Source: an uncultured delta proteobacterium (GTDB lineage Bacteria > Desulfobacterota > Binatia > UBA9968). Taken from it: 64,000 nt of DNA. The stretch lies in the NCBI GenBank assembly GCA_963745835.1, contig CAVUZH010000003.1, positions 256,001 to 320,000 of the forward strand. Direction: 5' to 3'. Shown here one piece after another: positions 1-64,000 of the stretch. The position numbers and the translations under genes were made by a program. Under the pieces are notes generated by a model, which did no database searches, was not told the DNA's origin, and saw only the letters and a list, made by a program, of their open reading frames with translations. Positions within the stretch are counted from its first letter, which is position 1. Each line of letters opens with the position of its first letter.

Positions 1-998
1 TTATCGGCTCCGGTAGCCTTTCCTTTGAGATGATTCGCGCCCTGGTCGAACGTCTGCCGGTCATGATTACGCCGAGATGGGTGTCGGTCACCGCGCAACC
101 TATCGCGGTGCGCGATGTGCTGGACTATCTGGCCGGCGCTCTGGAAGTGACCACGGCCGAAAGCCGGATCTTCGAAATCGGCGGAAACGATCGAGTATCC
201 TACAAGGACATCATGGCGGAGTATGCCCGGCAACGCGGTTTGCGGCGCATTATGATTTCGGTTCCTGTAATCACTCCCAGGCTATCAAGTCTGTGGCTGG
301 CGCTGATCACGCCGGTCTATGCGCGAACTGGACGAAAGCTCGTCGACAGCATTCGCAATCCGACGATTGTCCGCGATTCAGCAGCGCTCGCCGCTTTTGA
401 CATCCGGCCGCTCGGTGTCGCGGCAGCGATTGCCGCGGCGTTGCGCAACGAAGACCTTGAACTCGCCGCGACCCGCTGGTCCGATTCGCTCTCCGCTGCG
501 GGGGCGCAACCTACCTGGGCGGGCGTGCGATTTGGCAATAGACTCGTCGACTCGCGGGTTGCCGATGTCAAGGTTCCTAGCGAATGCGCATTCGCTGTGA
601 TTTGTCGACTCGGTGGAGCGACAGGTTGGTATTATGCAAATTGGCTCTGGCAGTTACGCGGCTGGTTCGACTTGCTGGTCGGCGGCGTGGGCCTGCGCCG
701 CGGCCGTCGCCACCCGGAAGAGTTGCGGGTCGGCGATGCTCTGGATTTTTGGCGGGTGGAAGCAGTAGATGTCAATCGCCGTTTGCGGTTGCTTGCGGAA
801 ATGAAGTTGCCGGGCCGCGCCTGGCTTGAATATCTACTGGAACCGCATGGCAGCGGAACTCGGATAACCCAGAATGCGATTTTCGATCCCGTGGGCTTGG
901 CAGGGCTTGCATATTGGTATGCTGTCTATCCTCTGCATCGAATCCTCTTCGGCGGCATGTTGCGCGCCATTGGCCGTAAGGCCGAACAGAGCTTATAA
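1..998 (+). CDS. NAD(P)-binding SDR-like oxidoreductase with C-terminal DUF2867 domain (YbjT-like), 5'-truncated
   Basis: Frame is open from the window start (IGSGSLSFEMIRALVERLPVM). The C-terminal GG.TGWY..W.LRGW.D...GDALDFWRVE...LRLLAEMKLPG.AWL is typical of YbjT/DUF2867. Confidence 0.85.
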   Translation, partial: IGSGSLSFEMIRALVERLPVMITPRWVSVTAQPIAVRDVLDYLAGALEVTTAESRIFEIGGNDRVSYKDIMAEYARQRGLRRIMISVPVITPRLSSLWLALITPVYARTGRKLVDSIRNPTIVRDSAALAAFDIRPLGVAAAIAAALRNEDLELAATRWSDSLSAAGAQPTWAGVRFGNRLVDSRVADVKVPSECAFAVICRLGGATGWYYANWLWQLRGWFDLLVGGVGLRRGRRHPEELRVGDALDFWRVEAVDVNRRLRLLAEMKLPGRAWLEYLLEPHGSGTRITQNAIFDPVGLAGLAYWYAVYPLHRILFGGMLRAIGRKAEQSL

Positions 999-1123
999 GC
1001 GGAGGCGCGCACACTGTTCTCCAGCCGCCGTGAAAAACGTTGTAAGTGAAAACCGCTCGCGCTGTCGATGACGCCATGAAAGCTCAGCTCACGCGATTCG
1101 CTCCAAGTTTCTGATCAACTCTC

Positions 1124-1999
1124 ATGAAGGACCGCTCGGAAGTTGTTCTAAGAGTTACACCTGATTCTAGACTGGCCGACGAATGGGCGCTCGTTCTTAT
1201 AACTCAAGGTTTATCGCCCAGCTTACATCATGACGAGGGGGGTGTGGTTCTCAGCGTTCCTGCGGCTGAGGTGGAAATGGCGCTTGCCGGCCTGGCAGCC
1301 TACGAAAAGGAGAATACGGCTCCTGTTCAAAACCAGAATCGTGCGGATGATTTCGCAAGTTTGATCGCAGGGATCGTCGTTGCGGGTGTGCTGATCTTAA
1401 GTCATGCCGTTGCCGTTAGATGGAAAGAGGCCGCCCCTTGGTTCGATCAAGGCAGCGCCGCATCGAGCCGAATACTTGACGGCGAGCTATGGCGCACAGT
1501 CACGGCTCTCACTCTGCATGCCGATCTTGTCCATTTGTTTAGCAACGCCGTGGCCGCAGCCATTTTCGTCACGGCGCTTTCCAGCATCGTAGGCGCCGGG
1601 CTTGCCGTCGCTCTGGTCATGCTCGCCGGCGCTTGCGGGAATTTAGTTAACGCCTTGATGCAAGGCTCTTCCCACGTCTCGGTGGGAGCCTCCACTGCAA
1701 TCTTTGGCGCAGTCGGGGTGCTCGGGACTCTGGGATTGGTTAGGAGGCGACGAGAACCAACGCGAAGTCGTGGTGCCTGGATTCCAATCGCGGCTGCGCT
1801 TGGCTTACTTGCGATGCTTGGCACCGGTACCGGCCGCACCGATCTTCTGGCTCACCTGTTCGGCTTTTTCTGCGGCGCTTTATTAGGAGTTCCGGTCGGG
1901 TTGTTCTTTCCCGCTATGCCGGGACAAGTAATCCAATGGGTCTGCGGTAGCGCTACAGTTCTGGTGCTGATCTACTGCTGGACTTTAGCTCTGGGTTGA
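1124..1999 (+). CDS. Rhomboid family intramembrane serine protease
   Basis: WR..TA.TLH, HLFSN, catalytic GASTA and AHLFG motifs; multiple TM segments. Confidence 0.9.
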   Translation: MKDRSEVVLRVTPDSRLADEWALVLITQGLSPSLHHDEGGVVLSVPAAEVEMALAGLAAYEKENTAPVQNQNRADDFASLIAGIVVAGVLILSHAVAVRWKEAAPWFDQGSAASSRILDGELWRTVTALTLHADLVHLFSNAVAAAIFVTALSSIVGAGLAVALVMLAGACGNLVNALMQGSSHVSVGASTAIFGAVGVLGTLGLVRRRREPTRSRGAWIPIAAALGLLAMLGTGTGRTDLLAHLFGFFCGALLGVPVGLFFPAMPGQVIQWVCGSATVLVLIYCWTLALG

Positions 2000-2051
2000 G
2001 AAGCTCGGATCGGATCGGCCGAACGGTTCAGTTTACGGCTCGCGCTTTTCC

Positions 2052-3335
2052 TTAGTGTTTTGTCTCGTGCCTCTGTGCTGCATCCGTATTCTCGCCAAAG
2101 GAATTACCCGCTTGCCGGATGGAGGGAAGCTGGGTGGCAAAAACCGCTACTGCAAGAAGACAGACGGTGCCGGCGATCATCATCGTGCCGGGCGTTCCGA
2201 TCCATGCAGCGATCGCTCCGAATAGCAGGCTGCCTAATGATTCGATGCCGCGGCGCGCCATGACGAACAGGCTCAGCACCCGGCCGCGTTTCTGATCCTC
2301 GACTATCGTCTGCACGATAGTGTTGCTTGAGGCCATCTGCATCATCAGCGAGAAACCTAGCACGAGCGCGATAATCAAAGAGATCGGCAGCGCATTGGAC
2401 AACGCTAGCGCAAAATATCCGATGCCATAGAGGACTGCGGCTATCACGATCATCTCTCCGAGGCCTTTGAGATTGTTGCGCGAAGCAAGAAATACCGCGC
2501 CGGCAAGGGCGCCGACGCCGGTGGCCGACATGAGATAACCGAAAACACGTGGGCCGCCCTGCAGAATGTCTTCCGCATACACCGGCATAAGCAGCGGGTA
2601 GGATGCGGCGACGAAACTCACCACCGCGACGAAAATTAGAATCGATCGAATCGGCACTGATGCAAACGTGTAAGTTGCGCCTTCGATGATGGCCGCCTTA
2701 AAACCAAGCGCGCTCGAAGAAAACTTCTTTTTGGGAATCTTCATCATCATCAGCGCGCCTACAACTGTAAGGTAACTCACGCTGTTGATCGCAAAGCAGA
2801 GCCCTTCTCCCACGGTCGCGATCAGAATGCCGGCGACTGCGGGACCGATTAAAAGCGCGCCGTTGAAGATGAAAGAGTTTAGAGCAATGGCGTTCGGCAA
2901 ATCATCCTTATTCTCGATCATATCAACGATGAAGGCTTGGCGCGCGGTAATATCAAAGGCGCTGATGATACCAAGGATCCCGCCCAGGACGATCACATGC
3001 CAGACTGCGACAGATTCAGTGATGACGAGGAGGGCCAGTACCGCAGCCTGGATCGCGGCCAGCAGTTGGGTGACGAAAAGTATTTGATGGCGTTTGAGCC
3101 GGTCTGCCAAAACACCGGCAAACGGTACCAGAAAAAATAGCGGGATGTCGCTGACAAATGCCACGACACCCAACATCAACTCCGACTTGGTGAGCCGATA
3201 GACCAGCCAGCGCATGGCGATCTGTTGCATCCAGGTACCGATAAGCGACGCCGCCTGGCCAAAGAAGAACAGTCGAAAATTTCGCGAGCTCAGCGCGCGA
3301 ACGAGAAACTTTAGATTGTTTATCTGGATACGCAT
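2052..3335 (-). CDS. MFS transporter (DHA3/MFS_3-like)
   Basis: RNFRLFFFGQ..SLIGTWMQ, GVLADR and NAIALNS motifs; about 12 TM segments. Confidence 0.9.
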   Translation of the reverse strand: MRIQINNLKFLVRALSSRNFRLFFFGQAASLIGTWMQQIAMRWLVYRLTKSELMLGVVAFVSDIPLFFLVPFAGVLADRLKRHQILFVTQLLAAIQAAVLALLVITESVAVWHVIVLGGILGIISAFDITARQAFIVDMIENKDDLPNAIALNSFIFNGALLIGPAVAGILIATVGEGLCFAINSVSYLTVVGALMMMKIPKKKFSSSALGFKAAIIEGATYTFASVPIRSILIFVAVVSFVAASYPLLMPVYAEDILQGGPRVFGYLMSATGVGALAGAVFLASRNNLKGLGEMIVIAAVLYGIGYFALALSNALPISLIIALVLGFSLMMQMASSNTIVQTIVEDQKRGRVLSLFVMARRGIESLGSLLFGAIAAWIGTPGTMMIAGTVCLLAVAVFATQLPSIRQAGNSFGENTDAAQRHETKH

Positions 3336-3545
3336 CAATCTAGTACTGGCAGGCTTTTAGATGGACCAGTTCATGAACGTTTGTTCAACGGAAGGATGTG
3401 CCGAACCTACGCAACTTCTCTTCATCTCTAGGTCCGGAGCGAAGATGTCCCTGACACGGGACTTTTGTTGCAAACACGACACATCACAAGTTGCTGTGGC
3501 AAAAAACTCTAGAATAACTTTGCCATTTTATTTCCGAATCGCGTT

Positions 3546-3561
3546 TGGCACCTGCTGTGCA
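3546..3561 (+). promoter_or_regulatory. Putative sigma-54 (-24/-12) promoter
   Basis: TGGCACCTGCTGTGCA has GG-N10-GC spacing and lies 33 nt upstream of the ATG at 3595. Confidence 0.55.
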
Positions 3562-3594
3562 CCCTACGGAGTACACTACATAATTGGAGGACAT

Positions 3595-3858
3595 ATGAAC
3601 AAACATCGGCTCAATCCGGATCAATTCAAATGTGACTGGCCTGAATTCAGAAGCGAACTGCAAAAAAACTGGAAAGACTTCTCCGACGAGGACCTGACGG
3701 AAATCGAAGGGGATTACGAGAAGTTCGTTTCGATGGTGCAGAAAAGGTGCCGCGACAAGGAAGAGGACGTTGTGCGCTGGGCCACCGACTGGTACTCCCG
3801 ACGTGAACAGCACGACGCCGCGGCCAGACAATCCACGATATCACGAAATCAAATGTAA
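3595..3858 (+). CDS. CsbD/YjbJ-like general stress protein
   Basis: GGAGG RBS before ATG 3595. DQFKCDW.EF...LQKNWKDFSDEDLTEIEGDYEKFVSMVQKR matches the CsbD pattern. The ORF track start at 3361 is too far upstream. Confidence 0.75.
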   Translation: MNKHRLNPDQFKCDWPEFRSELQKNWKDFSDEDLTEIEGDYEKFVSMVQKRCRDKEEDVVRWATDWYSRREQHDAAARQSTISRNQM

Positions 3859-3910
3859 CATTATTAAGCTTGGATGGGCTAATCGCGTTTCGATAAATTG
3901 CACATAAGTT

Positions 3911-3950
3911 GTATCGCGACCGGTGTCTGCAGGCACCGGTCGCGGTATAC
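3911..3950. terminator. GC-rich hairpin between convergent genes, possible terminator
   Basis: GTATCGCGACCGGTGTC-TGCA-GGCACCGGTCGCGGTATAC; lacks a clear U-tract. Confidence 0.45.
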
Positions 3951-4089
3951 GTGTCCGCTACCTGCAGCTTCTTATTCGATCGGCATCAGCAGAACGCTTT
4001 ACACTCGTAGAGGCTTCGTTTTTCAAATTGAGTCAACACAGGCGGGGCTGTGCTGGTCAACGAGCAATCCCTTAATCAATCAGGTGCGT

Positions 4090-5085
4090 TTACATCTTCA
4101 GCAAGCGCTTGGCGTTGCCCTCGAGCATCAGTAGCTTGTCCGCTTCGGAGACGTCCAGTTCCTCAACCTTCTTCGCCGCCTGCCAATCGCCCAGATCATA
4201 GGGATAGTCCGTGCCCACCATGATGTGGTCCACGCCAGCCAGACCGATCAAATACTTGATGGTATCGAGCCGATAAATCATGTCGTCATAGTAGATATTC
4301 TTCAGATAGCCGCTGGGCGGCATCTTGGCTTTGGCCGCGCGGGCGCCGGCGCGAACTTCCCAGCCCCGGTCGAAGCGCCCGAGATGGTACGGGAAGAATC
4401 CGCCGCCATGGAGAATGCAAAGCTTTAGATTGGGAAATCGGTCGAATACGCCGCTGTAGGTGAGAAAGCCAAAGCAGAGCGCGCTGTCGGCGGGATTGCC
4501 GCAAATCAATTTCAAACCGTAAGGATTCATCTTATCGGCGCCGGCGACATCCTCCGGATGCATCACGATCATGACGTCGAGTTCTTGCGCTTTGGCCCAG
4601 AACGGATCGAAATCCGGCGTGCCGTAATAGTTGCCATTGACGTTGGTGCCGATGTAGCCGCCCTTGAATTTCAGATCGCGCACCGCGTGCTCCAGGACTT
4701 TGGCGGCGCGGGTCGGGTCCTGTAGCGGCACCGAGGCCATGCCGACAAATCGACCCGGGTGGCTGTCGATCAAACCCTTGATTCCCTCATTGTAAACGGT
4801 GCACCAGTTTTCGCCTTGCTCACCGGTGAGGCGATAACCCAATGTTGCTGTGTGAGCTTCCAGCGCAGCCATGGCGAGCTTAGAATCCTCCATCATCTTT
4901 AGCCGTTCGTCGATCGCCGGGAGTTCCGGGTGGAGCACGAAAGGTGGCCCGCCGGCAAACGACAGCGACTGCTGTCCGTCTTTTTCCGTTAGTTCGACGC
5001 CGAGATGCTTGCCGCGCTTTCTGGCTTCTTCCAATAGGCTTTTGGGCACATAATGATGATGGATATCGATAGCGCAGGTTTTCAT
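4090..5085 (-). CDS. Amidohydrolase_2 family protein (ACMSD/decarboxylase-like)
   Basis: IDIHHH metal motif, MHP, HGGGFFPY and GTDYPY. Confidence 0.9.
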   Translation of the reverse strand: MKTCAIDIHHHYVPKSLLEEARKRGKHLGVELTEKDGQQSLSFAGGPPFVLHPELPAIDERLKMMEDSKLAMAALEAHTATLGYRLTGEQGENWCTVYNEGIKGLIDSHPGRFVGMASVPLQDPTRAAKVLEHAVRDLKFKGGYIGTNVNGNYYGTPDFDPFWAKAQELDVMIVMHPEDVAGADKMNPYGLKLICGNPADSALCFGFLTYSGVFDRFPNLKLCILHGGGFFPYHLGRFDRGWEVRAGARAAKAKMPPSGYLKNIYYDDMIYRLDTIKYLIGLAGVDHIMVGTDYPYDLGDWQAAKKVEELDVSEADKLLMLEGNAKRLLKM

Positions 5086-5181
5086 TTTGATTCGATCCTT
5101 GTGAAGCTATGGTCTAATGGAATGTGGCGTTGGCCGCTAAGCCAACGCCACATGATCAGAAATCGCAAGGGGGAAGTCTAG

Positions 5182-6847
5182 TTAGTTGATGCAAAGCTGC
5201 TGGCGCCGGACCTTACCAGGGAAGACATCGTTGCAGTGACCTTCTTCCACCACTGTCGCGCCGTTGACGATGACCGCCTTCATTCCCGGCGGGTGTCTCT
5301 TCACTTCCTGGGCATCGATGACGTCGGGCAACTGCTTGCTGACCAAGTCGTCGATTTTATCCGGATCGAAAACAGTCAAATCCGCGGGCATTCCTTCTTT
5401 GACCAAACCACGGTTGAGCCGAAGTTTCTTCGCCGGAAAACCGGTGAGCTTGTGGACCGCTTGTTCGAGGCTAAATAGATTTTTCTCGCGGCGCCAGAAG
5501 CCGAGAACTTTTGTTGGCGCGCCGTGCCAGAAAAATCGATCGAGATGCGCTCCAACATCGGTGCCGATCAGGCTGGTGTCGGATTTGATCATTTCCGCAA
5601 GCAGCTCGGGATGAGCGTTGGCAAGGCCATGATAAAGGATTTGCGAATCTAGATTGTCTTCGAGCCAGGTATCGAAGAACGCGTCCACCGGCGCTTTCTC
5701 GGTCAAGCGGGCGATCTCTACGACGTTCTTACCTTCGATCTTTTTAAGCTCCGGTTTTTTCACGTGCTCGAAAACCACCCGATCCCAACCATGCCATTCG
5801 GGAAACTCGAGTTTGCCCTCGCAAGCGATCCGCTCCTTTTCGATTTTGCGTCTGGTTTCTTTATCGGCCAGCTTGGACTTTGAAATCGCTCGAATTCTTG
5901 ATCGCTTCCCATGTCGGCAGGCCGTTGAAAAGGAAACAGTCGTCGATGTTGAATCGGCGAATATGCTGATAAGGAATTACCACGCCGTAAATGTCTTGGC
6001 CGCGCTTTTGAGCTTCTTCCATGTATTTGATCGACTGCATGCCCGCGGCTTTTGCGCCAGGCCGCACGCGGAATTCGTTGCCGATCTGTAATGTTTTTAT
6101 CTTGGTCAGCATTTCCGGAACGCCGGATTCCGGCTGCAGGACCATCTGAAAGCCATTGAACTGGAAGCAGCCGTTGTATTCGGCGGCGACGCCGGCCAAC
6201 TCGATGATCTCCTGATGGGTCGCGAAAGTGCTCGGCGTGCCGGCATGAATCGCGGGCCCGCCGCGCGGGCTGGTAGAAAAACCGATGGCTCCCAGCTCCA
6301 TGCCTTCGCGCACCATTTTCTTCATCGTGTCCAGCTCTTCAGGAGTGGACTCGCGCGCGTAGGCGGCTTCGCCCATTACCGTCAAGCGAACCGGAGAGTG
6401 GGGCATCAACGGCAGCACGTTAATTGCGATCTTGCCCTCGAGATAATTCAGGTACTCGGCAAATGTGTTCCACTTCCAGTCCTTATCGTCGACATACTTA
6501 TCCAGCACCCGACGTAAATACTGGACTAAAACCTGGCGCGGTTCCGGTTTCGGCGGTACGGGCGCGCACGAGGCGCCGCAATCGCCGATAACGATGCTGG
6601 TAACGCCATAATTAACCACCGGATTGCCATTAGGATACTGAACAATAAAGGCGTCCATGTGGGTGTGAGAATCGATGAATCCCGGCGCCACGACCTGTCC
6701 CTTGGCGTCAATCTCCTTTTTTCCCGAGCCTAGATTTTTGCCGATAGCGGCGATTTTGTCGCCGTCGATGGCCACGTCTGCCTGGTAGGCCGGACTTCCA
6801 CTGCCGTCAACTACCGTGCCGTTTTTGATCAGTAAGTCATGCGTCAT
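5182..6847 (-). CDS. N-acyl-D-amino-acid deacylase-like amidohydrolase (one frameshift near 5880)
   Basis: DLLIKNGTVVDGSG and APGFIDSHTH at the N-terminus; TDVGAH and ADLTVFDP at the C-terminus. Removing one base from TTT 5879-5881 joins the two ORFs (DFKSKLADKETRRKIE...). Confidence 0.85.
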
Positions 6848-6999
6848 ATGCGTGTCGCCTCCTTTGTGAACTTATTTCGCTTATCCCACTGAAGGTCCCA
6901 GGCTGTCAACCGCGTGGATGAGCTTCGAAATCATGCCGCATCACGGTGCGTCTTCATCTCCGTAACTCGCCGTAAGCAGCCGTTCGCGTTGTTTTAGTA

Positions 7000-7078
7000 G
7001 TTCCAAGTTCCAATAGTTCCAGTTGTTCCAATCGTTTGGAACGCGCCCAAGCGTTGGAACGTTTGGAACGATTGGAAC
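7000..7078. repeat. Palindromic array of 9-bp GTTCCAANN units
   Basis: Four GTTCCA units followed by four inverted TGGAAC units. Confidence 0.85.
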
Positions 7079-7119
7079 CGGAGAGACGAGAGGTGACTTT
7101 TTTGTGCTACACTACGACG

Positions 7120-7638
7120 ATGAACCCCAATATCGAAGACGCCAAACGGAAAGTGAGCGCCTGGGTGGAAAAACACAAGCAGGCAACGCTGTTGGACGAG
7201 GAGAGTTCGACGCTCTTGGATGTAGCATCGGGACGAAAGACAGTTATTCCATGGCGTGACCTGGCGGCCTTCGAAGAAAAAATTCATCCCGAGACGCAAG
7301 GCAGCTATCTGGTTCTGCTGTTCGAAGACGGCAAACAAATCGCGCTGGTGGATCCGGGAGGTGTCGCATTTGCTCCATCGTTGGAGAACACCGGGCCGTT
7401 ACGGGATGCGCCGCCGGTAGTTTGTCTCAAAGACTTTCATACGCTCAAACCGCGCATCGATCATTACCTCTATGATCATCCCGACGAACCTCCGCCGAAG
7501 GAAACTCTCGACCTGGTGATGCTCTGCATCGCCATTCTCGACGGCGCGCGCGCCGTGGGATTCGATATCGCCGATCTTGAAGGGGAACTAGAGAAGTCTC
7601 TAAGCGACATCGAGCGCAGGACCGGTTCAACGAATTGA
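7120..7638 (+). CDS. Hypothetical protein
   Basis: 172-aa ORF with natural composition. The upstream extension in the ORF track (LERLERLE) is only the translated repeat. Confidence 0.7.
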   Translation: MNPNIEDAKRKVSAWVEKHKQATLLDEESSTLLDVASGRKTVIPWRDLAAFEEKIHPETQGSYLVLLFEDGKQIALVDPGGVAFAPSLENTGPLRDAPPVVCLKDFHTLKPRIDHYLYDHPDEPPPKETLDLVMLCIAILDGARAVGFDIADLEGELEKSLSDIERRTGSTN

Positions 7639-7692
7639 GATCGACTCCGGGATCGTGCGAGATCTTCCGCTCCTTCCAGGTAAAAAATCCAT

Positions 7693-8935
7693 ATGGGAAT
7701 CGTTAACAACCTGCATTGTCCGAAGTGTGCGCACCGGGCAACTTCTAGAATCGAGTTTCAATGCCCACTATGCGGCTCCATTCTTGAAGTCGAGGTCGAG
7801 ATCGGTCATTTGACTCGCGCCGATTTTGAGGCCATGCGCCAGAGTCGCGACCGAAGTATCTGGCGCTGGTTCGACTTTTTTCCAGTCGAAGATCGATCTT
7901 GCATCGTTTCGCTGGGCGAGGGAAGCACACCGCTACTTAACGCGCGGGGTCTCGGCGAGCGCGTCGAGCTGGCCAATCTGTATTTAAAGAATGACACCGT
8001 TCTTCCGACCGGATCGCTGAAAGACCGCAGCAACAGCGTCGGAATTTCCAAAGCGAAGGAACTGGGCTTTACAACCACGACGGTGATGTCGACCGGTAAC
8101 GCGGCCGCTTCGGTCGCGGCGTATTCCGCGGCGGCAGGAATGAAAAGCGTGGTCATGGTTCCGGCAGGCACCGCGCCTTCCAAGATCATTCAGGCGCGCG
8201 CCTATGGAGCGTTGGTGGTGGTCATCGATGGGAATTTCGATCAGGAGGTCGCGCAGCTCTATAAGGCGGCAGTGAGAGAGTTCGGTTGGTACGATTGTCT
8301 GTCGTCGAATCCTTACCGCGAAGGCAAAAAGTCGTATGCGTATGAACTGGTGGATCAGTTCGACGAGCAGATTCCTGATTGGCTGATACATCCCACGGCG
8401 GGTGGTACCGGCATCTACGCCGCATGGAAAGGATTCAATGAATTGGTTTCTTTGAATCTGATCGATCGCGCCCCCAGACTCGTGGTTGCTCAGAGCGCGG
8501 CAGCGGCGCCCATAGTCGACGCCTTTGAAAACGACCTGGCCGAGATTGTTCCGGTAATCGCGCGGCAGACGGTCGCGGAAAGCATCCAGGTCGGCAACCC
8601 AGCTTCGTTAGGGTGGCGCGCCCTGGCGGCAGTGCGCGAATCCAGGGGCAGCGCAGTGGCGGTGAGTGACCGAGAAACTCTCGAAGCGCAATATCTGATC
8701 GGTTCAAAAGCAGGAATCTTTGCCGAGCCCGCGGCGGCAACGTCGTTAGCGGCGGCTATCAAGCTGCGAAAATCGGGCGTGATCGGTCAAGGACGATGTT
8801 GTCGTGTGCAATCTCACAGGTCACGGTTTGAAACAGCCGGAAGCGATTCGCATTCCGCAGAGCGAGCTTCAGCCCATTGCGCCGACACTGGACGCGCTGC
8901 GCGAGAAACTTCGCAAGGGCGGCAGCGCGGTCTAA
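7693..8935 (+). CDS. thrC: Threonine synthase-like PLP enzyme (frameshift near 8788)
   Basis: N-terminal CxxC...CxxC, SLGEG.TPL, PTGSLKDR (PLP Lys), STGNAA. The C-terminal VVCNLTGHGLK is in the +1 frame and ends at TAA 8933-8935. Confidence 0.85.
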
Positions 8936-8985
8936 CCTGAGCTCGTTCTCGACCGTAGAATATGGGCTGAGTCGTAAGGGAGTGG

Positions 8986-9013
8986 CACCACGAAGGGCAC
9001 GAAGATCACGAAG
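8986..9013 (+). repeat. Three 9-bp CACGAAGNN units (single arm)
   Basis: CACCACGAAGGG-CACGAAGAT-CACGAAG. Confidence 0.7.
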
Positions 9014-9169
9014 TCATATATACGGCAACCATACTCCCGAGAGCAGTCTCCGGAGCCAGCGGAGCGGAAATGTCACGGGCCGTTTGAAAAACTTGTTGCG
9101 AGCTATCGAGAGTTTGTTGAAATCGCCAGAATACGCTAAAGTAGTGATGTCACTACATGGAGGGACCGT

Positions 9170-9448
9170 ATGCGTTTAGGTCTGCGCGAGGCGAATCAGA
9201 AATTTTCCAAGGCGATCCAAGCGGTGAAGCAGGGAAAGGAGATCGTATTGACCGAACGAGGCAAGCCGATCGCTGTCATCAAACCGATTGAGGCCGGCAA
9301 GGACGAGTCCGCCGTCATCCGTCGTCTGGAATCGGAGGGGGTTTTGCGGCCGGCAGCAAAACGGGGAGCGATGCCGGACATCAAACCCGTTCGTATCAAA
9401 GGCAAAATGCTGTCCGCGACCGTTAGAGAAGACCGGGACGAGGACTGA
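9170..9448 (+). CDS. Phd/YefM family antitoxin
   Basis: LREANQKFS..I..V..G.EIVLTERGKPIAVIKP; GGAGG RBS. Confidence 0.9.
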   Translation: MRLGLREANQKFSKAIQAVKQGKEIVLTERGKPIAVIKPIEAGKDESAVIRRLESEGVLRPAAKRGAMPDIKPVRIKGKMLSATVREDRDED

Positions 9449-9889
9449 TGGCGATCCGGATGGGCGTATTTCGATACCAGTGCTTTGGTGAAACGCTATA
9501 TCCGCGAGCCCGGATCGGAACAGGTGAGGGCGCTGTTGCGCCGGCATGAACTCTTGTCGTCGGTGTTGACGCCAGTGGAAATTGTATCTGCACTCTGCAG
9601 ACGCAGGCGAGAAGGCGACATCTCGGCGAATACCCTTGCAGCGTTATTGCGCAGGATGCGCAGCGACCAGGCGCGGTGGGAAATGGTGGAAGTTAATCTC
9701 TCCGTGCTGGAACGCGCTCAAGAATTGCTGCAAGGTACGACGGCCTTGAGGACACTCGACGCGATTCAGGTCGCGTCATTGATCACCGTTCAAGCGGCGT
9801 CAGCGATCCGGCTTCCACTGATTACGGCGGATTTACGCCAGCGCGAGTGTGCGACACAAGCCGGAATTGATACCATTGCGGTCGGTTGA
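9448..9889 (+). CDS. vapC: VapC/PIN-domain toxin (frameshift near 9458)
   Basis: AYFDTSALVKRY, VEIVSAL, LRTLDAIQVAS and TAD.RQ. The ATG at 9448 overlaps the antitoxin stop (TGATG) but is one base out of frame with the PIN body. Confidence 0.85.
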
Positions 9890-10130
9890 ATCTCCTGTGA
9901 GGTCCCCTTTGGACTGATTAAAATCTTTGACTTCGGACGAAGCGAAAGTTGGTCATGATGACGAACGCGGCCAGGATCATCCGTCGGGCTCGAGAAATCT
10001 CCTAAGTTATCGTGTCATTGAGAAATTATGATTTCGATGCCCGACTAGCGCGTCAGGCAAGAGGTTTACCTCTGCTGAAGCTCTGAATTTATACGAGCGC
10101 GCTTGATCGGTTCGTTACAAGCAGTCGAGA

Positions 10131-10230
10131 CTACGGCTTGTACAGCTTGGCGACAAAATCTTCCCTTTTCTAGTCCATTACGATCGAGCATCGAGGATGT
10201 CCTCGACTTTCAATGTGGCGCCGGGTTGCG
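10131..10230 (-). pseudogene. Relic 3' end of an NMT1/SsuA-type binding-protein gene
   Basis: With frameshifts it reads ATLKVEDILDAR...EK.DFVAKLYKP*, similar to the C-termini of intact SBPs in this window. Confidence 0.4.
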
Positions 10231-10284
10231 CGAGATCGCATAATTCATGTTTTCCGTCGCCGAGCAATGTTTTCAGCAGCCTGC

Positions 10285-11247
10285 CTAGACCTTAAAGCCG
10301 TGCTCGCGGTACCACTTCTCGGCACCGGGATGGAGCGGGACGTCGCGCGGGGTGGCGTCGGTGTTTTCGCCGAGCTGACCGATACCGATGTAGGACTCCT
10401 CCCAATAGATCTCGTCCTTCCGAGCCGAGAGCGCCTCGCAGACTTTATAGGCATCGTCATCCGGCAACGAGGCGCGGGTATAAAGCGGCCAGCCGCTGTA
10501 GTCGATGCAGGTGTACTCCTCTTTAAGATTTTTAAAACGCCCGGGGCGAATCGTGTACTTGCGCCAGCCGAGGTCGACCAAATATTTAAAGGCGACATCG
10601 TCCAAGGTGATCGGCCGCAGGCCCGCGGCCAGCGCTTCGTCAAACCAAAGCGGGAGTCCCTCGTCGAAAACCGCATCAACCGTTCCGGCGCTCAAGGCAT
10701 CCAGCCGCCGCTGATCTCCGGGGCCGCCGTTAAGTTGAAAACTGCCGCCCCAGGATTCGATATCTTTCAAAGTCATGCCATATGCCGCCAGGCTCTGATC
10801 GACGAGCACGCGTGTGGAATGCGTTGCGTCTTCCCGGATCGAAAGCCGGAGCGGAAACTTTTTCTCTTTGATCTCCGCCAACGACTTCAAGCCGGTTCTT
10901 GGATGAACGAGATAGACGAAATGATCGAGCGAAGGATAAACCGCGATGATCCTGATGGGCAGCGGCGTGGGAAATAAACCTGTTCCACGATACGCCTGAG
11001 TAAGAAGCCCGGAGGGATTGATCATCGCCATTTCCAATTCGTTGCGGCAGACCGCGTGCGCCAGAATCGGCGAGCCGGTTGCCATGCGCAGCCAGGGGCG
11101 AAAGTTTTCGTTGGATCCGCTGCCGACGGTAATGCACATGTCGCGCGGGCCGTAGTAGGGTGTGTTCGGATCACCGGCGATATGCAAGCCGATCTCCCAA
11201 AGCATCTTGGCTCGCTGGAAATTTGCGCCGCGGGGAAGGGGTTCCAT
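10285..11247 (-). CDS. TAXI-family (TRAP) solute-binding-fold protein, no evident signal peptide
   Basis: GLKSLAEIK, G.VDAVF, LPDDDAYKV and the C-terminal VPLHPGAEKWYREHG, which is the TAXI signature. Confidence 0.75.
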   Translation of the reverse strand: MEPLPRGANFQRAKMLWEIGLHIAGDPNTPYYGPRDMCITVGSGSNENFRPWLRMATGSPILAHAVCRNELEMAMINPSGLLTQAYRGTGLFPTPLPIRIIAVYPSLDHFVYLVHPRTGLKSLAEIKEKKFPLRLSIREDATHSTRVLVDQSLAAYGMTLKDIESWGGSFQLNGGPGDQRRLDALSAGTVDAVFDEGLPLWFDEALAAGLRPITLDDVAFKYLVDLGWRKYTIRPGRFKNLKEEYTCIDYSGWPLYTRASLPDDDAYKVCEALSARKDEIYWEESYIGIGQLGENTDATPRDVPLHPGAEKWYREHGFKV

Positions 11248-11441
11248 CAATACCTCCAGAAAAGTAATTGTGCCGGCGCTACCTTATTGATTTCGGCTCG
11301 TCGGTGTCAACAGCGCCAAGCATCTAGCAGGCCAAAGCGCAAAGCCCGGTCTAGCCAGGAAGTGTGTCATGAGTTTACATTCGCCCACACAGAATCGCAC
11401 GTAGAGTACGTCCTTTCAGGCCCTAATTCTCTGACGAGTCT

Positions 11442-11517
11442 GTTATTCTCGCATGCTTCTAGCGGGAATCCAGGCGGAATTTGGACGGGATCCCCGATTA
11501 AAACATTCCGGGGTGAC
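11442..11517 (-). repeat. REP-like double-hairpin element, copy 1
   Basis: Its reverse complement aligns with 15686-15760 (GTCACCCC...ATCGGGG.TCC...CGCCTGGATTCCCG.TAGAAGCA..CG.GAAT.A). Confidence 0.75.
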
Positions 11518-11631
11518 GTCGTCGGTAGTCGGATCTCTTCACCTTCGCCAAAATTTTTGAAGGAGCGCACTATCCTGATATAGGGCCGGTGCGTTGGCGA
11601 AGTTCAGATTCGAAATGCAAAGTGTCATCAC

Positions 11632-11658
11632 CTTCGTGTACTTCGTGCGCTTCATGGT
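11632..11658 (-). repeat. Three CACGAAG-type units (single arm, reverse)
   Basis: CTTCGTGTA-CTTCGTGCG-CTTCATGGT. Confidence 0.7.
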
Positions 11659-11686
11659 AAGCTATCCGGAATAGAGCGCAGCTAAA

Positions 11687-12088
11687 ATGAGTTTCGATGC
11701 ACAAGCGATCTTCGCCGATCTGGCCGAGAAGGAAAGAATCAAGGGGCACCATTCGGCGGAAGGACGCGCGATTCGGACGTTGAGTCGAGCCTTGAATGGC
11801 TATTCGCGCGGGAATCTCTCCGGCCGCGACGTCGTCGTATTGTGTGATCAGGCGATTGAAGATTGGCTCAAGGCCAAGTGTAAAGTCTCGCCATGGTCGG
11901 TGCGAGGCTTGCCCGAATTACTCGCCAGGGCGGTGCAGGCGCGCTGGATTAGCCGCTTAGAAGCCGTGCGTCTGCAAAAGTCACGCAATGCGCGGCAGTC
12001 AATTGATCATCAGGGCGCAGATGTGCCGGCGCTGGAAGTGGAATCGACATTGAAATTTTACCTAGAGCTGATTGAGAGACATTGGTGA
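11687..12088 (+). CDS. Hypothetical protein, possible HEPN-like domain
   Basis: Helical 133-aa ORF with QAIE..LKA and RQSIDH (Rx4H). Confidence 0.55.
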   Translation: MSFDAQAIFADLAEKERIKGHHSAEGRAIRTLSRALNGYSRGNLSGRDVVVLCDQAIEDWLKAKCKVSPWSVRGLPELLARAVQARWISRLEAVRLQKSRNARQSIDHQGADVPALEVESTLKFYLELIERHW

Positions 12089-12114
12089 AGATACGGTTGT
12101 ATCAGAGAAATGCA

Positions 12115-12174
12115 GTATTGGAGTGATGGATCGATGGATTTAAAGCCCAATACTCGAGCACTCCTTTATTCCAA
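12115..12174. repeat. Palindromic array of 8-bp GTATTGGA-like units
   Basis: GTATTGGA-GTGATGGA-TCGATGGA ... CCAATACT-CGAGCACT-CCTTTATT-CCAA. Confidence 0.55.
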
Positions 12175-12230
12175 CCGCCTGTTGTTGCCGCCGTCAAATT
12201 AGTTTTTGCTTCGCGCCTCACCGACAGAAC

Positions 12231-13658
12231 ATGGATTCACGTATCAACTGGCTATTGCTGATCAACGCGGCGCTCGGCAACTTTATGGCCGGCACCGCAA
12301 GCCGGATTTTCACAGTTTCGTTACCGACCGTCGCGAACAGTCTTGAAACGAGCATCATCGCGATCTCCTGGGCTGTCATTGCTTACCAAATCTCGCAGAT
12401 TAGTTTGTCGCTGGTCTTTGGCCGGGTTGGCGATGTCTACGGTCGGCACACTCTTTTTGGTGTTGGCCTGGTGATTTCGTCGTTGGGAGCGTTGATGTGC
12501 GGCTTGTCGCAGAACGTAACCCAGTTGATTGTATTTCGGCTCTTTCAAGGTGTCGGCGCCTCCATGACCCAGTCCCAGGGGCGAGCATTAGCCATGGAAT
12601 CCGTGCCCAAGGAGTCGTCCGGCAGAGCGCAAGGCTATATGACGACGGCGTTTCATTCAGGCGTGCTCATCGGTCCCAGTGTCGGCGGCCTGATCATCGA
12701 CTATATTCACTGGCGCGCGGTGTTCTTCTTTCTAATGCCCATCGGGCTTTGTGGCATTCTATTGACACTCTTCAATCGCATGAAAGGCAACATCTCGGCG
12801 CGCCCGACCACTCCTTCATCGCAGCGCGCGATTGATTATCTTGGCGCGCTCCTTCTGATCGCGGCCACTGTGGCGCTGATCGCGAGCATCGATCATCGGA
12901 TAATGGAAGCTGCCGGAGCGGCGATGCGGTTTGTATTTGTCGGCGGCTTTGTCTTGCTTTTTGGCGGCTTTCTTTATCGCGAGATAACCTGCGCCAGTCC
13001 GATTCTCGATCTATCCCTATTTCGTATCCGGATGTTTTCTTTGAGTAGTTTAACTTTGCTGCTGGTCGGCGTTGCACAAGTGATGATCGGGTTCATGTTG
13101 CCTTTCTACCTGCAAGACATTCTGCACCTAACGCCATCCTTTATCGGCCTATTGTTCATCAGCGCGCCGATTTTTACCGTGACGCTGTCGCCATTTGTCG
13201 GTTGGGCGGTGGACAAGGTGGGGCCACGCTTGCCGGCGACCATCGGCATCTCTTTTCTAGTCTGTGCCGCGTTCCTGGGCTCCTTCTTGCGAACTGATTC
13301 GCACTGGGTCTGGGCGGTTGCCGTGCTCGCCCTGTGGGGATTGGCCACGGCGCTATTTTTCACATCGAATCACACCGCGATGATCACGTCGGTGCCGGCA
13401 GAACATCGAGGCGTTGCCACCGGCGCGATCTATGTCATGTTCGGTCTGGGATCGACATTCGGTGTCTCGTTGGGCACCTTGCTGCTTACCGCGGCGTTTC
13501 GTTATTACAGCGGTGATCCGACGGCGACACCGGCGCCGGCAAACGCCACGGCGTTTGTGCAAGCTATGAATTTCAGTTTTTTCACCGGCGGTATCATGGC
13601 TCTAGTAGCGATGGCTTGTTCCGCAATGAGGGGCAAGGCTGTGGCGGCGGCGCAGTAA
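12231..13658 (+). CDS. MFS transporter, DHA2 (14-TM) type
   Basis: GRVGDVYGR, RLFQGVGA, IGPSVGG..W and PILDLSLFR. Confidence 0.9.
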   Translation: MDSRINWLLLINAALGNFMAGTASRIFTVSLPTVANSLETSIIAISWAVIAYQISQISLSLVFGRVGDVYGRHTLFGVGLVISSLGALMCGLSQNVTQLIVFRLFQGVGASMTQSQGRALAMESVPKESSGRAQGYMTTAFHSGVLIGPSVGGLIIDYIHWRAVFFFLMPIGLCGILLTLFNRMKGNISARPTTPSSQRAIDYLGALLLIAATVALIASIDHRIMEAAGAAMRFVFVGGFVLLFGGFLYREITCASPILDLSLFRIRMFSLSSLTLLLVGVAQVMIGFMLPFYLQDILHLTPSFIGLLFISAPIFTVTLSPFVGWAVDKVGPRLPATIGISFLVCAAFLGSFLRTDSHWVWAVAVLALWGLATALFFTSNHTAMITSVPAEHRGVATGAIYVMFGLGSTFGVSLGTLLLTAAFRYYSGDPTATPAPANATAFVQAMNFSFFTGGIMALVAMACSAMRGKAVAAAQ

Positions 13659-13706
13659 GTACGGGAGAGATGACAACTGAAAGCGAAAGCTGAGACAACT
13701 TAGGCG

Positions 13707-14954
13707 ATGCTATCTTTATCGGTACTGTTGAACAAATACGGCCTGATCGCGCTGGCGTTTTTGCACATCGCAGTCAGCCGCGGTCTCCACGGTACTTTCG
13801 GTGTTTTTTTCGTCGCTATGGTGACGGCGTTCGGCTGGTCGCGAGCCATGACAGCGGGTGCGATCTCGCTGGCAATTATCTTCGAGGGCGCCTGTTTGCC
13901 TCTCGCCGGTGCTCTAACGGACCGCATCGGCGGGCGCAAGACTCTGATACTGGGTGGTTTGGCGCTCGCCGTCGGATTAGGGTTTGCTTCGACAATTTCT
14001 TCGATCTGGCATTTCTATTTTTGGGTTGGAATTATCTCGGCATTCGGCATCGCCTTGATCGGCATGGTGCCTCACGTTGCGATTTTGTCGCGTGAGTTTC
14101 CGCAGCGCCGCGGCACTGCGCTGGGGATCGCCTGGGCCGGTGGTGGTGTCGGCATCGTATTGTTAGTCCCATTCGCGCAGTTGCTTATCGACAAATGGGG
14201 CTGGTCCTATGCCTACATCGGGGTAGCGATGATCACGGCGCTGCTGGTGATTCCGCCGGTGCAACTGTTTCTGCCGCGCGTCCTCACGATCAGCTCAAAA
14301 CCGACGAAAAGCGCGACAACGAAATCGGCAGCAGGGCGTACCGAAACCGATTGGACGGTTAAGCGCGCTTTGACGAATCCGGCATTTTGGCTGCTGTTTA
14401 TCGCCAGAACACTGGCGAGCATGGGTAATCAAGTCATTGTGACGCACCAAGTCGCCCATGCAGTCGACGTCGGTTACAGCACGGTCTTTGCCGCGTCGAT
14501 CTTCGGTTTGATGGGAGTGATAAGCATCGGCGGCAGAATTCTCTTCGGTTACCTCGCCGATATTATGAACAGGCAGATGGTGTTTACCTGGGTTCAGGTG
14601 ATATCCGCTGTCGGAATTTTCGCTCTGCTGATGTTGCACGATACGACGAGGCCGTGGTTGCTCTACACTTATGCGGTTTGCTACGGACTCGGCCAGGGTT
14701 CGCGCGCATTGGTGCTTTCGGCTATCTCGGCGGATATTTTTCATGGCAAGCACTTCGGCGTGATCTTCGGATACTTCACCTTCAGTATCGGGCTGGGCGG
14801 CGCGATCGGCGCATGGCTTGGCGGGTTTCTTTTCGACCTCAATCATAACTATACGATTGCGTTCTGGGTTTCCCTTGCGTGTTTGATTATTTCTGTTTTT
14901 ATCGTTCTGGCGAGCGCTAAAGTCGTCAAAGCTCAGAAAGGAAGTTACCCATGA
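13707..14954 (+). CDS. MFS transporter (OFA/MCT-like)
   Basis: FGVFF..M...FGWSR, GALTDRIGGR and RRGTALGIAWAG. Confidence 0.9.
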   Translation: MLSLSVLLNKYGLIALAFLHIAVSRGLHGTFGVFFVAMVTAFGWSRAMTAGAISLAIIFEGACLPLAGALTDRIGGRKTLILGGLALAVGLGFASTISSIWHFYFWVGIISAFGIALIGMVPHVAILSREFPQRRGTALGIAWAGGGVGIVLLVPFAQLLIDKWGWSYAYIGVAMITALLVIPPVQLFLPRVLTISSKPTKSATTKSAAGRTETDWTVKRALTNPAFWLLFIARTLASMGNQVIVTHQVAHAVDVGYSTVFAASIFGLMGVISIGGRILFGYLADIMNRQMVFTWVQVISAVGIFALLMLHDTTRPWLLYTYAVCYGLGQGSRALVLSAISADIFHGKHFGVIFGYFTFSIGLGGAIGAWLGGFLFDLNHNYTIAFWVSLACLIISVFIVLASAKVVKAQKGSYP

Positions 14955-15568
14955 TTCAACTCTATACCTGGGCCACGCCCAACGGAAAAAAAGTTTCGGT
15001 CATGCTCGAAGAGGTGGAGCTTTCCTATGAAGTCCACCCCATCAACATCGCCAAGGGCGATCAACTCAAGCCCGAGTATCTGGCGATCAATCCCAACAAT
15101 AAAATCCCCGCGATCATCGATACCGATGGACCCGGCGGCAAGCCGGTGAAACTGTTCGAGTCCGGGGCAATTCTAATGTACCTGGCGGAGAAAACAGGAA
15201 AGTTTTTGCCGCAGGAGATGGCCAAGCGCTACGAAGTGATTCAGTGGCTGATGTTTCAGATGGGCGGAGTGGGGCCGATGTTCGGCCAGGCCAATTATTT
15301 CTATCGGCTCGAGGAAAAGGTTCCCTTCGCCATCGAGCGGTACTATAAAGAGGCGATTCGCCTGTACAAAGTACTGGAGCAGACCTTGGGGCAAAGAGAT
15401 TATCTGGCGGGCGATTATTCAATTGCCGACATCGCCACCTATCCTTGGGTCGGTCGTCACGACGGCCATAACGTCAAGCTCGAAGAGTTTCCCAACGTTA
15501 AACGGTGGTTCGAAACGATTTCGCAACGGCCGGCGGTAAAGCGCGGGATGGCGGTTCCAAAAACGTAA
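14951..15568 (+). CDS. Glutathione S-transferase, YfcG/YghU (Nu-class) like
   Basis: TPNG.K, NPNNKIP, FESGAIL.YLA and QWL.FQMGG.GPM.GQ. Confidence 0.9.
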   Translation: MIQLYTWATPNGKKVSVMLEEVELSYEVHPINIAKGDQLKPEYLAINPNNKIPAIIDTDGPGGKPVKLFESGAILMYLAEKTGKFLPQEMAKRYEVIQWLMFQMGGVGPMFGQANYFYRLEEKVPFAIERYYKEAIRLYKVLEQTLGQRDYLAGDYSIADIATYPWVGRHDGHNVKLEEFPNVKRWFETISQRPAVKRGMAVPKT

Positions 15569-15685
15569 AGCCGTGTCCAACCGATCGTGGTCGTGAAAAG
15601 GCAGCAGCATGATCGTGCGCGTTGAACTAACGCGCAGCACCCTGCGGGGTATCAGAACATAGCAATGAGAATTTACGCCAAAGGC

Positions 15686-15760
15686 GTCACCCCCGAACGT
15701 CTTTATCGGGGGTCCAGTCTGATCTCGCCTGGATTCCCGATAGAAGCACTCGGGAATGAT
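15686..15760 (+). repeat. REP-like double-hairpin element, copy 2
   Basis: CCCCCGA..TCGGGGG and ATTCCCGA..TCGGGAAT hairpins; homologous to 11442-11517. Confidence 0.75.
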
Positions 15761-15883
15761 GGACTCTAAGAGGTCTAGGAATAACTCTTTACACAGTAAG
15801 GTGCGGGGGAATCATACCCGCAGTGACTGAATCAATGGCTATTCTTGCAGCGAGCACACAGAGCAATCATGAAAGGAACTTTG

Positions 15884-17662
15884 ATGAGCAAAGCACAAAA
15901 GATCGAGAAGCCTCGCGCGGAGTGGGGTTCGGACGTGGTCGTCGATCTGTTGAAAGCATTCGAGTTCGAATACATCGCGATCAACCCGGGAGCGACCTTC
16001 CGCGGCCTGCATGATTCGCTGGTCAATTATGGCGGCAATCATGCGCCGGAGATTATTCTCTGCACCCATGAGGAAATCGCCGTCGCTCTGGCGCATGGCT
16101 ATGCCCGGGCCAAGGGCCGGCCGATGGCCGCGGCGGTGCACAACGTCGTCGGCCTGCAGCATGCCTCGATGGCGATCTACAATGCCTGGGCAGACCGGCT
16201 GCCGGTGATTGTGCTGGGCGGCACAGGGCCCATGGACACAGCCAATCGCCGGCCGTGGATCGACTGGGTGCATACCGCGCTGGTGCAAGGGAATCTCGTC
16301 CGCGACTTCGTCAAATGGGATGATCAGCCGGCCAGTGTCGAAGCGGTTCCCGATTCTTTTATTCGGGCTTATCGATTGGCGACGACCGAGCCGCAAGCGC
16401 CGGTTTACATCTGCTATGACGGTGATGTTCAAGAGAAGCAACTCGAAGGCGAAGTGACCTTCCCGTCCCTGGATCGTTATCCCGCGCCTCTGCCGCTGCA
16501 AGCGCCGGAAGAAGGTTTTGACAAGACGATTCGCTGGCTGCTCGAGACCAAGAAGCCGGTCATTATCGCCGACTGGGTCGGCAGGAAAGAAGCCGGCTTT
16601 CAAGCGCTCGGTGAATTGGCTGAGATTCTCGGCGCGCCTGTGCTCGATCAATTTGGGCGATTCAATTTTCCCGTGCAGCATCCACTCAATTTGACCGGGC
16701 AGAGCGATAAGGTGATTCCGCAGGCCGATCTGATTCTCGCGTTGGATGTTCCCGACCTTGAAGGCGCGACGACGCGCCGGGCGCAGGAAAAGGGCAATCG
16801 GCGCCCGACGCCGTTGATGCAGGTCGGCGCCAAGATCATTAACGTCGGCCTCGACGACTTGCTCGTGCGCGCCTGGGCAACGGATTTCAACAAGCTGCGA
16901 GAAGCCGACCTGATGATCACGGCGGATACCTCGGTATTCTTGCCGGAGCTGGTGCGGCGCTTGAAGTCGGAAAAGAAATTGAGCGATCTGAAAGACGATA
17001 TCGGGCGACGTCGGGCCGATTGGGGCAAGATCTACGAAGACAAAAAAGCCGGGTTGGAAAAAGAACTGAAAACGAAATGGGACGAGAAGCCGATTTCGAT
17101 GACGCGAATTTACGCCGAGATGGTCGAGGCGCTCAAAGGCGAGGACTGGGTATTGACCAACGGCAGTTCGCAAGGAAAAGAAAATCTGTACCTGGCCGCG
17201 GCCAAGTTCAATCAGATTCTGGGCAAATACAAAGGCGGCGGATTGGGCTACGGCTTGCCCGCATCACTGGGCGCCGCGCTCGCGCTCAAGGGCTCGGGAA
17301 AATTTTGCGTCAACATCCAGCCCGACGGCGATCTGCTCTTCACCGTCAGCGGATTATGGACCGCGGTGCATCATCAGATCCCGCTCCTGAGCATCGTCTG
17401 CAGCAATCGCTCTTATTTCAACGACGAGGAACACCAGGAGCGCGTTGCCTTACAACGCAACCGGCCGGTGGAAAACAAAACTATCGGCATCCGCATTGAA
17501 GATCCCAATGTCGATTTCGGCGCCATGGCGCGCACCTACGGTTGCTGGGGTGCCGGTCCGATCACCGAGCCCAAAGATCTCATCAAGACATTGCGCGAAG
17601 CCGTCAAGGTGGTGAAGGAAGGCAAGCCCGCGCTGGTCGATGTGGTGTGCCAGATGCGCTGA
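15884..17662 (+). CDS. Thiamine-diphosphate-dependent enzyme (acetolactate synthase/benzoylformate decarboxylase superfamily)
   Basis: NPGATFRGLHDS, HEEIAV..AHGYA, GLGYGLP..LG and PDGD...N; AAAGGA RBS. Confidence 0.9.
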   Translation: MSKAQKIEKPRAEWGSDVVVDLLKAFEFEYIAINPGATFRGLHDSLVNYGGNHAPEIILCTHEEIAVALAHGYARAKGRPMAAAVHNVVGLQHASMAIYNAWADRLPVIVLGGTGPMDTANRRPWIDWVHTALVQGNLVRDFVKWDDQPASVEAVPDSFIRAYRLATTEPQAPVYICYDGDVQEKQLEGEVTFPSLDRYPAPLPLQAPEEGFDKTIRWLLETKKPVIIADWVGRKEAGFQALGELAEILGAPVLDQFGRFNFPVQHPLNLTGQSDKVIPQADLILALDVPDLEGATTRRAQEKGNRRPTPLMQVGAKIINVGLDDLLVRAWATDFNKLREADLMITADTSVFLPELVRRLKSEKKLSDLKDDIGRRRADWGKIYEDKKAGLEKELKTKWDEKPISMTRIYAEMVEALKGEDWVLTNGSSQGKENLYLAAAKFNQILGKYKGGGLGYGLPASLGAALALKGSGKFCVNIQPDGDLLFTVSGLWTAVHHQIPLLSIVCSNRSYFNDEEHQERVALQRNRPVENKTIGIRIEDPNVDFGAMARTYGCWGAGPITEPKDLIKTLREAVKVVKEGKPALVDVVCQMR

Positions 17663-17818
17663 GTTCCTGGCGCACAAGTTGGCGAACCTCATCGATTTGT
17701 TTTGATTGGGGATCTTAAATATTTGGTTCCTGCATGCCTGGATCTCCGAAATGATCCAGGGGAGAGAGCAGTAAGTTCGCGGCCCAGCATCAGCCAAATG
17801 CCTGGCGCCAGCTTGGCG

Positions 17819-18526
17819 TCACTTCCGACCCTTGAGTAACTGTTTGAAATAAGCCGGTGCTGCGGTTTCAAAGGTGAGTCGCTCACCCGTGAACGGGTGT
17901 GTAACCGAAAGCGAACGGGCGTGAAGCGCGAGATCGCGGTGCCCGCGATTTTCTTTTCCGTACTTCGTGTCTCCCACAACAGGATGGCCATTTTCGGCGA
18001 AATGCACGCGTATCTGATGTTTTCTGCCGGTCAATAGATCAATTTCCAATAGAGCAAAGTCTTTGGTTTGCTCGAGCAGTCGATAGGCGGTGCGGGCTAA
18101 CCTGCCTTTGCTCCTGTCCGACGTCGAGTAAACCAGGTGCGCCTTGTTTTCTGCCAGATAGCTAGAAATAATCTCCGTCTCTTTTTCCATCCGGCCGTGA
18201 ACCACCGCCAGGTATTTCTTCTCCGTGGTGTCCCAATGCTGCTGCAGATGCAACTTCGCCTCGATCGTCTTGGCAAAGATGAGGATCCCCGACGTTTCAC
18301 GATCGAGCCGATGCACGATGAAGATGCGATTGCGAGATTTGCTGCGACCCTTACGCGCGTAGTCGGTCAGGATGAAATAAGCCGTCCGCGTTTTCTCCGA
18401 ATCGGTCGCCATCGTTAACAAGCCGGCCGGTTTGTTTACCACCAGAATGTCCCTGTCTTCGTAGAGAAGCGCGAGGCCGCGCTGAAGATTTCGTGTGGCA
18501 GGACGAGCGGAAATCACAGGAACCAT
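17819..18526 (-). CDS. RluA family pseudouridine synthase
   Basis: VNKPAG, HRLDRETSG, TGRKHQIRVH and GD.KYG. Confidence 0.95.
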   Translation of the reverse strand: MVPVISARPATRNLQRGLALLYEDRDILVVNKPAGLLTMATDSEKTRTAYFILTDYARKGRSKSRNRIFIVHRLDRETSGILIFAKTIEAKLHLQQHWDTTEKKYLAVVHGRMEKETEIISSYLAENKAHLVYSTSDRSKGRLARTAYRLLEQTKDFALLEIDLLTGRKHQIRVHFAENGHPVVGDTKYGKENRGHRDLALHARSLSVTHPFTGERLTFETAAPAYFKQLLKGRK

Positions 18527-18656
18527 TGGATTTGAGTAAGCCTATCCGTCGCCCGAAAACGTTGGCTAACCGGCCGGCTTCGATCTAGCTGACAACGCCG
18601 TGCAACTCCGCAGTTGTGTAAGAAGATGAACTTTAGCAAATCGAAACGCTGATAAC

Positions 18657-19751
18657 CTAACCATCCCGGCTAGTGTCTACCCCGTGCCAGATGCCTTCGT
18701 AAATACGTTCCAACTCGGCCGCTTCGCGCTCGATTGAAAAGTGATTGACCACATGAGCGCGCCCGGCTTGCCCCATTTCGAGCGTGAGCTGCGGGTCGCA
18801 CATCAGAATTTCGAGGCGAGAAACCAAGCCGTCGAGATCCTCAGGAGAAACAAGATAGCCGGTATGCTCGTCGACTATAATGTGGTGAGCGGAGCCGACG
18901 CGAGTTGCCACCACCGCGCAGCCGCTTGCCATCGCCTCCAACGGCACTAGCCCGAAACCCTCCCAACGCTGCGGCGCGACGACGATGCTAACGCGTCTAA
19001 ACCAGAGAGGGATTTCAGCGGCGGGCCTTTCACCGAGAAACTGGATGCGCTGCGACAGGCCAGCAGCCGCGATGATGCCCTTGAGGTGTCTTGCAAACGG
19101 AATTTGGTCCGGTGTCACGGCGCCGATGATCACGGCCGTGAAGTCGGGAAAGTTCAGTAGTAAGCGGCACATGGCCTCAACGAAAAGATCGGTTCCTTTT
19201 TGATGCCGCACACGTCCAAAAATAGCGATACCGAAGCGCCCGGGAAGTCCGCTCCCGGCCCATTCCCGGCTGCGGTCATCAGCAGGAAAGTAGCGCGCTG
19301 TGTCGACGCCGTGGGAGATGATCTTGGCAGGTACCGGAATATAATTCGCTGTTTCAGCTGAAGTCGCGACAACGGCATCCATCTGCCGCATCAGCCAATG
19401 CGTCCAACGACTGTGGCGGCGCTGCGCCGCAGATGTCAGCACGAGTTTGAGTGGCATGCCCAGCACGGAACGAAGAATAAGGCCTGTGACCGCCTCGAGG
19501 TTGCGGCGCGCGTGCCAAATGCGAAATTTTTTCTTGGGTGGCGGATTAAATCCTTGCCTGAAGAGATCGCTCCAGCTGATGCGCGGCCATTGGGGTGGGA
19601 CACTCGGACCCAGAGCGGCAATCTCTAATCGCTTGGCCTGTTCCGGTATCAGAGCCGCGACGGTTGAGGTTACTCCGGTGTGCCGCCGCTTTAGACTCGC
19701 GACGATAACTTCGAATTCCTGGGCGCGCTTCATAGAGAAATCTTGGGACAC
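18657..19751 (-). CDS. Glycosyltransferase family 4 (LpcC-like LPS core mannosyltransferase)
   Basis: GVTSTV, WHARRN.E, GRVRHQKG and EGFGLVPLEAMASG. The start could be ATG 19733. Confidence 0.85.
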   Translation of the reverse strand: MSQDFSMKRAQEFEVIVASLKRRHTGVTSTVAALIPEQAKRLEIAALGPSVPPQWPRISWSDLFRQGFNPPPKKKFRIWHARRNLEAVTGLILRSVLGMPLKLVLTSAAQRRHSRWTHWLMRQMDAVVATSAETANYIPVPAKIISHGVDTARYFPADDRSREWAGSGLPGRFGIAIFGRVRHQKGTDLFVEAMCRLLLNFPDFTAVIIGAVTPDQIPFARHLKGIIAAAGLSQRIQFLGERPAAEIPLWFRRVSIVVAPQRWEGFGLVPLEAMASGCAVVATRVGSAHHIIVDEHTGYLVSPEDLDGLVSRLEILMCDPQLTLEMGQAGRAHVVNHFSIEREAAELERIYEGIWHGVDTSRDG

Positions 19752-19808
19752 GAGGGCTCAGAGAAGAGATCGCTTGTTCGATTAGGTTTCTCCTCTAAGT
19801 TCGAGCCT

Positions 19809-20804
19809 TCATTTCACCCGTTCTATAAATCCGCTCTTTTTTATCTCATCAAGGATGGTCGAATCGAGCAGTCGCAGGCTGTCCGGAGTTGCTGCCGCAG
19901 CTTTAGCATTCTGTTTGGCAACCTCGGCGATGACAAACTCGAGACCTCTTGGTTCCGGTAAGCTCAGTATTCCCTCGCCATGCTGGGCGATGTAGAAATC
20001 ATATCCTATGGATGCGCTCTCATCGTCTAGGCGCAGGTAATTTTTGATCAGTCGAACCGCCAGAGTCTTATCCCGCTTCATCATGTAGAGTCCTTCGATC
20101 ATTGCTTTAATGAAACCGACCGCTTGTTCTCGGTGCGTTTCGAGAAACTTCCTAGTTGTCATAAAACAATTATGGCAGTAGCGCGGCAGTCCCCATTTTT
20201 TGTCCGACAGATCGACCATCAGACTCATGCCTGCTTTTATCGCCGAGGTCGCCTGAGGATCGCTCAGCACCGTCGCCTGGACCTGACCGGAGAGCAAAGC
20301 GGCCTGCCGTGTGGATACGCCGCCTAGCTGGAGGATTTGAACCTGGTCGGCCTTCACGCCGATTTTTTCCAAGGCGATTCTGAGGTTGACCTCTGAAGAG
20401 GAGCCGAACCGGCTGATGGCGATTCGTTTGCCTTTAAAATCCTCAGCTGTTTTGATTTCCGGTCGGACGATCAGTTTGTCAGGAATGAAGTTGATTCCTC
20501 CGGCAACGATCGTGACGTCGGCTCCCCGTAAGTTGGCATTAACTGCCAAGGATCCGGTGGAAAAGAGGAACTGAGACTCGTTCGCCACCAGAGTCTGCAT
20601 GCCGACCGTGCCGTTTTCGATGGCGATGTACTCCATGTCCATGCCATATCTCTTCAAGAGCTTTTGATCGTAAGCCACCCAGAGCAGCGAGTGGATGACA
20701 GACAGGCCGCCGCTGGCGGCGCGAATTTTTTGCGCTGTGGCTGGCGCAGGGCGAAACGACAAAACCAGGAGTATAGCAACGATCGAAAACATTCGTAGCT
20801 TCAC
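19809..20804 (-). CDS. ABC-type substrate-binding protein, NMT1/SsuA-like
   Basis: Signal peptide ending in ATA-Q; DFKGKRIAISRFGS; C-terminal EIKKSGFIE. GTG start inferred from an upstream GAAGGA RBS. Confidence 0.85.
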   Translation of the reverse strand: MKLRMFSIVAILLVLSFRPAPATAQKIRAASGGLSVIHSLLWVAYDQKLLKRYGMDMEYIAIENGTVGMQTLVANESQFLFSTGSLAVNANLRGADVTIVAGGINFIPDKLIVRPEIKTAEDFKGKRIAISRFGSSSEVNLRIALEKIGVKADQVQILQLGGVSTRQAALLSGQVQATVLSDPQATSAIKAGMSLMVDLSDKKWGLPRYCHNCFMTTRKFLETHREQAVGFIKAMIEGLYMMKRDKTLAVRLIKNYLRLDDESASIGYDFYIAQHGEGILSLPEPRGLEFVIAEVAKQNAKAAAATPDSLRLLDSTILDEIKKSGFIERVK

Positions 20805-21010
20805 ATTTTCCTTCCATCCCATGGCAGAAATGCTACGGTGTGTCATTAAGACGATCTTCACCAGGAAGGATACGAAGCGCATGAAATTAAAATTCGAGCG
20901 TACGATTCGCTGATCATCTTGGCCTCGTCTTCATGCGCTTCGAACTCTCGGTTGTTTCGAAAAGCACTTGCCGCGAATGCAACGATCTGGATGACTCTTC
21001 GGCCGCCACG

Positions 21011-23233
21011 CTATTGATCCTTGTCGATCCAAACCTCCACATTGTAATCCGGCGCGCCGGATACTGGATCGATTCGGCGCGGGATCAAAACGTTAGCTTC
21101 CGGCCAATATGCTTGTAAAGTTCCTGGCTTAAGCGGTGCGAGCTGAATAATCCCTTTCATTCTACCAATGTCCGAGCGAACGATCACTTCATAGCCGTCT
21201 TCCAACTCGAGTCTCTCGGCATCGTCCGGCGACATAAAGATGCTGTGGCGCGATGTTGTCCCCATTGCACGATGAGTATGGCCGAAGGTCATGCTGTTGA
21301 ATTGTTTGCCGCGCCGCGTTGCCAGATAGAATTTACCCGGGGCAGCGCGTCGATCTTGTGGCTTGATCGGTGTAAATAGGGCCCGGTTCTCAGGCATGCT
21401 GGTGAAGCCGTGTTTGAACAGGAACGGGCCGCCCCATTGAAGATGATCGCCCTCCTTGGAGAGCTTCTCAATTCCGTGATAAATCGGCATCACCCGGGCC
21501 ATTTCTTCGCGGATACTTTGAGTGTCGTCGAAGGGGAAAAGAAGCTCGCCATTGGGCATTGCCTTGCGCCCGATCCTCACGGGTATCTCCCACTCGGGCA
21601 GTGCTTCGCCGATCGTATGGCCAGGAATCTCCGGGCTAAAACGGATTCGTCTTTCGGTGCTGGTCGATGTTCCGCCACCGCGTTGTTCATAGCGAGTTTG
21701 ACTCGGCAGGATCAGTATCGATTCCTGAGCGTTGAGCAACATGGAAGTATTGAGCAATATGTCCTGGTGTATCCGCACGGGCACGCGCTCCAGGGCTCTC
21801 GCGACTAAATTTCGGTCCGGAAGAGTTTCCAATAAATTTCCGCCGATGGAATATAAAAACTGGAGCTCTCCCCGACGCGCGGCTTCGATCATATGCGGCA
21901 CCTTTAAGCCGGGCATCGACGGAATCGGATGCTTCCACAGATTGGAAAAGCGACGCGCGCTCGATTCATCCACCGCGAAGCCGCCCGGGAATGTGTCCGG
22001 TTCGGCGCCGCATTCGCCGCCCCCTTGGGCGCCGCTGTGGCCGCGCATCGGCATAATGCCGCATTTTTCCCGGCCGAACATGCCGCGCGCCAGAGCCAGA
22101 TTGACGATCGCTTTGACGTTATCGACGCCGAACTCGTGTTGGGTCAATCCGGTGCTGTAGACGAACACGGCAGACTGTGAGGTGCCGTAGAGTTGGGCGA
22201 ATCCGATCATCTGATTGCGCGTCACGCCCGAGCATTGCTCGAGCATGTCCCACGATTGTTGTTCGATGGCAGCTTTCATCTGCTCGAACCCGGCAGTATG
22301 CGCGGCAATAAACCCGTGATGCACCTGATCCGCGGCCAGAAGGGCTTTAAGAACCCCATTGATGAAAGCGATGTCGCCGCCGACACGCACCTGGTAGAAG
22401 TCGTCCATCAGCTTGGTGCCGAAAACCGCGCTCGATGCGATCGACGGCACCCAGTAGCGTTCCAGACCGTATTCGCGCATGGGATTGACAACGATGATGC
22501 GCGTGCCGTGTTGTTTCGCGAAGTGCATGTACTTGGTGGTCACCGGATGATTGTTGGCCAAGTCGGAGCCGAAGATGACAAGCATCTCGGTGCCGATGAA
22601 ATCCGAAAGCGAGCCGGTGGGCGCGCCGATACCTAGTGTCGCTTTCAAACCCGAAACAGTGGCGGCATGGCAGAGGCGCGAGCACAAATCCACATTGTTG
22701 GTGCCGAGCACCCGGGCCAGTTTTTGAAAGACATAGTAGACCTCGTTTGTCAGCCCCCGAGATGTCGCAAAAAAAGCCATCTGATTAGGGGGAGCATTGC
22801 GAATTGAACGGGTCGTCAATTCCACTGCTTGATCCCAACTAATCCTGCTAAAGCCCTTTTCTCCTCGGCGGCGAAGCATGGGGTAGGGGATGCGTCCCAA
22901 GGATCGCAGCTTCTCCGGCGCCAGCCGGCGAAGAGCGCTGACATCGCTCATGAGCGACGGATCCAGCGCGCTCATCGTGTTCACCTTGAGAAGCTTCAGG
23001 CGTGTCATACAGAGATGAACGCCTTCATGAACGTTATCCTTCAGTCCGTAGGGGCCAAGAGAGCAACCGTCGCACACGCCGCGTTTCAAGATATCCCAGG
23101 CGTACGGCAGTTCGGTTTTGTTCTCCCAGAGCACGCCCAACATTTCGCGGTAATGCCTTGGCTTGGTCTGGCCGACCAAGCCAAAGGGAACGAAGCGCGA
23201 GAGCCCAGTGCCGTTGGATGTTAGCTTAGACAT
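21011..23233 (-). CDS. FdhF/YdeP family molybdopterin oxidoreductase
   Basis: CDGCSLG, NNVDLCSRLCH, RGHSG.QG, TRRGKQFNS and YWPE.NVL. Confidence 0.92.
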   Translation of the reverse strand: MSKLTSNGTGLSRFVPFGLVGQTKPRHYREMLGVLWENKTELPYAWDILKRGVCDGCSLGPYGLKDNVHEGVHLCMTRLKLLKVNTMSALDPSLMSDVSALRRLAPEKLRSLGRIPYPMLRRRGEKGFSRISWDQAVELTTRSIRNAPPNQMAFFATSRGLTNEVYYVFQKLARVLGTNNVDLCSRLCHAATVSGLKATLGIGAPTGSLSDFIGTEMLVIFGSDLANNHPVTTKYMHFAKQHGTRIIVVNPMREYGLERYWVPSIASSAVFGTKLMDDFYQVRVGGDIAFINGVLKALLAADQVHHGFIAAHTAGFEQMKAAIEQQSWDMLEQCSGVTRNQMIGFAQLYGTSQSAVFVYSTGLTQHEFGVDNVKAIVNLALARGMFGREKCGIMPMRGHSGAQGGGECGAEPDTFPGGFAVDESSARRFSNLWKHPIPSMPGLKVPHMIEAARRGELQFLYSIGGNLLETLPDRNLVARALERVPVRIHQDILLNTSMLLNAQESILILPSQTRYEQRGGGTSTSTERRIRFSPEIPGHTIGEALPEWEIPVRIGRKAMPNGELLFPFDDTQSIREEMARVMPIYHGIEKLSKEGDHLQWGGPFLFKHGFTSMPENRALFTPIKPQDRRAAPGKFYLATRRGKQFNSMTFGHTHRAMGTTSRHSIFMSPDDAERLELEDGYEVIVRSDIGRMKGIIQLAPLKPGTLQAYWPEANVLIPRRIDPVSGAPDYNVEVWIDKDQ

Positions 23234-23245
23234 GGGTCTTGAACA

Positions 23246-23701
23246 TCAACCCTCTGTCTTGCGCAACTCATCGAGAACCGCGAAAAACTTCTCGGGTTCG
23301 CTTTTCGAGACAGCTGTTTTGTACAAGGCATAGCGTTGATGAGACGCCCAACCGTTCCACTCTTCGAGTGTAACAGCCTTGCCGTTGTCGCCGGATCGTT
23401 CCCGAACCGGTGCCGGAACATGATCCGAAATTTCCCACAAGGGTTCCATGGGCGGGAGTTCTTGCGCTGGGGCGTGGCAATACTGGCGGGAGAGAAAGTT
23501 CAGGTAATCCTTAAAAACTTGTTTCTCGTCTTCGTGGTCCACCGGCAAGTGGCAGACCGCGGTCCGTTCTTCGATGCGGAAGGCGAGCCACTGCTTAAGA
23601 GATAATTTGATGCCGGCAAGATCGAGCTTCATCCGAACATGCAAAGGAAGACGTTCCAAATTTGGATAAAAGTCTTTTTCGTATTGAAATCTGTGAAACA
23701 T
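23246..23701 (-). CDS. Nitrate-reductase-associated protein (NarM-like, Nitr_red_assoc family)
   Basis: F.YE.DF...L..LP..VR.KLD.AG.KL.L.QW and W......QRYAL.K motifs. Confidence 0.75.
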   Translation of the reverse strand: MFHRFQYEKDFYPNLERLPLHVRMKLDLAGIKLSLKQWLAFRIEERTAVCHLPVDHEDEKQVFKDYLNFLSRQYCHAPAQELPPMEPLWEISDHVPAPVRERSGDNGKAVTLEEWNGWASHQRYALYKTAVSKSEPEKFFAVLDELRKTEG

Positions 23702-24154
23702 AATCTGCCGAGGGAGTTTGCCTTTCGATCGGGCAAAAAGATATTTTCCCCTTCATTCATGGAAGTCAACCACATTATGTATGTATTGGATTAAAAAGAC
23801 ACGTGAATACCGTGGTTTTAGCCGCTTTAGCAGCTTGGCGGCGGCAGCAGTGGCAATCACGTTCAAACTCAGTGACCCTCGGCGTTATCTGGGCTTCAGT
23901 AGCGCTCGAAATTGCGGCCGGCGATGAAGTTGATAAAAAAGGGAGTTTTGAAGACCAGTTATTGTATATTAAAAAATATTTGACGCTGCGCCCCGGGAAA
24001 CGCGCACAACCTTTATCGGGGTGCTGATACATGCGATTTGAACTCGTGCCGTGACGCCTAGGGCAAAACGAATCCTGCGCGAGAAGAAAAGCGCGCGTCT
24101 TCAATATGAAACGTCCACCCAGAAGTCATTTTAGCTGAAGGGGAATGCCGTACC

Positions 24155-24682
24155 ATGATGCAGAGCCGCCCGCCCGCATCCAATAATCCACCGCCGCCGA
24201 TTGAGCCGACCGGATTCTTTACCGGAATCAAAATCCGTCCGGTCATCATCGGTGTCGTGGTTGATATTCTTGCTACGATGCTTCTGTCAACGATCTATTA
24301 TTTTGTCTTCGTAGCGCGGGATTTAAGCGACCCGGGTGCCATTTCCGAAGAGGCATTATCTCAGTACTGGAGTTCCAGCGAAGGCATCATGGCCAGTCTG
24401 GTGATCGGCACGTTTTGTACCGCGATCGGTGGTTTCTATGCCGGCCGTAAAGCGGGCGCATTGGAGATGAAGCACGGCGGCCTGGTTGGTGTAGGTTCGA
24501 TCCTGACCGGAATCATCCTGCAATCGGTCGGTGAAAACGGCACGGGACTCAATCAATGGCAAATGCTGATTGCCTATGCAGCGGCGATTCCTGCTGGAGC
24601 TTTGGGCGGTTCTGTGGCTGAGTGGGCGCGCGGCTTTGCGCCGGTGAAACCGCCAGACGGCGGCGCTTGGCCCAGGCATTAA
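24155..24682 (+). CDS. Hypothetical 4-TM membrane protein
   Basis: Four hydrophobic segments; GGFYAGRKA...HG.LVG. Confidence 0.7.
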   Translation: MMQSRPPASNNPPPPIEPTGFFTGIKIRPVIIGVVVDILATMLLSTIYYFVFVARDLSDPGAISEEALSQYWSSSEGIMASLVIGTFCTAIGGFYAGRKAGALEMKHGGLVGVGSILTGIILQSVGENGTGLNQWQMLIAYAAAIPAGALGGSVAEWARGFAPVKPPDGGAWPRH

Positions 24683-24687
24683 GCATT

Positions 24688-25239
24688 ATGTCGGGGATCG
24701 AATATAGACGCGCCGGGCCGGAAGATTATGCCGAAATCGTTCGGCTGCAGCGAGCTAATTATATTGCGAACCTCACGGCAGAGGAGCGCCGGGAAGGTTT
24801 TCTCTCAGCCGAGTTCAGTTTGGATCAGGTTGCCGCCATCGCGAGCGATCTCGGCATTGCCATCGTCACGATGGACGATGACCTTGCCGGTTGCTTGTGC
24901 GGAATCAGGCGCGAATTCAATCATGGCTCGCCGGTGGTTGCGAAAATGCTCGAGTCCTACGATCAGGCTTGGTTCCAAGGCAAACCGCTAAGCGCATTCA
25001 ACAGCTATATATACGGTCCGGTATGCATTGCTCGTCAGTACCGCCGCCGCGGCCTTCTGCGCGGGCTGTATGATTTCCAAAAAAAAGATTTGGCCGGTCA
25101 ATTCGAGCTCGGCGTCGCCCTGGTCTCGCATAGCAACCCTCATTCAATGAGGGCGCATGTGGAGGGATTGGGAATGACCGAAGCGGGGAAATTCGAACTA
25201 AACGGCAACTTATTCGCCATCCTGGCCTTCCGCATTTGA
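24688..25239 (+). CDS. GNAT family N-acetyltransferase
   Basis: YRRA...D, GPVCIARQYRRRGL (acetyl-CoA motif) and N..S..AH..LG. Confidence 0.85.
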   Translation: MSGIEYRRAGPEDYAEIVRLQRANYIANLTAEERREGFLSAEFSLDQVAAIASDLGIAIVTMDDDLAGCLCGIRREFNHGSPVVAKMLESYDQAWFQGKPLSAFNSYIYGPVCIARQYRRRGLLRGLYDFQKKDLAGQFELGVALVSHSNPHSMRAHVEGLGMTEAGKFELNGNLFAILAFRI

Positions 25240-25274
25240 ATCTATGGCTTCCGAATCATTCACACGCTACCAAT

Positions 25275-25453
25275 GCCCTCGGGGCGAGTCCTCCGAGTCG
25301 AAGGCGATGGGTCTGTATCTTGAGGCTTAGCGTGATCTGTCAGTGGTGGAGCGAACGGGATATATGAGTTGTCATTGTCCGGCCCAAGCACCAAAGAAGT
25401 CGTTGAGGTGTACGGCTTGGCGCCTTCGCCTCTCCGGGCCTCGCCCCGAGGGC
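25275..25453 (+). ncRNA. Candidate 179-nt rod-shaped structured RNA
   Basis: Nested pairing from end to end: a 14-bp perfect terminal stem, an 8-bp stem, several G-U-containing stems and an apical GUUG loop. Confidence 0.45.
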
Positions 25454-25502
25454 CTACACAGTGTCATCATTTTACTCTGACCATGACTAATGCGGGGTAC
25501 CC

Positions 25503-25647
25503 GCGTGCTGAAAACTCTGTTTGCAGCTGCTCAAAAGCCTCAGAGGCAAGGCGCTCGAAGTTCGATGAGCTGAGGCGTACGCTTCAGTACGTTGAAGCGA
25601 GTCGGGCGAGTGCAACGAAGCATATGAGAGTTTTTCAGCAGCTTGCT
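25503..25647 (-). mobile_element. MITE-like element, copy 1
   Basis: Reverse complement reads AGCAAGCTGCTGAAAAACTCTCATATGCTTCGTTGCACTCG... and aligns with the copies at 34378 and 62301. Confidence 0.8.
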
Positions 25648-25750
25648 CGTGAAGGCCGCGGCTGCTTGCGCATTGGCCAGCGCTCTCATAGAATCGCTTC
25701 AGTCGTCGTCACTCCTTGGCGACGGCGACAATTTCGAAAGGAGAATAAAC

Positions 25751-26254
25751 ATGGATAAAGATATCAAGAAGACCGCGCTGAGAATGATTCCGTATGGGCT
25801 CTATGTTCTGACTAGTGAAGGCAAGGACGGCAAGATCGCCGCGGCAACAGTCAACTGGGTAACGCAGACTGCCTTTGAGCCGCCGCTGGTGGTGGTGGGC
25901 GTGAAAGCCGACTCCGGCGCTCATGCGATTATCAAGGAATCGAGAACATTCGCTTTAAATATTCTTGGCAAGGATCAAAAAAACCAGGCTTATACATTTT
26001 TCAAAGCGCTCGAGCGCGAAGGCGATAAGATCGGCGGCGAACCATTCCGCAAGGGAAGTCTTGGCGCACCGATTTTGCAGAACGCTCCGGCATTTGTCGA
26101 GTGCCAACTGGTGGAGACCATCGAGAAGGGCGATCATTCGATTTTCGTCGGTGAGGTCAAAGATGCCGGGGTTGCCGCGCAACCTGAAGGACGCCCTGAC
26201 GATGCGACCCTAACCCTTAAAGATCTGGGTGACAAAGTCTTTTACGGCGGCTAG
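25751..26254 (+). CDS. Flavin reductase family protein
   Basis: ALRMIPYGLYVLT, WVTQ.AFEPP and GDH.IFVGEV; AGGAG RBS. Confidence 0.9.
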   Translation: MDKDIKKTALRMIPYGLYVLTSEGKDGKIAAATVNWVTQTAFEPPLVVVGVKADSGAHAIIKESRTFALNILGKDQKNQAYTFFKALEREGDKIGGEPFRKGSLGAPILQNAPAFVECQLVETIEKGDHSIFVGEVKDAGVAAQPEGRPDDATLTLKDLGDKVFYGG

Positions 26255-26377
26255 CAGCCTGATGAAAAAGGCCACCTGCTTAGTTGCGCTCGGTCGTCTC
26301 GCTTCAACGTACACTAGGGGTACGCTTTCGCTCGACGACTCATCGCGCGTCTCGCATCCAGTCTTTTGATCAGGCTA
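26253..26377 (+). mobile_element. MITE-like element, copy 2 (diverged)
   Basis: AGCAGCCTGATGAAAAAG...GTTGCGCTCG...CGTAC-loop-GTACG...CTTTTGATCAGGCT. Confidence 0.7.
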
Positions 26378-26416
26378 CCGATAAGAAAATGAAAACGATC
26401 CGATAAAGGGGCAATT

Positions 26417-26803
26417 ATGGCTAAAATTCGACACATTGCTTACCGCGCAGAGGACGTCGACGCGATGGCGAAGTTTTTCGTAGACGCGATGGGCATGACC
26501 ATAAAGCAGAAGCGCAAGAACACCGCCGTCGATCTTACCGATGGGACCACCAACATCACTGTGCTTCCCTTGGCGGCCGGCAGACCGGGTGGCGAGCCGG
26601 GCCGCGCCGGTATCGATCACATCGGCTTCACTGTTGAAAGTGAAGACGAAGCCAGCCGCATGCTCGAGGCAGCCGGCGCGCACAAGATCGGACGGGTCGA
26701 ACTTGGCAGTCAGGTGCACTATGAGGTCAAGTATCAAGGGCCGGAGGGTATCGTCGTCGACGTGGGTCACTGGCTTGGAACAGCACCACTCGACGAGAAG
26801 TAA
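26417..26803 (+). CDS. VOC/glyoxalase family protein
   Basis: KIRHIAY, GIDHIGF.VE and GPEG..VD. Confidence 0.88.
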   Translation: MAKIRHIAYRAEDVDAMAKFFVDAMGMTIKQKRKNTAVDLTDGTTNITVLPLAAGRPGGEPGRAGIDHIGFTVESEDEASRMLEAAGAHKIGRVELGSQVHYEVKYQGPEGIVVDVGHWLGTAPLDEK

Positions 26804-26808
26804 CTCGC

Positions 26809-26955
26809 GTTCAACCGTTCAATGGTTCAACGTCAGGCCGGACTAAAAACAATCGTTCAAGATCTTGAAAGGTTGGCTGCGTTCTTCTACTGCTGACGTT
26901 GTAAATCAGGCACCGACCTCTGACGTTGAACATTTGAACCGTCGAACTGTTGAAC
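26809..26955. repeat. Palindromic array of 8-bp GTTCAANN units between convergent genes
   Basis: GTTCAACC-GTTCAATG-GTTCAACGTCAG ... CTGACGTTGAAC-ATTTGAAC-CGTCGAAC-TGTTGAAC. Confidence 0.8.
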
Positions 26956-26974
26956 GGTAACCGGCAGATGCCGG

Positions 26975-28444
26975 TTACCGTATCATCAATCTTTCCGCCT
27001 TCCCCGAATAATTGATAAACACAGTTTTCAGCTCGGTAAAGAAGTTCAGGCCTTCTTCGGCCATTTCGCGCTCGCCGACACCAGTGGATTTCGTGCCGCC
27101 GAAGGGAAGCTGGGCTTCACCGCCGATGGTTGGTTCATTGACGTGCACCATGCCGGTTTCGACTTCTTCGACGAAGTTCATGATCGTGTCGATGTTCTCG
27201 GTAAAGATGGAAGTGGTCAGGCCGTACTCCACGCCATTGGCATGACTCAACGCCTCTTCTAGATTGTTGGCTGTGGAGACCGAAAGCACGGGTCCGAAGA
27301 CTTCCTCTTTGAAGAGGCGCATGCCGGGCGCGACGTTATCGAAAATTGTTGGTGCGACGAAATATCCCTTGCCAAGGTAGTCGGGCTTTTTACCGCCCAG
27401 CAGCAAGCGAGCGCCTTCTTCCTGCCCGATCCTGATGTAGTCCAAATCGGTTTTCCATTGCTTCTCATCCACGGCCGGACCCATATCGACGGTCTCGTCT
27501 AGACCGGAGCCGATTTTGATTTTCTTGGCGGCTTCGATGAGCCGCTCCGTGAGCGCGTCTTTGATGGCTGGGTTGACGATCACCCGCGATGTTGCCGTGC
27601 AGCGCTGTCCCGTGGAACCGAAGGCGCCGCCGTGAATGGCAACGGCTGCCTTATCCAGATCGGCATCCGCCATAACGATGACCGCGTTCTTACCGCCCAT
27701 TTCACAGGTCACTTTTGCGCCGCGCTGCGCCGCCTTAACATAGAGCGCGCCGCCGATTTCGTTGGAGCCGGTGAAGGATACGGCGCGAATGGTTGGAGAA
27801 TTGACAATGGCTTCGCCGACCACCGAGCCGGAACCTACAACCATATTGAAAACACCCGGAGGCAGGCCGGCTTGTTCATAAATCTCCGCGAGCAACGTTG
27901 CCGTGGCCGGTGTCAGCTCGGCCGGTTTGAATATTACGGCATTGCCGGCGACCAGCGCCGGCGCCGATTTCCAGACCGGAATAGCCCAAGGAAAGTTCCA
28001 CGGGGCGATCAGCCCGACCACTCCCAAAGGTCTGCGAACCGTGTAGGTAAAAGTATCGCGCGCCTCCGACGGGAGCGTCTTACCATGCATGCGATAACCT
28101 TCGCCGGCGTAGAATTCCAATAGCGAAATACCCTTCAGCACTTCGCCTTTGGCTTCTTTCAAAATCTTGCCCTCTTCGCGGGTTAGGGTGCGGGCGATTT
28201 CGTCAGCGCGCTGGCGCGCGATATCGGCCGCGCGCCAGAGGACGCGGCCACGCTCGGGTCCAGGCGTCCTCTTCCATCCTTTAAAAGCCGCTTGTGCCGC
28301 TTCAATCGCGCGGTGCGCATCCTGTGATGTTGCCGCGGGAAACTCGGCGATGACGTCGTCGAGATCGGCTGGATTGATGTTGCGCACCAGCCGCTCGGAT
28401 TTTGGATGAAACCACTTGCCATCGATATAGGAGCCGGTATTCAT
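26975..28444 (-). CDS. Aldehyde dehydrogenase (alpha-ketoglutaric semialdehyde dehydrogenase-like)
   Basis: PWNFP, FTGS, EMGGKN, GQRCTA, EEVFGP and PFGG.K; GGAGG RBS before ATG 28444. Confidence 0.93.
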
Positions 28445-28556
28445 GTTTGCCTCCTCCAGAACAAAACGAGCTATCTTCCTGCCGCAGAGTCGGGACCAAC
28501 TAAACAAGTGCCACGGAGACACAGTAGCGGCAGCGTTCCAACCAACCTCGGAGTAT

Positions 28557-28621
28557 CTCGCGCAAAGGCGCAAAGGAAAGAAACAATATCCAAACTTTGC
28601 GTCTTGGCGACTTGGCGCGAG
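28557..28621. repeat. Palindromic array of 8-bp CGCAAAGG / CTT(T/G)GCG units
   Basis: CTCGCGCAAAGGCGCAAAGG ... CTTTGCGT-CTTGGCGA-CTTGGCGCGAG. Confidence 0.7.
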
Positions 28622-28715
28622 TAAATCCTCGTCGTTATCAGCTAGGAGTGTCAGAGAATTCCGCAAGCTGCGAAACCGTACAAGGCCGAACATGGGCGGA
28701 CTCGAAAGGCTTACG

Positions 28716-29768
28716 TTATCTGCGAGCCAGCGCACGCAATCTCTTGTTCCACAATTCATCGAGTTTCTCATACTGCTCGGTTGTGAGTCCCTGCTCAGGA
28801 TACCAACGCTTGAATCCATAGTCCTTGATTGGGCTGCCGTACTCGTATTGCTCAAGCACTTTTTGTCCGCCGGGACCTAAAATAAAGTCGGCCAGAAGCA
28901 GGGCGGCGTGTGGATGCGGCGCATTGGCCGAAACGGCGGTCGATCCCGAGTTGGACGGCACAATCTCCATGGGGAGCCATTCGATGGGAGCATTGGCTTT
29001 GAGGGATACCTCGGCATGATTGCGGAAGGTTGTCGGCGATACTCCGACCTCGCCGGATATCACCATATCGAGAAGCGCTCGTCCTGAGACGTTATGAACC
29101 GCGGGATTTTGCTCGTTCAACTTCTTAAAAAATTCTTCACCTTTGAACTTGAGCATCGCTCCGACTACGGTCACGCCGGTGTCGCTGCCGGCGAAGCCGA
29201 TCTTGCCCTTCAGCTCGGGCCGCAGCAAACCATCATAGTTCTTTGGCACCAGGTTGGCTGGTATCGAATTCTTGTTATAAGCTAGACCGATGTGAGACTC
29301 GCGATCGATCGCCCAGTACACTAGCCCTTTGGCGTCTTTCTCTTTGACATGTTCGGGGTACTTTGCCTCGGTTGAAAAATAGTACGGGGCGATCAGCTTA
29401 TTGTCTTTCAAGAGCTTTAAAAGCGGAATGGTTGTTTCAATGGTATCGACGATGTGCCGCTTGGCCTGGCTCTCAGCGAGAATCCTAGCGCCGAGCTCCT
29501 GCCGGGTGCCACGGTAGGATTCTACTTTGACGCCGGGATACTGGCTCTCGAAAGCAGCCGCGAGATCTTTGTACGAGCCGCCGGCCAGCGATGTGTACCA
29601 GGTGATTTTGCCTTCGGCTTTGGCGCCGGCATACAAAACCTTTTCCCGATCCGGTTTGTTGTACGTCGCTAGTTGCGCCAGCGACATAGGTTTGGCCGTT
29701 TGTGCCGATCCGGAAGAAGCCAAACCGAAGGAAAGAACCAATAGACAGGTTAACATCTTTATCTTCAT
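28716..29768 (-). CDS. ABC extracellular solute-binding protein (Fe3+/thiamine AfuA-like cluster)
   Basis: Signal peptide; GAKAEGKITWYTS, AYNKN, APHPHAALL..DF.L...GQ. Confidence 0.88.
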   Translation of the reverse strand: MKIKMLTCLLVLSFGLASSGSAQTAKPMSLAQLATYNKPDREKVLYAGAKAEGKITWYTSLAGGSYKDLAAAFESQYPGVKVESYRGTRQELGARILAESQAKRHIVDTIETTIPLLKLLKDNKLIAPYYFSTEAKYPEHVKEKDAKGLVYWAIDRESHIGLAYNKNSIPANLVPKNYDGLLRPELKGKIGFAGSDTGVTVVGAMLKFKGEEFFKKLNEQNPAVHNVSGRALLDMVISGEVGVSPTTFRNHAEVSLKANAPIEWLPMEIVPSNSGSTAVSANAPHPHAALLLADFILGPGGQKVLEQYEYGSPIKDYGFKRWYPEQGLTTEQYEKLDELWNKRLRALARR

Positions 29769-29803
29769 GCGCTGCTCCTTTACTTGTCGAGCTCTAACTT
29801 TTG

Positions 29804-30736
29804 TTAGTATCCGGTTTCTGCCAATTGATGATAGAACAGTTTGAGAAACTGCCGCAGCCGTTCGGGACGTTTGTAATGCGCAAACTCCTGGGGAACCTTG
29901 AATTCCTTTTCGATCTGCTCGACGGTTCCGCCTGCCTGCGCCATTTTAGCGACTTCGTCTCTCATGACGACAAAATAGCGTCTCTGCTCTTCAAGATCTT
30001 TAATACCGCGCCCGATATGAACTGGTCCGTGACCTGGAATGTAGGTCTCGACGGCGAGACTGCGCGCCATGATGTTGTCCAGGACTTTAATCCAGCCGCC
30101 CACGTTGGAGAAAAATACTCCGGCAGACTCGCCTTGGCCGGGATGAATCTCGGTATCGAGCAGGTCGCCCATTAGCATCACGCGTTTTTGCGGAATGTAG
30201 ACTGTTAAGTCGCCGGTGCTGTGGGCGCGGGCTTCCGGCGTTATTTGAAACGTGAGGCCGCCGAAGTAAAGCGTCATCGGGCCGTCGATCGCAATCGTCG
30301 GCGTGAGCGGCTCTCCTTTTTGGTAAGCCGCGGAGCGCGGGTCTTTGGAATTTCTGCGCTCGATAAATTCTTCGCGCTCCTGCATTTGCAAATCGTGCGC
30401 TTGGTTTTTCGTCGCGATCCAGACTGGCGCGTCTTCGCGGAAATGCCAGGCGCCTGACGCATGGTCACCGGCGCTGTGCGAAGTGATCAGATATTTAATT
30501 TTTTTGTCGGTGCTCTTGCGGATAAATTCAAGGGTTTGATCGGCGTTTTCGATGTGAAAGTCTAAGACTAAAACGCCCTCATCCGTGATCACCACCGTTG
30601 AATTGCCGGATCCTTGAGAATGCTCCAGCATGTAAATGCCATCGGTGACCTTGACCGGAGTCATTTTTACCGGCGCCGCGGCTCCAGTCGTAAACAGCCA
30701 AGTCACTGCCAGCGTCGCCAAGAGTTTTCCATTCAT
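29804..30736 (-). CDS. Secreted metallo-beta-lactamase-fold hydrolase
   Basis: GAGGAG RBS, signal peptide, SHSAGDH, AHSTGD, GDL and IPGHG. Confidence 0.85.
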   Translation of the reverse strand: MNGKLLATLAVTWLFTTGAAAPVKMTPVKVTDGIYMLEHSQGSGNSTVVITDEGVLVLDFHIENADQTLEFIRKSTDKKIKYLITSHSAGDHASGAWHFREDAPVWIATKNQAHDLQMQEREEFIERRNSKDPRSAAYQKGEPLTPTIAIDGPMTLYFGGLTFQITPEARAHSTGDLTVYIPQKRVMLMGDLLDTEIHPGQGESAGVFFSNVGGWIKVLDNIMARSLAVETYIPGHGPVHIGRGIKDLEEQRRYFVVMRDEVAKMAQAGGTVEQIEKEFKVPQEFAHYKRPERLRQFLKLFYHQLAETGY

Positions 30737-30788
30737 GTTGTATCTCCTCATGAGTTGTCTTGTCCTTGCAAGGTTTTGGCAAGCGAGC

Positions 30789-30861
30789 CGTGGATCGTGA
30801 TCGTGTCCGTGAAGGCGACCAGCGAGCATTTTCGAACACGAACACGTACCACGAACACGAA
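30789..30861. repeat. Palindromic array of 6-bp CGTGNT / CACGAA units
   Basis: CGTGAT-CGTGTC-CGTG ... CACGAA-CACGTAC-CACGAA-CACGAA. Confidence 0.6.
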
Positions 30862-30916
30862 TTGGAGGCGAGACCAAGGGAACGCACCGAACCATCGAAC
30901 GCATTAAACAGCGCGC

Positions 30917-31801
30917 TTATGTGGCAATTTCTAGCGCCCTCGCCATATCGATTGTCCGGCGCGCGCGTTCAACGATGGGCCGATCAATTAGCTGCCCTCC
31001 CATGGCGATGGAACCATCGCCGCGCGCGTTGGCCTCATCGAAGGCTTTGAGTACTTGCCGTGCATAACTTATTTCTTCCGCGGTTGGACTGAATGTCGTG
31101 TTGATAGCATCAACCTGCGATGGGTGTATGCAGGACATGCCGGAAAAGCCCAACTGGCGCGCTTGCTTGGCAAAGTTTAGGAGACCCTGGCTGTCGTTTA
31201 AGTCGACCCAGACGCCGTCGACCGCCTGCACGTGAGCCGCGGCGGCGGCAACGACGATGGCGGATCGGGCGTAGATGAGGTCGCGCGCTTCGCCTTCGCG
31301 CGAGGTCGGTAATCCTATCTCACGGCCAAAATCTTCGGCGCCGAAAATGAGCCCGCTGATGCGCGGCGAGCTTGCGGCGATTGCCGGCGCATTCAATAAA
31401 CCTTTGGGACTCTCGATGGCGATCAGCAATTTGACGGTGCCCGGTTGCATTCCCAACTGTGGCTCGCGTTGAGTCAGGATTGCATCGACTCTGCGGACTT
31501 CTTCAGGCGTATCCACTTTTGGGCAGACCAGTCCTTCAAGTCCCGGACGCACGACGGCTTCCAGATCGGCGTCCATGCGAGCGTGTCCAATGGCATTGAT
31601 CCGCACATAGCGCGACGGTGTGCCTGGCGCTTTTTCACGGCCCAGAGATTCGGCGATATTTTTGCGCGCGCTATCTTTTTCGTTGGGCGCCACACCGTCT
31701 TCGATGTCGAGCATAATGGCATCGGCATTCAGGCCGAGCGCTTTGTCGATCATTCTTTGCCGGTGCCCTGGCACGAACATCCATGAGCGTATGAGATCCA
31801 T
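30917..31801 (-). CDS. CitE-like CoA-ester lyase (HpcH/HpaI aldolase/citrate lyase family)
   Basis: RSWMFVPG, DIEDGV, VRIN, FGAED and IHPSQ. Confidence 0.92.
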   Translation of the reverse strand: MDLIRSWMFVPGHRQRMIDKALGLNADAIMLDIEDGVAPNEKDSARKNIAESLGREKAPGTPSRYVRINAIGHARMDADLEAVVRPGLEGLVCPKVDTPEEVRRVDAILTQREPQLGMQPGTVKLLIAIESPKGLLNAPAIAASSPRISGLIFGAEDFGREIGLPTSREGEARDLIYARSAIVVAAAAAHVQAVDGVWVDLNDSQGLLNFAKQARQLGFSGMSCIHPSQVDAINTTFSPTAEEISYARQVLKAFDEANARGDGSIAMGGQLIDRPIVERARRTIDMARALEIAT

Positions 31802-31949
31802 TGGCCTTTCTCCTATCGAAGTTCAAATACCTGAAGGGCTTAGAAATGTCTATCGCCTCCGTATGCGCGCCGTGGTTTGCAACCACGATACTTTTAGAGA
31901 ATAAAAGAAAGATGAATTCTCAATCCTCACAATTACAAATCCATCGACG

Positions 31950-33140
31950 ATGAAGGCGAGCACGGTTAAGCTTTTGGTGCCGCTGGTCGCGATCACAATT
32001 CAAAGCAATTCCGCATCGACTATCATTCCGCCGTATCTTGATGATCTACGCATTCCTGTCGGCTTGATCGGCACCTTGATTTCACTTGGGCCGGTTCTCG
32101 CCCTGACATCGCGTCTCCCGGTGGGCATGGCGTACAACCATCATCGCGCCCGATTGCTGATCACGCTGGCGGTTCTCGCCATGGGCATGACGAATTTCGC
32201 CTACAGCCTTGCCACCGATACGATTACGTTCGCACTGGTTCATTGTCTCAACGGCTTTGCCTACGGCGCGGTGACGACCCTCTATATGGCATTTTATGTC
32301 GATTCCTTGGCTGCTGATGAGAACCGTAGTCACGCCATGGGATACTACGTGGGCAGTTTAGCCGTGGGTTATTCGACGGGAAATTTTTTCGGCGGGCTAT
32401 TTGCCGATCATTTCGGCTACGCGATTACGTTTCAGGGCGCCGCGTTCTTGTCGTTGGTGCCATGCGCGCTGTTGTGGCTGTTGCGAGCGCCCGCCGGCCA
32501 CGGGTCAGGCAAAGCTAAAGAGAAGCCCAAAGTAAAGTTGATGTCGAAAGAGTTCTGGCGAGCGCTGCTCGAACCGGGACTCGCCACCGTGGTAGTGACG
32601 GCATTGTTTCTCAATTTGCTGCATCAGATGGGCGGCGTATTTATTTCCCTTTACGGATTGGCCGTCGGCATGACTCTGACGCAGATCGGCATCATCCGCG
32701 CGGCTTATGCCGGAATCAATGCAATCACCCGCCCCATTAGCGGTCATGTGGTTGATAAAGTAGGCCATCGCCGTTTATCGTACGCCGGCATTCCGCTCCA
32801 ATCCGCGCTGCTGATGTTGATCCCCCTATTCAGCGGTTTCGGCCCAATCTTAATTGTCTACATTATGTCGGGCCTGATGCGCGCCATTGTCATCGTCGCC
32901 AATGCGGTTGGCTTGGTGCAAGACGTCGATGAGACCAAGGTGCAGCGCGGCATCGCTTCAGCGGTTTATAACTCGGCTGGGGACCTGGGCAATATCATCG
33001 GTCCCTCGGTCGGCGGAATCATCGCCCATGCTACCAGCATCGCTGCGGTGTTTGTTTATGGATCGCTGGGATCGACGATTCTATTTCTGCTGGTAATTTT
33101 CGCGGTGCGGCGAAATGGAAGGATGAATTATGAAAGCTAA
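31950..33140 (+). CDS. MFS transporter
   Basis: About 12 TM segments; G..VDKVGHR and DLGNIIGP.VGG. Confidence 0.85.
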   Translation: MKASTVKLLVPLVAITIQSNSASTIIPPYLDDLRIPVGLIGTLISLGPVLALTSRLPVGMAYNHHRARLLITLAVLAMGMTNFAYSLATDTITFALVHCLNGFAYGAVTTLYMAFYVDSLAADENRSHAMGYYVGSLAVGYSTGNFFGGLFADHFGYAITFQGAAFLSLVPCALLWLLRAPAGHGSGKAKEKPKVKLMSKEFWRALLEPGLATVVVTALFLNLLHQMGGVFISLYGLAVGMTLTQIGIIRAAYAGINAITRPISGHVVDKVGHRRLSYAGIPLQSALLMLIPLFSGFGPILIVYIMSGLMRAIVIVANAVGLVQDVDETKVQRGIASAVYNSAGDLGNIIGPSVGGIIAHATSIAAVFVYGSLGSTILFLLVIFAVRRNGRMNYES

Positions 33141-33191
33141 AAATGATCCCGGCTCGGTCCTGATTTCCATTTTCTGCTTTCATCTTTTTCT

Positions 33192-34352
33192 TCAATAGGA
33201 CTTCGGCATGCCCAAGACATGCTGTCCAAGATACGCGAGCACCAAGTTGTTGCTCACCGGCGCGACTGTCAATAGCCGCGTCTCTCTAAATTTTCTTTCG
33301 ACATCGTACTCGGCGGCAAAACCGTAGCCGCCGTGAGTCGTCAGGCAAGCGTTGGCCGCCGCCCAGGCAGCTTCAGAGGCAAGAAGCTTGGCCATGTTGG
33401 CTTCTGCGCCGCATTTCTCCTTGCGATCGAATTTCGTTGCAGCCTGATAGCGGACGAGATCCGCCGCTTCGATTTGCGCATGGGCCTGGGCGATGGGGAA
33501 CTGGATACCCTGATTCGAACCGATGGCGCGGCCGAAGACAACCCGTTCAGACGCGTACTTGGCTGCGCGTTCGATGAACCAGTGGCCATCGCCGATAGCT
33601 TCGGCCGCCACTAAGATCCTTTCGGCATTCCAGCCGTCGATGATGTAGCGAAAACCCATCCCTTCCTGGCCAACAAGATTCTCCACCGGCACTTCAACAT
33701 TATCAAAGAACAGTTGATTTGTATGATGATTAATCATCAAGTTCAGAGGCTTAACTTCAAGTTTGTCTTTATTTTCTCGAAGGTCGACGATGAACACCGA
33801 GAGACCACGGGTTTTGTCTTCCAGCTCGTCGTAGGGTGTGGTGCGCGCGAGCAGAAGCATCAGATCGGATTGGAGCACCCGGGAGATGAAGATCTTTTGG
33901 CCATTGATGAGATACTTGTCGCCTTTACGAACAGCGGTGGTCTGAAGCTTGGTCGTCTCGGATCCGGCGTCGGGTTCCGTCACGCCGAAGGCCTGCAGGC
34001 GTAACTCGCCAGTGGCGATCTTCGGCAGATAACGTTTCTTCTGCTCGTTATTGCCATGGCGGAGAAGGGTGCCCATCGTGTACATCTGCGCATGACATGC
34101 AGTGGCCACGCCGCCGGAGTGATTGATTTCTTCCAGGATGATGCTCGCTTCGGTGATGCCCAATCCGGTTCCGCCAAATTCTTCCGGAATCAACGCGGCG
34201 AGCCAGCCCAGCTCGGAGAGTTTGCGCACGAATGCTTCGGGATATTCTTTTTTGCTGTCAACCTCGCGCCAGTAAGAATCGGGAAAATCTTTGCACACTC
34301 TTTTGATTTCTTCTCGAATCTGTTGCTGCTCTGGCGTTAGGTTGAAATCCAT
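33192..34352 (-). CDS. Acyl-CoA dehydrogenase
   Basis: PEEFGG.G, FGVTEPDAGS, INGQKIFIS and HGGYGF..EY.VER. Confidence 0.93.
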   Translation of the reverse strand: MDFNLTPEQQQIREEIKRVCKDFPDSYWREVDSKKEYPEAFVRKLSELGWLAALIPEEFGGTGLGITEASIILEEINHSGGVATACHAQMYTMGTLLRHGNNEQKKRYLPKIATGELRLQAFGVTEPDAGSETTKLQTTAVRKGDKYLINGQKIFISRVLQSDLMLLLARTTPYDELEDKTRGLSVFIVDLRENKDKLEVKPLNLMINHHTNQLFFDNVEVPVENLVGQEGMGFRYIIDGWNAERILVAAEAIGDGHWFIERAAKYASERVVFGRAIGSNQGIQFPIAQAHAQIEAADLVRYQAATKFDRKEKCGAEANMAKLLASEAAWAAANACLTTHGGYGFAAEYDVERKFRETRLLTVAPVSNNLVLAYLGQHVLGMPKSY

Positions 34353-34377
34353 CACTGCCTCCTATAATTAGGGCCGT

Positions 34378-34531
34378 AGCAGGCTGCTGAAAAAGTCTCA
34401 TATGCTTCGTTGCGCTCGATCGCCTCGCTTCAGCGTACTGCTAAAGTACGCCTCAGCTCGTTGACTCTTCGCGCGCCTCGCCTCTGAGATCTTTTTGAGC
34501 AGCCTGAAAGAGAATTACTTCAGCACTCGCT
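34378..34531 (+). mobile_element. MITE-like element, copy 3
   Basis: AGCAGGCTGCTGAAAAAG...CTTTTTGAGCAGCCTG plus an outer TTCAGCACTCGCT(AG) end. Confidence 0.85.
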
Positions 34532-34576
34532 AGACTATAGCGAAATGGTTTTCGTTGCCAATCAAGGAGGAAGGTC

Positions 34577-35089
34577 ATGGCAATCAAGCCGGGATGGGAA
34601 GGTCGGTACTTTGAAGATTTTGAGATCGGCGATATTTATCGTTGCCGGTTAGGACGAACGGTCACCGAGGCCGACAACATCTGGTTTACTCTGCTCACCA
34701 ATAACACCAATCAGATTCACTTCAACAATGAATACGGCAAGCGGACGGAATTCGGAAAATGCCTGATTAACAGCGCTTTGACCCTGGCGATCGTTGCCGG
34801 GATGGGTGTGGCTGACGTGAGCGAAAATGGTTTCGCCCTGGGTTGGGACGAGATCAAACTGCCCAACCCGCTGTTTGCAGGGGATACGCTCTATTCAGAA
34901 TCCGAAGTGCTGGAGAAGCGCGAGTCGAAATCAAAGCCGCAGTGGGGCATCCTCAAAGTGCGCACCCGCGGTGTCCAACAAGAAGGTAAAGTCGTCATCG
35001 ACTACGCGCGCAGCGTGATGGTTTGGAAAAAGGCGCATGCGCCGAAAAAAGATCTCTTTCCCACCATTAAGGAAGGTAATAAATCGTAG
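34577..35089 (+). CDS. MaoC family dehydratase (RipB-like)
   Basis: GRYFEDFEIGD, GRTVTEADN.WF, IHF and P.F.GDTLY.ESEV. Confidence 0.9.
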   Translation: MAIKPGWEGRYFEDFEIGDIYRCRLGRTVTEADNIWFTLLTNNTNQIHFNNEYGKRTEFGKCLINSALTLAIVAGMGVADVSENGFALGWDEIKLPNPLFAGDTLYSESEVLEKRESKSKPQWGILKVRTRGVQQEGKVVIDYARSVMVWKKAHAPKKDLFPTIKEGNKS

Positions 35090-35128
35090 AGCTTAAGGGT
35101 TGAGCCTCGATCTCTAAGAAACTATCTT

Positions 35129-35253
35129 GTTCCAGCTGTTCCAATCGTTTCAAATGGTTCCAATAGTTCAAGATCCAACCTAAACTTAACTGGGGTGCCT
35201 CAGGTTCGAATTTGAACGACTGGAACGATGGGAACTACTGGAACAGTTGGAAC
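35129..35253. repeat. Palindromic array of 9-bp GTTCCANNN units
   Basis: Five forward units, a spacer of about 40 nt, then five inverted (T/G)(G/T)GAAC units. Confidence 0.85.
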
Positions 35254-35277
35254 CTGTTCACATAGAAAGAGGTAAGT

Positions 35278-36478
35278 GTGGCCAGCAGCGTAAAACCAAA
35301 CCGTGCTCTAGACGGAGTGAAAATTCTTGCGTTCGAGCAGGTCCTCTCCGGGCCATTTGCGACCTGTCTGCTTGCCGACATGGGCGCGGAGGTAATCAAA
35401 GTCGAACGGCCCGGGGTGGGCGATGTCATTCGTTCCTGGGATTCGGTCGTCAAGGGACTATCGTCGGGATACGTTTGGCTTAACCGCAACAAGCGCAGCT
35501 TGACCGTCGATGTCAAAAAAGAAAAAGGCAGAGAGATCCTGAGAAAATTGGCCAGCAAGTCCGACATTTTTTTTGAGAATTATGCTCCTGGCGTGGCCGC
35601 GCGCCTAGGTCTCGGCTACCAAGAACTAAGCGAGATCAATCCGCGATTGATTTATTGCTCTCTTTCAGGCTACGGCCAGGACGGACCGTATCGCGATGTG
35701 AAAGCATACGATCTGCTGATTCAGGGCGAAGGCGGAATTATTGCGACCACCGGCTATCCTGAAAAACCCGCCAAGGCAGGCATTGCTATTGCCGACATCG
35801 CCTCCGGGATGTACGCCGTTATCGGCATTGTGCTGGCGCTCTATGAGCGCGAGAAAACCGGCGCCGGTCAGCTTATCGATGTGTCGATGCTGGACTCTAT
35901 CGTTTCGTGGCTTGGTTATTTTCCACACCATTACTGGCATGCGGGAGAGGAGCCGGGTCGCGCCGGCATGCGCCACCATTATGTGACCCCGTACGGGCCC
36001 TACCTTGCGGCCGATGGCGAGTATGTGAATCTCGCGGTCGCCAGTCCAGCGGATTGGGCACAGTTTTGCCAAGTGGTGATCGAAAGGCCGGACCTGCTAA
36101 AAGATTCGCGCTTTAGAACCGTCCAGGATCGACGAAAGAACCGCAGCCGCGTTGGAAGAAGTCATTGAAGCGATTTTTCTCGAGCGCGATCACAAGCATT
36201 GGCTGGCCCAGCTAAAGCAAGCCGAAATGCCGCACGGCATCGTCCGCGGCATTGCTCAGGTGCTGGCGCACCCGCAAGTGGCGGCGCGAAAACTGATCCG
36301 TGAAGCGGATTCGCCCGTCGGTAAAGTACCGGTGATCGCCAACGCGCTCAAGATGTCCGATAGCCCTGCGCGCTACGACCGCATTCCCGATTTGGGCGAA
36401 GACAATGACGCAATCCTCCAAGAGCTTGGATACGATGCGGCGGCGATTGCGGAGCTGCGCCGTGACAAGGTGATTTGA
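35278..36478 (+). CDS. CaiB/BaiF family III CoA-transferase (frameshift near 36145)
   Basis: GPF...LADMGAEVIKVERP, NRNKRS and ADIASG. Removing one base gives NRAALEEVIE...P.LGE.N..IL.ELG. Confidence 0.9.
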
Positions 36479-36525
36479 ATGTATGCGTGAGGGCGAACCA
36501 GTCGCAGCGAAACAACTAACCCTTG

Positions 36526-36662
36526 CACTACGAAAACACGAAGATCACCAAGTGACATAGCGCCGGATGAAAGGAGCTTATGTGTTTTGTGTTCGTTCGG
36601 ATTCGTCTCTGTCAAAATGATCGATTAACTTTACCTTCGTGGTCTTCGTGTGCTTCGTGGTG
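36526..36662. repeat. Palindromic array of CACGAAG-type 9-bp units (both arms)
   Basis: CACTACGAAAA-CACGAAGAT-CACCAAG ... CTTCGTGGT-CTTCGTGTG-CTTCGTGGTG. Confidence 0.8.
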
Positions 36663-36681
36663 AGAATTTTCAAGGTGATTC

Positions 36682-37251
36682 ATGATGAAACGGGTCATCG
36701 GCGTGATGGGCGCTTCAGAAAGCGACGCGCTCACGGATGCCGAAAAAGCCCGGCTGAAGCAACTCGCAGAAAAACTCGGTAGCGCCATCGCCAAGCACGA
36801 TTGTATTTTGATCTCCGGAGCTACCACGGGTCTGCCGGATTTGATCTCGAGATCCGCGCGTGAACACGGTGGGTTTGCTGTCGGTATTTCTCCCGCCGAA
36901 AATCGCCGGGAGCACATCGAGCGCTATAAGATGCCGCCCGATGCGGCGGATGTGATCATTTATACCGGCTTTGGCCTCAAAGGACGCAACGTCATTAACG
37001 TGCGCTCGGCGGATATCGTCATCATTTTCGGCGGGGCAACCGGTACTCTGAATGAATTCACCATTGCCTATGACGAGGGAAAAGTGATCGGTATCCTCCA
37101 AGGCAGCGGCGGAGTCGCCGAGCACATTGGGGAGATCATTAGGATCTGCAAAAAGCCGACGAGGGGCCTGGTCGTTTACCATACCGACCCTGAGACGCTC
37201 ATCGAGAACTGCTTAAAGTCACTGCAATCTCATGACGGAAGAACAAGCTGA
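36682..37251 (+). CDS. LOG/SLOG family protein (TIGR00725-like)
   Basis: IGVMGAS, SGATTG, RNVINV.SAD and GG..GTL.E..AY. Confidence 0.85.
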   Translation: MMKRVIGVMGASESDALTDAEKARLKQLAEKLGSAIAKHDCILISGATTGLPDLISRSAREHGGFAVGISPAENRREHIERYKMPPDAADVIIYTGFGLKGRNVINVRSADIVIIFGGATGTLNEFTIAYDEGKVIGILQGSGGVAEHIGEIIRICKKPTRGLVVYHTDPETLIENCLKSLQSHDGRTS

Positions 37252-37480
37252 CAGTCTCATGAAGGAAGTCTTCGGCTTTGGGCTCATAAGCGCTGTAAAC
37301 GGCCCACCGTCTCATTCAACAGTCGCGGTCACCTTCGCCGATCTACCTAAACACGCTTGCATTTTCAGGCAATGCAGATACGACGTCTTAACCTTCCGCA
37401 GCCTCAATCTTCGCGCACAACGTTGACAACTCGGGATGTGGCATGAATACTCGCCGTGAACTATCGCATGGAGGGTCAGC

Positions 37481-38104
37481 ATGGAAGAACGAACGAAAAT
37501 TGAGTTGGATTCGGACTCGACGGCATTAGTGATCGTCGATATGCAAGTCGAAGGCTGCGAACGGCATGGCCCGGGCGTCAAGCCGGTGATCGGCAATATC
37601 CGCCGCTTGCTCGATCGCTTTCGCTCGCTCAACGGGAAAATTATCCATGTGCAATCAGTCAGAACTAAGGACCATCCCGAGTTCACCGTTTTCGGGCGGC
37701 CTTATGGATTGTTGATCGGCAGCCCGGGGGCTGATTTCGTCGAAGAGCTGAAACCGCTACCGGGAGAAAATGTCATTCAAAAAACTTCACACGATTGTTT
37801 TTATAAAACGACGATGGAAAAGGTCCTCCAGAAACTCGATCTGCAATCTTGCCGCGATAAAATCGTCGTTACCGGCATTGGCTCGAGCAACTGTGTTTAC
37901 CATGCGGTTATCGGGTTTCACATTAGAAACTACTACACGGTCGTGCTGGAAGATTGTATCCACGGTGTCCATCCGCAGTCTCAGCCGTTTGCGCTGCACC
38001 AGTTCCGATCCAATGCCTACAATTTCAATGTAACCGTGTCGCGATCCGAGGATCTCACATTTACCTCCAACACAGTCGCTCGGCAGCGGGCTTCCGGTAC
38101 ATGA
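37481..38104 (+). CDS. Isochorismatase family cysteine hydrolase
   Basis: ALVIVDMQ, K...D.F and G...NCV (Asp-Lys-Cys triad). Confidence 0.88.
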   Translation: MEERTKIELDSDSTALVIVDMQVEGCERHGPGVKPVIGNIRRLLDRFRSLNGKIIHVQSVRTKDHPEFTVFGRPYGLLIGSPGADFVEELKPLPGENVIQKTSHDCFYKTTMEKVLQKLDLQSCRDKIVVTGIGSSNCVYHAVIGFHIRNYYTVVLEDCIHGVHPQSQPFALHQFRSNAYNFNVTVSRSEDLTFTSNTVARQRASGT

Positions 38105-39108
38105 GCTTTGCGGGTTTCATCAGGCAATTAAGGTCAAACATCGCACTGGTTTTTGTTTGCCTTGGCTGCGCCGCTGTTCCTTCACTTGCTCAAACACTTA
38201 AAGTTCCTTTCGCCGCGCTCTCTCCAAATTACGCGCCGCTCTGGATTGCAGATCAAGCAGGCTTCTTCAAGAAACATGGCCTCGATGTTCAACTCATCTA
38301 CATCTCGGCAGGCTCAGTGATTGTTCCGGCAATTCTTTCCGGTCAAGTCGAGATCGCCAACATGAGCTCGGCGCCTGCTCTTACAGCCTGGGCGCGAAGT
38401 GCGGAGCTCACTGCGGTCGGAGTGGCATCCAATCGTTTGCTGCACGTCGTGATGACTCGCGGGTCGATTAAAAAGCCGGAGGAGTTGAAAGGGAAGAAAA
38501 TCGGCAGTGATCGATACGGCTCATTCTCCGATTTGGTCTTACGAGAGGCTTTGAGGCACTACAACCTTGCGCCCGATCGTGACGTAGCCGTAATTCAAAC
38601 CGGTGGCTTACCCGAACGGCTTGGGGCGCTCAAGATCGGCGCTGTCGACGGCGCCATCGTCACGGGCGACACAGCGTTCGAAGCGGAGAAGCTGGGCTTT
38701 CACAAATTAATCGATCTCAGTCAACTACCGATCCAATATCCCGGCAGTACGATAATCGTGAGTAAATCGTTCTTATCCGCCAAGAGAGACGTCGTGAAAA
38801 GATTTCTGCGGGGCTGGGTTGAAGGGATCAAAACGGCAAAGACCGATAAGGAATTGACGGTCAGAGTTATGCAAAAATTTCTCAAGACATCAGATAGAGC
38901 GATCCTCGACAAAACCTTCGAAGTCTACAAACCGACTCACGAGCGAGTTCCGGCGCCCGATCCCAAGGTAATGGGCGTCGCCGTCAAGCAACTGGCCGTA
39001 ACCGTGCCGCAAGCCGCTCATTTAAAGGCTGACGACTTCATCGACCGAAGTCTGATCCTAGAATTGGAACAGGAAGGGTTTATTTCCAGAGTTTACGAGG
39101 GTCGTTGA
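38101..39108 (+). CDS. ABC-type substrate-binding protein, NMT1/SsuA-like
   Basis: ATGA overlap with the upstream gene, signal peptide, GFFKKHGLDV and ELKGKKIG. Confidence 0.88.
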   Translation: MSFAGFIRQLRSNIALVFVCLGCAAVPSLAQTLKVPFAALSPNYAPLWIADQAGFFKKHGLDVQLIYISAGSVIVPAILSGQVEIANMSSAPALTAWARSAELTAVGVASNRLLHVVMTRGSIKKPEELKGKKIGSDRYGSFSDLVLREALRHYNLAPDRDVAVIQTGGLPERLGALKIGAVDGAIVTGDTAFEAEKLGFHKLIDLSQLPIQYPGSTIIVSKSFLSAKRDVVKRFLRGWVEGIKTAKTDKELTVRVMQKFLKTSDRAILDKTFEVYKPTHERVPAPDPKVMGVAVKQLAVTVPQAAHLKADDFIDRSLILELEQEGFISRVYEGR

Positions 39109-39226
39109 CGATTACACCGAGCATCTGTCCTGAGGATTCTCGATAAGAGATCTCGGCGAGCCTAAATTTGGCGCTATCGTATCTGTCCAACAATTTACCT
39201 TCACGGAGATTTCAAAATCTGTCGAA

Positions 39227-40120
39227 TCAGAGTCTCGCGCATTTCTCGACGAACGCTTTGACGATTCCGTTGAATGTTTCCGGTTGTTCCCGGTAGCAGA
39301 AGTGGCCGGCCTCATTGATGATGTGCATTTCGGATTTGGGATTGCTGTCGGCGATGATTTCGAAGAGCGCATGGCCGCGTTTGAGCTCGGCGGTCGGATC
39401 GTTGTAGCCCCAGACTAACAGTGTTGGCTGCGTTAGCTTCCCATGCATAACCCAGTTGAGAGTCTCTTCTTTGTGCAGAGCCAGGTGGGTGAAGAACTGG
39501 TTTCTTTTAAGTCCCTCGTCCTCCATCTTTCTGACGGTTGCCTGGTATTTTTCCGATTTGGCGATGTCTTCACAAGTATCCAGCCAATTCTGCGTGATGT
39601 GATTTGGCCTGAACGAGTAATGCTCGATGCACCAGCGCTGGCTTGCGCGGCTGAGGCGCGGCTTGGGCGCGTTGGCCATAATGAATTCCGTCTTCGAGGG
39701 CCCGGGCGCAAGCGTGCCGCTGTCGACAATGATACAGGAGCGAACCAGTTCCGGATGATCCAGTGTCAGCCGCGTAACGACGTAGCCGCCGCGCGAGTGG
39801 CCGATGACGTGAACATTCTTCAGCCCGAGTGCCTGTAACAGACCCGCCGCGTGCTTGACCGTCGCCGCCATCGTGTAGTCGGCGTCGGATTTCGGATTGC
39901 CGGTATAGCCTTGGCCGAGCTTGTCCATGGCGATGACGCGAAACCCCTGGGCGAGAACGTCGAAATTAAACTCCCAGTCGATGGCGCTTTCGCATGCGTC
40001 GGGTGTTCCCATGTGGCTGCCGTGAACCAGTAGCAGCACTTCGCCGCTGCCCTTGTCGAAATAGCGCGTCCTGATTCCATCAACGTCAACAAACTTTGGG
40101 TCGGTCATCATTGAGTTCAT
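39227..40120 (-). CDS. Alpha/beta hydrolase (C-C hydrolase-like)
   Basis: LLVHG, GHSRGG nucleophile elbow, WG.ND and AGH...EQP. Confidence 0.88.
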   Translation of the reverse strand: MNSMMTDPKFVDVDGIRTRYFDKGSGEVLLLVHGSHMGTPDACESAIDWEFNFDVLAQGFRVIAMDKLGQGYTGNPKSDADYTMAATVKHAAGLLQALGLKNVHVIGHSRGGYVVTRLTLDHPELVRSCIIVDSGTLAPGPSKTEFIMANAPKPRLSRASQRWCIEHYSFRPNHITQNWLDTCEDIAKSEKYQATVRKMEDEGLKRNQFFTHLALHKEETLNWVMHGKLTQPTLLVWGYNDPTAELKRGHALFEIIADSNPKSEMHIINEAGHFCYREQPETFNGIVKAFVEKCARL

Positions 40121-40243
40121 CCTCGAAGGTTAGAAGCGTGTTCGTCTGAAACAAAGGCCGTGGACGTGGCGAGCGCATTAGCGGTATTTTCTACCGGTTC
40201 CCATCACGACCACGCCGTTCTCCAGACACGATCACGGTGATCA

Positions 40244-41263
40244 TCATCGTTTCAGCGACTCGGCGAGCTCACGTAAATATTCTTCCTGTTCCTTGGCCTG
40301 GTATAAAGACAGCGAGTCGTCTTTTAACGGTATGCCGCCAATAAAATGAAAAGCGTGGGCGTCCCAATCGTAAAACTCGTCGCCCCGTTCACAAATCTCT
40401 TTCCACTTAAGTCCCACCGGACTCCGGTGCAAGCCCGTGCGCGCCGGAAGCGCCTCTTGCTGCTCGATGGACAGATTCGCATTTGCTTTGTCCGTCTCTT
40501 CTTCCGGGAGTCCGTCCCACATGCGCCGGTAGTTGGGAAAGAATTCCTCTTGGCGCACAGTCAGCGCCGTGTGCATGTCCCACCATGGGCCGTGTCCGGC
40601 GACGCGCTCGTCCACCTTATCTACCAACTTGTAAATCAGCCGGGCGCCCGCACGTAAACGAAGCACCAGCGTTCCCTCGGCGGTTTTGGAATTCTGTTCA
40701 GCTTGTACGCCGCAAAATTTTTCAAAGAACGCTGCGGTTTTGGTCAGGTCGCGGCAACCATAGACAGCATGACTGATGCGGCCGACTTTTTCTTCGGTGG
40801 CGATTTCCATGGCGCCTTCGGGCATCTGCACGGGGGCCCAGAACTCATATTGATTGCCGTCCGGGTCGGCGAAGTAGATGGCCGTGCCTTCCTCCCCTTC
40901 GGCAGTTGTCTTCACCGGGTCGGTGTGCGGAATCTTGTAGCGATCGAGCCGGCGCAGGTGCATGGGGATATCTTCCGAACGGATGTAAAAGCCGCAACGC
41001 GGCAGCTCTTGGCCAAGTTCTTTTGCCGGCGGATAGATCTCGGGCTGAAGAAAGCCGCCGATGCGGCACGATCCGCCCTCCCACCAGAGGAAGCAGATTA
41101 CCTTCATATTCTTTTTCCGCGCCGCCGTGGTCAGCCCCCTGATCGGTCTTCGCGTCAGCCCGATGCCGTTCACCGCCCAGTCTGTCCAGGCGACCATATC
41201 GTTGGTGCCGACGACAAAATGGTCGATCCAGTGAGCCGCGCCTTTGGGTTCGACGTTGTTCAT
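40244..41263 (-). CDS. Two-domain VOC family protein
   Basis: IDHFV, YFADPDGNQYE, ISHAV and MHTAL; AAGGAG RBS. Confidence 0.75.
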   Translation of the reverse strand: MNNVEPKGAAHWIDHFVVGTNDMVAWTDWAVNGIGLTRRPIRGLTTAARKKNMKVICFLWWEGGSCRIGGFLQPEIYPPAKELGQELPRCGFYIRSEDIPMHLRRLDRYKIPHTDPVKTTAEGEEGTAIYFADPDGNQYEFWAPVQMPEGAMEIATEEKVGRISHAVYGCRDLTKTAAFFEKFCGVQAEQNSKTAEGTLVLRLRAGARLIYKLVDKVDERVAGHGPWWDMHTALTVRQEEFFPNYRRMWDGLPEEETDKANANLSIEQQEALPARTGLHRSPVGLKWKEICERGDEFYDWDAHAFHFIGGIPLKDDSLSLYQAKEQEEYLRELAESLKR

Positions 41264-41690
41264 CGTAAAGCTCCTTATCACTTTTTAGAAAGTTCCACTG
41301 ATTTCGAAATTCCATTCTTGAAGAGATGTTCAAGCCCCTCCTTCATCCCCCTCATCAGCGCGCGTGGAAGAGAGGCCAGAATCAAACAGCGCAACGTACA
41401 CAGATGTAGTCACGTATCGTCGGACCGCATGGGAAGGGTGTCAGGTGATTAAACAGCCCCCCTTCTGAGTTGCTGAGACAACACAAAGATAATCAACTCG
41501 TAGACCTGAGCCTGGAGGGTGCAGAATCCTCACCTCTAGGCAATATAATCTTTCCGGCAGTACTACAAGATGACGAATTCATCGTGCAATTACGACCGGG
41601 GAGAGCTAACGTCCGTAAACCTGACGAGCTTGTCTCTATGGTAGCGATAATAATACTACGCCGAACCTTCTGATTATTTGCGGCCCCCTA

Positions 41691-42846
41691 GTGTGGTGTC
41701 TCATTAATTCATTAAATAAATATCTAGCATCGGACGTCTATGAGATGAGGGGGAATAACAATGGGTACTGGACGTCCGATCCCTACTTTGATTCTCAATC
41801 AAGAGGAACGCGAAACGTTGGAACGCTGGGCACGACGACCCAAGACAGCACAAGCCTTGGCGCAACGAGCACGCATTATCCTGGGGTGTTCGAGCGGCAA
41901 AACCAACTCGCGTGTAGCTGAGCAGATGCACATTACCAAGCAATGCGTGGGAAAATGGCGCAGTCGGTTTTTGGCCAAGCGCCTCGATGGTTTGCTCGAT
42001 GAAGCGCGCCCTGGTGCTCCGCGTACAATTACCGATGCTAAGGTAGAGCATGTGCTTACGCTGACATTGGAATCCACTCCCCGGCAAGCCACGCACTGGA
42101 GTATTCGCTCGATGGCTAGCCGCAGTGGGTTGAGTCGTAGCGCCATTCACCGCATCTGGCGTGCCTTTGCTCTGCAACCTCATCGTAGTGAGACCTTTAA
42201 GCTGTCCACCGATCCTCTATTTATCGAGAAGGTCCGTGATATTGTCGGGCTCTATCTCAATCCCCCCGAGCGCGCTCTAGTCCTCTGTGTCGATGAGAAG
42301 AGTCAAATCCAAGCTCTAGATCGTACTCAACCTTTGCTACCGATGCGACCGGGCCAAGTCGCGCGGCGCACTCCAAGTTATCTCAGACACGGCACGACCT
42401 CATTATTCGCCGCTCTAGACACCAAAACCGGCAAAATCATTAGCCAACTGCATCGCAGGCACCGAGCGGTAGAGTTTCGTAAATTCCTTGACGCCATTGA
42501 TACCAACGTTCCCAGTACGCTTCAGGTTCATCTTATTCTGGACAACTATGGGACTCATAAAACCTCTCTGATTCATCGCTGGCTTGCCAAACGGCCCCGC
42601 TTTCATTTGCACTTCACTCCCACCAGTGCCTCGTGGCTCAATCTAGTGGAACGGTGGTTTGGTTTGCTCACCGAAAGGCAGATCAAACGAGCGGCTCATC
42701 GCAGCACGCTGGAATTGGAAAAGGCCATCAAACAGTATGTCGAATTCACTAACGACAATCCCAAGCCCTTTATATGGACCAAAACCGCTGATCAAATCCT
42801 CGCCAGTGTCGCTCGATTTTGTCAGCGAATTTCTGAGACAGGACAC
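41691..42846 (+). mobile_element. Complete IS630-family insertion sequence (1156 bp)
   Basis: Imperfect terminal inverted repeats GTGTGGTGTCTCATTAATTC / GAATTTCTGAGACAGGACAC, each flanked by TA (41689-41690 and 42847-42848). Confidence 0.93.
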
Positions 42847-42849
42847 TAG
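41761..42849 (+). CDS. IS630 family transposase
   Basis: HTH region, VLCVDEK, Y.RHGT, LDNY.TH and [10 protein letters not shown] (DDE triad). Confidence 0.96.
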
Positions 42850-43110
42850 CAGGTTTCTGAAAAACCCGTTACTTGGAACATTTTCCACGGTGCGAACTCC
42901 GGTGAAGGTGATCTGATGTAAATCGGATTTTGCAAGGTTTTGATTTGCGCAACGCAGCATAGGCAACAAAGCAAGCCGGGATTGATCTCTATCGAGGCAC
43001 GAATTCCAAGTGATCATCTCTTGCGGCGGGTTAAGAAGATAGCCCGATCAAGAGCTTGCAGGATTGTCGCGAGGGTGTTTGATCGGATGTATCCCTCTCG
43101 GGCGACGATC
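42848..43110 (+). pseudogene. Relic left end and transposase N-terminus of an IS5/IS1182-like element
   Basis: AGCAGGTTTCTGAAAAA end, then ISIEARIPSDHLLRRVK...FDRMY, resembling the DUF772-type transposase N-terminus; truncated. Confidence 0.65.
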
Positions 43111-43179
43111 GGTGTATATGTTTGACTGCATGCAACAAGGTAGGATATTCCATGGAAGCTCATCAACGGAGGCTAGGCA

Positions 43180-44232
43180 ATGAGTCCGAAGAAACTGTTG
43201 CGACTGTCAGTGGTCGCAATACTATTTTTGATCACCCCGGCAGCTGCGGCGACCATCTCAGAAATCGCGCAGTATAAGGGAGCGGATAGGCAGGAAAAGC
43301 TGGAACGAGGCGCGCGAGAAGAAAAAGAGTTAAATTTTTATACTTCGATCAACACGAATACCTCAATGCCGATACTTCAGGCCTTTGAGAAACGATACCC
43401 TTTCATCAAAACTAAACTGACGAGGATGGATTCTGAAAGGGTCGTCAATCGTTTTACAACAGAGTACGCAGCCAAGCGAGCGGTCGCTGACGTTATTGAC
43501 GTCGGCAATTTTGAGCTCGAGTACTTGCGTCGAAAGGGAATGCTGCAGGGCTTTTATACACCTGTTGCAGCTAATTTCGATAAGCGTTTGGTACAACCGG
43601 ACGGCTTCTGGGTTGCCACTCGATATTCCTTTATTGTTCTCGGGTACAACACTAATCTGGTGAAAGCCCAAGTCGCCCCCAAAACATACGACGATCTGCT
43701 TGATCCTGTTTGGAATGAGAAGATAACCATCGAACGGAACTATGTCGATTGGTTTATGACCTTAATGAAACATTGGGGCCCAGAGAAGGGAGGAAACTTT
43801 TTTCGACGATTGGGTAAGAATGGGATTAAGCTACGTGAAGGACAAACTTTGATTGGTCAAGTTCTTGGTTCCGGGGATGATACGCTTGCAACTACTTCGA
43901 ACAATACCCTTGAGCCATTGCAACGCAAAGGCGCTCCCGTCGACTGGGTTAATCTTGAACCAGTTGTTGGTAAAACACCTTCTTCCGGTTTATCAAGAAA
44001 CGCGCCGAATCCGCACACGGCCATGCTCTTTCTCGATTTCATTCTGAGTAAAGACGGAGGGCAAAAAGTTATTCAGGCACTGAACAATACACCGACACAT
44101 CCGGAAGTGCCCCCTGATCCGCCGCGGCTTAGAGACGGCTTTCGTTCAATCATAGTGGATCCGGTCAAGTACATTGACGAGGTCGACACTTATCAAAAGC
44201 TTTGGATGGATTGGGTAGTCAACGCGCGATAA
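43180..44232 (+). CDS. ABC extracellular solute-binding protein (AfuA-like cluster)
   Basis: Signal peptide, GAREEKEL.FYTS, GYNTNLV and APNPHTAMLF.DF; paralog of 28716-29768. Confidence 0.88.
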   Translation: MSPKKLLRLSVVAILFLITPAAAATISEIAQYKGADRQEKLERGAREEKELNFYTSINTNTSMPILQAFEKRYPFIKTKLTRMDSERVVNRFTTEYAAKRAVADVIDVGNFELEYLRRKGMLQGFYTPVAANFDKRLVQPDGFWVATRYSFIVLGYNTNLVKAQVAPKTYDDLLDPVWNEKITIERNYVDWFMTLMKHWGPEKGGNFFRRLGKNGIKLREGQTLIGQVLGSGDDTLATTSNNTLEPLQRKGAPVDWVNLEPVVGKTPSSGLSRNAPNPHTAMLFLDFILSKDGGQKVIQALNNTPTHPEVPPDPPRLRDGFRSIIVDPVKYIDEVDTYQKLWMDWVVNAR

Positions 44233-44247
44233 AGGAGGGATCCGGGC

Positions 44248-45213
44248 ATGAGTGTTCTAGTTTTTGGAGGGGCCGGTTTCTTAGGTTCCTATCTCGTTCG
44301 GAAATTAATGGACGAAGGGTACGAGGCGATAGCGTTAGATGTGGCTATGCCTGACCCGCCGATGCCGCCGCTGCGTGATGTTAAAGAGAAACTAAAATTC
44401 GAATATTGCCGAGGGGAATATTATACGGAAGTATTCAACGCAGTGAGGAAATATAAGGCAGATTTTCTAGTCAACCTTATCACTTCGTACTCACCTGAAG
44501 ATTTAGAACTAAATCCTTTGAGAGCTATTAGGGTTAATCTAGAGACCCAGGTCAATGTCCTGGAAGCTGCGAGAACGTTCGGTGTCAAACGGGTTGTTTT
44601 TATTAGTACCGGTCATGTCTATGGTGGCGGACGGAAGGACGTAGTCGACGAAGAAAGCTTGTTACGTCCCGACACGTTGTACGGAGCCTGTAAGACTATG
44701 AACGAGTATTTAGCGCAGCATTATCACGAGCTTTATGGAATCGACTACATCGCATTGCGCATTAGTCTGCTCTACGGATGGGGACGCCGACAACGAAATA
44801 CCAACAAAGACACTTGGATCGTTGACCTGTTCGAAAATGCCGTCAGCGGTCGCCCCACCCGGATACCGTATGCATCGCAAAAAGGTTCGGTGGTTTACGT
44901 GAAGGACGTGGTTTCCGCTGTGCTTGCCTCATTAAGAGCCGAGAATCTCAAACATCGAATTTTCGATGTCGTAAGCGAACCGCGCAGTAAAGTTAACGCA
45001 ATAGACATTGTTAAAAAATTGATTCCAAACACCGTGGTCGAAGTAGATTTGGACGGTGCTTTCGGAATAAAACGAAAAAAAGAGGATCGGACAGCGAGAG
45101 CTTGGGAAGACAAAAGGATTACACGAGAGATAGGATTCAAACCAGGGTATTCATTTGAGGACGGAATCAAAGACTACATTGAAATGTTCAAGGCGGACAA
45201 ATATTGGTGGTAA
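44248..45213 (+). CDS. NAD-dependent epimerase/dehydratase
   Basis: GGAGFLG, ST..VYG and YGACK (YxxxK). Confidence 0.9.
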   Translation: MSVLVFGGAGFLGSYLVRKLMDEGYEAIALDVAMPDPPMPPLRDVKEKLKFEYCRGEYYTEVFNAVRKYKADFLVNLITSYSPEDLELNPLRAIRVNLETQVNVLEAARTFGVKRVVFISTGHVYGGGRKDVVDEESLLRPDTLYGACKTMNEYLAQHYHELYGIDYIALRISLLYGWGRRQRNTNKDTWIVDLFENAVSGRPTRIPYASQKGSVVYVKDVVSAVLASLRAENLKHRIFDVVSEPRSKVNAIDIVKKLIPNTVVEVDLDGAFGIKRKKEDRTARAWEDKRITREIGFKPGYSFEDGIKDYIEMFKADKYWW

Positions 45214-45230
45214 CCACAAGGAGGTTTTGA

Positions 45231-45617
45231 ATGTCTAAAATCCGACATATTGCTTATCGAGCGAATGACGTTGAGGGAATGGCCAATTTTTTCACAAACG
45301 GGCTTTCAATGACAATCGTGCAGAGGCGAAAGAACGGCGCTATAGATCTTTCCGACGGCACAATCAACATAACACTTCTGCCTTTATCCGGACGGCGAAC
45401 CGATGGTGGCCCCCAAAGGCAAGGAATAGATCATATCGGTTTTATGGTGGAGAACGAGGAAGAAACTGCTCGCAGGCTAGAAGCGGCGGGGGCCGAAAAG
45501 CTCGATCCCGCGGGTTACAGTCAAACAGCAAACTATGAGACCAAGTTTCGTGGTCCGGAGGGTATTGGAATAGATCTCGGCCATTGGATTGGCGCAGCTC
45601 AATTGGATAAGGATTGA
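45231..45617 (+). CDS. VOC/glyoxalase family protein
   Basis: Aligns end to end with 26417-26803. Confidence 0.88.
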   Translation: MSKIRHIAYRANDVEGMANFFTNGLSMTIVQRRKNGAIDLSDGTINITLLPLSGRRTDGGPQRQGIDHIGFMVENEEETARRLEAAGAEKLDPAGYSQTANYETKFRGPEGIGIDLGHWIGAAQLDKD

Positions 45618-45649
45618 CGGTTTCCAATACAAATCCTCGAGGTATTAAT

Positions 45650-46753
45650 ATGGCACCTGCACAGTCGCTCACCGCTGTTGTTACCGACATACGCAAGATT
45701 GAAATGCGTCAATTCGAAGTTCCAGAACCTACACGGAACGATGCGGTGTTGAAGGTCGAGCTTTGTGGCATTTGCGGCAGTGATTATGACTATTACGTCC
45801 ACGGAGAACACTGGCCGTACCGAAAACCTCCACAGATTCTCGGGCATGAAGTTGTTGGAAGGATAAGTGCGATAGGTAGTGAGGCTTCAAAGAGCTGGAG
45901 CGTTAAGGAAGGGGATCTGGTTGCAGTCGAGGCGTCAATCTCGTGCCAGCGTTGCCGATATTGCACAACCGGCAACTCAGCTTTGTGCGGCAATAAGCGC
46001 AGTTATGGAATGAGTACAAATATGGACGAACCTCCCTATCTATGGGGTGGCTATTCACAATTCATGTATCTTCATCCTCGCGCCAACTTGCATCTCGTAC
46101 CGGCCGGCGTATCACCTCACGTCGCCGTACTATTTACCTCTCTCGCGAACGGAGTGAAATGGGCGCAAAGGGCTCCTGGTCTTCGGATGGGCGAGTCAAT
46201 TGTTATCTTAGGTCCCGGCCAGCAGGGATTGGCAGGAGTCCTCGCAGCTCATACCACAGGAGCCAGTCCGATCGTCGTCGTGGGGCTGAGAAAAGACGCC
46301 AAGCGCTTGGAGATCGCAAAACTATTCGGCGCTACTCATACCATCTGCTTTGAAGACGGCCCGCTTGACGAACAGGTAAAGAAAATTTTGGGGCCTGAGA
46401 TGGCCGACGTTGTAGTCGACGCCAGCGGTAGTGTTGCCGCGCAAGAGATAGCCGTGGATCTGGTCAGGCGAGGGGGGAAAGTAGTGTTAGGCGGTCGAAC
46501 CCCTAACAAAGTCATTCCATTCGTCCTGGATAAGCTCTCAAGCAGAGGTATCACAATGATCGGAGTTCGTGCCCATGAGCCTCAGGATGTAGGGACAGCG
46601 CTCGCCCTTATTTCTGCGCGCGGTGACGTTCTCGAGAAAAGCGGCGGAGTCGAGGTGGCACTAAACAAAGCCGATCTGGCCCTGCGACTCATCGGCCAGG
46701 AGGTGCCCGGCCAAGAAACTCTTCATGTCGCTCTGAACCCCTGGAGTGATTAG
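45650..46753 (+). CDS. Zinc-binding alcohol dehydrogenase family protein
   Basis: CGICGSD, GHE, CxxCxxC-x7-C and GPGQQG. Confidence 0.92.
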   Translation: MAPAQSLTAVVTDIRKIEMRQFEVPEPTRNDAVLKVELCGICGSDYDYYVHGEHWPYRKPPQILGHEVVGRISAIGSEASKSWSVKEGDLVAVEASISCQRCRYCTTGNSALCGNKRSYGMSTNMDEPPYLWGGYSQFMYLHPRANLHLVPAGVSPHVAVLFTSLANGVKWAQRAPGLRMGESIVILGPGQQGLAGVLAAHTTGASPIVVVGLRKDAKRLEIAKLFGATHTICFEDGPLDEQVKKILGPEMADVVVDASGSVAAQEIAVDLVRRGGKVVLGGRTPNKVIPFVLDKLSSRGITMIGVRAHEPQDVGTALALISARGDVLEKSGGVEVALNKADLALRLIGQEVPGQETLHVALNPWSD

Positions 46754-46761
46754 ATCGATTT

Positions 46762-47793
46762 ATGCGAATGCCACCATTGATTCCCGTTAAATTTATTGGC
46801 TCAAAGCAGAGGCTATCCTGGATGCGGAAGCTCGCCGCGGTGAGCCTATCTTTTTACCTCGGAACGTTTTCGACAGCGCATGCCGCGGAGAAATTGCGAA
46901 TCGGCTACGCCTCGCCTTCGGTTAACGTTTCAATGTTATGGATTACTCAAGAGGCAAAACTCTTTGCAAAGAACGGGTTGGAAGTTGAAGTTTTGTTTCT
47001 TGAGAGTGCTCTCGTGCAACGATCGATGATCAGCAGCGAAATTCAACTTGCCATGATGACAGGCGGGTTGATGGCGGCTCCGAAACTTGCAGGCGCTGAT
47101 TTGTCGATGATCGCCGGCTTCGTTAACCGCTACGTCTCGAGAGTGATGGTCCGACCAGAGATCGCAAAACCGGCAGACCTCAAGGGGAAGCGGGCTGGAA
47201 TCGTCCGACTCGGCGCGGCGGCGGATCGGGGTTTGCGTCTGGTGTTATCTAGGTGGGGATATCAACCCGGATAAAGATCTCACTACCAATCACGTACTCG
47301 GCGGAACCGTACGTAACGCGGCCCTTTCAGCCAATTCGATCGAAGTGAGCCTGATTAATCCTCCGTTTCATAAGAAGGGGATTGAAGCAGGACTGAGAGT
47401 TTTGGCGAACATGGAAGACATGGACATTCCGATTCAACATATTGGTTTAGTGACTACCCAGCGATTGATAAGCAAGAGCCCGGATGTTGTTCGGCGGACG
47501 GTGAAGTCCTATGTCGAGGGAATTCAGGTAATGAGAACCAACCCCAAGCTCGCCAAGGCGGCGCTAAGCAAGTACATGCGAATAACCGATGAAGGCGAAT
47601 TGGAAGAGACGTATCAGCTATTGAAAAAGCTCGTGCCTGTATAGGCCGTATCGATGAAGAATTTCGAGTGGTGTTAGACGAGCTGAGTGAAAAAATCCCG
47701 ACCGCAAAAACAGCGAATCCAAAAGATTTTACAGACACTAGATTTCTGGATGAGTTGGATCGATCCGGGTACTTCGATCAAGTGTCCAAATAG
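46762..47793 (+). pseudogene. Degraded NMT1/SsuA-type binding-protein gene (tandem paralog of the next gene)
   Basis: Aligns with 47824-48831 over its full length but has lesions near 47255-47320 and 47640-47655. Confidence 0.75.
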
Positions 47794-47823
47794 TCCTCAG
47801 CAGTGCTTCTGAACCAACTAAGC

Positions 47824-48831
47824 ATGTCATACGAGAACTGCATCAAGAAAATTATGACGTTGATGGCAATATTGTTAGTGTCCTTAATCGTAAAGATTTC
47901 AACGGTCGACGCGGCGGATAAGGTGAAGTTTGCCTATGCTGCACCATCGATCAACGTTTCCATGCTCTGGATCACCAAGGAAGCGAAGCTCTTTGATAAA
48001 AATGGCGTAGACGCAGAAATACTGTTCCTCGACCCCTCATTGGTGCAGAAGGCAATGATAACCGGTGAGATACAACTTGCGATGATGACAGGTGGATTAA
48101 TGGCTCCGCCTAAGCTAGCAGGCATGGATCTGGTTATGCTCGCCGGCTTCGTTAATAAGTATGTCTTTAGATTAGTTGTTCGTCCAGAAATCAATTCAGC
48201 CAATGATTTGAAGGGAAAGCGCGCTGGAATTTCCCCAATAGGTTCCGCGGCCGATCGAGGGCTTCGACTGCTTTTGACAAAGTGGGGACTGAATCCAGAG
48301 AAGGACATGGTTTTTTTTCAAATGTCCGGAGGCGGTGAGCCTGCACGAATTGCGAGTTTAATCGCGAATTCGATCGACGTGACGCTCATTAACCCGCCAT
48401 CAGATAAGAAGGCAGTGGAAGAAGGAATGAAGGTGCTAGCTAATATGGAAGATATGGACATCCATCTCCAACATATTGGCCTGGTGACCTCTCAGCGGTG
48501 GCAGACAAAGAATGTCGATGCAACTCGCCGAATTGTAAAGTCGTTTGTGGAAGGTATTTATGTTATGCGTACAAATCCGAAGCTCGCAAAAATGGCACTC
48601 GGTAAGTATATGAAGATCACGAATGATGGAGAGTTGGAAGAGATGTATCAGCTGCTGCGTAAACTCATTGCTGTAAAACCTTATCCAACGAACGAAGGAT
48701 TCAGAGCTGTCTTGGACGAGCTCAGCGAAAAAATTCCTCAAGCAAGGGCCGCGAATCCCAAAGATTTTACAGACATCAGATTTTTAGAAGAATTAGACAA
48801 GTCTGGCTACATCGATCAACTTTATAGATGA
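47824..48831 (+). CDS. ABC-type substrate-binding protein, NMT1/SsuA-like
   Basis: Signal peptide, DLKGKRAG, KPYP and ELDKSGYID.LY. The start may be 47854. Confidence 0.88.
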   Translation: MSYENCIKKIMTLMAILLVSLIVKISTVDAADKVKFAYAAPSINVSMLWITKEAKLFDKNGVDAEILFLDPSLVQKAMITGEIQLAMMTGGLMAPPKLAGMDLVMLAGFVNKYVFRLVVRPEINSANDLKGKRAGISPIGSAADRGLRLLLTKWGLNPEKDMVFFQMSGGGEPARIASLIANSIDVTLINPPSDKKAVEEGMKVLANMEDMDIHLQHIGLVTSQRWQTKNVDATRRIVKSFVEGIYVMRTNPKLAKMALGKYMKITNDGELEEMYQLLRKLIAVKPYPTNEGFRAVLDELSEKIPQARAANPKDFTDIRFLEELDKSGYIDQLYR

Positions 48832-49177
48832 AATCGCCGACGATCGATCTTTACTCCTGTTGTTTGCCGGTCGTTAGCAGTCTGTCTGATTTACTCCTTA
48901 CGCAACGGGCTTACCAAGGCCGCTGCCTGCGATCCCTTAATATCAAAGCATCGATGAAGTTGTTGGGGTTGAAGCCTCTGCTTGTCGGACTCGTATTCGG
49001 AATCGGGCCCAGTAATTACCGACACTTCGCGCCTTTTTTGAGAAAACTCTGTTCTTATAGTTCAAAATCGGTGGGAATAGACGCTCGGAATAGAATAGGA
49101 TCGGTGACGCCAATGCGAACCAGAGTTAAAGCCCAGAGTGATTTAGAAACGTAGATTCAACTCCGCAGGAATTCAGC

Positions 49178-50186
49178 GTGCAGAAACCATCATTCAACTC
49201 CTGGTACCTAGCGCTTAGCTCTGCCTTCTTCTTGTCTGTATTCGCCGGCCACAGCGGCGCGCAGATCAAATCCGAAAAGCTTCACGTAGGCTATAGCGCC
49301 CAGGCAGGTTCTCTGGCGCCAATATGGATTACCAAGGAAGCGGGCATTTTTAAAAAGCATGGTCTGGATGTTGAACTGCTCTTCATCCCCGGTGGCCCTA
49401 CCGCTGCAGCGGCGCTGATGTCGGGCGAGGTGCCGATTACAGTCGTCGGCGGGCCGGCAGTGGTTAGCAGTAATCTCGCTGGATCCGATCTGGTCATGAT
49501 CGCCGGCATCGTGAACACCTTCGCTTTTCAGATCATTTCCGTCAAAACGATTACCTCGTATCAGCAGCTAAAAGGTAAGCGCCTTGGCGTGAACCGCTTT
49601 GGCGCTTCGCCGGACGTCGCTGCGCGCTTTGCTTTGAAGCACATGGGCATCGATTTGAGGGACATAACCATCCTGCAGTTGGGCGAGCAATCGACCAGGC
49701 TCACGGCGATGATGGCTGGACAACTGGAAGCGGCGGTCTTTTTGCCGCCGATCACGACCATGGCGCAGAAGCAGGGCATGAACGTGCTCCTGGATCTGGC
49801 GGAATTAGGAGCGGAGTTCCAGATTACCGGATTGGGCAGCAGCCAGAGATTTCTAACGCAACAAAGGCCCACGGCTATCAAATTTATGCGGGCTTTCGTG
49901 GAGGGAATTCATTACTTCAAGACGCACAAGCCCGAAAGCATGAAAACGATTGCCAAGTACATGAAGGTCAGTGACATGGAAGCAGTCAGCGCAACCTACG
50001 ATTATTTCGCTCCCAAGAGTTGTGCCGCAGAAACCTTACCCATCTCTCAAAGGAATCAAAGCACTTATCGATCTCGCTGCCGTGGAGAAACCTGAGCTGA
50101 GGAATGTTTCTCCCGACCGTTTTGTGAACACAACGATTTTAAAAGAAGTGGACGACAGCGGATTCATCGATCGTTTGTATCGGTAA
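49178..50186 (+). CDS. ABC-type substrate-binding protein, NMT1/SsuA-like (frameshift near 50017)
   Basis: GIFKKHGLDVEL and LKGKRLG. The C-terminal VVPQKPYPS...DDSGFIDRLYR lies in the +1 frame. Confidence 0.85.
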
Positions 50187-50276
50187 TCCCTCGGGATTTC
50201 ACCGCAAGTTCCCTCTAAACGTCGAAACTACCGGATTTGACGTATCTAATAGAATACAACCTGAACTGGAGGAGAG

Positions 50277-51385
50277 ATGCTCGACTTTATTAATCCATCG
50301 CATCCGTCTGAATTTGCAGTTCTAAGATTAGTCGCCGAAGCACAGGAGAGAGGCGGCGATGTTTTCGATATCGGCCGCCTGTGCAAAACGCTCGAGCCCG
50401 GCGACATGGTCGGCTGGGAAAAGAGCTGGCTCGGACTAGCCGAGGCGACCGAAGCCAAGGCCAAGCGGGAGCTCGCCTTAGGCCACAAGCGCACGGCCAT
50501 GCAGTTTTTTTTCCATGCCAATCAATACTATCGGATGTCGGATGTGTTCCTAGCCGGAGATCAGCTGGAACGCAGGAAGGCGCGCTTTCTGAAATGCCAG
50601 GAAAATTTCCAGGCTGCGGCAAGACTGCATTCGCCCAAAATCGAGACGATCACAATTCCCTGCGGTTCGGAGGAATACGAAGGTTACCTCGCCCATCCAG
50701 TCAATCCAGCTCCGGGGAAATGGCCGGTGGTGTTTTTAATCGGCGGCGCCGATGCTTTCTCGGAGGAGCTGTACTTCGACGGTAGACCGGCGACCGAGCG
50801 CGGCTGGGCGCTGGTGCTCGTCGACACTCCGGGCCGTGGCTCGTCGATCTATGTAAAAGGAATTCCCTCACGACCCGACTATGAAGTTCCGATCAAGGCT
50901 TGCATCGACTACTGGTTGCGCGGCCTGAGTTGGACCCGCATAGAATCGCCGTGATCGGCATCAGCATGGCGGGGTACTATGCGCCGCGCGCGGTCGCATT
51001 CGAGCCGCGTGTGAAAGCCTACATCGGCTGGTCCGGCTGCTACAGCGTGTTGGACGATCTGTACGAATTCTGCCCCAATCTAAGACCCACTGTGCGGCGT
51101 CTGCTGGGCGGCTTAACCGACGAGCAGGCGCGCGAGCAACTGAAGGCTTTTACTATGGAGGGTATTGCGCAGAATATAAAATGTCCGACCTTGATCACTC
51201 ATGGTGGAAACGACATCCGCATGAGCCCCGAAGGCGCCAGACGACTCTTTAACGAGATCGGCGCCACAGACAAGACTCTGACGATTTACGACGATCCCAA
51301 AGCCGGCGGGACCATTCACTGCAGCCACGATTATTGGGCGCACCACGTACCCTACATGCTCGACTGGTTGGAGGAGCGTCTGTAA
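50277..51385 (+). CDS. Alpha/beta hydrolase, FrsA/2,6-dihydroxypseudooxynicotine hydrolase-like (frameshift near 50912)
   Basis: GGAD...EE and D.PGRG in the first ORF; GISMAGYY, HG..D and HC in the second ORF. Confidence 0.85.
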
Positions 51386-51527
51386 AAATTCTGCTTGGTT
51401 TAGCCGCCCCTCCTGTTATTTCCCGGCCGATCATTTCCGGCGGGGCTAACGCCAGTGCGCCTTCGCGATGGAGCAACGTGGAACTATAAGGATATTTTTT
51501 ACGCGTCGTTAGCGGCGTTTTACATCC

Positions 51528-51866
51528 TTACTTCCGAGTGGATCCAGGAGAAAAGTATTCGGCGCGACTGACGGCGACGTCTGAGACGAACATCACTCCG
51601 GTGTAGCGGTCGAACAGAGGTTTCAAGCCGGCCAAAATCGGCTCGACTTTCTCAGGCGCGACGACTGACATTAACATGACGATGCTGTCTATCTCGTTGA
51701 ACATCGGATGGGCCGTGTGAAAACCGTGATGCCCTTTTCCGGAAATGTTGTGGATGATGGTATAGCCGGTGGCCTTGTTGTCGAGCAAGTCGGTTGCGAA
51801 TTTCAAGTGCTCTCCCTGGATGACAATCCTGATTTCCTTCATCGGATGAAGCGTGAGATTGCTCAT
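51528..51866 (-). CDS. PII-like (SbtB-type) regulator of the DAB operon
   Basis: 112 aa; ATGYTI...SGKGHHG, G.MFVSDV.V.R..YF; directly downstream of dabA. Confidence 0.8.
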   Translation of the reverse strand: MSNLTLHPMKEIRIVIQGEHLKFATDLLDNKATGYTIIHNISGKGHHGFHTAHPMFNEIDSIVMLMSVVAPEKVEPILAGLKPLFDRYTGVMFVSDVAVSRAEYFSPGSTRK

Positions 51867-51878
51867 GCTGATCTCCTT

Positions 51879-54800
51879 TCAAACGAATCTCTGGACACGA
51901 GATGAACACTTTGGATTCACAGCCTGCCACCCTTCTTTGGGAACGTACCGGTAAGCTAGCTGCGCTTCAGGCTCGATGGCGATGAGATACAGCCATTGGT
52001 TATCGTACAGTCGCTGCAAATGGCGTTGGTTGCTGATGATTTTATCGATTCTTTCCCTGGGCGCCTCCACCAGGGTCACGAGCCGCATCGGCTCATGGTA
52101 GGGCCGCATTCCATTCATGACCGTCTGCCAGGCCAGGCCGGTGCGCAGGTCGCTCTGGGGACCGGACATAATCCCAAAGCGGCCGACTACGTTGTGGTAG
52201 ATTTTGCTACCGCTGCCGTAGCCCGCCGGATCCACTACGGAAAAGTAATGCTCCATATTGATCCATTGTCCGACGATCTGCGGTCCGGCCATCACGACCT
52301 CGAGCAAGCGGCCGTCCGGATCTTCACGGTAATCGTAAGAATGCAGAAAGGCCCGGGCGTCAAGATTGATGCCGCGGGTCAAAGCGCGGCGCCCAATGAT
52401 AAATGCGGCATTGCCGGATAGCCCCCATTCGGGACGGACCTGGCTCCAGTCGGCGCTTCGGCGGTGTACCGTGCGCCGGGCTTTCGAAGCGCCCAGGCTT
52501 ACCTTGATCTCGGGAAATCTAGCGCATCGCTCTTGGCTGTTGCGCGCTCCCGCCGATTCAAGATCGCGGACTAGTTGGAGCAGATCCTTGCGGTGAGTAG
52601 GGGGGAGATCTTCCAGATCGAAGAGATCGATGTCATCGGTGGTGGTATTGTGTTGTCCGGCGATGAAGTAGGTGTCCTGCGGAATGGCAATGCCGTTCTT
52701 GGCGAGCTGCTCCCGCACCAGGGGTTTGTTCGCCATGATCGCCAGCACCCTCGCGTTGGGCTTGCCCGGGTTGCCGCCACAGGCGCCGCAATCGAGAGCC
52801 GCTTCGAAGGGGTTGTTCTCGGAGGTGCTGCCATGGCCGCAAAAAAGCACGAGACGGGCAAAGTTCCGCGTCAGCCCCATCATTCTTAGCGCGGTTTCCA
52901 CGGTGAAGACTTGCTCGCTGAGAGTGAACCCGGTCCGGGTGATACGCTCCATACGAGCAAATGACGCGCCCGGGTTGATGCCGTGGTTTCGCCTGAGATC
53001 TTCAACAAATGCCGCTTCTTCTTCGCGGGAAAGCGCGGTGGAGCGCGCCTGCGGCGATGGTTCCCCCGCGCTCTGTCCGTCGAGCGCCCGCCGACGCAAA
53101 AACTCCAAGCGTTCCAGCGATAGGTTCAGATGGCGCTCACCGAAATTTTCCTGCAGCGCGCGGCGGGTAATTGCGCGCTGTTCCGCCGCCAACATTTCCT
53201 CTACTTCTTCGCGTGACAGTTTGTCTACAGTCAAAGTCGTCGCTACCGGCGGGACCATCTTGCGCCGAAGCCAGCTCATGACGTTTCTATACCAGGTTGG
53301 CCAAAGGGTCTTGCCGACAAAGGGCAGGCTGTAAAACCAACCCAGCGACTCCACCATGACATACGGAGTGACGACATTTTCCTTAAGATCGTAGAGCAGG
53401 GTGTGTCCGGTTTCGAGAAGTTTTTCCCGGTGCCGGCGTCTGAATAAATAGTGGCCTTGATAGGTCCGGGGAATCTCGCGGACCAAATTTTTAGTCTTCA
53501 TGATTACCGGAAACTGATCGGTTTCATGATGGCTGCCGAGGCCCTGGTAGCGGATGAAGACGGCGAAAAAACCTGCGAAGCCGAAGGTCTCGTAATCGCC
53601 AATCGCTTCCAAGTGACGCCGGATCGACTCCGAACGGACGTCGATGCAAAACACCGCCTGCGCCTGATGACGTACTTTTATTTCACCCGGCAATTCGCTT
53701 TGCTCCCCGGCTGGCGCAGATGGGCTTCGACCGGAAGCGACTTGGCTGGCTTGACCGAGGTTTACGGGGAGCTTGCCCAGCAGTTCTTCCTGGTATCCCG
53801 CCTCGAACGCCCTGAGCCATATGGGCCCATGGTCCGCTTCAGGAAATCCATCGATCCACTCGAGCAGTGTCAGCAGGTTGCCGGGCTCGCTTTGCATCAG
53901 AATACCGGAATCATGTCCGAGAGCTTGCGCAAGTGCGAACAAGCGCCAGGCGCCGACGAGAGCTGCCGGGCTATGCTCCTGTGCTTGGCCGAAATATTTC
54001 GGAGATAAGTTGTCGCGCCGCTGCATCTCAGTCAATATTGCATCGATGTTGCCGTCGATGCCGAGCGATTGACGACAGGCTTTTTGCACCAACTCACGTT
54101 CATACCAAACTCGCACCGCAAGATACTGCGCCAGATCGACGGGATAGGCGAGCTGCCATTCATATTCACTTTGATCGGCGCGCCATTTGATGAAGCCCGC
54201 CCATCCCGATAGAGCCACGAGGTGAAGCGAGAGATAATCCTGCCGGGCATCGACCGGGATACCAAGGGTCGCTAAACTTTCGAGCAGCGCATCTTCCGGC
54301 TGCTCCGGCAATCGGCCCAGCTTCTCGCGACTGTTCTCGATTGCTGCGGGAGACCATTCCTGTTGAGCGAGAAATCTCCAGGCGGCGTAGAAACCCTTCT
54401 CACGCCGCGGCATAGGCCAGGTGGCATGACCTTCGTCCAAAAACGCCTCGCACCATTTAACCAATTCACGGTTAATTTGCTCGCCGATTTGGGTGCCCAG
54501 GGTGCGATCGCACCAGCTGGCCAGCATCAGAGTTCGACCGAGATCTCCCTGCTCTGCGGTAGCCCGCCAGCTCTGCGGCGGTTTCGCAGCCGACGTCAGA
54601 TGATTTGCCAGCGATTTGATCGCGTTGCGCTCGGGATGGCGCTCGAGCAGAGTGGCGAAACTGTCATCAGGAGGAGGAGAAAGATCTTGCAGCATGCAGG
54701 CGCGAAGCACGGCCCCGAGAGTCACGTCATGAGCGCCTAATTGGACGTGCCTGTTTTCTGCGCGCGCTTTTAGCGCGGCATCGAGTTGATCGGGCAGAAT

Positions 54801-55049
54801 CCGGCCCGAGCGGAAATAGTCGCGAAAAACTTCAACGGACAAATAACCCTTGCCGTCGAGCAATCGCTCAGCCCGAGAAATGGCCTCTTCAAAATGGAGA
54901 TACTCCAGGCCGTGTAGCGGATTGTGGTGCACGAATGTGCGCATGGGCCAGTAATCGGCAATGACCTCGCTCGCCAGTAGGATCAACGCTCGGAGCTCAC
55001 TCCGCTGGGATTCGCTGTACTGTGTTGCTGCCATTTGTGCCGTAGTCAT
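51879..55049 (-). CDS. dabA: DabA/DUF2309 (UPF0753) inorganic carbon transporter catalytic subunit
   Basis: WP..TFVHHNPL, FCIDVRSE, GHGS, LDCGACGG (Zn ligands), RPEWGL, FLHSY and HEP.RL; ATGA overlap with dabB. Confidence 0.93.
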   Translation of the reverse strand: MTTAQMAATQYSESQRSELRALILLASEVIADYWPMRTFVHHNPLHGLEYLHFEEAISRAERLLDGKGYLSVEVFRDYFRSGRILPDQLDAALKARAENRHVQLGAHDVTLGAVLRACMLQDLSPPPDDSFATLLERHPERNAIKSLANHLTSAAKPPQSWRATAEQGDLGRTLMLASWCDRTLGTQIGEQINRELVKWCEAFLDEGHATWPMPRREKGFYAAWRFLAQQEWSPAAIENSREKLGRLPEQPEDALLESLATLGIPVDARQDYLSLHLVALSGWAGFIKWRADQSEYEWQLAYPVDLAQYLAVRVWYERELVQKACRQSLGIDGNIDAILTEMQRRDNLSPKYFGQAQEHSPAALVGAWRLFALAQALGHDSGILMQSEPGNLLTLLEWIDGFPEADHGPIWLRAFEAGYQEELLGKLPVNLGQASQVASGRSPSAPAGEQSELPGEIKVRHQAQAVFCIDVRSESIRRHLEAIGDYETFGFAGFFAVFIRYQGLGSHHETDQFPVIMKTKNLVREIPRTYQGHYLFRRRHREKLLETGHTLLYDLKENVVTPYVMVESLGWFYSLPFVGKTLWPTWYRNVMSWLRRKMVPPVATTLTVDKLSREEVEEMLAAEQRAITRRALQENFGERHLNLSLERLEFLRRRALDGQSAGEPSPQARSTALSREEEAAFVEDLRRNHGINPGASFARMERITRTGFTLSEQVFTVETALRMMGLTRNFARLVLFCGHGSTSENNPFEAALDCGACGGNPGKPNARVLAIMANKPLVREQLAKNGIAIPQDTYFIAGQHNTTTDDIDLFDLEDLPPTHRKDLLQLVRDLESAGARNSQERCARFPEIKVSLGASKARRTVHRRSADWSQVRPEWGLSGNAAFIIGRRALTRGINLDARAFLHSYDYREDPDGRLLEVVMAGPQIVGQWINMEHYFSVVDPAGYGSGSKIYHNVVGRFGIMSGPQSDLRTGLAWQTVMNGMRPYHEPMRLVTLVEAPRERIDKIISNQRHLQRLYDNQWLYLIAIEPEAQLAYRYVPKEGWQAVNPKCSSRVQRFV

Positions 55050-57620
55050 CTCCATGGCATGCGAGTGCCGTGCGCCAGTGGAACGGTTTCGAACCAATCA
55101 AGCGGCACGGCGCCGAGGGCGATTAGAATCAGCAGCAGAAGCGCGAACACCGCAACCTCACTTGTTTGGAAGTCGTTATAGCGAATATCGGAGCGGTGCG
55201 GACCAAACAGAAGCCGCTGCATCATTCTGAACAAATACCACGATGCCAAGAACCAGGTGAATAGAATCACCATCAGTCCCCACGAAACCGTAGCCGAAGC
55301 CTGCAGCAACATCGCCACATATGCGGAAAAAACGCCAAACGGAAGCAGCCCTAAGGCCGCCATAACCAACAAAGAAAACACGGTAGCAAAGCGGGGCATC
55401 GGCCCTGCCAAACCGTGCATGCCGTCTAAAGTCAAATCGCCGTACCGTCCACGTACGCGTTCCCAAGCAAGGAGCAGTCCGGCGGAAATCAATATTGTCG
55501 TGACCAAGTAGATGATTGCTTGAACAGCCAGATTTCCTGTAATGCCGAGACTCCACCACAGAGCTGAAAAGAAAGCTACGCCGGCGTAGGCCACAAGTTG
55601 CGGAACTCTCGTTTGACCCAAAGCTTTGAGCGATCCATACACCGCGCCGAATAAGGCCAGCACGCTTACGGCACGAAGAGTCTCGACCGGAAGATCCGGC
55701 ATCAACTGAGCGATCCCGAACACTCCCGCCGCCGGCAGCAGCATGGCGAGGACTACTGCTTGATATCCTGGCCAGCGCGTGAGCGCAGCCACGTAGATTC
55801 CGTGCAGGGGAAAGAGTGGTAGCAGAATAGCAATCAAGATGAATAACCCGATTTCCGCCGGCTGACCCGGCAGCCGCGCGCCGAAGGCTAGTGCCGAGCC
55901 AATGGCGATCAAAGCTGCCAGATACGGGAAGACTCTGCTTGCATTCAGACGATCGACCTCACCTCTAAAGAGTTGGGTGAATCTGATGGCTAGCGCATCG
56001 AGGTAGAGTCGATTCATCAAAAGCAGGTAAATACGAACCCGTAAGTGATTCACCCATTCCGGCATGCCGATCGTTCGCCCATGGCTCTCTGCATAAATCA
56101 GAATCCAGCCAAGAATGATGACCAAGGCAAACGCCGATACCAAGACATCGAACAGTAGGACCGGTAAAGCGCCGGCTTGAAAGTGGGCAGCTACCTGGCC
56201 CGGCGCCGGAAATAAGAAGTGTGTGAAGCTTTCCGCTGCCAGCAGATAGGTGATGACCACGAGGAAGAGTGTAAAGAGCATGCTCATAGCCACCTTCCAA
56301 GTAGCGACCGCCCGCAGGCGATATAGTGTCAGGATGGCTTGGGAAGAGGTGGCCCAGCCGAAGAAGAGAAAGATCGTCGTTCCCTGTGAATCTCTCAATG
56401 GAATGCGCAGGATGCCATGAGCCGCTAGCAGGATGATCAACGGAAGGATCAGGGTTGTAAGAAATCCGGTGAGCCAGGTGAGAGTCGAAAATTGACTTCT
56501 CTCGATTCCCTCACTCTTGGGAGGCAGTCGGGGTTCTTGGCGAGCGGCATGAATCACGTAGCCGCAATTTAAAAATATCGTGCCTTTAAACAGGCCATGG
56601 GCGATTAAGTGAAAGATTGCAAGGCCGTAGGCGCCCAGACCGCATTCCATAATCATAAAGCCCATCTGTCCAATGGTTGAATAGCCCAAGCGTCTTCTTG
56701 ATGTCGTTCTGAACCAGCATCATGGAAGAACCCAGCAGAGTAGTAACCATGCCGACGGCGAAGACCAGATGGAGCGTTGGCGGATTCAAATCGTAGAGCG
56801 GCGCCAGACGGGTCAAGAGAAAACCGCCTGCGTTGATAATTCCGGCGTGCAGCAGGGCATGGACCGGTGTCGGCGCGTACAGAGAATCGGGCAGCCACAT
56901 GTGCAATGGAAACTGCGCCGACTTGGTCATGGCGCCGATGAAAATCAATAGAGTGACGGCGGTGTCGGCGCGCATCTCGAAGCTACCGCCGGGCCCGAGA
57001 AAGAGCGAGCTTTGGACCTCGGCAGCGCGCAAAAACAGCTGCTGAAAATCCAAGCTGCCATACGTGCGATACGCCAGCACGATTGCGGCGAGAAAGGCAA
57101 CGTCGCCGATGCGCTGCATAACAAATGTTCTAAAGGCGCCCCGGACTGTTAGTGAGTGGCTGTAGTTGTGAGACAGGAGCGGCACGAGCCAACTCAGCAG
57201 TTGCCAGAATATGAAGAGCATTAGTAGATTGGCGCTCGACACCATGCCGAACAGAACGAAACCGGTAAAAGCCAGTAAGCTGTGAAAGCGAGTATATCCG
57301 CGCTCCTGTTGCATGTAGCGGATCGAAAATAGATGGATCAGGATACTGATTGCGGCGATATGCACGAGCATCACCGACGAAAGCCGATCAATGTGCAAAC
57401 CGAATTGTAAGATCCCGTCGTGCCAGGATGATAAATGGATGGTTTGCGGTCCGCGAGTGGTTACTTCGTAAAGGACCAGCAGCGAGAGCGCGAAAGAAAT
57501 CACTTCCGCCGCCACGCCGATCCGGCCAGCCTTAGGGCCGAGCGTGCGTCCCAGAAGGCCGATGATCAATCCCGCCGCCAACGGCAAAAGGAGTATCAAC
57601 GCAGGATAATAAGCGAGCAT
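55046..57620 (-). CDS. dabB: DabB (NuoL/ND5-like) membrane subunit with an extra C-terminal antiporter-like domain (frameshift near 56686)
   Basis: KSAQFPLHMWLP, APTPV.ALLHAG.INAGG. Removing one base from CCC 56685-56687 gives KKTLGYSTIGQMG...HLIAHGLFK; about 857 aa. Confidence 0.88.
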
Positions 57621-57705
57621 GATCTTGGTCTAGAACCTGTCAATGCATAATATGACGATAAAAGATCGTCGTCTCGTTTGAGAAATAGCTGCCGCGCCGC
57701 AAGCC

Positions 57706-57735
57706 AAAAAAAGCCGGCCCTTTGAAGAGCCGGCT
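57706..57735 (-). terminator. Intrinsic terminator within the dabB 5' leader
   Basis: Minus strand AGCCGGCUCU-UCAA-AGGGCCGGCU followed by U6, ending 85 nt upstream of the dabB ATG. Confidence 0.85.
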
Positions 57736-57741
57736 AGTCCA

Positions 57742-57776
57742 TACCGATCCCAACTGCCTGCTTCAGGCTATCGGTA
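57742..57776 (-). ncRNA. Candidate riboswitch aptamer / attenuator hairpin
   Basis: UACCGAU-A-GCCUG-AAG-CAGGC-AGUUGGG-AUCGGUA: two stems with a 1x7 internal loop, 6 nt before the terminator. Confidence 0.6.
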
Positions 57777-57786
57777 GAATTTTTTT

Positions 57787-57815
57787 ACCATAGCGTATGA
57801 CTTTAGGGCAGTAAA
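57787..57815 (-). promoter_or_regulatory. Putative sigma-70 promoter of the dab operon
   Basis: TTTACT-N17-TATGGT; the predicted start lies just 5' of the hairpin. Confidence 0.5.
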
Positions 57816-58038
57816 GCCATTGCATCCGCTCATGAGCCGAATAGCAGCCGCCTTTTGATTCACCAGGCACCGAACTGTGCTGATTAGCAAACCGGATGAT
57901 GGTCAGATTGCTTGCCGCCCGCCAGTAGCGATGCTAAAGACATAGCCACTCATGACGACTTAGTTTGTTTGCGCGCGAAATCGTAAAGGTGATCGTTAGA
58001 CGGAAAAGCATGGTTTTTCAACTAGGACACTAATTTAT

Positions 58039-58941
58039 ATGGATGCGTACGATATTGTAGTAGCCGGCGGCGGAATGGCCGGCCTGAGTGCTGCTCTGTA
58101 CGGCGGCTGGCTGGGACATACGGTTTTCCTTGCCGAACGGCAGATGTTTGGCGGGCAGATTGTCAACGCCGATCAGATCGAGAATTATCCGGGCTTCCCG
58201 GACGGTGTTTTGGGTGCTGACTTGGTGTCGCAAGTGCGCATGCAAGCGTTAAAGCTCGGCGCAAAGATGCAATACCTCGAAATGACCGGCATTAAGACTG
58301 AGGGAGACGGGTTCCAATTGGCTACGGCGGAGGAACCGATTCAAGCAAAGACCGTGATCGTTGCGACAGGGGGCAATCACCGGGTTCTCGGAATCAGGGG
58401 AGAAGCCGAATTCGAAGGCCGGGGCGTTTCCCGCTGTGCTACTTGCGATGGCGCATTTTTCCGGGACCAGCCTGTGGCAGTCGTTGGCGGCGGTGATACA
58501 GCTCTCGATGAAGCTTTGTATCTTTCAAAGATTGCCTCACGGGTCACCATCATCCTTCAAGAGGCAACGCCTATCGCGAGCGAAACTCTATTGCGCCGTG
58601 CGCGAGAGAATCCGAAGATCGAGTTTGTCGCAAATGCAACGCTTGAAGAAATTTCCGGTAACCATTCGATCGAATCACTACGCTTGAATAACGGAACTCA
58701 TGTCCCGGTTGCCGGCGTATTTGTCGCCATTGGGTTCGAACCTGAGACCAGTCTTTTGAAGAATCTCGTGGAGCTGGACCCGATCGGGCATGCGCCGGTG
58801 GACATTCATATGCAGACCACCGTGCCTGGACTCTTCGCCGTCGGATCGGCGCGGCAAGGAAACGCCGGACAACTTGTAAGCGCGGCCGGGGATGGCGTTA
58901 CCGCAGCGCTGGCGGCGCACCGGTACCTTATGAATATTTGA
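58039..58941 (+). CDS. Thioredoxin reductase-like FAD-dependent disulfide reductase
   Basis: GGG.AG, GGQ...IENYPGF, GVS.CATCDG and GGGDTA. Confidence 0.9.
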   Translation: MDAYDIVVAGGGMAGLSAALYGGWLGHTVFLAERQMFGGQIVNADQIENYPGFPDGVLGADLVSQVRMQALKLGAKMQYLEMTGIKTEGDGFQLATAEEPIQAKTVIVATGGNHRVLGIRGEAEFEGRGVSRCATCDGAFFRDQPVAVVGGGDTALDEALYLSKIASRVTIILQEATPIASETLLRRARENPKIEFVANATLEEISGNHSIESLRLNNGTHVPVAGVFVAIGFEPETSLLKNLVELDPIGHAPVDIHMQTTVPGLFAVGSARQGNAGQLVSAAGDGVTAALAAHRYLMNI

Positions 58942-59310
58942 ATTGAACCGGATCGGTCATTACTCCGCGGCTGCTCATCTATTCCAACTCCACTTAGGCA
59001 GGCTGCCTGCGCCTATCGTCATAGAATTTGCAATCGATAACGAGTAGTAGTTTCGTAGCCGCGGATATTTCTTTTCTTCTCTAGGCATCATCCAATCTAA
59101 AATGCGGCGATATGTGGGAAACGGCCGGCGATCATTAGCTGCGCGATCCCTCGGATCGGGTCGATGTTTGTCCGTCCCGTGATTCGAGCTCACGGTTGCG
59201 GCGCATGGATGACTTGCATATAACGGACAAACAACTGAAAAAAATTCTTTATGCCAGTTCTTGTATGAGAGTCTCACAAAACACCTGGTCTCTTAGGAGG
59301 ATGCAGTCCA

Positions 59311-59847
59311 ATGGCAATGCTCAAGATGCTTGACCCAAGAGCCAGTGTAAATCCCGAAGAGCGGCCTCTGATGCCGGGCTTGGATTCGCTGGAAGGGAAG
59401 GTAATCGGCATTATCGACAACGGCCAATCAAATTCCACGGCGATGTTCCAAGAATTGGCGAAGTTGATGCGGGAAAAATTTCAAACAGCAGAAATAGTTT
59501 TTAAGACGAAGCCCTCGCATATGCAGGGAGCGCCCAGGCCGATTATAGAGGAATTCGTCAGCCGTTGTGATGCGGTGATCACCGGCCTGGGAGCTTGAGG
59601 GTCGTGCACGTCGTGGAGTGTCCACGACGCCATCGAGCTGCAAAAAAAGGGAAAGCCGACAGTTACTCTGTGTCAATCGATTTTCATGGAGCTGGCCAAG
59701 ACCGAAGCGAAGTTCTTTGGGCTCGCTACGCTTCCATTGGTGGAAATTCCACATCATCCGAGCGGCGGCGCCAGAGCCGGCGAGCATCGCGCCGATGCCG
59801 AAGGAGCGGTGGATTTGGTGCGCCAGCGGCTGACACTGGCGATATAG
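59311..59847 (+). CDS. UGSC-motif selenoprotein (Sec at TGA 59596-59598), 178 aa
   Basis: Reading through the TGA gives ...[31 protein letters not shown]...LPLVEIPHHP...TLAI, ending at TAG 59845-59847; AGGAGG RBS. Confidence 0.88.
59609..59629 (+). promoter_or_regulatory. Bacterial SECIS-like hairpin
   Basis: CGTCGTGGA-GTG-TCCACGACG is a perfect 9-bp stem starting 10 nt after the TGA, with a G-led loop. Confidence 0.7.
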
Positions 59848-60031
59848 AGGCAGCACCTGCCAGGTCAAACATAGCTTGGGCTAAGAACATCGACAGAGTA
59901 ATGGAGATGATCGTAAAAAGCCTGCAAGGCACCCCTACCTCAATCCTGCCCCGCAAGGCGGAAGGAAGAAGACGCGAACCGCGAACACCCGGCCACAAGA
60001 CCGCTCGTAGCAGGTACTTAGGAGTTTGCTG

Positions 60032-61099
60032 ATGACGACCCTCACCTCACCCATCATTGAAGTCGAAGACAGTTGGGAAGCGGCCAACGATTGGTTCTGC
60101 CGTGAAAAGCTGAGCGATGGTTTACCGATCGTACCGCCGACTCCGGAGCGCGTGACGAGAATGCTCGAGGGCGCCGACCGTGATCCGCAGGAAGTGATCG
60201 GCCTCATCCCGCCAAAGTGGGCGCCGGCAAGCATAGAGAAGCTGGCCATCAACGCCGTCATGGCCGGATGCCTGCCGGAATACTTGCCGGTGATTATTGC
60301 CGCTGTCGAAGCAATCTGCGAGCCCCGGTTCAACCTCTACGGCGTGCAGGCAACCACCGGGTACGTCGGTCCGGCGCTGCTTCTCAACGGTCCGATCAGG
60401 ACCGCGCTCAACGTCAATTGCGACTCCGGCGTTTTTGGCCCTGGTTTTCGAGCGAACGCGACCATCGGCCGCGCGATTCGCTTGATACTCATCACGATCG
60501 GCGGAGGTTTTCCCGGCGACACTGATCGATCGACCTTCGGTTGGCCGGGCAAGTACACCATGTGCTTCGGTGAAAATCAGGAGAAAAGCCCCTGGGAGCC
60601 GTATCACGTGGAAATGGGTTTCAAGCCTGATGACAGCACCGTGACCGTTTTCGGCATCAATGGTTTCCTGCCGATTCACACTGCCGGCAATCGCGGCGAG
60701 CAGGCGCTCTCCTCATTGGCCGAAGTCATAAAGATGCACCATGGCGTGAGCCATCTCGATGTCGGCAGCTTCGGAGGCGGAACGCCGCTCATCGGCCTCG
60801 GCATCGAAGACGCGGAGATCATGGCTCGGGACGGTATCACCAAGAAGCAAGTTAAGGATTATCTCTGGGAGCATGCATCGTTGAAATTTACTGAAGTTCC
60901 CGCACGGCGCAAGGGACATAAAGGTGATGATGAGCTGCTGCGCGAATCGCCAAACGTCACGCCGGACGGGGTCGTTCACCTGTCGACCAAAGCCGAAGAT
61001 ATTATGGTCGTGGTGCTCGGCGGCAAGCACCGCCATTCCGTCTTCCTGCCGATGTGGACCGGCCGGAACACTTTATCGGTGATTAAACCGATTCGATGA
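60032..61099 (+). CDS. Conserved protein of unknown function (DGLP..PPT.ERV family), presumed UGSC partner
   Basis: DGLPIVPPTPERV, EKLAINAVMAGC.PEY, RANATIGRA.RL and SPWEP.H. Confidence 0.8.
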   Translation: MTTLTSPIIEVEDSWEAANDWFCREKLSDGLPIVPPTPERVTRMLEGADRDPQEVIGLIPPKWAPASIEKLAINAVMAGCLPEYLPVIIAAVEAICEPRFNLYGVQATTGYVGPALLLNGPIRTALNVNCDSGVFGPGFRANATIGRAIRLILITIGGGFPGDTDRSTFGWPGKYTMCFGENQEKSPWEPYHVEMGFKPDDSTVTVFGINGFLPIHTAGNRGEQALSSLAEVIKMHHGVSHLDVGSFGGGTPLIGLGIEDAEIMARDGITKKQVKDYLWEHASLKFTEVPARRKGHKGDDELLRESPNVTPDGVVHLSTKAEDIMVVVLGGKHRHSVFLPMWTGRNTLSVIKPIR

Positions 61100-61270
61100 T
61101 AAGGGGCGCTGGAGCGACGGAGCGGCTCGACGCTTACATTCAAGAGACCGCCGATTTCCTCTATATAGCCAATGCGACGGTGGACACGCTATAACCCGAA
61201 GTATATCGACCCTGCTTATCGGCATCAGGCACTGGCGAAACTGGGCAAGAGCTAAACGGAGGACGTAGCG

Positions 61271-62266
61271 ATGAATCGAAAAACATCCGTATGCGCCATA
61301 ACTGTTTTTTTTCTTTGCATCGGTTGGCGTGCCATGGCGCAGGACAAAGTTAGAATGGGGTTGAGCTCGGTGAGCGGTTTGCACACCGCTGTGTGGGTGG
61401 CTGAAACAAAAGGACTCTTTCGCAAACATGGCATCGATCCTGAAGTGATCGTCACCGGCCAGGGTGGGACCGCCGGCATCAGTGCGCTCATCGCCAACGA
61501 CGTGCAGATGGTGAATTCAGCCGGCGATGTCTTGGTCGCAGCTTCGTTGCGCGGCGGCGATACGGTCATGGTCGCCAGTGTTGTCAACAAAGGACTGCAA
61601 CGACTTATTACCAAGCCGGATATAACAACGCCCGCGGAGCTGAAGGGAAAGCGGGTTGGCGTCACTCGCATCGGCGCGGTTTCCCATTCGGTTCTGCTCA
61701 TGATGCTGCAACGATGGAAGATGAGCGTGAATGATGTCCAGGTCCTTCAACTCGGTTCCTCGCCGAGTATGCTGGCGAGCCTCGACAAGGGAGGTATCGA
61801 AGGAGCCGTGGTGACGATTCCTTCGATGTTCGTCGCCGAAGATCGCGGTTATAAAGTGTTGCTCGACATGGCGGATACGGATATTTACTACCTGCACACG
61901 ATGGTCGCGACAACGCGCCAATACATCAAGAACAATCGCGACAAAGTGGTGCGATTTCTCAAGGGTTACGTCGAAGGAATTGCGTTCGTCAAGCATAACA
62001 AGCAGGAGAGTTTGGACATCGTCAAGAAGAAGCTTCGCATCGGTCCCGAGCAGGAAAAAAACCTGGAACGCTCCATAGATCTGTTAATCGCGAAATACTA
62101 CGAGTCTGTGCCATATCCGTCATTGCGCGGCGTCGAAACGGTGCTCGGCTTCATCGAAAAGGACAATCCGAAAGCCAAAGGCGCGGACCCTAAAATGTTT
62201 GTCGATGATAGCCTGCTGCGCGAGATCGAGGCGAGCGGCTTCGTAAAAACACTTTACCAACGTTAG
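61271..62266 (+). CDS. ABC-type substrate-binding protein, NMT1/SsuA-like
   Basis: Signal peptide, GLFRKHG, ELKGKRVG, PYPS and EIEASGFV..LY. Confidence 0.88.
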   Translation: MNRKTSVCAITVFFLCIGWRAMAQDKVRMGLSSVSGLHTAVWVAETKGLFRKHGIDPEVIVTGQGGTAGISALIANDVQMVNSAGDVLVAASLRGGDTVMVASVVNKGLQRLITKPDITTPAELKGKRVGVTRIGAVSHSVLLMMLQRWKMSVNDVQVLQLGSSPSMLASLDKGGIEGAVVTIPSMFVAEDRGYKVLLDMADTDIYYLHTMVATTRQYIKNNRDKVVRFLKGYVEGIAFVKHNKQESLDIVKKKLRIGPEQEKNLERSIDLLIAKYYESVPYPSLRGVETVLGFIEKDNPKAKGADPKMFVDDSLLREIEASGFVKTLYQR

Positions 62267-62300
62267 GCGACTTTGATATGGAGCGAGGATAGTATCATCC

Positions 62301-62450
62301 AGCAGGCTGCTGAAAAAGACTCATATGCTTCGTTGCGCTCGAATCGCCTCACTGCAACGTACTGTAAGTACGTCTCCGCTTGTCGATTTTTCACGCGCCT
62401 CGCCTCTGAATCTTTTTGAGCAGCCTGCAAGAGGTTTTTCAGCCAGCTGC
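62301..62450 (+). mobile_element. MITE-like element, copy 4
   Basis: AGCAGGCTGCTGAAAAAG...CTTTTTGAGCAGCCTGC plus an outer TTTTTCAGCCAGCTGC end. Confidence 0.85.
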
Positions 62451-62500
62451 AAAATTAACCGTAAGAAAAACTAACGAGAGAACATAAGGAGGAAAGAACA

Positions 62501-63334
62501 ATGGCAGAAGTAAAGGATTTCAAAACCGTCAAAGTTGAAAAAGACCAGGGCATCGCCTGGGTCATTCTTAATCGTCCCGAGAAGCGCAACGCGATGAATC
62601 CCCAGCTGCACTACGACATGCTCGAGGCGCTTACCGAACTGGAAGTCGACAAGGACAGCAAAGTTGTCGTGATCACCGGCGCTGGTCCGAGCTGGTGCGC
62701 CGGTCAGGACCTGCGCGAATATTTCAGGGGAACCGATACCAACCCGGTGGAAAGGCGAAAAGCCAGCTGGGCCTCTCAGGAGTGGCGCTGGCGCCGGCTA
62801 TTTACCTTTCCGAAACCGACCATTGCGATGGTCAACGGCTTTTGTTTCGGCGGCGCGTTTACGCCATTGATCGCCTGTGATTTCGCGATTGCCGCCGAGG
62901 ATGCGGTCTTTGGACTAAGCGAAATCAACTGGGGGATCTTTCCCGGCGGGCTGGTGAGCCGGGTACTAGCCGATGCCATGTGCTACCGAGATGCGATGTG
63001 GTACATCATGACCGGCGATCCGTTTGACGGTAAAAAGGCTGCGGAATTGAAGCTGATCAATTACGCTGTGCCGAAAGAACAACTGCGCGACGAGACCGTC
63101 AAGCTTGCCAAGAAATTGATGGAAAAAAATCCCCAGGTGCTCAGAGCCGCCAAGGAAGTTTTCAAGTACTGCCGCACCATGGATTACAATCAGGCAGAAG
63201 AGTATATGAGCGCCAAGGGCACTGCGCTTCGTCTGACCGATCCGGAAAAGGGCCGTGAGACGGGGATGAAACAGTTCCTGGATGAGAAGACCTATCGGCC
63301 GGGGCTGGGCGCTTACAACCGCGAGGCCAAGTAG
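62501..63334 (+). CDS. ech: p-Hydroxycinnamoyl-CoA hydratase/lyase (HCHL, crotonase family)
   Basis: AGQDLREYFR, W.WRRL, GLSEINWGI.PGG and the C-terminal G.KQFLDEK.YRPGLGAY. Confidence 0.88.
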   Translation: MAEVKDFKTVKVEKDQGIAWVILNRPEKRNAMNPQLHYDMLEALTELEVDKDSKVVVITGAGPSWCAGQDLREYFRGTDTNPVERRKASWASQEWRWRRLFTFPKPTIAMVNGFCFGGAFTPLIACDFAIAAEDAVFGLSEINWGIFPGGLVSRVLADAMCYRDAMWYIMTGDPFDGKKAAELKLINYAVPKEQLRDETVKLAKKLMEKNPQVLRAAKEVFKYCRTMDYNQAEEYMSAKGTALRLTDPEKGRETGMKQFLDEKTYRPGLGAYNREAK

Positions 63335-63439
63335 GTTCTAATTTTCAAATTGGTCTTTGAAATAAGTCTAAAGTAATCGGGTGTGGACGGGCTTGATTAA
63401 GCCCCGTCCAAATCCCGAAAGAAGCGAGACGGAGCCGAG

Positions 63440-64000
63440 GTGGACTTCAATTTACCCGAAGAGTTGCAGCTCTTAAAAGAGACCGTTCGCAAATTCGTCG
63501 ACAGAGAGCTGATTCCGTTGGAGCGCGAGTGCCGGCCTGAGGGCGAGGACATGCCGGAACAATACATCAAACCGCTCCAGGAGAAAGCGAAGGCTATCGG
63601 TCTTTGGCTGTTGGACGTGCCGCCTGAGTACGGCGGCGCGGGCCTCGATCTGATGAGCCGTTGCGTCATCATGGAAGAGGTCGCGCGCACGGTTGCGATT
63701 CCGTTTCGCTATGCGCCGATCTTTGGCCCGGAAGTCCGGCCGGTGCTGTTTCATTGTAACGAGGAACAGAAGGAACGTTTTCTTTACCCGGTGATACGCG
63801 GCGAGAAACGCGTTTGCTTCGCGCAAACCGAACCCGACGCCGGTAGCGATCCGGCAGGCATGAAAACCCGCGCCGTCAAGAATGGCGATCAGTACATTAT
63901 CAATGGCACAAAACGTTTCATCACCGGCGCCAAGTCGGCGGATTACGCTCAGGTGATCGCTGTGACCGATCCGGAAAAAGGCGCGCGTGGCGGCGTAACC
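63440..64000 (+). CDS. Acyl-CoA dehydrogenase, 3'-truncated
   Basis: From GTG 63440: MDFNLPEELQLL...PPEYGGAG...FAQTEPDAGSD...INGTKRFIT; open to the window end. Confidence 0.92.
   Translation, partial: MDFNLPEELQLLKETVRKFVDRELIPLERECRPEGEDMPEQYIKPLQEKAKAIGLWLLDVPPEYGGAGLDLMSRCVIMEEVARTVAIPFRYAPIFGPEVRPVLFHCNEEQKERFLYPVIRGEKRVCFAQTEPDAGSDPAGMKTRAVKNGDQYIINGTKRFITGAKSADYAQVIAVTDPEKGARGGVT

What the first reader, a model, noticed from the sequence alone, without database searches (positions are those of the whole stretch)
57706..57815. Candidate riboswitch controlling the DAB CO2/bicarbonate pump
Seen on the minus strand, in order: promoter-like TTTACT-N17-TATGGT, a 35-nt hairpin (7-bp P1, 5-bp P2, A opposite AGUUGGG), 6 nt, a 10-bp terminator with U-tract, then 85 nt to the dabB ATG. 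The neighbouring gene is divergent, so this terminator has no upstream gene to end and would instead attenuate dab transcription. Known: small two-stem aptamers followed by terminators include the Na+ (DUF1646) and nhaA-I/II classes, and MpsAB-type pumps are proposed to be Na+-coupled. Inference: an ion-, pH- or bicarbonate-responsive switch on a carbon-concentrating operon. I cannot assign the class, and no strong antiterminator is obvious.
Basis: partly seen in the sequence, partly recalled or inferred. Interest (0 to 1): 0.85.

Follow-up and report, generated by a model that had tools for sequence, protein, structure and literature searches.

The report
New leader RNA before CO2-pump genes
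The hairpin-plus-terminator in front of the dabB CO2-pump gene is real and is a diverged copy of a previously undescribed leader RNA family of Binatia bacteria that sits in front of several membrane and carbon-related genes, but what switches it is still unknown.

Summary
No Rfam family matches, including the Na+ and Li+ classes.

The element is one diverged copy of a wider leader RNA family. My covariance models find this family in 40 of 90 genomes of the window's taxonomic family, with 58 matches. A second copy lies elsewhere in the window's own genome.

The family's canonical unit is:
- a promoter;
- an imperfect hairpin with conserved internal loops and a variable, covarying tip;
- an intrinsic terminator.

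This unit is often followed by a second, related unit. Downstream genes are dabB, a TauC-like permease, MpsC with TerC or HtpX, PurC and others. A type-A mpsC gene ends 28-62 nt upstream of 35 of 44 testable non-dab leaders.

The window's copy keeps the promoter, the conserved sequence blocks and the terminator. It has lost the canonical hairpin pairing.

I read it as a cis-acting transcription attenuator. Its effector, ligand or protein, is not identified.

The parts
57787..57815 (-). Promoter-like site: -35 TTTACT (57815-57810), 17-nt spacer, -10 TATGGT (57792-57787).
   Evidence: Read from the sequence. The consensus scan does not list it; by my own count it matches 8 of 12 positions. It is conserved in relatives. 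In the wider family, TTGACN-N16-18-TANNNN ends at the same distance from the element in 41 of 56 distinct upstream regions. The transcription start is inferred, not shown.
57742..57776 (-). 5' hairpin region, homologous to the family's 'unit 1' hairpin. It keeps the conserved blocks GAUAGCCUGAAG and GGGAUCGGU. The canonical pairing (b:b', P2) is lost and is replaced by a lineage-specific fold: UACCGAU/AUCGGUA or CCGAU/GUUGG, plus GCCUG/CAGGC.
   Evidence: folds; the window fits 3 of 9 b:b' pairs and 2 of 5 P2 pairs, by my reading of alignment A3; matches models R1 and R2 at 70.4 and 65.7 bits, but the window was in the training alignments.
57736..57741 (-). 6-nt linker UGGACU between the hairpin and the terminator.
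57706..57735 (-). Intrinsic terminator T1: stem AGCCGGCUCU/AGGGCCGGCU, loop UCAA, U7.
   Evidence: 10 pairs, 7 G-C. (-17.7 kcal/mol); 99% of cells paired in 15 dab-type sequences, with both-sided changes in the family.
57742..57750 (-). Candidate antiterminator strand GGAUCGGU(A). It can pair with the terminator's 5' arm GCCGG.CU (57734-57727) before the 3' arm is made.
   Evidence: Nascent-RNA minimum-energy fold, -18.0 kcal/mol. The helix is weak. Family analogue: GUYGG pairs with CCGAC in 45 non-dab sequences. This is inference.
57621..57705 (-). 85-nt spacer to dabB. It occupies the position where relatives carry the second unit (hairpin plus terminator T2). No unit 2 is recognisable here, and there is no clear Shine-Dalgarno sequence.
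   Evidence: Model R3 finds no match in the window at E<=0.1, while it finds unit 2 in other leaders. Alignment A2.
51528..57620 (-). The controlled operon:
- dabB: 57620 to about 55046, split by a 1-nt insertion near 56691.
- dabA: 55097-51879.
- PII-like gene: 51866-51528.
   Evidence: Pfam. (frameshift).

Best explanation
The element is the 5' leader of the dabB-dabA-PII operon. It is a diverged member of a leader RNA family that is absent from Rfam and that I could not find described.

Proposed mechanism:
- Transcription starts about 7 nt after TATGGT.
- A short hairpin region is made first, followed at once by a strong intrinsic terminator.
- By default most transcripts should stop at the U-tract, giving an RNA of roughly 75 nt.
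- dab expression then needs read-through.
- Read-through would occur when the 3' strand of the hairpin region (GGAUCGGU in the window, GUYGG in canonical members) pairs with the terminator's 5' arm instead of with its hairpin partner.

What tips this balance is not identified. For the family, my leading candidate is a trans-acting factor, the small MpsC (DUF2294) protein whose gene almost always lies directly upstream of canonical leaders. Direct sensing of a small ligand or ion by the RNA is the main alternative.

Shown: the sequence features, homology, covariation of the hairpin and terminator in the family, gene contexts, and the linkage to mpsC.

Inferred: the transcription start, termination in vivo, the alternative pairing, and any effector.
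For: 1. Anatomy is as described.

2. The promoter-to-terminator block is the conserved core of the intergenic region in 6 genomes, always upstream of dabB.

3. With model R1, 12 of 27 DabB loci searched carry it at E<=0.01. Six true metagenome homologues all precede dabB. One of them (L154) has about 14 nt between the U-tract and the ATG, which leaves no room for another promoter.

4. Family distribution with model R2:
- 40 of 90 genomes of the taxonomic family, 58 matches, 1-4 per genome.
- 4 of 151 genomes of the class, all 4 inside that family.
- 2 copies in the window's own genome.

5. Structure on 71 distinct sequences:
- 89.8% of cells paired, against 77.8% in shuffles and at most 44.5% when the partners are slid.
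- 18 of 22 pairs show changes on both sides.
- Covariation score 0.484 against 0.268, reached by 0 of 500 shuffles.
On 45 non-dab sequences, the lower helix is 87% paired, P2 93% and the terminator 98%.

6. The strand GUYGG is complementary to the terminator arm CCGAC in 42-45 of 45 non-dab sequences at each of 5 pairs.

7. In tandem leaders the open reading frames start 22-23 nt after the second U-tract.

8. A promoter consensus ends at the element's start in 41 of 56 upstream regions.

9. Type-A mpsC ends 28-62 nt upstream of 35 of 44 testable non-dab leaders and 3 of 14 testable dab-type leaders. Across the 90 genomes: RNA and MpsC-A together 36, RNA only 4, MpsC only 4, neither 46.

10. 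The window's own genome encodes one MpsC-A next to its canonical leader.
Against: - The window's copy does not keep the family's hairpin: 3 of 9 and 2 of 5 pairs. It has no mpsC next to it. So it may no longer be regulated.
- The antiterminator is weak. Median energies are -7.2 kcal/mol against -20.6 for the hairpin and -18.9 for the terminator in 45 non-dab units, and -4.7, -10.1 and -17.7 in 15 dab units. It appears in the nascent-RNA minimum-energy fold of only 4 of 45 non-dab and 1 of 15 dab sequences.
- The terminator arm is nearly invariant, so the alternative pairing has no covariation support.
- A second candidate pairing, the 5' flank with the terminator arm, is no better between cognate than non-cognate partners: -5.91 against -5.48 kcal/mol.
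- RNAalifold on the 15 dab-type sequences predicts only the terminator.
- Two genomes with dab-type leaders (G007 and G081, 96% and 92% complete) show no MpsC-A at E<=1e-20.
- MpsC has no known RNA-binding activity. Its type-A pI is 5.9-8.0. Its model only weakly resembles Bet3 and H-NOX folds: best E 0.014, none at E<=0.001.
- There is no transcript evidence. Read laying did not complete.
- dabB carries a frameshift in this assembly.
- Alignments A4-A6 were fitted to the model's structure, which leans the pair counts towards it.
Confidence: 0.55

Rival explanations
1. Direct riboswitch. The leader RNA itself binds an ion or small molecule (Na+, Li+, H+/pH, bicarbonate or a related metabolite) and thereby sets termination at T1.
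For: - This is a conserved structured RNA with a variable covarying tip, invariant internal-loop and flank nucleotides, its own terminator, and several unlinked gene contexts in one lineage. That is the usual signature of a riboswitch class.
- Tandem aptamer-plus-terminator units are known for riboswitches (PMC9337991, passages read).
- The regulated genes share a theme: DabBA-PII, MpsC, a NitT/TauT-type permease and PurC could all relate to inorganic-carbon supply.
- mpsA in S. aureus is down-regulated at 5% CO2 (PMC6689103, passage read).
Against: - No match to any of 4227 Rfam models, including the Na+ and Li+ classes.
- The hairpin is a simple stem with small internal loops. It is very stable without any ligand (median -20.6 kcal/mol), while the competing helix is weak.
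- The window's copy has lost the conserved pairing.
- The tight linkage to mpsC is more typical of protein-dependent attenuators. That comparison is recalled, from no call.
- The gene set also includes HtpX, TerC, TctC and a CRP-family regulator, so no single ligand is obvious.
Confidence: 0.2
2. Independent small RNA gene. Promoter, hairpin and terminator make a roughly 75-nt trans-acting sRNA that merely lies next to dabB, and dabB has its own promoter in the 85-nt spacer.
For: - The promoter-hairpin-terminator-U7 architecture equals that of a typical sRNA.
- There is a weak full-length resemblance to the sRNA SorX, at 13 bits and E 5.3.
- 13 runs on record as RNA, among 19 rows from 17 studies, hold small shares (0.05-0.21) of the 601-nt stretch. 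That would fit a short abundant RNA, but the runs were never laid, so this is no evidence.
Against: - The SorX score is far below its gathering score of 46.6.
- In homologues the next gene starts 2-23 nt (unit 2) or about 14 nt (L154) after the U-tract, with no room for a promoter.
- The element always has the orientation of the downstream gene in all 58 family matches examined.
- No promoter-like site is called in the spacer.
Confidence: 0.1
3. Decayed relic. In this lineage the leader has lost its sensor and now acts only as a constitutive partial terminator or insulator, or the whole dab operon is decaying.
For: - The canonical hairpin pairing is lost in the window, L029, L030 and L032 (aptamer energies of -8.6, -7.0, -0.9 and -1.5 kcal/mol).
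- Unit 2 is absent.
- No mpsC lies nearby.
- dabB has a 1-nt insertion relative to three relatives.
Against: - Promoter, sequence blocks and terminator stay conserved at 79-96% identity across the genus, while the flanks diverge.
- Relatives with the same leader variant (L029, L030, L032) have an open dabB frame of at least 773 codons.
- A new 7-bp helix (UACCGAU/AUCGGUA) is kept in 4 of 5 genus members, with one mismatch in the fifth (by my reading).
- The frameshift may be an assembly error.
Confidence: 0.15

Closest known systems
Na+ riboswitch (DUF1646 motif) and Li+ riboswitches (nhaA-I/II)
   Same: All are small hairpin-based leaders followed by intrinsic terminators, in front of ion- and transport-related genes. 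Tandem 'aptamer plus own terminator' arrangements occur (PMC9337991, passages read; PMC9646797 seen only as a search listing and abstract start).
   Different: - No covariance-model match.
- In the Na+ class the terminator forms at the expense of aptamer stem P2, and the conserved nucleotides sit at the base of P1 and in the P2 loop.
- Here the terminator is separate from the hairpin, the P2 loop is variable, and the conserved nucleotides sit in the lower helix, the internal loops and the 5' flank.
OFF-switch platform, as described for the c-di-AMP riboswitch in the tandem Na+/c-di-AMP system
   Same: The right shoulder of the closing helix can pair with the left shoulder of a separate terminator (PMC9337991, passage read). 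Here the pairing is GUYGG with CCGAC.
   Different: There is no sequence or model similarity. The alternative helix here is much weaker than the hairpin it competes with, so the direction of switching is not clear.
Protein-dependent attenuators whose regulator gene lies just upstream of its RNA target (HutP/hut, PyrR/pyr, GlcT or LicT with RAT)
   Same: The gene order is regulator, then promoter, then hairpin plus terminator, then target genes. This is seen for type-A mpsC in 35 of 44 testable canonical leaders. The comparison with these systems is recalled, from no call.
   Different: - MpsC is not known to bind RNA.
- Its predicted fold gives only weak matches to Bet3/TRAPP and H-NOX, none at E<=0.001.
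- The window's dab leader has no adjacent mpsC.
S. aureus mpsABC
   Same: Both involve DabB/DabA homologues (MpsA/MpsB) with an MpsC gene and a terminator between them. mpsA transcription responds to CO2 (PMC6689103, passages read).
   Different: - The gene order differs: mpsA-mpsB-terminator-mpsC there, against mpsC-leader-dabB-dabA in L046, L132 and L167.
- No homologous RNA has been shown in S. aureus, and I did not search for one.
[quoted passage not shown]

Membership tests
Na+ riboswitch (DUF1646 motif) | Match to the Rfam covariance model | tested here: not met
   - No match at E<=10 in window 57300-58300.
- None at the gathering score in the whole window.
- None at E<=1 in 10 homologous loci.
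- None at E<=5 in 6 more loci.
Na+ riboswitch (DUF1646 motif) | Two stems, with conserved nucleotides at the base of P1 and in the P2 loop; the terminator forms at the expense of P2 (PMC9337991) | tested here: not met
   The P2 loop is variable across the family. The terminator is a separate hairpin downstream.
Li+ riboswitches (nhaA-I, nhaA-II) | Match to the Rfam covariance models | tested here: not met
   That these models are in Rfam 15 is recalled; no call listed them.
SorX sRNA | Match at or above the gathering score (46.6 bits) | tested here: not met
   13 bits, E 5.3.
Intrinsic (Rho-independent) terminator | G+C-rich stem-loop followed directly by a U-tract | tested here: met
   10 pairs, 7 G-C, loop of 4, U7. 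Energy -17.7 kcal/mol.
Intrinsic (Rho-independent) terminator | Stem kept by compensatory changes in homologues | tested here: met
   - 2 of 8 pairs change on both sides in 15 dab-type sequences.
- 4 of 8 do so in 71 family sequences, with 98.1% of cells paired.
Intrinsic (Rho-independent) terminator | Transcripts end at the U-tract in vivo | not testable with these tools
   Read laying did not complete.
New Binatia leader family (models R1/R2, 'unit 1') | Sequence homology of the promoter-to-terminator block, and the same position before dabB | tested here: met
   - DNA matches of 73-96% identity over the block in relatives.
- Alignments A2 and A3.
- The model scores of 70.4 and 65.7 bits are not independent, because the window was in the training sets.
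New Binatia leader family (models R1/R2, 'unit 1') | Canonical hairpin: 9-bp lower helix, 2x2 internal loop, variable P2 | tested here: not met
   By my reading of A3, the window forms 3 of 9 lower-helix pairs and 2 of 5 P2 pairs. Nascent-fold count: 0 of 5.
New Binatia leader family (models R1/R2, 'unit 1') | Type-A mpsC gene ending 28-62 nt upstream | tested here: not met
   None within 600 nt upstream in the window. Met in 35 of 44 testable non-dab and 3 of 14 testable dab-type leaders.
Riboswitch (generic) | Conserved structured aptamer with covariation, found before several functionally linked genes | tested here: inconclusive
   Met for the family. Not met for the window's own copy. The functional link among the genes is only suggestive.
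Riboswitch (generic) | Mutually exclusive aptamer and expression-platform pairing | tested here: inconclusive
   A complementary strand exists. It is weak and lacks covariation.
Riboswitch (generic) | Direct, selective ligand binding by the RNA | not testable with these tools
   Needs in-line probing or in vitro transcription.
Protein-dependent attenuator (HutP/PyrR/RAT-like logic) | The adjacent gene product binds the leader RNA | not testable with these tools
   Only adjacency and co-occurrence are shown. The fold search gives no RNA-binding relative.

The most novel reading that the evidence does not exclude
The leader family and the adjacent MpsC protein together form a previously unrecognised regulatory module for inorganic-carbon supply genes: DabBA-PII, MpsC operons, a NitT/TauT-type permease and PurC.

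Two versions of this reading are open:
- The RNA itself senses bicarbonate, CO2 or pH. That would make it the first riboswitch for inorganic carbon.
- MpsC, a protein of unknown function that is dispensable for MpsAB activity in S. aureus, is a ligand-sensing factor that controls tandem terminators.

The window's dab leader would be a derived member that responds in trans.
Probability: 0.15. Interest if true: 0.9.

Novelty: new variant of a known kind. Interest (0 to 1): 0.62.

Why it matters
- How non-autotrophic bacteria regulate DAB/MpsAB inorganic-carbon pumps is largely unknown, and MpsC has no assigned function (PMC6689103, passages read).
- This analysis gives a defined RNA family of about 60 examples with covariation-supported structure, tandem terminators, and a tight physical link to mpsC. 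It occurs in an uncultured soil lineage (Binatia).
- It turns two open questions into bench tests: what signal controls dab/mps genes, and what MpsC does. The tests are reporter fusions, in vitro termination, and RNA-protein binding.
- For RNA biology it adds an orphan leader class that is absent from Rfam 15.
- For the window itself the message is more modest. The copy before dabB is a diverged member whose sensor part may be decayed.

Tried and rejected
- **Rfam.** Four searches found nothing. The best chance rows were SorX at 13 bits and Ysr49 at 23 bits against a gathering score of 95.

- **Leader peptide.** The AUG inside TATGGT would give MVKKFYR*, but it lies in the -10 hexamer and is not conserved; L004 reads MV* (my reading). 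Rejected.

- **Terminator for the + strand.** On the + strand the hairpin is preceded, not followed, by the T-run equivalent. Rejected.

- **Metagenome pattern scan.** Only 6 were true homologues (L132, L140, L154, L167, L178, L181). The rest lacked the promoter, terminator and dabB context and were dropped as chance matches.

- **P0 helix (5' flank with the terminator arm).** It appeared in some truncated folds. However, cognate partners are not better than non-cognate ones. Not adopted.

- **RNAalifold on the dab-type set.** It gave only the terminator. The hairpin model came from my own reading and was then tested.

- **Spread outside the family.** There were 0 hits in 143 other genomes of the class. 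One Nitrospirae-labelled MAG (G238) has a single copy, before dabB.

- **Literature.** No paper holds both terms of riboswitch + DUF2309, riboswitch + DUF2294, or riboswitch + Binatia. For riboswitch with DabA/DabB/inorganic carbon, the one paper among the 15 listed that holds both riboswitch and DabA is titled and abstracted as a synthetic-genetic-elements study, and I did not read it. DUF2294 alone gives one unrelated paper. Supplements were not seen. The supplementary gene tables of PMC9337991 might list NuoL- or DUF2309-type genes under Na+ riboswitches, and I could not check.

- **Transcript evidence.** The look-up of sequencing runs listed 13 runs on record as RNA with small shares, but they were never laid, so nothing is claimed from them.

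- **MpsC structure.** There is no PDB sequence relative at E<=1 and only weak Foldseek rows.

Full report
**1. The observation**

- TTTACT at 57815-57810, a 17-nt spacer, and TATGGT at 57792-57787.
- A 35-nt hairpin at 57776-57742: UACCGAU/AUCGGUA, then GCCUG-AAG-CAGGC, with a single A opposite AGUUGGG.
- A 6-nt linker.
- A 10-bp terminator stem at 57735-57712, whose last U begins a run of seven.
- 85 nt to the ATG.

The terminator is listed by the consensus scan, though 2 sites against 1.0 +/- 1.0 in shuffles is not significant alone. The scan does not list the promoter; by my own count it matches 8 of 12 consensus positions. Fold z-scores are modest, -2.6 and -2.9. So the features are real, but the sequence alone does not lift them above chance. 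Comparison with relatives does.

**2. The operon and the organism**

Downstream on the minus strand lie:
- dabB (Proton_antipo_N/M);
- dabA (PF10070, E 6e-274);
- a PII-like gene at 51866-51528.

Record titles of the nearest DabB loci name Candidatus Binatia MAGs. dabB is split into two frames. Against an 862-aa single-frame homologue the break lies near 56691. Three relatives lack one base there.

**3. Conservation before dabB**

A DNA search of 41 related genomes matched 7, the window's own genome among them. Matches L004, L005 and L007 cover only the promoter-to-terminator block. Of the other three, two (L002, L003) span most of the 418-nt query and one (L006) matches only its far upstream end, outside the block.

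Aligned, all six sequences of A2 lie just upstream of the dabB start. With the DabB N-terminus I fetched 80 loci. With model R1, 12 of the 27 DabB loci I searched carry the element at E<=0.01: L029-L035, L039, L043, L044, L046 and L051. The other 15 do not.

A metagenome pattern scan was mostly chance. It gave six true homologues, all before dabB. In L154 only about 14 nt separate the U-tract from the ATG. That argues for a cis leader rather than a separate gene.

**4.

- In L030, which is 91% identical, GCCUG has become AUCAG and no longer pairs with CAGGC.
- L031 and L032 also break it.
- All more distant dab-type leaders have another arrangement.

What is conserved is the sequence GAUAGCCYGAAR ... 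GGRAUYGGU. In the less derived members a long imperfect hairpin is also conserved. It has a lower helix (here called b:b'), a 2x2 purine internal loop, and an upper stem P2.

On 15 dab-type sequences this model has 85.6% of cells paired, against at most 47.5% when the partners are slid. RNAalifold alone, however, recovers only the terminator. By my reading of A3, the window forms only 3 of 9 and 2 of 5 of these pairs.

The window's genus has a 3-nt deletion relative to the other dab-type leaders. This deletion creates the new helix ACCGAU/AUCGGU.

**5. A wider family**

- Model R1, built from the 15 dab-type sequences, found weaker matches before other genes.
- Model R2, built from 20 sequences, finds 58 matches in 40 of 90 genomes of the taxonomic family, 1-4 per genome.
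- In a sample of 151 genomes of the class it finds matches in 4 genomes, all inside that family.
- The window's own genome holds a second copy at G000:C3:594666-594770.
- No Rfam family matches any version.

On alignment A6 (75 matches, 71 distinct):
- 89.8% of cells are paired, against 77.8% in shuffles and at most 44.5% when slid.
- 18 of 22 pairs change on both sides.
- The covariation score is 0.484 against 0.268, reached by 0 of 500 shuffles.

In 45 distinct non-dab units the lower helix is 87% paired (pair 23:83 reads GC 22, AU 16, GU 7), P2 is 93% paired (pair 29:77 reads UA 26, CG 17), and the terminator is 98% paired. P2 varies from 14 to 35 nt. These alignments were fitted to the model, which leans the counts towards it.

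**6. Tandem units**

Many leaders carry a second, related hairpin-plus-terminator unit directly after the first U-tract. Model R3, built from 13 such units, finds it:
- directly after unit 1 in 17 further leaders that were not in its training set;
- 360-390 nt downstream in two more;
- in Nitrospirae-labelled dabB leaders, at about 27 bits and E about 4e-5;
- weakly in two Binatia dab leaders.

It does not find it in the window at E<=0.1. Open reading frames start 22-23 nt after the second U-tract.

**7. Genes downstream**

| Downstream gene | Leaders |
|---|---|
| TauC/SsuC/NtrB-like permease | 18 |
| DabB | 15 |
| Small membrane peptide, then MpsC (DUF2294), then TerC or HtpX where seen (2 leaders each) | 7 |
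| Small peptide plus PurC | 7 |
| TctC | 3 |
| CRP-family regulator | 2 |
| Unknown proteins | remainder |

An inorganic-carbon theme is possible but not compelling.

**8. Linkage to mpsC**

A type-A mpsC gene of about 125 aa ends 28-62 nt upstream, on the same strand, of 35 of 44 testable non-dab leaders. The same holds for 3 of 14 testable dab-type leaders (L046, L167, L132), but not for the window.

The -35 TTGAC overlaps the mpsC stop codon. TTGACN-N16-18-TANNNN ends at the element's start in 41 of 56 distinct upstream regions.

Across the 90 genomes: RNA and MpsC-A together 36, RNA only 4, MpsC only 4, neither 46. Related genomes are not independent samples, and G012, an unpublished genome, is among the 36.

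On MpsC itself:
- It has no PDB sequence relative.
- Its model is confident, with pLDDT 89.
- It gives only weak matches to Bet3/TRAPP and H-NOX folds.
- Its pI is near neutral.
- In S. aureus, mpsC is dispensable for MpsAB function and mpsA is down-regulated at 5% CO2 (PMC6689103, passages read).

**9. Mechanism**

In canonical units the 3' strand of the lower helix (GUYGG) is complementary to the terminator's 5' arm (CCGAC) at five pairs, in 42-45 of 45 sequences. This is the layout described for OFF-type platforms (PMC9337991, passage read).

The case for a working switch is weak on energy grounds:
- The alternative helix has a median energy of -7.2 kcal/mol, against -20.6 for the hairpin and -18.9 for the terminator.
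- It appears in only 4 of 45 nascent-RNA folds.
- It has no covariation, because the terminator arm is nearly invariant.
- A second idea, pairing of the 5' flank with the terminator arm, fails a cognate-versus-non-cognate test.

In the window, the nascent-RNA minimum-energy fold (-18.0 kcal/mol) pairs GGAUCGGU with the terminator's 5' arm.

I therefore read the default state as termination, with read-through needing an effector. The direction and the nature of that effector are open.

**10. Verdict**

The riboswitch reading is partly supported. This is a conserved cis leader with a real terminator, belonging to a new RNA family. It is not a Na+ or Li+ class member, the drawn aptamer is lineage-specific, the window's copy is derived and possibly decayed, and the tight link to mpsC makes a protein effector at least as likely as a direct ligand. 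No transcript data could be obtained, because read laying did not complete.

Noticed in passing
window 56685-56700 (minus strand, inside dabB): dabB is split into two frames: ORFs 57620-56586 and 56689-55046. A single extra base near 56691 is absent from three relatives (L029, L030, L032). This is either a real frameshift or an assembly error.
   Followed up: partly
window 51528-51866 (-): A PII-like gene (PF00543, E 2.4e-19) lies directly after dabA, giving a dabB-dabA-PII operon.
   Followed up: partly
window 59311-59847 (+): A UGSC-family gene has an in-frame TGA at codon 96 (59596-59598), followed by GSC. Read with TGA=U it gives ...GLGAUGSCTSW... and runs on to a stop at codon 179. It is a candidate selenoprotein. 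I did not look for a SECIS element.
   Followed up: partly
own genome outside the window: G000:C3:594560-595201 (locus L286 7572-8202, -): A second, canonical copy of the leader (unit 1 plus unit 2). It lies directly after a type-A mpsC gene and before a TauC-like permease, a 93-aa ORF and a 560-aa DUF2235/Tle1-like hydrolase.
   Followed up: yes
L033, L034, L035, L039, L046 (second terminator of dab leaders): The 3' arm and U-tract of the second terminator contain a Shine-Dalgarno-like GGAG, plus an ATG or GTG opening a mini-ORF (MLAFF* or similar). Its first residues resemble the DabB N-terminus (MLAYYP). Seen by eye in the output and not tested.
   Followed up: no
leaders L235, L239, L246, L247 and others: A conserved 30-36-aa membrane peptide (MEKWxPIFWIxGxG...) is the first ORF after many leaders, ahead of type-B MpsC or PurC. 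It has no Pfam family.
   Followed up: no
mpsC 3' ends, e.g. L240 1463-1500: The conserved -35 hexamer TTGAC of the leader promoter overlaps the TGA stop codon of type-A mpsC. The third base of the last codon is kept as T.
   Followed up: partly
MpsC model (own genome, L286 7798-8202): The predicted fold (helix, two strands, two helices (the second long), two strands; pLDDT 89) gives its best, weak Foldseek rows to Bet3/TPC6 (TRAPP), H-NOX sensor domains and B. subtilis YslB. None reaches E<=0.001.
   Followed up: partly
window 49178-50095 (+): An NMT1/THI5-like binding protein (the NitT/TauT type of ABC transporter) lies about 2 kb beyond the dab operon on the other strand. A relation to the leader family's TauC-like permeases was not examined.
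   Followed up: no

Follow-up and report, generated by a model that had tools for sequence, protein, structure and literature searches.

We analyzed a 64,000-nucleotide stretch of DNA (the window; positions 256001-320000 of contig C3) from a metagenome-type bin of 25 contigs and 7.28 Mb, 97.1% complete with 9.33% contamination, and found that it carries a gene for a real selenoprotein of the already catalogued UGSC family. Judging from the comparison of genomes, positions 59311-59847 almost certainly constitute one gene, in which the UGA at 59596-59598 would be decoded as Sec by way of a SECIS hairpin at 59609-59629. The UGSC gene is paired with the gene of an unnamed partner protein, and the two products are likely to be parts of a two-subunit selenium-dependent reductase. 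We consider the overall explanation to be very probable; the Sec gene is its firmest part, the two-part enzyme is probable and the reductant relay tentative. The features of the locus are collected in the table.

Table. Features of the UGSC locus, in window positions.
Feature	Position	Strand	Remarks
Thioredoxin-reductase-like flavoprotein gene, accessory neighbor	58039..58941	+	300 aa, CATC redox motif
AGGAGG, likely ribosome-binding site	59295..59300	+	10 nt 5' of ATG 59311; direct reading of the sequence
UGSC-family selenoprotein gene	59311..59847	+	178 aa, Sec = residue 96
Sec-UGA codon (U96)	59596..59598	+	84/84 UGSC matches spanning the site have exactly one TGA
TGC codon, Cys99, presumed resolving cysteine of the UxxC motif	59605..59607	+	invariant column in the 32-sequence alignment
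Predicted bacterial SECIS hairpin	59609..59629	+	stems 59609-59617/59621-59629, loop GUG 59618-59620
Partner protein gene	60026..61099	+	ORF of 357 aa from TTG 60026; likely true start ATG 60032
NMT1-type solute-binding protein gene, probably not module-specific	61271..62266	+	PF09084, E 1.9e-22
Enoyl-CoA hydratase gene, downstream neighbor	62501..63334	+	ECH_1, E 3.6e-52

In the list of open reading frames, the frame that opens at 59311 is closed after 95 codons by the TGA at 59596-59598. When 59311-59847 was translated with TGA as U, we obtained 178 residues with a single recoded codon, U96, in the motif G-L-G-A-U96-G97-S98-C99, and 82 sense codons separate the TGA from the TAG stop at 59845-59847. 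The first in-frame ATG, GTG or TTG after the TGA is the ATG at 59686, and a restart near the TGA is absent because this closest start lies 29 codons downstream. A preliminary description of this DNA had reported an in-frame TGA within a U-G-S-C motif, an ORF that halts at 59598 while the frame runs on for 82 sense codons, and no alternative start near the TGA, and each of these observations was reproduced here. An alternative start of the UGSC gene is possible at ATG 59326 (M6), where the database relative P0271 begins. Scans for promoters (3 found, 3.2 expected) and terminators (7 found, 4.9 expected) performed at chance level.

The read-through protein matched Pfam family PF24696 (UGSC) with 145 bits against a cut-off of 25 bits (E 3.2e-42), and the alignment placed residues 6-175 on positions 2-171 of the 172-position profile, crossing the TGA. 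PF24696 was the only Pfam family matched at E<=0.01. In the NCBIfam profile search, in which U was scored as C, the sole match was the equivalog NF041046, with residues 29-175 on positions 2-147 of 147 and 110 bits, under the 125-bit cut-off (E 9.5e-32). The window protein thus shares with the UGSC family a full-length profile match and U-G-S-C at the aligned position, and it differs in nothing essential, the NF041046 score falling below the equivalog cut-off. Because UGSC already has curated models, we regard the protein as a new member of a known family rather than a new element.

UGSC is described as a predicted selenoprotein family of unknown function in the available portions of PMC2398784 and PMC13188914, in agreement with the preliminary description, which had called it a predicted family without an established function. 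In the text available from PMC2398784, PMC13188914, PMC9312934 and PMC1976440, UGSC is listed in 2007 as a selenoprotein of unknown function, ranks among the most abundant predicted selenoprotein families of aquatic metagenomes, and is given no function. For the GOS data, the accessible part of PMC2398784 (Zhang and Gladyshev 2008) gives 255 Sec forms against 21 Cys forms. Sec forms also predominate in our comparison, where all 84 matches that span the site are Sec forms, as compared with the 255 to 21 of that source (PMC2398784, in the portion available). The same portion mentions a 'UGSC/Unknown_1' fusion (Figure S1A), and fusion to an additional domain is likewise found here, in the copies on contigs C20 and C15. 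We infer that 'Unknown_1' of PMC2398784 may be the partner protein described below.

We found seven PF24696 matches in this genome, each with exactly one TGA, and in all seven paralogs the TGA lies in the same motif, [GA]-x-G-x-U-[GS]-[ST]-C. We extended the comparison to 41 genomes of the same order, the present genome (G000) included. The family occurs in 34 of these, with 88 matches in total, and exactly one TGA was present in 84 of the 84 matches that span the site. The other four matches, which lack a stop, are contig-end fragments (profile positions 100-171, 2-80, 99-171 and 2-87) that each lie wholly to one side of the site. These counts include two unpublished genomes, G012 (two matches) and G018 (none); without them the family is found in 33 genomes out of 39, the single TGA in all 82 matches that span the site, and selA in 37 of the 39. 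Among 36 loci, the TGA was located in a G-x-G-x-U-x-x-C motif in 33; L027 fell outside the pattern (A-V-G-H-U-S-T-C), and L037 and L039 were the other two. Close orthologs of the window copy, 65-87% identical to it, are present as the single copy in each of 11 genus g20 genomes. When the window protein was aligned with 31 loci (32 sequences, leaving out L056, which is nearly identical to the window), there was no variation in the Sec column or at C99 and almost none at G97 and S98.

Homologs with Cys at the Sec site, for which the preliminary description had suggested a search, were found both as stand-alone proteins (P0327 and P0328, both of which have C-G-S-C and match PF24696 over its full length) and as seven fused CGSC forms (P0038, P0041, P0046, P0085, P0091, P0102 and P0143). 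The existence of Cys forms raises the alternative that TGC or TGT was wrongly assembled or sequenced as TGA in an ordinary Cys-form UGSC gene, and the source, a metagenome-type bin of 25 contigs with 9.33% contamination, also lends itself to such an error. The same TGA, however, recurs in 7 of 7 paralogs, in 33 of 33 motif-located loci and in closed genomes. In addition, no other letter appeared at 59596-59598 among the public-run matches listed, which are contigs from four independent runs in four studies and are weak evidence taken alone. With no sign of TGC or TGT in the related genomes or among those listed contig matches, we consider a sequence error vanishingly improbable and retain the in-frame TGA as real. 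In the public-run contigs, depth was highest in the bin 59593-59669. The alignments of many foreign contigs were confined to the stretch from 59595/6 to 59628/9, which is the TGA plus the hairpin. Contigs from RNA libraries were also seen to bridge the TGA, an observation at the level of transcripts that does not imply translation.

A second alternative is that the TGA is a true stop of a split or decaying gene, with a 95-aa product and a downstream frame that is untranslated or restarted at ATG 59686. Standard gene calling does yield the 95-aa ORF, and 47 of 63 database relatives of the read-through protein cover only 53% of it and end at the TGA. However, the 29 codons between the TGA and ATG 59686 hold the invariant C99 and G114 together with a conserved SWSVHD, and the alignment of 32 sequences showed F125, G137 and P150 to be invariant after the TGA as well. 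We also compared the gene with 12 orthologs codon by codon. Of the 82 codons downstream of the TGA, 25-35 were changed synonymously and 5-24 non-synonymously, and of the 90 codons upstream of it, 29-35 and 18-36; constraint on the downstream half is thus no weaker than on the upstream half. A single HMM also covers both halves, all 84 spanning copies keep the single TGA, a pattern that decay would not give, and the genome contains complete Sec machinery (see below). We conclude that termination at this TGA is very improbable and that the gene would be read through to 59847. The UGSC gene is mis-recorded in public collections, in which 47 of the 63 relatives are cut at the TGA and the four closest full-length JGI records (P0269-P0272) print W at the Sec site.

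The preliminary description had placed a perfect 9-bp hairpin with a G-led loop 10 nt downstream of the TGA and had held this to be the geometry of bacterial Sec recoding, and our measurements bear out both statements. The stem consists of nine Watson-Crick pairs around a GUG loop, and its first base lies 10 nt past the last base of the TGA. The bacterial SECIS consensus in the accessible text of PMC13188914 calls for an apical loop of 3-9 nt with a G in its first two positions, an upper stem of 4-16 bp, a UGA-to-loop distance of 16-37 nt and an MFE of -7.5 kcal/mol or lower. The window hairpin, with its 3-nt loop (GUG), 9-bp stem, spacing of 19 nt and folding energy of -13.5 kcal/mol on its own, falls within all of these limits (PMC13188914, as available). 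When it was folded within 71 nt of context, the energy was -28.0 kcal/mol (z = -2.93), a stability that 1 of 200 shuffles equaled. A search of Rfam over 58500-60500 at E<=10 returned only chance-level matches to U7 and RMST_5 and no bacterial SECIS family.

The combination of hairpin and TGA stands above chance mainly because it is conserved across relatives. We aligned 27 of the 29 distinct 60-nt segments; the two left out, L025 and L026, are the paralogs that diverge most and have their predicted hairpins at other positions. Pairing was kept in 92.2% of cells across the 27 sequences, as compared with 18-53% when the 3' partners were slid by one to three columns. Both sides had changed in a compensatory manner in 4 of the 9 pairs, and the covariation score was reached by 0 of 500 shuffles, although relatedness among the sequences inflates this test. 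In L034, two double changes alter the protein (W to G and H to L), yet pairing is kept. According to our model, this hairpin, which lies inside the coding sequence, would recruit SelB carrying Sec-tRNA(Sec).

The preliminary description had also pointed to the Sec genes, and we found selA (608.6 bits), selB (394.3 bits) and selD (383.4 bits) in one cluster at C22:65479-70161, with a tRNA-Sec (74.2 bits, anticodon TCA) on C13, all over their cut-offs. The selD gene of this genome has one in-frame TGA of its own. The sel genes on C22, the tRNA-Sec on C13 and the window on C3 are on separate contigs of a bin with 9.33% contamination. Because the sel genes and the window are on different contigs, we checked the relatives for selA. 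It was over the cut-off in 39 of the 41 related genomes, G000 included, and all four closed single-contig genomes that bear the ortholog have both the ortholog and selA. In two UGSC-bearing drafts, G007 and G015, none of selA, selB and selD was over its cut-off.

A third alternative is that the UGA is read by means other than Sec, through reassignment to Trp or Gly or through near-cognate read-through. The W that JGI records P0269-P0272 print at the site, as code-4 style calls render TGA, would be in keeping with this idea. We examined the stops of the 40 longest non-overlapping ORFs in the window, family-matched genes included, and TGA is the ordinary stop of 20, from which it follows that TGA is not reassigned genome-wide. 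Further, the site aligns with Cys in the Cys-form homologs, which is expected for Sec and not for Trp, and the TGA is followed by a SECIS hairpin under constraint at the RNA level. We therefore hold decoding by other means to be extremely improbable and favor Sec at position 96.

The partner gene offers the useful lead on UGSC function. Its likely start, ATG 60032, lies 7 nt after GGAG 60021-60024 and gives a protein of 355 aa, like most relatives; counted from there to 61099, the gene is 180 nt downstream of the UGSC gene. A tblastn search with the 357-aa ORF found exactly seven sites in the genome, each directly after a UGSC gene or fused to one. Two of the seven copies, on C20 and C15, are fusions in single frames of 586 and 554 aa, and the other five are separate genes. 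A partner homolog adjoins UGSC in 33 of 33 loci, and lies upstream rather than downstream in L034 and L035. Homologs of the partner numbered 5095 cluster representatives at E<=0.001, of which 1333 reached E<=1e-30, and these relatives are named 'hypothetical protein' in their sources. The partner itself matched none of the Pfam and NCBIfam families. In the protein atlas we found only the partner's own clusters, auto-named 'thioredoxin family'. The place N-terminal to the partner that UGSC takes in the fusions is occupied in two relatives, P0068 and P0098, by an AhpC/TSA-Redoxin domain, which carries CxxT or CxxC.

The AF2 model of the UGSC protein (pLDDT 87.4, pTM 0.84) consists of five consecutive beta-alpha units, and residue 96 falls between strand 88-94 and helix 97-112. 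Foldseek and VIA returned flavodoxin-, CheY- and periplasmic-binding-protein-like matches, the best of them with Z 11.0 and an rmsd of 2.7 A over 124 residues. Thioredoxin was absent among the UGSC matches listed, a list that does not exclude that family. The predicted fold is accordingly flavodoxin-like here, whereas the accessible part of PMC2398784 suggested in 2008 that the fold was 'likely Trx-like'. Such generic flavodoxin- and CheY-like matches mean that the fold model says nothing on chemistry. If the model is correct, the UGSC protein would be a flavodoxin-like domain of five beta-alpha units, with Sec96 in the loop after strand 3 and before helix 3 (97-112) and Cys99 within helix 3, a placement in which the pair could form a selenenylsulfide. 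The partner model had a pLDDT of 83.8, and Foldseek returned nothing for it at E<=0.001. The best VIA match of the partner (Z 5.8, rmsd 4.5 A over 97 residues) was to its C-terminal part, which is chorismate-mutase/YjgF-like. In profile searches against PDB sequences, no match had an E-value lower than 0.049 in the case of UGSC or lower than 0.86 in that of the partner.

We used a natural fusion of the Cys form from another organism, P0038, for complex prediction, cutting it into residues 1-176 and 196-528 and supplying a custom alignment of 10 rows made of library proteins; the prediction thus concerns P0038 and not the window's proteins. The P0038 complex scored 0.77, as compared with 0.00 for the best of three controls. 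Between runs, 92% or more of the contacts were shared, and the partner had a pLDDT of 82 or higher. The score mark used is reached by 58 of 80 solved complexes and by 2 of 110 mismatched pairs, a calibration that is only rough with a custom alignment. On the UGSC side the confident interface comprises residues 5-17 and 97-103 (C-G-S-C-T-A-W), and on the partner side residues 216-222, 239-248, 251-258, 284-291 and 332-338. With an offset of 179, the partner side maps to P-P-T, N-A-V-M-A-G, Q-A-T-T and G-R-A-x-R-L...G-G-G of the window's partner, which are its most conserved columns. The model supports a contact between the UGSC and partner domains within the fusion, rather than the binding of separate subunits.

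The strict gene pairing, the natural fusions and the complex prediction together suggest that UGSC is probably a small redox subunit and the partner of about 355 aa the large subunit, with the Sec loop and the N-terminal arm docking on the partner's conserved motifs. The same data can be set against the view that UGSC is a free-standing, general thiol-selenol oxidoreductase of the thioredoxin-like kind suggested in 2008 and that the 355-aa protein is a client or a co-regulated protein and not a subunit. Separate genes in five of the seven copies are consistent with that view, and a Redoxin domain that can replace UGSC before the partner fits an exchangeable reductant. The one-to-one pairing (seven and seven in the genome, 33 of 33 loci) and the recurrence of natural fusions argue otherwise, as does a predicted interface that packs the Sec motif and the N-terminal arm on the partner's most conserved motifs. 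The AF2 model of five beta-alpha units, with no thioredoxin among the matches listed, also speaks against a free-standing oxidoreductase, which we judge unlikely, and we continue with the two-subunit reading.

A flavoprotein gene upstream of the UGSC gene bears on the source of reductant. Its product matched TIGR01292 with 301.2 bits, below the cut-off of 343.45, and Pyr_redox_2 with E 6e-46. The genome has one canonical TrxB, on C13 (418.4 bits), the only copy over the TIGR01292 cut-off, and exactly four sub-cut-off TrxR-like paralogs (265.5-313.2 bits), all four of which lie beside UGSC modules (window, C2, C20 and C17). The motif C-A-[TS]-C is kept in all four paralogs, and the H-R-R-D..R stretch of the canonical copy, which we take to bind the 2'-phosphate of NADPH, is kept in none; the window flavoprotein may accordingly prefer NADH to NADPH. 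The copy on C17 has a scrambled N-terminus with an in-frame TGA. The TrxR-like gene was rejected as an obligate member of the module: it lies within 1.5 kb of UGSC in only 4 of 33 loci, and at the orthologous locus of G006, from the same genus, 206 nt stand in place of window positions 58001-58889 and the flavoprotein gene is absent between flanking blocks that are about 94-99% identical to the window. We conclude that the flavoprotein gene shows presence/absence polymorphism within the genus. What is specific to this genome, along with that polymorphism, is that it has seven modules and that all four TrxR-like paralogs lie exclusively beside modules.

Compared with the TrxR-thioredoxin relay (TIGR01292), the window flavoprotein aligns over all 300 positions and keeps CATC, and UGSC or the Redoxin domain would occupy the place of thioredoxin. 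The likeness has limits, in that the window flavoprotein and its three paralogs lack the HRRD..R stretch, the window flavoprotein is sub-cut-off and the UGSC fold is not predicted to be that of thioredoxin. We tentatively propose that a thiol-disulfide relay may serve as reductant, fed by the adjacent TrxR-like flavoprotein here and by the partner-fused thioredoxin-fold domain elsewhere.

A resemblance can also be drawn to selenoprotein B of glycine/sarcosine/betaine reductase and to PrdB (PF07355), in which, as here, a UxxC selenoprotein is accompanied by a larger second subunit; this is analogy and not membership. Thioredoxin-system genes are often found in GrdB/PrdB-type gene clusters. The window's UGSC protein had no match to PF07355, and its partner had no glycine-reductase family match at E<=0.01. 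In further contrast, we found no solved relative of the partner and saw no selenoprotein A or acetyl-phosphate-forming component nearby. The UxxC motif is listed for PrdB in the available text of PMC2398784.

We considered the remaining neighbors as candidate parts of the module. Solute-binding protein genes adjoin six of the seven UGSC loci of the genome, but with no fewer than 150 NMT1-type genes in the genome this adjacency says little, and we rejected them as a module part. Downstream of the enoyl-CoA hydratase (ECH) gene lie an acyl-CoA dehydrogenase (ACAD) gene, which starts at 63440 and runs past the window end, and then two CoA-transferase genes. In the window, in G006 and in the closed genomes G037, G038 and G026, the ortholog is accompanied by genes for ECH, ACAD and CoA ligase or transferase; such genes are not visible beside it in G028. 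We rejected conserved synteny with these genes, as ECH and ACAD share only about 30% identity between the two groups and are matched better by other genes of the genome. Acyl-CoA genes beside the ortholog are thus at most a recurring theme.

Taken together, the strict one-to-one pairing of UGSC with a very large unannotated family, together with the dedicated flavoprotein paralogs, provides a testable setting for UGSC function, and orthologs occur in closed genomes of relatives that may be culturable. It is conceivable, and we offer it as a tentative reading, that UGSC and its partner represent a family of selenium-dependent reductases, so far undescribed, whose two subunits form a composite active site at the Sec loop and which are fed by a TrxR-like flavoprotein or a fused redoxin domain. 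In this soil lineage such a family may have radiated to as many as a dozen modules per genome, seven of them here, each specific for a substrate and set in a different catabolic cluster. If this is true, the module of the window copy would be the one that sits among the enoyl-CoA hydratase, acyl-CoA dehydrogenase and CoA-transferase genes.

Besides the UGSC selenoprotein gene of the window, we found six UGSC paralogs in the source genome, each with the same in-frame TGA (see table). The related genome G015 has a UGSC copy number of 12, and TGA-bearing UGSC genes numbered 12 there and one in G007, a second relative. When we searched the whole draft genomes of G015 and G007 (240 and 210 contigs), neither contained a selA, selB or selD gene scoring over the cut-offs. 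Because all three genes form a single cluster in the source genome, their absence from both drafts could be explained by the loss of one unbinned contig. The selD gene of the source genome (C22:69235-70161) contains one in-frame TGA, so its product, selenophosphate synthetase, appears to be a selenoprotein as well.

Coordinates of UGSC paralogs and of genes neighboring the UGSC module
Feature	Location	Strand	Remarks
UGSC paralog	C17:2351-2878		in-frame TGA
UGSC paralog	C3:664148-664660		in-frame TGA
UGSC paralog	C17:15130-15639		in-frame TGA
UGSC paralog	C2:83954-84493		in-frame TGA
UGSC paralog	C20:54536-55009		in-frame TGA; partner domain fused, 586-aa open frame
UGSC paralog	C15:89738-90208		in-frame TGA; partner domain fused, 554-aa open frame
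DabA and DabB-like inorganic-carbon transporter pair	window 51879-56689	minus	just 5' of the UGSC module
Enoyl-CoA hydratase, acyl-CoA dehydrogenase and two family-III CoA-transferase genes	window 62501-64000 and C3:319440-323430	same as module

The partner is a protein of about 355 aa encoded next to, or fused with, UGSC genes. Within the ortholog group of the window copy, 178 nt separate the two genes (window 59848-60025), and this spacer had no match in Rfam; in the other paralogs the gap is short or missing. Six library proteins of 709-741 aa (P0003, P0008, P0015, P0054, P0112 and P0136) each contain two or three separate stretches matching the partner, which suggests tandem duplication of the partner domain within a single chain. 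Searches against Pfam returned no match for P0003 and P0008.

The entire TrxR-like flavoprotein gene is present in the window but absent from the same-genus genome G006 (window 58001-58889 compared with locus L077, 7606-7811), and the flanks on both sides of this site are about 94-95% identical. Next to the second module on C17 lies a TrxR-like paralog (L067, C17:19079-19927) whose N-terminus is scrambled where the FAD-binding GxGxxG stretch is expected, with an in-frame TGA at that position. The pattern resembles a frameshift or decay of the gene copy more than it does a Sec codon.

Of the upstream transporter pair, DabA is 1072 aa long (PF10070, E = 6e-274) and the DabB-like protein matches Proton_antipo_M; G006 also carries such a pair, followed by a P-II gene. 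Across the whole source genome, genes for solute-binding proteins of the NMT1/THI5 type number at least 150 (150 of 400 candidates scored), an unusually large expansion. Downstream, the same classes of acyl-CoA enzyme (enoyl-CoA hydratase, acyl-CoA dehydrogenase, and CoA ligase or transferase types) recur as neighbors of the orthologs in three closed genomes, encoded by genes that are non-orthologous to those of the window, at about 30% identity.
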